Source of the DNA: Promethearchaeota archaeon
Lineage (GTDB): Archaea > Asgardarchaeota > Lokiarchaeia > Sigyniarchaeales > SOKP01
Direction: 5' to 3'
Assembly: GCA_048940925.1 (NCBI GenBank)
Contig: JBHLOC010000034.1
Location: 6,079-22,968, forward strand
DNA: 16,890 nucleotides
The first letter of the stretch is position 1. Every line of letters begins with the position of its first letter. Positions 1-16,890 of the stretch are shown here, in pieces. The notes below the pieces were generated by a model, which was given only the letters and a program-made list of their open reading frames with translations, did no database searches and was not told the DNA's origin. The translations under genes were made by a program, and so were the position numbers.

Positions 1-111
1 GAAGACCCTTTTACCACTGATTCAAACTTGCAGATCGTTATATGGCATAAGAAATAAAAATTAAAAAACCTACACGTGAAATTTTTTATTAAAAATACAT
101 TACTATTTTTT

Positions 112-297
112 ATGGCACAAAATGAAGATTCTAATTTAGAAGAATTTGCTAAAGAATTTATGGCAGAAGAAGGTTTAAAAGGAAAGGCAAGAAGAATAAA
201 AATAATGAAAATTATTGAAATGGTTGGCTACGATAAAGGAAAGATTAAAACAGCTTTGGCTCGTTCAACAATTACTGATAGGATTCATCATGATTAA
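112..297 (+). CDS. Small hypothetical protein (61 aa, MAQNEDSNLEEFAKEF...), likely first gene of the serS unit
   Basis: The ORF track starts at GTG 76, but codons 76-111 read as AT-rich promoter-like sequence, so ATG at 112 is the more plausible start. Charged helical composition and normal codon usage; ends 36 bp before serS. Confidence 0.7.
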   Translation: MAQNEDSNLEEFAKEFMAEEGLKGKARRIKIMKIIEMVGYDKGKIKTALARSTITDRIHHD

Positions 298-333
298 AAA
301 ACCTATAATTTAAAAAGAGAAAAGAGTTTTAAA

Positions 334-1623
334 ATGCTTGATATTGAATTATTCCGGAATAATATCGACAAGATTTTAGATTCAGAGAAAAAGAGATTTA
401 AAGATCCATCAAATGCAGAAAAAGTTTTTGAGTATGACAGGAAGTGGCGTGGAGCTATTACCAAATATCAAGAACTAAAGAAAAAACATAATGAAACATC
501 GCGTCAAATAGGGAAATTCAAAAAAGCTGGAAAGACTTATGAAGCTGAGGAAGCAATAAGAGCTACAAAAGAGTTGAAAGAACAAATAGATGAGTTAGAG
601 CAACTCAAGCAAGAATTTCTTGAACAAAGAGAAAAATATCGTTATATTGTGGGTAACTTGCTGCATGAGTCAGTCCCTGTTGGTGAAACAGAAGAAAATA
701 ATGAAATTATTAGAATATCTGGGACATTACCGAAATTTAATTTTACTCCTTTAAACCATGTTGAATTAATTGAAACCATTGATGGTGTAGACACTAAAAA
801 AGCTTCTGAAATTGTAGGATCACGATTTTATTATTTAAAAGGAGATTTAGTTTCACTCAATTTAGCTTTAATGAGATTTGCACTAGAATTTTTAGAAAAA
901 AAAGGATATTACCCACTATGGACTCCATTTTTCATCAAACATGATGTTATAAAAGCTGCTGCTGAACTAGCTGATTTTGAAGAACAATTATACAAAATCC
1001 AAGATGAGGATTTATTTATGATCGCAACTTCGGAGCAAACAATTGCAGCTTATCACTATGATGAAATTATAGAACCTGAAAGATTGCCCATTAAATATGC
1101 TGGAATATCTTCATGTTTTAGAAGAGAAGCTGGATCTCATGGTAAGGATACACTAGGTATATTTAGAGTACACAGGTTTGAAAAGGTTGAACAATATATT
1201 TTTTGTAAACCAGAAGAGTCATGGAAATTTCATGAAGAATTAATTAAAAATGCTGAAGAAATTTACACACAATTAGAATTACCTTATAGAATTGTAAATA
1301 TTGCATCTGGAGAATTAAATGATAATGCCGCCAAAAAGTATGATCTTGAGGGGTGGTTTCCTGCTTCAAAAAATTATCGAGAGCTGGTGAGTTGCAGTAA
1401 TTGTACTGATTATCAAGCAAGAAAATTAAAAATTAGGATAGGAAAAGTAGGTACTAATCAACCAAAAGAAATTCTACACACTTTAAATTCAACAGCAATA
1501 GCAACGAGCCGGACTATTTGTTGTATATTAGAAAATTATCAAAACGAAGATCATTCAATATCAATCCCATTAGTACTTCAGAAATACATGAATGGTAAAA
1601 AAGTTATTAAAGCAATAAAATAA
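334..1623 (+). CDS. serS: Serine--tRNA ligase (class II, archaeal/eukaryote-type)
   Basis: N-terminal MLDI plus coiled-coil tRNA-binding arm; motifs LIATSEQ-like (MIATSEQ), motif 2 CFRREAGSHGKDTLGIFRVHRFEKVE, KKYDLEGWFP, ELVSCSNCTDYQARKL and motif 3 HTLNSTAIATSR. Confidence 0.98.
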   Translation: MLDIELFRNNIDKILDSEKKRFKDPSNAEKVFEYDRKWRGAITKYQELKKKHNETSRQIGKFKKAGKTYEAEEAIRATKELKEQIDELEQLKQEFLEQREKYRYIVGNLLHESVPVGETEENNEIIRISGTLPKFNFTPLNHVELIETIDGVDTKKASEIVGSRFYYLKGDLVSLNLALMRFALEFLEKKGYYPLWTPFFIKHDVIKAAAELADFEEQLYKIQDEDLFMIATSEQTIAAYHYDEIIEPERLPIKYAGISSCFRREAGSHGKDTLGIFRVHRFEKVEQYIFCKPEESWKFHEELIKNAEEIYTQLELPYRIVNIASGELNDNAAKKYDLEGWFPASKNYRELVSCSNCTDYQARKLKIRIGKVGTNQPKEILHTLNSTAIATSRTICCILENYQNEDHSISIPLVLQKYMNGKKVIKAIK

Positions 1624-1637
1624 GAGGAAAAGTAAGA

Positions 1638-2876
1638 ATGATTGAAATATCTTTAGAGGAATTTGAAGATTTTTTTAAAGACAGAATTGATTCTAAATTT
1701 GCTAAAATAAAAAAAGCAACTTCTAAGGCTCTCGGGGAAATCCGAGAAAACATGATTGACATTAAAATTTGTATGGATCACTTTCTAGAAGCAGGAGAAG
1801 AGAAAATTGAAGCAAAAGCTCAAAAATCATTACATTTTTTCATAGATCGTATTAAAAAAGAGATTGATGAAATTGAAATTCCTGAAGCAGAAATTAATTA
1901 TGATAATCTAAATGCTTTATTAAACTCTATAAAAAGATTATTTCCTAGTATAAATGAAATAGCAAGGAAATCATTACCTAAATTTCAAAAAGAGGTACAG
2001 GGCCAAATAAAAGAGCTTAATTACATTACAAGAAAGCTTGGAAATAAACAAAAATCTTTGGATGATTTTTTAAGAAAAAAATATACTGGAGTCAAAGAAG
2101 CAGAAGATCTTCTGAAAAAATTACCGAAATTAGTTAATCTAAGGGATAATATAGAAAAAGCGAAGATTGATTTAGATGCATTCGAGAAAGATAGTGAACA
2201 AAAAAAAAAGGATCTGGGAAATTTGAATTCAGAATTAATAAAACTTGAGAATAATGAGTTGTTTCAAAAATTGGACACCGAGAAAAACACTTTATTTCAA
2301 TTAAGGTTAAAAATTAATGATGAAATAGGTTTTAAGAAAGCATTAAAAAAATTGAAATTTGATTTGGAGAAAGGGACATATAATATCTCAAATATTAATT
2401 TGAATTATCTTAAAGAGTTCCTAAAAAGTCCTATAAAAAAATTGATTGAGGAGTCAGATAGAACCGATTTCCCTAGGTTTTCCAGTTTAATGGTTCAATT
2501 ACGTCATGCATTAGAAGAAAGTAAATTAATTCTAAAATCTGAAACTAAAGAAAAGACAATTGAACAAATAAATATGATTTTTGAAGAGAAAACACTACAA
2601 AAAGATATTGAGAATTATTTACAAATTAAAAAGCGTATCGCAGAAATTGAACACAAAATTAATGATGCTGGGTTAGCTCAGAAATTAGAAGATATAAAAA
2701 ATAATATATCTTCTACAAGTGTAAAATTAGAACATGTAGAAGCAGATTATAATCGAAAAAACAAAGATTATACAAGATATCTTAGTAATTTAAAAAAAGA
2801 GAGGGAGGAATTTCAAAGTGCTGTAGAGCAAATTTTAGAAGAACCAATAAAAATTAATATCACTTTTTCGTTCTAA
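1638..2876 (+). CDS. Uncharacterised all-helical/coiled-coil protein (412 aa)
   Basis: Long ORF with an SD-like GAGGA at 1624-1628; K/E/L/I-rich heptad pattern; no Walker motif or TM segment seen. Confidence 0.85.
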   Translation: MIEISLEEFEDFFKDRIDSKFAKIKKATSKALGEIRENMIDIKICMDHFLEAGEEKIEAKAQKSLHFFIDRIKKEIDEIEIPEAEINYDNLNALLNSIKRLFPSINEIARKSLPKFQKEVQGQIKELNYITRKLGNKQKSLDDFLRKKYTGVKEAEDLLKKLPKLVNLRDNIEKAKIDLDAFEKDSEQKKKDLGNLNSELIKLENNELFQKLDTEKNTLFQLRLKINDEIGFKKALKKLKFDLEKGTYNISNINLNYLKEFLKSPIKKLIEESDRTDFPRFSSLMVQLRHALEESKLILKSETKEKTIEQINMIFEEKTLQKDIENYLQIKKRIAEIEHKINDAGLAQKLEDIKNNISSTSVKLEHVEADYNRKNKDYTRYLSNLKKEREEFQSAVEQILEEPIKINITFSF

Positions 2877-2898
2877 TGTTTTAAAGTTACATTAGAGT

Positions 2899-3630
2899 CT
2901 ATTCTTTCTTTAAAATTTTAAATGCTCTATTATTAGTCGCACTTGTTTTCTTTATTCGTAATTTTAAATTTTCTTTTAAAAATTTAAATACTTCCTTATG
3001 TTTTAAATTAAAAATTTTTAAATATTGGTAAGCAAGCACCAAATCTTGGGTGATATCGATGTCGAAACCTGCTCGAAAAGAATCATATATAACCAGTTTT
3101 TCTATTCCCTTTTTAACGGCATTGTTGATTAAAGCCACTAATGAGGGGATATGTGGGTGTGAAAAAGAGGATTCTATAATATCAGGAGGATTTCTCCCTA
3201 AAATTGAGATTCCAGCAGAATGAATGGCAGGACATACAACTAATTGATTTGATTTTACAAGTGTGTTGATTTCATTGAAATTTTTAGCTGAAATTAATAT
3301 TAAATCTAGAAAAGAAAAAATAGTTTGTTCAGCATGAAACTTGTTGATAGCAATGTCATTAAGGTCTTTGATAACCATATCAAAAGATTTTGGAGGTGTT
3401 GTTAAGTCTTCTTTGATTCCAATTAAGCCAAAATCTTCTGAAAGCTCTAATATTTCAGGAGTATTACAATATATGATTTTATGGTCGAAAAATTCTACGT
3501 TTGCTAATATTGTGCCAAGATCCTTAAACATTGCTATCGTTAGCTCTTTTAATTGATCGGCTGTAAAACAGTCTCTGAGACGTGATTTTGTTCTCGTTAA
3601 TGGAGCAATGGGTACAAGTAAAGAACTCAT
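2899..3630 (-). CDS. cofC: CofC-like 2-phospho-L-lactate/phosphoenolpyruvate guanylyltransferase (F420 biosynthesis), divergent
   Basis: N-terminal LVPIAPLTRTKSRL...L..AMFKDL resembles the CofC pattern VPVK...AKSRL...ML.DV; central DLILI corresponds to DLPL; C-terminal FDIDITQDL corresponds to DIDTPEDL. Confidence 0.75.
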   Translation of the reverse strand: MSSLLVPIAPLTRTKSRLRDCFTADQLKELTIAMFKDLGTILANVEFFDHKIIYCNTPEILELSEDFGLIGIKEDLTTPPKSFDMVIKDLNDIAINKFHAEQTIFSFLDLILISAKNFNEINTLVKSNQLVVCPAIHSAGISILGRNPPDIIESSFSHPHIPSLVALINNAVKKGIEKLVIYDSFRAGFDIDITQDLVLAYQYLKIFNLKHKEVFKFLKENLKLRIKKTSATNNRAFKILKKE

Positions 3631-3763
3631 TTTTCTTTTATTAGTAAGTATCTTCTAGATTCTTTGTAATAATTTTAAAAATCAAAAATAAATAGCAATA
3701 TTTAAGATTATTTAGTATCTATTTAAAAATATTTAAGTTTAGAATCTTGAAGATCATATTGCT

Positions 3764-4327
3764 TTATTTGAGCTTATTTAAAATCTGAATTGATAATCTT
3801 TCAAATGCTTCATTTACATTTTCATTCAATTTTGCAGAAGTCTCTAAATATTCAATTCTATATTGCTTTGCTTTTTCTTTAGCTTCTTCTATTTGGACCT
3901 GTCTTTCTTCTCTTCTATCAATTTTATTACCTATAATCATAAATGGAACATCTCCACTTAATTCCTTGACTTTTGAGATCCAGAAATCAATATTATTAAA
4001 TGATTCTCTATCTAAAATATCATAGATTATAAATGCGCCAACAGCTTGAACAAAATAATATTCATTGGAGAATAACTTATCATGTTGACCTCCCAAGTCC
4101 CAGAAATACAACTTAAAACCCTTTTTTTTAATGTCAGCCTTCAATTTAGGATTTTTGAGATCTAGTTGATCAATAATATTTAATAGATCAATTTCTTTAA
4201 TTAAGAAATTTGCTCCTATTGTTTGTTGATATTCTTCACTAAATTTATCATCAACATACCGCGCTAAAAGACTGGTTTTACCTACTCCTGCATCTCCACA
4301 TAAGATGCATTTACCACGGTAAGACAT
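3764..4327 (-). CDS. Rab-like small GTPase (Ras superfamily, eukaryotic signature protein)
   Basis: G1 GDAGVGKTS, G2/RabF1-like TIGANF, G3 WDLGGQ, G4 GNKID, G5 ETSAK; no C-terminal Cys prenylation motif. Confidence 0.95.
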   Translation of the reverse strand: MSYRGKCILCGDAGVGKTSLLARYVDDKFSEEYQQTIGANFLIKEIDLLNIIDQLDLKNPKLKADIKKKGFKLYFWDLGGQHDKLFSNEYYFVQAVGAFIIYDILDRESFNNIDFWISKVKELSGDVPFMIIGNKIDRREERQVQIEEAKEKAKQYRIEYLETSAKLNENVNEAFERLSIQILNKLK

Positions 4328-4357
4328 ATCGTTTTTTCCCCGAACTTCCTACTGAAA

Positions 4358-4373
4358 TAAAATATATTTTAAA
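4358..4373 (-). promoter_or_regulatory. Candidate TATA box for the Rab-like gene
   Basis: TTTAAAATATATTTTA on the minus strand, about 30-45 bp upstream of ATG 4327. The AT-rich background weakens the call. Confidence 0.35.
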
Positions 4374-4406
4374 TCTTAATTCTGAATTTTACTTTTTTTA
4401 ATATAT

Positions 4407-4421
4407 TCGTAATAATTACGA
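4407..4421. promoter_or_regulatory. Perfect 7-1-7 palindrome TCGTAAT-A-ATTACGA, candidate operator upstream of the Rab-like gene
   Basis: Read directly from the sequence; CG-containing arms in the trmB-rab intergenic region. Confidence 0.45.
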
Positions 4422-4451
4422 TCTAATTTATTTTTAATCATACAAAGTTAT

Positions 4452-5297
4452 TTAATTTGTAGAGGGGGTCTTCTTAGATGCTAATTGTATAAGTTTACAT
4501 TGGCTTGTTACAAAATACTTAAATAAGTGTTCGTAACCAATTAATTGTTTAGGAGCTCCATTCTCCAACCATAATCCTGAAGTATATTCCGGAGCCTCTT
4601 TTACTTGATCCAGGGTAGTGAGGAGAAATTGGTTATCAGTTATTAATAATCCAAACGGTAAAACATTATCTCCTTCAATAGAATGGATTGTGACTGAAAT
4701 TTTAAGTAATTTCTTTATCTCTTCTTTTAAAAGTTCGTTATATTTCAATGCAATAACAACTTGAATATTTGATGAAAATTTCTTATTCCAAAGCTCTCTT
4801 AATACCCAATCATATCCGCCTAGCTCTTGCATGAGTAAATCAGGAGTAATAATAAAAAAAATCCTTTCTTCCGCTGAACTAATTAACTCCTTAATTTTTT
4901 TCCTTATTTTTGATCTTGAATTAATAGCCCACACACGAGGCTCAGATTCTTCGGTATTTACTTCTAATTCACTTATAACTTTTTCTAAAACTAAAGTATC
5001 ATCAATTTTCTGTTTATATTCTTCACGAATCACTTTAAAAATTCGTTCTATCGGTATTACTTGATAATTTGCTCCCCTCTTAACAGGTTCTTTCTGAATG
5101 AATCCTTTTTCAATCAGCCTATTTAATGAATCATAAACTCGCGCACGATCTACTCCTGAGTATTTTGCTATATCTGCTGGACTCAAAAATTTATATTTGC
5201 ATAATGTTAATAAGACTTTAGAGTCATTTTTTGTGAACCCGAGGGATTGAAGAGATTCCTCAATTTCTTGTGTTTGAAGTGATTTTTTACTAGGCAT
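4452..5297 (-). CDS. TrmB-family transcriptional regulator / TrmBL2-like chromatin protein
   Basis: N-terminal wHTH LGFTKNDSKVLLTL...DIAKYSGVDRARVYDSLNRLIEKGFI, a coiled-coil linker, and a C-terminal PLD-like effector domain (IKELISSAEERIFFI...GLLITDNQFLL). Confidence 0.92.
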   Translation of the reverse strand: MPSKKSLQTQEIEESLQSLGFTKNDSKVLLTLCKYKFLSPADIAKYSGVDRARVYDSLNRLIEKGFIQKEPVKRGANYQVIPIERIFKVIREEYKQKIDDTLVLEKVISELEVNTEESEPRVWAINSRSKIRKKIKELISSAEERIFFIITPDLLMQELGGYDWVLRELWNKKFSSNIQVVIALKYNELLKEEIKKLLKISVTIHSIEGDNVLPFGLLITDNQFLLTTLDQVKEAPEYTSGLWLENGAPKQLIGYEHLFKYFVTSQCKLIQLASKKTPSTN

Positions 5298-5327
5298 ATT
5301 TGGATTGTATAAGAAAAATCAAATTCA

Positions 5328-5340
5328 TTATATATATTTT
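5328..5340 (-). promoter_or_regulatory. Candidate TATA box of trmB (short-leader or leaderless transcript)
   Basis: AAAATATATATAA on the minus strand about 31-43 bp upstream of ATG 5297; no SD before the ATG. Confidence 0.45.
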
Positions 5341-5710
5341 GGCTATATTACATTAGTCAAATAATTTATATTTTAATCTTTTTTTTTAGAAAATTTAAAA
5401 TTTCGATATCAAGAATTGAATCATTTTATATTATTTATTATTAAAAGAAGTTTATGTTTTAACTGATTACTGAACATATATCCAGTATTCAATCCGGAAT
5501 GAAGCAAAATTTCATATAACAAAAGTTCAAATTTTAGTAATTCTGTACTCCTTAAAAATTTAGCAATGGTTAATAATGGGTTAATTAATTTTCGAAGAAA
5601 ATATTGAAATATTAATAAAAGTAAAATATCAAAAAATTAAGGATTCACGGCTTTATCTAATAAAAATCAACTTTTTGATTTTGTCGGAAAAATTATTTTA
5701 ACATTAATAA

Positions 5711-5776
5711 ATCGATCTGATCTTCGAATCAATATGATCTCTTATGAGAGATATGATCTCTCATTGATTCGAATCA
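5711..5776. repeat. Nested inverted/direct repeat array directly upstream of the histone TATA box
   Basis: Inverted repeat TTCGAATCAAT 5723-5733 / ATTGATTCGAA 5763-5773; inverted repeat ATGAGAGAT 5744-5752 / ATCTCTCAT 5756-5764; direct repeat ATATGATCTCT 5732-5742 and 5751-5761; perfect palindrome TGATTCGAATCA 5765-5776. Confidence 0.85.
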
Positions 5777-5781
5777 TAACA

Positions 5782-5790
5782 TTTATATAA
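5782..5790 (+). promoter_or_regulatory. TATA box (TTTATATAA) of the histone gene
   Basis: Matches the archaeal TTTAWATA consensus, about 70-80 bp upstream of ATG 5861, implying a leader of roughly 45-50 nt that contains the SD. Confidence 0.7.
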
Positions 5791-5848
5791 TAGAAATGTG
5801 TAGTAATACTTAATTAACATCTATTTAACAAAATTATAAAAAATTAGT

Positions 5849-5854
5849 GGAGGA
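5849..5854 (+). promoter_or_regulatory. Shine-Dalgarno GGAGGA of the histone gene
   Basis: GGAGGA 6 nt before ATG 5861. Confidence 0.8.
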
Positions 5855-5860
5855 ATAAGA

Positions 5861-6097
5861 ATGGCTAAAAAGAAGGCTCCTGCTAAAAAGAAAGCTGAAG
5901 GGTATATTGCAAAAGCACCTATAAGAAGATTAATGAAAAAAGAAGGCGCAGATCTAGTCGCTGCTGAAGCACTAGACAAATTGATTGATTTCTTAGAAAA
6001 AAGTGCTGCTACAGCAACTAAAGACGCAATTAAGGTTTGTAAAGCTGACAAACGCAAACGTGTGACTGCTGCTGATATCAGAGCCGCTACTAGATAA
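5861..6097 (+). CDS. Archaeal histone (HMf-like fold) with a 13-aa Lys-rich N-terminal extension
   Basis: APIRRLMKKEGADLVAAEA...DAIKVCKADKRKRVTAADIRAA aligns without gaps to HMfB APIGRIIKDAGAERVSDDA...EAIKLARHAGRKTIKAEDIELA; strong SD, TATA box and a downstream T-tract. Confidence 0.95.
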   Translation: MAKKKAPAKKKAEGYIAKAPIRRLMKKEGADLVAAEALDKLIDFLEKSAATATKDAIKVCKADKRKRVTAADIRAATR

Positions 6098-6126
6098 ATT
6101 ACTTCAGATTTTTAAATATATTAATG

Positions 6127-6141
6127 TTTTTTTTCTTTTTT
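6127..6141 (+). terminator. Oligo-T archaeal terminator after the histone gene
   Basis: TTTTTTTTCTTTTTT about 30 bp downstream of the histone stop, in a convergent intergenic region. Confidence 0.6.
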
Positions 6142-6153
6142 ATTCGTTAACTT

Positions 6154-6687
6154 TTAATAATTCTCAAAAAATTCCTTATTCAAATATTTATTAATATTCT
6201 GATCAATTTTTTTCTTTACATCTTTCAATCCTTCAGGTAATACTCTAGTTTTTCCTACTATATCAATAAATCCGAGTTCAGATCCATATCTAGGTACCAA
6301 ATGGATATGTAGGTGTTCAATGCTACCACCAGCATCTCTTCCTTGATTTATACCCACATTATAGCCCTTAGGATTATAGAGGTCATCTAGTAATAATTGA
6401 ATTCCTTGAATGGCTCGAGTTAGATGAAGCATCTCCTTTTTCGTCAATTCAAGGAACTTAGTTATATGTCTCCTAATAACTATCATTAAATGTGCCGGGT
6501 TATAAGGATATATATTTAGAACAATAAAACATATATTATCTTCGTAAACTTTTAGAATTTTAACACGCTCATCATTATCTCTTACAGCACATAGGATGCA
6601 GTCTACCTTGGGCCTTGCTTTTCCCTGAACATAATCTAATTTTCCTAGGGCTTGCAACCAATTTTTAAATACCAAACTTCTAATCAC
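6154..6687 (-). CDS. HIT-family nucleotide hydrolase/transferase (Ap4A phosphorylase/Fhit-like)
   Basis: CILC Zn motif, LNIYPYNPAHLM, GYNVGINQGRDAGGSIEHLHIHLVPR (HxHxHxx triad); GTG start. Confidence 0.92.
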   Translation of the reverse strand: MIRSLVFKNWLQALGKLDYVQGKARPKVDCILCAVRDNDERVKILKVYEDNICFIVLNIYPYNPAHLMIVIRRHITKFLELTKKEMLHLTRAIQGIQLLLDDLYNPKGYNVGINQGRDAGGSIEHLHIHLVPRYGSELGFIDIVGKTRVLPEGLKDVKKKIDQNINKYLNKEFFENY

Positions 6688-6698
6688 TATTTATATAT

Positions 6699-7247
6699 TT
6701 AAGAATATAAAGAAAAATCTGAATCAGGAGTAAAGTCTTTAGATTTAATAAAATCCTCGGGTTTTATTTTCCCAATACAGTATTCTCCTAAGATTAAATT
6801 ACTATAAGCCGCTCCATCAAATACATATCTAATCGATTTATAAAAAGAATTTTTGGAAATAGTCCCATCTTCATTTAGAAAAATTTGATCGCTTATTTGG
6901 TATCTATAATTCTGAAGGTCTAACCGATAATACAAATCTTTCATAAGAAAATATTTGCGTAGATCCATGAAAAATTGTGTTTTTCTAGTTTCTTCTAATG
7001 AATTTAATACATCAATGTGAGGTCGTGAGATTTGAATTACTAGTGAGATTATAATGAAATCTTTGCTTTTTGGTCGAATTACAACCATCTTTCTTCCAAG
7101 TTCTCGTCCAGAAGGATCCTTTATTGGGGGAAATATAAATTGAAACCCAAAATCTAGTTTTGAATCATTAATTTGTTCTCTTAATAATCCCTCATCTAAT
7201 AAATATTCTCGAATTAAATGTTTGATTTTACTTTCTTTAGTAGACAT
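6699..7247 (-). CDS. DUF2299-like archaeal protein
   Basis: IREYLLDEGL...DFGFQFIFPP...VVIRPKSKDFIII...ISRPH pattern resembles DUF2299 as I recall the family. Confidence 0.65.
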   Translation of the reverse strand: MSTKESKIKHLIREYLLDEGLLREQINDSKLDFGFQFIFPPIKDPSGRELGRKMVVIRPKSKDFIIISLVIQISRPHIDVLNSLEETRKTQFFMDLRKYFLMKDLYYRLDLQNYRYQISDQIFLNEDGTISKNSFYKSIRYVFDGAAYSNLILGEYCIGKIKPEDFIKSKDFTPDSDFSLYS

Positions 7248-7332
7248 AATTATTCCATAAAGTTAAAAATGCTATAATTAATATATTTTTTGTGTGAAAT
7301 CTCAGCAATTCAAAAATAGTGTATTTAGATAA

Positions 7333-7686
7333 TTAATATTTACCTTTAGGTCTCGGTTCCGGTTCAATACCAGTAGATTTTAATTTTTCAATATTTTCAA
7401 GTAAAATTTCAATTGGCGTACAATATATTACTTCTAGAGATTCATGATCTATAAAGATTTGCCCAACAATACCTAAACCCATCAAACGATTATCATTGTC
7501 TATAAATGTGTGATCTATATTCATTTTGATTGCCATTCTATCTCCATCAAGTTCTACTAAAGAAGGTTGGCAAGCGGTATACCCAGGACCTCGGTTTTGG
7601 ATAAGATAGTTCATTAATGCATAATCTAACTCATCATTAATCTCCCCCCGTTCTTGAAGGATCTTAACTATAATCGGTGCTGACAT
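7333..7686 (-). CDS. Hypothetical protein (117 aa)
   Basis: Clean ORF filling the gap in a co-oriented run; globular composition; no recognised motif. Confidence 0.8.
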   Translation of the reverse strand: MSAPIIVKILQERGEINDELDYALMNYLIQNRGPGYTACQPSLVELDGDRMAIKMNIDHTFIDNDNRLMGLGIVGQIFIDHESLEVIYCTPIEILLENIEKLKSTGIEPEPRPKGKY

Positions 7687-7798
7687 ATTAACAGAAATAA
7701 AATTGTCTTATTTAAATTAAAATGTGTAGAATTTATTTTTATTTTTTTTGCTAAAAATTTATTAGAAAAAAAATAGGAAAGAATTTGGATTCGTTTAG

Positions 7799-8053
7799 TT
7801 AATCCCTCTCTTCCATTAAGACCTCGTCAACACTATGTAATGCACAATTCATGCTTGATAAAGATTCTGTAATATCTTCGAGTGAAAGGTTATTCCCTTC
7901 AATATTGATATGCAGGGAGGCTGTTTTTTGATCTAATTCATCTACTTTAATTTGAACTCTTACTACTCCCGTAATTTCCATTAAAGTGCGTGCTACTAAA
8001 TCTACTCCGGGCATATGTGGTTTTAAAATATCTAAATTATACTCCACTCTCAT
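7799..8053 (-). CDS. DUF211 (COG1888) family protein
   Basis: LDILKPHMP at the N-terminus and LHSVDEV at the C-terminus match the DUF211 signature LDVLKPH.P ... HSIDEV. Confidence 0.88.
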   Translation of the reverse strand: MRVEYNLDILKPHMPGVDLVARTLMEITGVVRVQIKVDELDQKTASLHINIEGNNLSLEDITESLSSMNCALHSVDEVLMEERD

Positions 8054-8138
8054 TTTCTTTATCTATATCTTTATATTTATTATTTTAGACTTTATTATAT
8101 CATTAATAGTTCTATATAGATTTATAATTTTTATGGTA

Positions 8139-8825
8139 TTATTGCATTAATTTTTCAATTGTATTGATTAATTTTGCAGGAATATCCTCTAAATCGATTA
8201 TTATATCTGCTTTATGAAAAGATTCTTGATCTAACAGACCAGCAAATTTAGTATTTAAGCCAATCGCATGAGCACCAACGTTGATAGCTGCCTCAATATC
8301 ACGGTTACTGTCTCCAACTACCAAAATTTCATTTGGTTTTACATTTAGTTTGTTACAGATGTAAAATAGGTGATCAGGATGGGGTTTTAGATTAGAGACT
8401 TCATCTCTTCCTACGATTATATCAAAATAGTGAAATATATTTACCTTTTTGAGCGTAATTTCTGCATTTTTTTTTGTATTGTAAGTAAAGATAGCTTGCT
8501 TTAGATCATGAAGCCTTGCAAAACTCAAAACTTCATCAATACCATTTATAAGAGTAGCATTTAAAGCGGCTTCATGTTCTATTTTAATGATTTTATTATC
8601 AACTTTTGCAATTATTTTTTTTATTTTTTCTTCAGAAAATCCTTTATTACTAAAAAATTGTCGTGACAGTTGCATATTTTCTAAAATTGAACTTTTTACT
8701 GTAAGAAGTTGTTTTGGAACACCATGATTTTTTAATATCTTTATTGCAATTTTTCGTGCTCTTAGATAGTCAATTTTAAATTCTACAAGAGTTCCATCTA
8801 AATCCCAGATTAATGCTTTTATCAT
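8139..8825 (-). CDS. HAD-superfamily hydrolase (phosphoglycolate phosphatase-like, subfamily IA)
   Basis: Motif I WDLDGTL, motif II FTYN, motif III KPHP, motif IV VGDSNRD. Confidence 0.92.
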   Translation of the reverse strand: MIKALIWDLDGTLVEFKIDYLRARKIAIKILKNHGVPKQLLTVKSSILENMQLSRQFFSNKGFSEEKIKKIIAKVDNKIIKIEHEAALNATLINGIDEVLSFARLHDLKQAIFTYNTKKNAEITLKKVNIFHYFDIIVGRDEVSNLKPHPDHLFYICNKLNVKPNEILVVGDSNRDIEAAINVGAHAIGLNTKFAGLLDQESFHKADIIIDLEDIPAKLINTIEKLMQ

Positions 8826-8834
8826 AATTTTTGG

Positions 8835-9407
8835 TTAATATATTAAATCGCTATATATTGGTCCTTTTGGGGTTAATTCTGACTTTTTAAGCTTGATTTG
8901 GTTAATATTGAAATTTCCAAATTCTTTATTTTTATTTTCTTCTATTATTTTCTTAAAAACATCAAAATTTTTGTAATTAATTCTATCCTTCTTCAATCTT
9001 CCAATAGTTAGATGGGGTTTAAATTGAGTTCTTTTATCTCTTTCAATTTTTAATCTTTCATACAATAAATCTTCAACAGAATTTTTGATATTTTGTAAGA
9101 ATTGAATGTCACCAACAAGTTTTACCCATAATACCGAAAATTTATTAAATTGACCGACACCTTTCATTTGATATGTGAAAGTTTTCCCTTGAAAGTAAAA
9201 TTCATTAATTTCTTTGTGTAATATATTATAGATTTTAGGTGCTAATACTTCAGCAATATTTCCTAAGAATTTAACCGTGAGGTGTAAATTTTCAGGCTCA
9301 ACTAATTTGATTTTTTGTTGATTTTGCTTTAGACGAGAAGTATAAGCATTAATATTTTCTATAGTTTGTTTATCTTTTAACTCAATTGCTATGAATGACC
9401 TTATCAT
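8835..9407 (-). CDS. thpR: RNA 2',3'-cyclic phosphodiesterase (2H family, '2'-5' RNA ligase')
   Basis: RSFIAIEL start, two HxT motifs (NLHLTVKFLG, FKPHLTIGR) and C-terminal SELTPKGPIY; start overlaps the upstream stop (ATGA at 9404-9407). Confidence 0.95.
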   Translation of the reverse strand: MIRSFIAIELKDKQTIENINAYTSRLKQNQQKIKLVEPENLHLTVKFLGNIAEVLAPKIYNILHKEINEFYFQGKTFTYQMKGVGQFNKFSVLWVKLVGDIQFLQNIKNSVEDLLYERLKIERDKRTQFKPHLTIGRLKKDRINYKNFDVFKKIIEENKNKEFGNFNINQIKLKKSELTPKGPIYSDLIY

Positions 9408-10537
9408 TTTCTATCCCAATATTCAAAAATCCTCCATTTTTTATTATTTAATTGTTTTTGATGATCTGGAATAATATGAATTTCATTTAGATCAGCCAGA
9501 CTGGATGACTTTATAATTTTTATAATATCTTGTAGGAACATTATATTCATTTTACCTCTAGTATTTGCATCAGCAGAAGCATTATGAGGAAATAACATCA
9601 TCCTGATTTCAGGATTAATTTCTTTGATTTTTTTTATTCGCTCAAGTGATTTGTGATCAATAGGTTCTACGGGAAAAACATCAAAAGCAAAATTAATTTG
9701 GATGTCTTTAGATTCAAGCATATCTAGTAGAGTTTCTAAATCTAATACTTGACCTCGAGATGTATTTATTAATAAAGCATTTTCTTTCATTAATTTTAAT
9801 AAATTTCGATTTACTAACTTTACTGTAGATGTGTTAAGTGGAATATGTAAGGTAACAATATCTGATTCTTTAAATACCTCTTCGATTCTTTCTTTATACT
9901 TGATTAAAGGAAATTCTCTTTCAAATTCTTTCATTTGTATAATATCATAGTAAAGAATTTTAATACTCCAGGGATATAGTTTTTTAACCAATTCTTTCCC
10001 TATCTCTCCCAAACCGATGATGCCAAGAACTTTAGTTGCAATTTCTGAAGATAGGGATTGATCTAAGTCCCATCTATCTTCAGAAGTCCATTTATTTTCC
10101 CAAACATAAGTATGGAGATCGATTAGATTTCTTAGATTTGCCATCATTATTGCTATAGTATAATCCGCGACAGTTTCTTGAAGAACTCCAGGAGTATGAG
10201 TGATTAATATATCATCATTGTCCGTTCTTTGAATATGATTATATCCTGCTGTTGAGGTAGAAATTGCGAATATATTTGATTTTTCAATAATTTCTGAAGT
10301 GATTGGATGGCTAAGATGGCACCCTAGAATATCTGGGTTGAAACTATCAATAATATCTTTTACTTGTTCCTCCGATGGAAATCTTCCTTCAAAAATTTTT
10401 AATTCTGAGATTCTCTTTAATTCTTCCCAAAGATTTATTATAGATTGACGAACCTTATCAGATATCCTTTCATTAGAGCCAATTTCCTCGGCGGAGAACA
10501 CATTAGATGTTAGAAAAACTTTAGGAGTAAAAGTCAT
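9404..10537 (-). CDS. D-isomer-specific 2-hydroxyacid dehydrogenase (glyoxylate/hydroxypyruvate reductase-like)
   Basis: AGYNHI, THTPGVLQETVAD, Rossmann GIIGLGEIG, YYD (NAD-type Asp), LHIPL, INTSRG (Arg), DVFPVEP (Glu), PHNAS (His). Confidence 0.92.
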   Translation of the reverse strand: MTFTPKVFLTSNVFSAEEIGSNERISDKVRQSIINLWEELKRISELKIFEGRFPSEEQVKDIIDSFNPDILGCHLSHPITSEIIEKSNIFAISTSTAGYNHIQRTDNDDILITHTPGVLQETVADYTIAIMMANLRNLIDLHTYVWENKWTSEDRWDLDQSLSSEIATKVLGIIGLGEIGKELVKKLYPWSIKILYYDIIQMKEFEREFPLIKYKERIEEVFKESDIVTLHIPLNTSTVKLVNRNLLKLMKENALLINTSRGQVLDLETLLDMLESKDIQINFAFDVFPVEPIDHKSLERIKKIKEINPEIRMMLFPHNASADANTRGKMNIMFLQDIIKIIKSSSLADLNEIHIIPDHQKQLNNKKWRIFEYWDRK

Positions 10538-10633
10538 TTTCCAATTAAGTATTATCGATCATTTGAATTTTATGATTATAAGCGTCTATTTGTATTTTTT
10601 GCTATTAAAAGAAGATATGATTTTTTAGTTAGA

Positions 10634-11596
10634 TTATCTTTCAATTTTACCTGGAAGGTAATAATCATACTTTTTTCTCAGTAATTTGGTTTTTATAAAT
10701 CTATCAAATAGTCTCATTCTCTGGTAAAGCACCCATATGAGCTTATCAGATTTATAATATTTCTCAATTTCCTTTATACTTAAAGGTTCTATACCAAAAT
10801 CATTAGCTTCATCCTTCAAAAATTTATTAATTGTTTTCACTAAGGATGGGACTATTTCTGGTTTTTGCTCTTTAAAGAAATTAGCAACAAGATCTATAAT
10901 TACTAACCTCCAATCATAATATCTATCAATTAGATCTTGAAGAAAGATTGCTTTTAATAATCCTCTTATAAAGGATGGCATACTTTTAGTTAATAGTTCA
11001 ATTTCCATTGCTTCAGATCCATTTTTTCGGTAAAATGGTGGCACTGTATCTATATAAATTAGTTCTGAATTCTCATCCACTTTAGGATTTTTCGGATCGT
11101 AGTCCAATACAGCAAAGTTTGATATTTGACCATCCAATCCTACATCGAAAGTTTTGTTTTTTCTATTTAAACTCCAGACTTTTTTCATTTCTCTTAGTGC
11201 TTTACGAACTAAAATCTTTATATCATCATTTCCAACTTGATGGATTACTTTATTACCCACAGATTCAGGTAAAAGTTTTTCTTGAATAGCATAAAAAATT
11301 ATTTTTCCATTGTCATCCTCAAACCATACAATATCAAGTGGCGGGGTTTTAATATCTAACTCTTCATTTAGAATTCTATTATATTCACGAAAGACTTTTT
11401 CATGCTTTTGGGCTTGTTGATGAGTCTCAAAAATAGGTAGTCTTTTGTAAGCATAATTTTGAGGATCATCAATTATCTCAAAAACTAACGTGATCTCTCC
11501 ATAACCGAGAATTTTAATCGGAACTTTACCTTTTTCCGGATGAACAGTATCAATTGTCCTTTCTAATTCTTTTAATAAATCAATATCAATTTTCAT
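10634..11596 (-). CDS. DUF6206-like protein with protein-kinase-like fold motifs
   Basis: LGYGEITLV (Gly loop), YAYKRLP (beta-3 Lys), IQEKL (hinge), LDGQISNF (DxxxxN), YIDT (DFG-equivalent). The DUF number is from memory of the family. Confidence 0.7.
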   Translation of the reverse strand: MKIDIDLLKELERTIDTVHPEKGKVPIKILGYGEITLVFEIIDDPQNYAYKRLPIFETHQQAQKHEKVFREYNRILNEELDIKTPPLDIVWFEDDNGKIIFYAIQEKLLPESVGNKVIHQVGNDDIKILVRKALREMKKVWSLNRKNKTFDVGLDGQISNFAVLDYDPKNPKVDENSELIYIDTVPPFYRKNGSEAMEIELLTKSMPSFIRGLLKAIFLQDLIDRYYDWRLVIIDLVANFFKEQKPEIVPSLVKTINKFLKDEANDFGIEPLSIKEIEKYYKSDKLIWVLYQRMRLFDRFIKTKLLRKKYDYYLPGKIER

Positions 11597-11681
11597 AATA
11601 TTTCAATTAGATCAAAAAAAACTCATATAAACCTAATTTAACTTTAATTCTATTTAATCTTTTAAAATTTGTTCTTTTAAG

Positions 11682-11740
11682 AAGGTTATCATCTCTTGCT
11701 ATACTATCAATATTAGGAGATGTATTTCGGTGATAACCTT
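11682..11740. repeat. Perfect 10-bp inverted repeat AAGGTTATCA / TGATAACCTT with an inner stem, in the divergent DUF6206/beta-galactosidase intergenic region
   Basis: Arms at 11682-11691 and 11731-11740; inner pairing TCTCTT 11692-11697 with AGGAGA 11715-11720 (one G-U). Confidence 0.6.
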
Positions 11741-11866
11741 AACATACTAAATGCTCTGGTCTTAATGTGTCAATATTAATATAGAGAATTCCCATATTCT
11801 TAAGATAAAGCAAATTATTTTTTAAGTCTTTAAGATTTTAATCCACAATTTGAGATTACTTAATGA

Positions 11867-15031
<3,165 letters not shown>

Positions 15032-15110
15032 CCATTATTTAACAATATTATTATATTAAATTATATTTACAATTATATTTGGATACGTTTTTAAGAAATT
15101 TGGTGTTTGG

Positions 15111-15926
15111 ATGGCTCGTCCTCTATGGTTTGTTAAGTTATTAAAAAAAGTATTCCCAACTGTAAAATTTATTGCTAAATTGACAAATTTCCCAATCTTA
15201 GGCACTATTTTTAATCACCTTCTTTTTAGAGGTGATGATATTATTTATCTTCATCAAGATAAATTAATTAATGTAAATAAGTCAATAGATGAATATCAAG
15301 AATATGTCTTACCATCGCAGGTATTAGAATATTTTATTGCTAAAGCTAACAATCATTGGATCATGAATTTCTGTATTTGCCGATCAAGCATGAATTGCAA
15401 AGACTATCCTAAAGATTTGGGATGTTTATTTCTTGGAGATGCTGTTCTTGACATTAATCCACAATTAGGAAGAAAAGCAACTAAAGGAGAAGCCTTAGAG
15501 CATTTGAAAAAATGTAGGGAAGCTGGATTGGTACACATGATTGGAAGAAATAAATTAGATGCTCAATGGCTTGGTGTCAGTCATGGAGAGAAACTCTTAA
15601 GTATATGTAATTGTGATCCGTGCTGTTGTTTATGGCGTGTATCCTCAATTCTTACCCCAAAGATTGGATCAAAGATTAAAAAAATGCCTGGGATTGTAGT
15701 GAGTGTAAATGACAAGTGTATTGGATGTGGGACATGTTTAGAAGATGTATGTTTTGTTAATGCAATTAGTTTAAAGGATAAACATGCAATTATTAGCGAT
15801 CAATGTAGAGGATGTGGTCGATGTGTCAACATTTGCCCTCAAAATGCAATAGAGTTAACTTTAAATGATAACCAATATATAAGGAAATCCATACAAGAAA
15901 TAGATAAAATAATAGAAGTAGGTTAG
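15111..15926 (+). CDS. Fe-S protein: Cys-rich N-terminal domain plus C-terminal 2x[4Fe-4S] ferredoxin domain
   Basis: CICR..C....GCLF, CNCDPCCC, CIGCGTCLEDVC and CRGCGRCVNICP. Confidence 0.9.
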   Translation: MARPLWFVKLLKKVFPTVKFIAKLTNFPILGTIFNHLLFRGDDIIYLHQDKLINVNKSIDEYQEYVLPSQVLEYFIAKANNHWIMNFCICRSSMNCKDYPKDLGCLFLGDAVLDINPQLGRKATKGEALEHLKKCREAGLVHMIGRNKLDAQWLGVSHGEKLLSICNCDPCCCLWRVSSILTPKIGSKIKKMPGIVVSVNDKCIGCGTCLEDVCFVNAISLKDKHAIISDQCRGCGRCVNICPQNAIELTLNDNQYIRKSIQEIDKIIEVG

Positions 15927-16002
15927 AAAATTTTATTAAAATTAAAGCATATCTCTTTTTTTACAAAAGAGTATATTAGGTAGTTATAACTAAATAAAAG
16001 CA

Positions 16003-16311
16003 ATGAAAATAGATAAAAAAATTATTGTTCGCATAATTCTTACTATAATAGGAATCTTAAATCTAATACAAATTCTTTTTGCACTTTTTAATCCAAATTC
16101 TTTTATAAGTTTGAATTTAGCTGGAGGAAATCCAATTATTAAGCTTGTCATTATCGATTTACTGATAGCACTTCCCTTATTCATGATAGCATTTGGCATA
16201 TTTTCGAAAAGTATTAACACAAACCTATTTCTTTTATTCAGTGGCATAATACTAATGATTTTTTACTTTAATTTTACTATAATACCCAGTATTGTTGCCC
16301 CTTCCTCGTAA
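16003..16311 (+). CDS. Small membrane protein (about 3 TM helices)
   Basis: Three hydrophobic stretches separated by short polar loops and a basic N-terminus; co-oriented with the upstream genes. Confidence 0.7.
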   Translation: MKIDKKIIVRIILTIIGILNLIQILFALFNPNSFISLNLAGGNPIIKLVIIDLLIALPLFMIAFGIFSKSINTNLFLLFSGIILMIFYFNFTIIPSIVAPSS

Positions 16312-16320
16312 TAAAAAGAT

Positions 16321-16367
16321 TTTTTTGGGAGATTTTAATAAACTTATTTTTTTTTACTCCCAAAAAA
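16321..16367. terminator. 11-bp perfect inverted repeat between convergent genes, possible terminator or 3' hairpin
   Basis: TTTTTTGGGAG 16321-16331 / CTCCCAAAAAA 16357-16367; the 25-nt loop contains a T9 tract and the stop codon of the minus-strand gene. Confidence 0.5.
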
Positions 16368-16890
16368 CATTTTTGAGTTTTAAATTATCTATTCGAGTTC
16401 TCTCTTTTAACGCAGATACAGCTTGAACGGTTTCTTTAATTGAATGAAAAACTGGAATATTAGCAAGTTCTAATGATTCTATTATCATCGAATATTTGGA
16501 TACATAGGGAATAAAACATACAACAGGTTTATTTTTAGATACAATAATATTTGCAATCCTTCTTCCAATTTGGAAAGAAATGTTAGGGGGATAAGGAAGT
16601 AAGAGCAATATAATGCATTCAATTCTCTCAATATCGGATAAATAATGCACAATATTTTCAATATCGGTATCTAATACAGAACCTGTTAAATCAATAGGGT
16701 TATTAAATGAAGCAATTTCTGCGGCAACAGGATTCATCAGATTTTTTAATTCTCTTCTTTCCTGCTGTGAAAACCGAATAGCATTCAAACCGTATTTCTT
16801 TAGCATATCAGATGCCAAAACAGCATGCCCTCCAGACACAGATACTATTGCCACATCACCAAAGGTAATTATATTATCACCAAACGGATT
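16354..16890 (-). CDS. 3' part of an acetate/acyl-CoA ligase (ADP-forming) family protein, succinyl-CoA-ligase-like flavodoxin domain; 5' end lies outside the window
   Basis: VAIVSVSGGHAVLASD, NNPIDLTG, KPVV, LELANIPVF; the frame stays open from 16854 to the window edge (NPFGDNIITFGDV), so GTG 16854 is probably not the real start. Confidence 0.88.
   Translation of the reverse strand, partial: NPFGDNIITFGDVAIVSVSGGHAVLASDMLKKYGLNAIRFSQQERRELKNLMNPVAAEIASFNNPIDLTGSVLDTDIENIVHYLSDIERIECIILLLLPYPPNISFQIGRRIANIIVSKNKPVVCFIPYVSKYSMIIESLELANIPVFHSIKETVQAVSALKERTRIDNLKLKNVFWE

Follow-up and report, generated by a model that had tools for sequence, protein, structure and literature searches.

A widespread TrmB-like and Rab-like GTPase gene pair with a lineage-limited tailed-histone neighbour in Lokiarchaeia

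In a 16,890-nucleotide stretch of a Lokiarchaeia genome (hereafter the window), a gene for a TrmB-family DNA-binding protein lies between the genes for a tailed histone on one side and a Rab-like small GTPase on the other. This arrangement raises the question of which of the three genes belong together, and whether they might form a circuit that acts on chromatin. The genes and the DNA between them are laid out as follows:

2899-3630, minus strand: CofC-like nucleotidyltransferase gene (PF01983, 44.3 bits)
3764-4327, minus strand: Rab-like small GTPase gene, 187 amino acids (PF00071), the downstream partner of the TrmB-like gene
4328-4451, minus strand: TrmB-like/GTPase intergenic gap, 124 bp, poorly conserved
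4452-5297, minus strand: TrmB-like gene (trmB), 281 amino acids (Pfam PF01978)
5298-5860, no strand: divergent control region (the spacer), 563 bp, 20% G+C
5861-6097, plus strand: short-tailed histone gene, 78 amino acids (PF00808)

A first-pass annotation of this DNA had described trmB and the histone gene as head-to-head, with a Rab-like GTPase gene downstream of trmB. The open reading frames and their families bear out both descriptions: PF01978 on the minus strand faces PF00808 on the plus strand, and the frame at 3764-4327 on the minus strand matches the Ras family (PF00071) with 150 bits. The emphasis of that annotation on trmB and the histone was misplaced, however. The deep module consists of the TrmB-like gene and the Rab-like GTPase gene, and the histone is a looser, lineage-limited neighbour.

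The GTPase gene lies directly downstream of the TrmB-like gene in all 20 same-genus genomes, at 14 of 14 loci with room for it in other families of the order, and at every one of 76 named loci with room, among them those of P. syntrophicum MK-D1, Ca. L. ossiferum and Ca. Harpocratesius. Five further Asgard families contributed 17 loci, 14 of which show the same arrangement. Of the Lokiarchaeales genomes searched, nearly all contain the pair, both cultured species included; two host-family genomes have no GTPase gene within 1.5 kb of the TrmB-like gene. The gap between the two genes in the window is less conserved than third codon positions (identity to the reference of 0.42 vs 0.51), and a palindrome near 4408-4420, which had been proposed to mark a binding region there, is not conserved. 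Elsewhere the junction spans 8-40 bp, and in two other Asgard families it is reduced to a 0-bp gap or a 4-bp overlap. Such short or overlapping junctions in other lineages fit co-transcription. The pair displays the hallmarks of an operon: a shared strand, a constant order, short or overlapping junctions over distant lineages and orthology of the GTPases. We conclude that the TrmB-like and GTPase genes probably form a functional unit, and gene order identifies the pair as a predicted operon, presumably co-transcribed, that is spread across the phylum. Natural TrmB-GTPase fusions were not found among the longer relatives, whose TrmB-family matches contain TrmB domains only, in a search that fusions of ~470 amino acids could escape. 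A structure prediction for the complex of the TrmB-like protein and the GTPase returned a score of 0.00, which has no bearing either way, and full-text literature searches found no paper describing the pairing.

On the far side of the GTPase, the CofC-like gene (TIGR03552, 62.8 bits, below the cut-off of 105) follows throughout the host family only. It is absent from this place in other families, and the gene that follows the GTPase in one of their genera (genus g5) shows no homology to it.

The GTPase itself is of the Rab type. Its closest solved relatives are Rab8A, Rab1A and Sec4 (E ~1e-29), the top 60 are all Rab/Ypt/Sec4-related entries, and the G1-G5 motifs (GDAGVGKT, the switch-I Thr, WDLGGQ, NKID and SAK) are kept across the orthologues. 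A C-terminal Cys motif for prenylation or lipidation is absent: the protein ends in ...ILNKLK, and no aligned orthologue has a C-terminal Cys. Host-family members carry an interswitch insertion of ~18-25 residues. The host genome encodes at least 64 such GTPases, and this TrmB-family gene is the only one that adjoins any of them. In a tree built with the 64 host-genome paralogues, all 28 TrmB-adjacent GTPases fall on one side together with a single extra paralogue (support 0.83), a topology by which the TrmB-adjacent GTPases are assigned to one orthologous group.

The histone on the other side of the locus matches PF00808 with 38.4 bits (cut-off 21.4) and falls just below the cut-off of the NCBIfam archaeal histone model NF043032 (49.3 vs 50 bits). 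Its α3 helix is ~2 residues shorter than in its paralogues and so near-full. At the position of the His of the dimer-dimer interface (four-helix bundle), three full-length paralogues from its own genome read K/R/M-H-x-G/N-R-K-K, whereas the tailed histone reads K-A-D-K-R-K-R. We classify it, from its predicted fold, as a histone of the archaeal nucleosomal type. The tail, MAKKKAPAKKKAE, is made of Lys, Ala and Pro and extends ~10-12 residues beyond the genome's other histones. Its coding sequence is a tandem duplication (18-bp period), its length differs by AP/AKK units among members of the genus, and only one of the ~6-7 histones of the host genome carries such a tail.

How tightly is this histone bound to the pair? 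The order GTPase-trmB-spacer-histone is found in 20 of 20 same-genus genomes, at nearly all host-family loci with room (at least six genera), and again in two other families (genus g5 and family f3; three genomes in all), where TrmB identity is down to ~33-36%. Across the host family and in these genomes of the other two, the linked histone is the same tailed orthologue in the same divergent orientation. Beyond them the picture changes. In P. syntrophicum, L. ossiferum, Harpocratesius and most other Lokiarchaeales genera the histone gene lies apart from the pair, and none was found beside the pair at 17 loci of other Asgard families. The synteny that the first-pass annotation had put forward for checking is thus kept in the host family and lost, as far as the histone is concerned, in most other lineages; the loss of gene order in relatives, which it had named among the results that would refute its reading, did not occur in the same genus or at nearly all host-family loci with room. 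Individual host-family genomes add variants: in one, an insertion of ~1.7 kb of coding DNA separates trmB from the histone gene, and one has no histone nearby. Two single-contig (closed) genomes of the genus are without both the trmB-like gene and the tailed histone. Because the histone is unlinked in most lineages, the primary role of the pair cannot depend on its histone neighbour.

Between trmB and the histone gene lies the spacer. As the first-pass annotation stated, the spacer is the longest inter-ORF gap of the window, and under a crude ORF model it lies at the ~95th percentile of host-genome gaps. Its length stays within ~410-780 bp wherever the histone is the direct neighbour. The same annotation had called it palindrome-rich and the site of the densest repeat structure in the window, a description that did not survive comparison with 300 dinucleotide shuffles of the spacer and with 327 sliding windows. 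Inverted repeats numbered 9 (5.5 +/- 3.2 in shuffles, p=0.17), perfect 10-bp palindromes 1 (2.4 in shuffles, p=0.93) and direct repeats 5 (3.3 in shuffles, p=0.26); 26 of the 327 sliding windows equal or exceed the spacer in inverted repeats, which are densest around 2451-3100. We therefore reject the view of the spacer as repeat-rich, there being no enrichment over shuffled sequence. Nor does the spacer contain a copy of trmB coding sequence: in the host genome and 59 relatives, the longest exact string common to both is AT-rich and 13-15 nt long. What stands out instead are a few discrete elements:

5358-5397, minus strand: conserved AT-rich block, ~60-100 bp upstream of the trmB-like start codon
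5679-5692, plus strand: TTTTGTCGGAAAAA box, a direct repeat ~100 bp upstream of the histone TATA box
5720-5731, no strand: distal partial dyad copy ATCTTCGAATCA, 45 bp upstream of the proximal dyad
5765-5776, no strand: proximal perfect 12-bp dyad TGATTCGAATCA, candidate operator
5782-5817, plus strand: histone core promoter, TATA box TTTATATAA (5782-5790) and ~27 bp conserved to the expected transcription start
5849-5853, plus strand: ribosome-binding site GGAGG, 7 nt upstream of the histone ATG

The histone promoter is nearly invariant, with identities over 59 family loci of 0.95 (5778-5797) and 0.84 (5798-5817), and the transcription start probably lies near the end of this conserved stretch. 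Identity is 0.86 in the region of the ribosome-binding site (5838-5857), and the histone leader has no stable fold (z=0.81). On the trmB side, the AT-rich block reaches identities of 0.69-0.77 against a neutral level of 0.51, and 0.85-0.95 within the genus; it is a candidate BRE/TATA element of the trmB-like/GTPase transcript.

Among these elements, the proximal dyad TGATTCGAATCA is a candidate operator. It ends 5 bp before the histone TATA box, sharing 2 bp with the expected BRE position. Its TTCGAA core is kept at 37 of 60 family loci and is off by one or two bases at the rest; some variants, such as TGTTTCGAAACA, are symmetric. Genus g5 has a perfect ATTCGAAT-core palindrome at the place of the distal copy, ~60 bp upstream of the histone TATA box. 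In family f3 the position of the proximal dyad, 5 bp before the TATA box, is taken by another perfect palindrome, of 16 bp. The ATTCGAAT-core dyad is confined to spacers common to trmB and the histone; neither tailed histones nor trmB genes that are unlinked have it upstream. Its conservation may simply follow from its position inside a promoter that is itself very strongly conserved. We rejected the dyad as a regulon motif: the exact 12-mer is found a single time in the 4.8-Mb genome, about as often as expected by chance, and its one-mismatch matches are patternless. Nor is the pairing of dyad and TATA box enriched in the genome (9 sites vs 10 for a control palindrome).

The TTTTGTCGGAAAAA box has a weaker copy at 5589-5602, 92 bp further upstream, and related TTKTSGGRAAAA boxes precede tailed-histone orthologues in other genera, trmB-linked or not. 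With dozens of copies per genome the TTTTGTCGGAAAAA/TTKTSGGRAAAA motif is not histone-specific, and we rejected the TTKTSGGRAAAA box as such an element.

These patterns bear on the possibility that the histone is a neutral neighbour left over from an ancestral gene order, in which case the pair would serve other targets or another process and the promoter elements would bind unrelated factors. A divergent gene pair that persists in three families at a regulator identity of ~35%, each time with the same histone orthologue across a long spacer, exceeds what drift usually leaves standing; the confinement of the dyad to linked loci and the joint loss of the trmB-like gene and the histone from two closed genomes of the genus likewise argue against neutrality. 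The existence of the pair without the histone in most lineages, however, speaks for it, as do the survival of pair and histone after their separation by an insertion and the TTKTSGGRAAAA boxes that accompany the histone whether or not trmB is nearby. On balance we hold this explanation to be rather unlikely, though a serious contender.

What the TrmB-like protein does on DNA depends on which kind of TrmB relative it is. Its N-terminal winged helix-turn-helix (residues 16-83) matches PF01978 with 59.5 bits (cut-off 25.6), and the recognition helix is conserved across the order, with residues R51, R53, V54, Y55 and D56 nearly invariant. The AlphaFold2 model (mean pLDDT 91.6, mostly >90 across the helix and the alpha/beta domain) divides the protein into three parts:

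residues ~16-83: winged helix
residues 83-110: coiled-coil helix
residues 121-269: single C-terminal PLD-like domain (alpha/beta)

In a Foldseek search with this model, ranks 1-8 were TrmBL2 chains (5BPD/5BOX/5BQT), aligned over 271-281 columns with E ~1e-15, followed by TrmB and then by PLD-fold proteins (Nuc, NucT, FAM83, PLD3/4). In line with this result, a broad family profile of the protein aligned with TrmBL2 5BPD over its full length (positions 2-261, E=1e-36). The sugar-binding subdomain PF11495 was not detected in the TrmB-like protein at E<=0.01, while classic TrmBs retrieved by the same search have it, and the alignment of the protein and of its orthologue profile to TrmB ends at ~residue 146-155, leaving the sugar-binding half unaligned. 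The model thus predicts a TrmBL2 architecture of winged helix, coiled coil and one PLD-like domain, without the sugar-binding subdomain, and the comparison with TrmBL2 drawn in the first-pass annotation was apt.

The protein resembles TrmBL2 of Thermococcales (TK0471/PF0496; 5BPD, 5BOX, 5BQT) in domain architecture, in length and in belonging to histone-bearing hosts. The likeness is one of predicted fold: identity in the Foldseek alignments is only 16-18%, and the TrmBL2 equivalog NF041141 is missed by far (27.2 bits vs a cut-off of 530). TrmBL2 is not known to be paired with a GTPase. With TrmB and TrmBL1 (3QPH, 2F5T) our protein shares the PF01978 winged helix, and the alignment extends over the coiled coil and the first effector subdomain. 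Unlike them, it lacks the C-terminal sugar-binding subdomain, its presumed input being the GTPase rather than a sugar, and their equivalogs are missed as well (NF040851, 33.9 vs 600 bits; NF047390, 49.3 vs 650 bits). TrmB and TrmBL1 bind dyads near BRE/TATA, the very position of the dyad here. Their known operator is TATCAC-N5-GTGATA, to which the ATTCGAAT dyad is dissimilar.

The fold match opens a second alternative, in which the TrmB-like protein is a low-specificity chromatin protein of the TrmBL2 type. The locus would then be a co-expressed cluster of chromatin genes, some other factor would occupy the dyad, and the GTPase would modulate the coating of DNA globally. The full-length match to a fold without the sugar-binding subdomain and the behaviour of the dyad as a single-locus element rather than a regulon motif agree with this reading, as does the nature of TrmBL2 itself, a chromatin protein whose DNA binding is non-specific and which competes with histones (PMC3031468; PMC7325993). 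Distance from TrmBL2 weakens it, given the equivalog score (27 bits vs 530) and identity cited above, and so does the tight orthologue profile, which fitted TrmB as well as it did TrmBL2, in both cases over only the N-terminal 150 residues. Moreover, the trmB-like gene is without the strong ribosome-binding site and perfect TATA box of the histone gene. We judge this alternative unlikely.

That the spacer is kept for an unannotated small protein or structured non-coding RNA is very improbable: its length is conserved and 5598-5737 lies somewhat above neutral-site conservation, but Rfam (E<=1) and tRNA scans of the whole window found nothing, its only ORFs (21 and 33 amino acids) both lie within unconserved sequence, its centre (5398-5517) is at or below neutral identity, the leader is without a stable fold, and a hairpin with 23-nt arms, a by-product of two palindromic-site copies, is limited to the host genome and its closest relatives.

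We favour a reading in which the pair is a GTPase-coupled DNA-binding unit. The TrmB-like and GTPase genes would be transcribed together, and the GTP/GDP state of the GTPase would alter the DNA binding of a TrmB-like dimer or oligomer. We propose the GTPase as the input because the sugar-sensing part of TrmB is missing. In the host family, the TrmB-like protein would act locally on the shared 563-bp control region, its likeliest binding site being the ATTCGAAT-core dyads at 5765-5776 and 5720-5731, where it would control how strongly the tailed histone, and perhaps its own operon too, is transcribed. Several results count against this reading: the dyad is unlike the known TrmB and TrmBL1 operators, it is not found where the genes are unlinked although the recognition helix is conserved across the order, its pairing with a TATA box is not enriched, and no natural TrmB-GTPase fusion turned up among the longer relatives. 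The links of this chain differ in strength. Direct action of the GTPase on the TrmB-like protein is as likely as not; that the TrmB-like protein controls the histone gene is a tentative suggestion, and a doubtful one. In its weak form, in which a DNA-binding unit coupled to a GTPase has some local link to the histone, the whole chain is a possibility that falls somewhat short of an even chance. In the strong form, a Rab-like GTPase gates, by its GTP/GDP state, a TrmBL2-like chromatin and transcription protein that in turn controls a tailed histone variant, and this we consider improbable.

How does this arrangement compare with what is known of Asgard GTPases and histones? Like the Asgard Rab-like GTPases described by Tran et al. 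2024 (PMC10933270) and like Rab8, Rab1 and Sec4, the GTPase is of the Rab type with all G motifs, and in common with other Asgard Rab-like proteins it has no prenylation tail. Small-GTPase genes of MK-D1 generally lie outside operons with roadblock, longin or TRAPPC3 genes, and TrmB goes unmentioned in that study (PMC10933270). Unlike Asgard Rab-like GTPases in general, the present orthologous group is tied to a DNA-binding protein. In this it recalls the Rab-GTPase-histone fusion proteins, which occur in Lokiarchaeota only (Schwab et al. 2024, PMC11390915): in both cases, and in the same archaeal class, a Rab-like GTPase is coupled, physically or genetically, to a chromatin-type DNA-binding protein. 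The fusions, however, are single polypeptides with a truncated-α3 histone fold (PMC11390915), whereas here the GTPase is separate, its partner is TrmB-like, and the histone nearby is of the nucleosomal type with a near-full α3. Taken together, the fusions and the tailed-histone neighbour hint at a possible GTP switch that acts on chromatin or transcription.

The histone itself resembles the tailed nucleosomal histones of Asgard archaea (Henneman et al. 2018, PMC6136690; Schwab et al. 2024) in its Lys-rich N-terminal tail and archaeal histone fold. Its tail of ~12 residues compares with at least 20 in the orthologues of MK-D1, L. ossiferum and Harpocratesius, and the tails described for Lokiarchaeota CR_4 are also short, at 5-10 residues (PMC6136690; Schwab et al. 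2024). Our literature search found no published link between tailed histones and a neighbouring regulator.

Asgard small GTPases are usually viewed as precursors to the membrane traffic of eukaryotes. Since their genes rarely lie in operons with known regulators, it is difficult to predict their partners (PMC10933270). Here, one Rab-like orthologous group is tied gene-to-gene to a TrmBL2-like DNA-binding protein in many Asgard lineages. Since the pair is present in both cultured Lokiarchaeia, the partnership is directly testable with recombinant proteins. If the proposed mechanism is true, GTPase-gated control of a tailed histone would recall, in function, the way Ran is coupled to chromatin, and it would hint that the first roles of some 'Rab-like' Asgard GTPases were DNA-related rather than in membrane traffic.

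Judged by its named relatives, the source assembly (4.8 Mb, 29.6% G+C) is a Lokiarchaeial genome (Promethearchaeia, Asgard), from an order that also includes Promethearchaeum syntrophicum MK-D1, Ca. Lokiarchaeum ossiferum and Ca. Harpocratesius repetitus. As the first-pass annotation had claimed, ORFs for a TrmB-family protein, a Rab-like GTPase and a divergent tailed histone are all present, flanked by two further genes:

2899-3630, - strand, CofC-like gene, one flank of the trio
3764-4327, - strand, ORF, Ras-family GTPase
4452-5297, - strand, ORF, TrmB-family protein, 281 aa
5861-6097, + strand, ORF, histone
6154-6687, - strand, HIT-family gene, other flank of the trio

The CofC-like nucleotidyltransferase gene is the 3' neighbor of the GTPase gene throughout the source family; its product scores above the Pfam cut-off and below the TIGR03552 equivalog cut-off (62.8 vs 105 bits), so that its substrate is uncertain. 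Two other ORFs, of 412 aa (1638-2876, + strand) and 117 aa (7333-7686, - strand), gave no Pfam hit at E<=0.01.

In 20 of 20 same-genus genomes the locus runs CofC-like, GTPase, trmB-like, spacer, histone, HIT. Four genomes of the genus seemingly lack the locus: in two it is broken by contig ends, and the other two (G006 and G023) are single-contig genomes that have neither the trmB-like gene nor the tailed histone and in which a search found no locus-like DNA. Across at least six genera of the source family, the arrangement is present in nearly all loci with room for it. The exceptions are one genome (L082, ~1150-3500 of that locus) where ~1.7 kb of extra coding DNA separates histone and trmB-like gene and splits the shared spacer, one that has no histone in the vicinity, and two in which no GTPase lies within 1.5 kb.

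Elsewhere in the order, TrmB identity falls to 28-37% and the GTPase always lies directly downstream (14/14 loci with room, and 11/11 in a second set). When 201 genomes of the phylum were searched, full-length trmB-like orthologues turned up in further Asgard families; a Rab-like GTPase comes next after the gene in 14 of 17 loci fetched from these, and none of the 17 has the histone nearby. The trmB-GTPase junction is a 4-bp overlap in one Asgard lineage and a 0-bp gap in a family with 1.4-Mb genomes. Thus, of the trmB-histone-rab order, the trmB-GTPase part is deep, whereas the histone part is kept in the source family and, outside it within the order, only in another genus (g5, two genomes) and another family (f3, one genome). 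Tailed-histone orthologues lie far from the trmB-like gene in MK-D1, L. ossiferum, Harpocratesius and one genome of a further family (f4). It seems that the ancestor of the order already had the histone linkage, which was then lost several times. In three loci of another Asgard family (L155-L157), a HIT-family gene, like the one beyond the histone in the source window, lies ~1.7 kb upstream of the trmB-like gene with no histone; the interval holds a 158-aa ORF and the gene of an unrelated membrane protein.

The GTPase has Rab8A, Rab1A and Sec4 as its nearest solved relatives and lacks a C-terminal Cys motif. The source genome encodes at least 64 Ras-like GTPases, and just one of its TrmB-family genes, that at 4452-5297, has one adjoining. 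In a tree of these 64 paralogues to which 27 TrmB-adjacent GTPases of other genomes were added, one side of a split (support 0.83) contains all 28 TrmB-adjacent GTPases and one extra sequence. Synteny, specificity and GTPase orthology therefore define the deep co-inherited module as the TrmB-like gene with the Rab-like GTPase gene downstream. An interswitch insertion in the GTPase (residues ~47-72; ~4110-4190) is longest in the source family, shorter in other Lokiarchaeales and missing in some, and the switch-II Gln is replaced by N, T or H in some orthologues.

The TrmB-like protein matches Pfam by its winged helix only. A confident model built from a 38-sequence alignment (mean pLDDT 91.6) has a winged helix at the start, followed by a helix of 28 residues and an alpha/beta domain. 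With this model, the top Foldseek ranks go to TrmBL2 chains, over the full length, and the next to TrmB and, after it, PLD-fold proteins. A profile of the broad family aligns with TrmBL2 from end to end (E=1e-36); a tight profile of orthologues fits TrmB and TrmBL2 equally well, but in the first ~150 residues only. The architecture is the same as that of TrmBL2, but the NCBIfam TrmBL2 equivalog score is far below cut-off, as are those for TrmB and TrmBL1. We read the protein as representing an Asgard clade of its own within the TrmB family, one that has TrmBL2 architecture and lacks the sugar-binding subdomain. Its recognition-helix residues are near-invariant across the order.

The 563-bp spacer between the trmB-like and histone genes (20% G+C) is indeed the longest inter-ORF gap in the window, and lies near the 95th percentile of the genome's gaps and the 92nd among divergent pairs by a crude ORF model. 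Its description as palindrome-rich, with the densest repeats, did not hold: compared with dinucleotide shuffles, the spacer shows no enrichment of inverted repeats, palindromes or direct repeats, and more are found elsewhere in the window. Inverted-repeat density peaks at ~2451-3100, across the ends of ORF 1638-2876 and the CofC-like gene (17 per 563 bp vs 9 in the spacer). Rfam, tRNA and small-ORF checks of the spacer found nothing. Contigs of two draft same-genus genomes (G009 and G011) end in or beside it, and DNA of such low G+C may be hard to assemble.

We aligned 59 same-family loci, taking third codon positions as the neutral level (identity to the source sequence 0.51). Mean spacer identity is 0.56; the center (5398-5517) is no higher than neutral (0.29-0.43), and conservation is concentrated in islands:

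5358-5397, likely trmB promoter, identity 0.69-0.77
5598-5737, conserved island, identity 0.64-0.70
5758-5817, strongest island, with dyad and TATA box, identity 0.67-0.95
ribosome-binding site, identity 0.86

The strongest island reads, in order, a perfect 12-bp dyad TGATTCGAATCA (5765-5776), 5 bp, the TATA box TTTATATAA (5782-5790) and ~27 near-invariant bases. The exact dyad occurs once genome-wide, about the chance expectation for a 12-mer, and its combination with the TATA box is no genome-wide signature. There is an incomplete second copy, ATCTTCGAATCA (5720-5731), 45 bp upstream. A hairpin with 23-nt arms, present only in the source genome and its nearest relatives, is a consequence of the palindromic site being there twice. 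Of 60 family loci, 37 retain the TTCGAA core, and symmetric variants such as TGTTTCGAAACA hint weakly at recognition by a dimer, the compared sequences being related. In the two g5 genomes the histone TATA box is preceded, at ~60 bp, by a perfect ATTCGAAT-core palindrome (TTATTCGAATAA, CATTCGAATG), and in the f3 genome, at 5 bp, by a different perfect 16-bp palindrome. In MK-D1, L. ossiferum and Harpocratesius, where the tailed histone is unlinked, the 330 bp before it contain no TTCGAA, and none lies upstream of unlinked trmB genes. The dyad therefore tracks trmB-histone linkage, as a local operator would, although this is only a correlation.

A second element, TTTTGTCGGAAAAA (5679-5692; weaker copy 92 bp further upstream, 5589-5602), is matched upstream of the tailed histones of every genus examined and is probably a general site, because its motif occurs in dozens of copies per genome. 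In several genera (L116-L123), a TTKTSGGRAAAA box lies ~85-100 bp upstream of the tailed-histone TATA box, often doubled with copies 90-110 bp apart; in three complete genomes it is 2-4 times commoner than its reversed control. Harpocratesius has ~35 copies of TTGTCGGAAAAT.

The histone has a tail of ~12 residues that none of the roughly six other histones of the source genome shares. The tail (5864-5896) is coded by a tandem duplication with an 18-bp period and varies in length among species of the genus by AP/AKK units (proteins of 77-84 aa, L001-L020); the orthologues of MK-D1, L. ossiferum and Harpocratesius have far longer Lys/Ala/Pro tails of at least 20 residues. Three full-length paralogues share a conserved His (K/R/M-H-x-G/N-R-K-K), where the tailed histone has K-A-D-K-R-K-R (residues ~57-67; 6030-6060), and its alpha3 is ~2 residues shorter; judged by these differences, it may therefore oligomerize differently from other histones.

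TrmBL2 is a chromatin protein and competitor of histones (PMC3031468; PMC7325993), and Rab-GTPase-histone fusion proteins occur in Lokiarchaeota alone (PMC11390915), which independently hints at a connection between Rab-like GTPases and chromatin proteins in this class. We looked for natural TrmB-GTPase fusions among longer relatives and found none, and a full-text literature search found no paper tying Asgard small GTPases to TrmB; the main structural survey of these GTPases (PMC10933270) reports their genes as rarely in operons with known regulators and does not mention TrmB. The observed trmB-GTPase pairing, protein fold, gene layout and dyad conservation allow a mechanism to be proposed. 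The trmB-like and GTPase genes would be co-transcribed, the GTPase, in place of sugar, would provide the input signal for a DNA binder of the TrmB type, and the TrmB-like protein would act on the shared control region, setting transcription of the histone.
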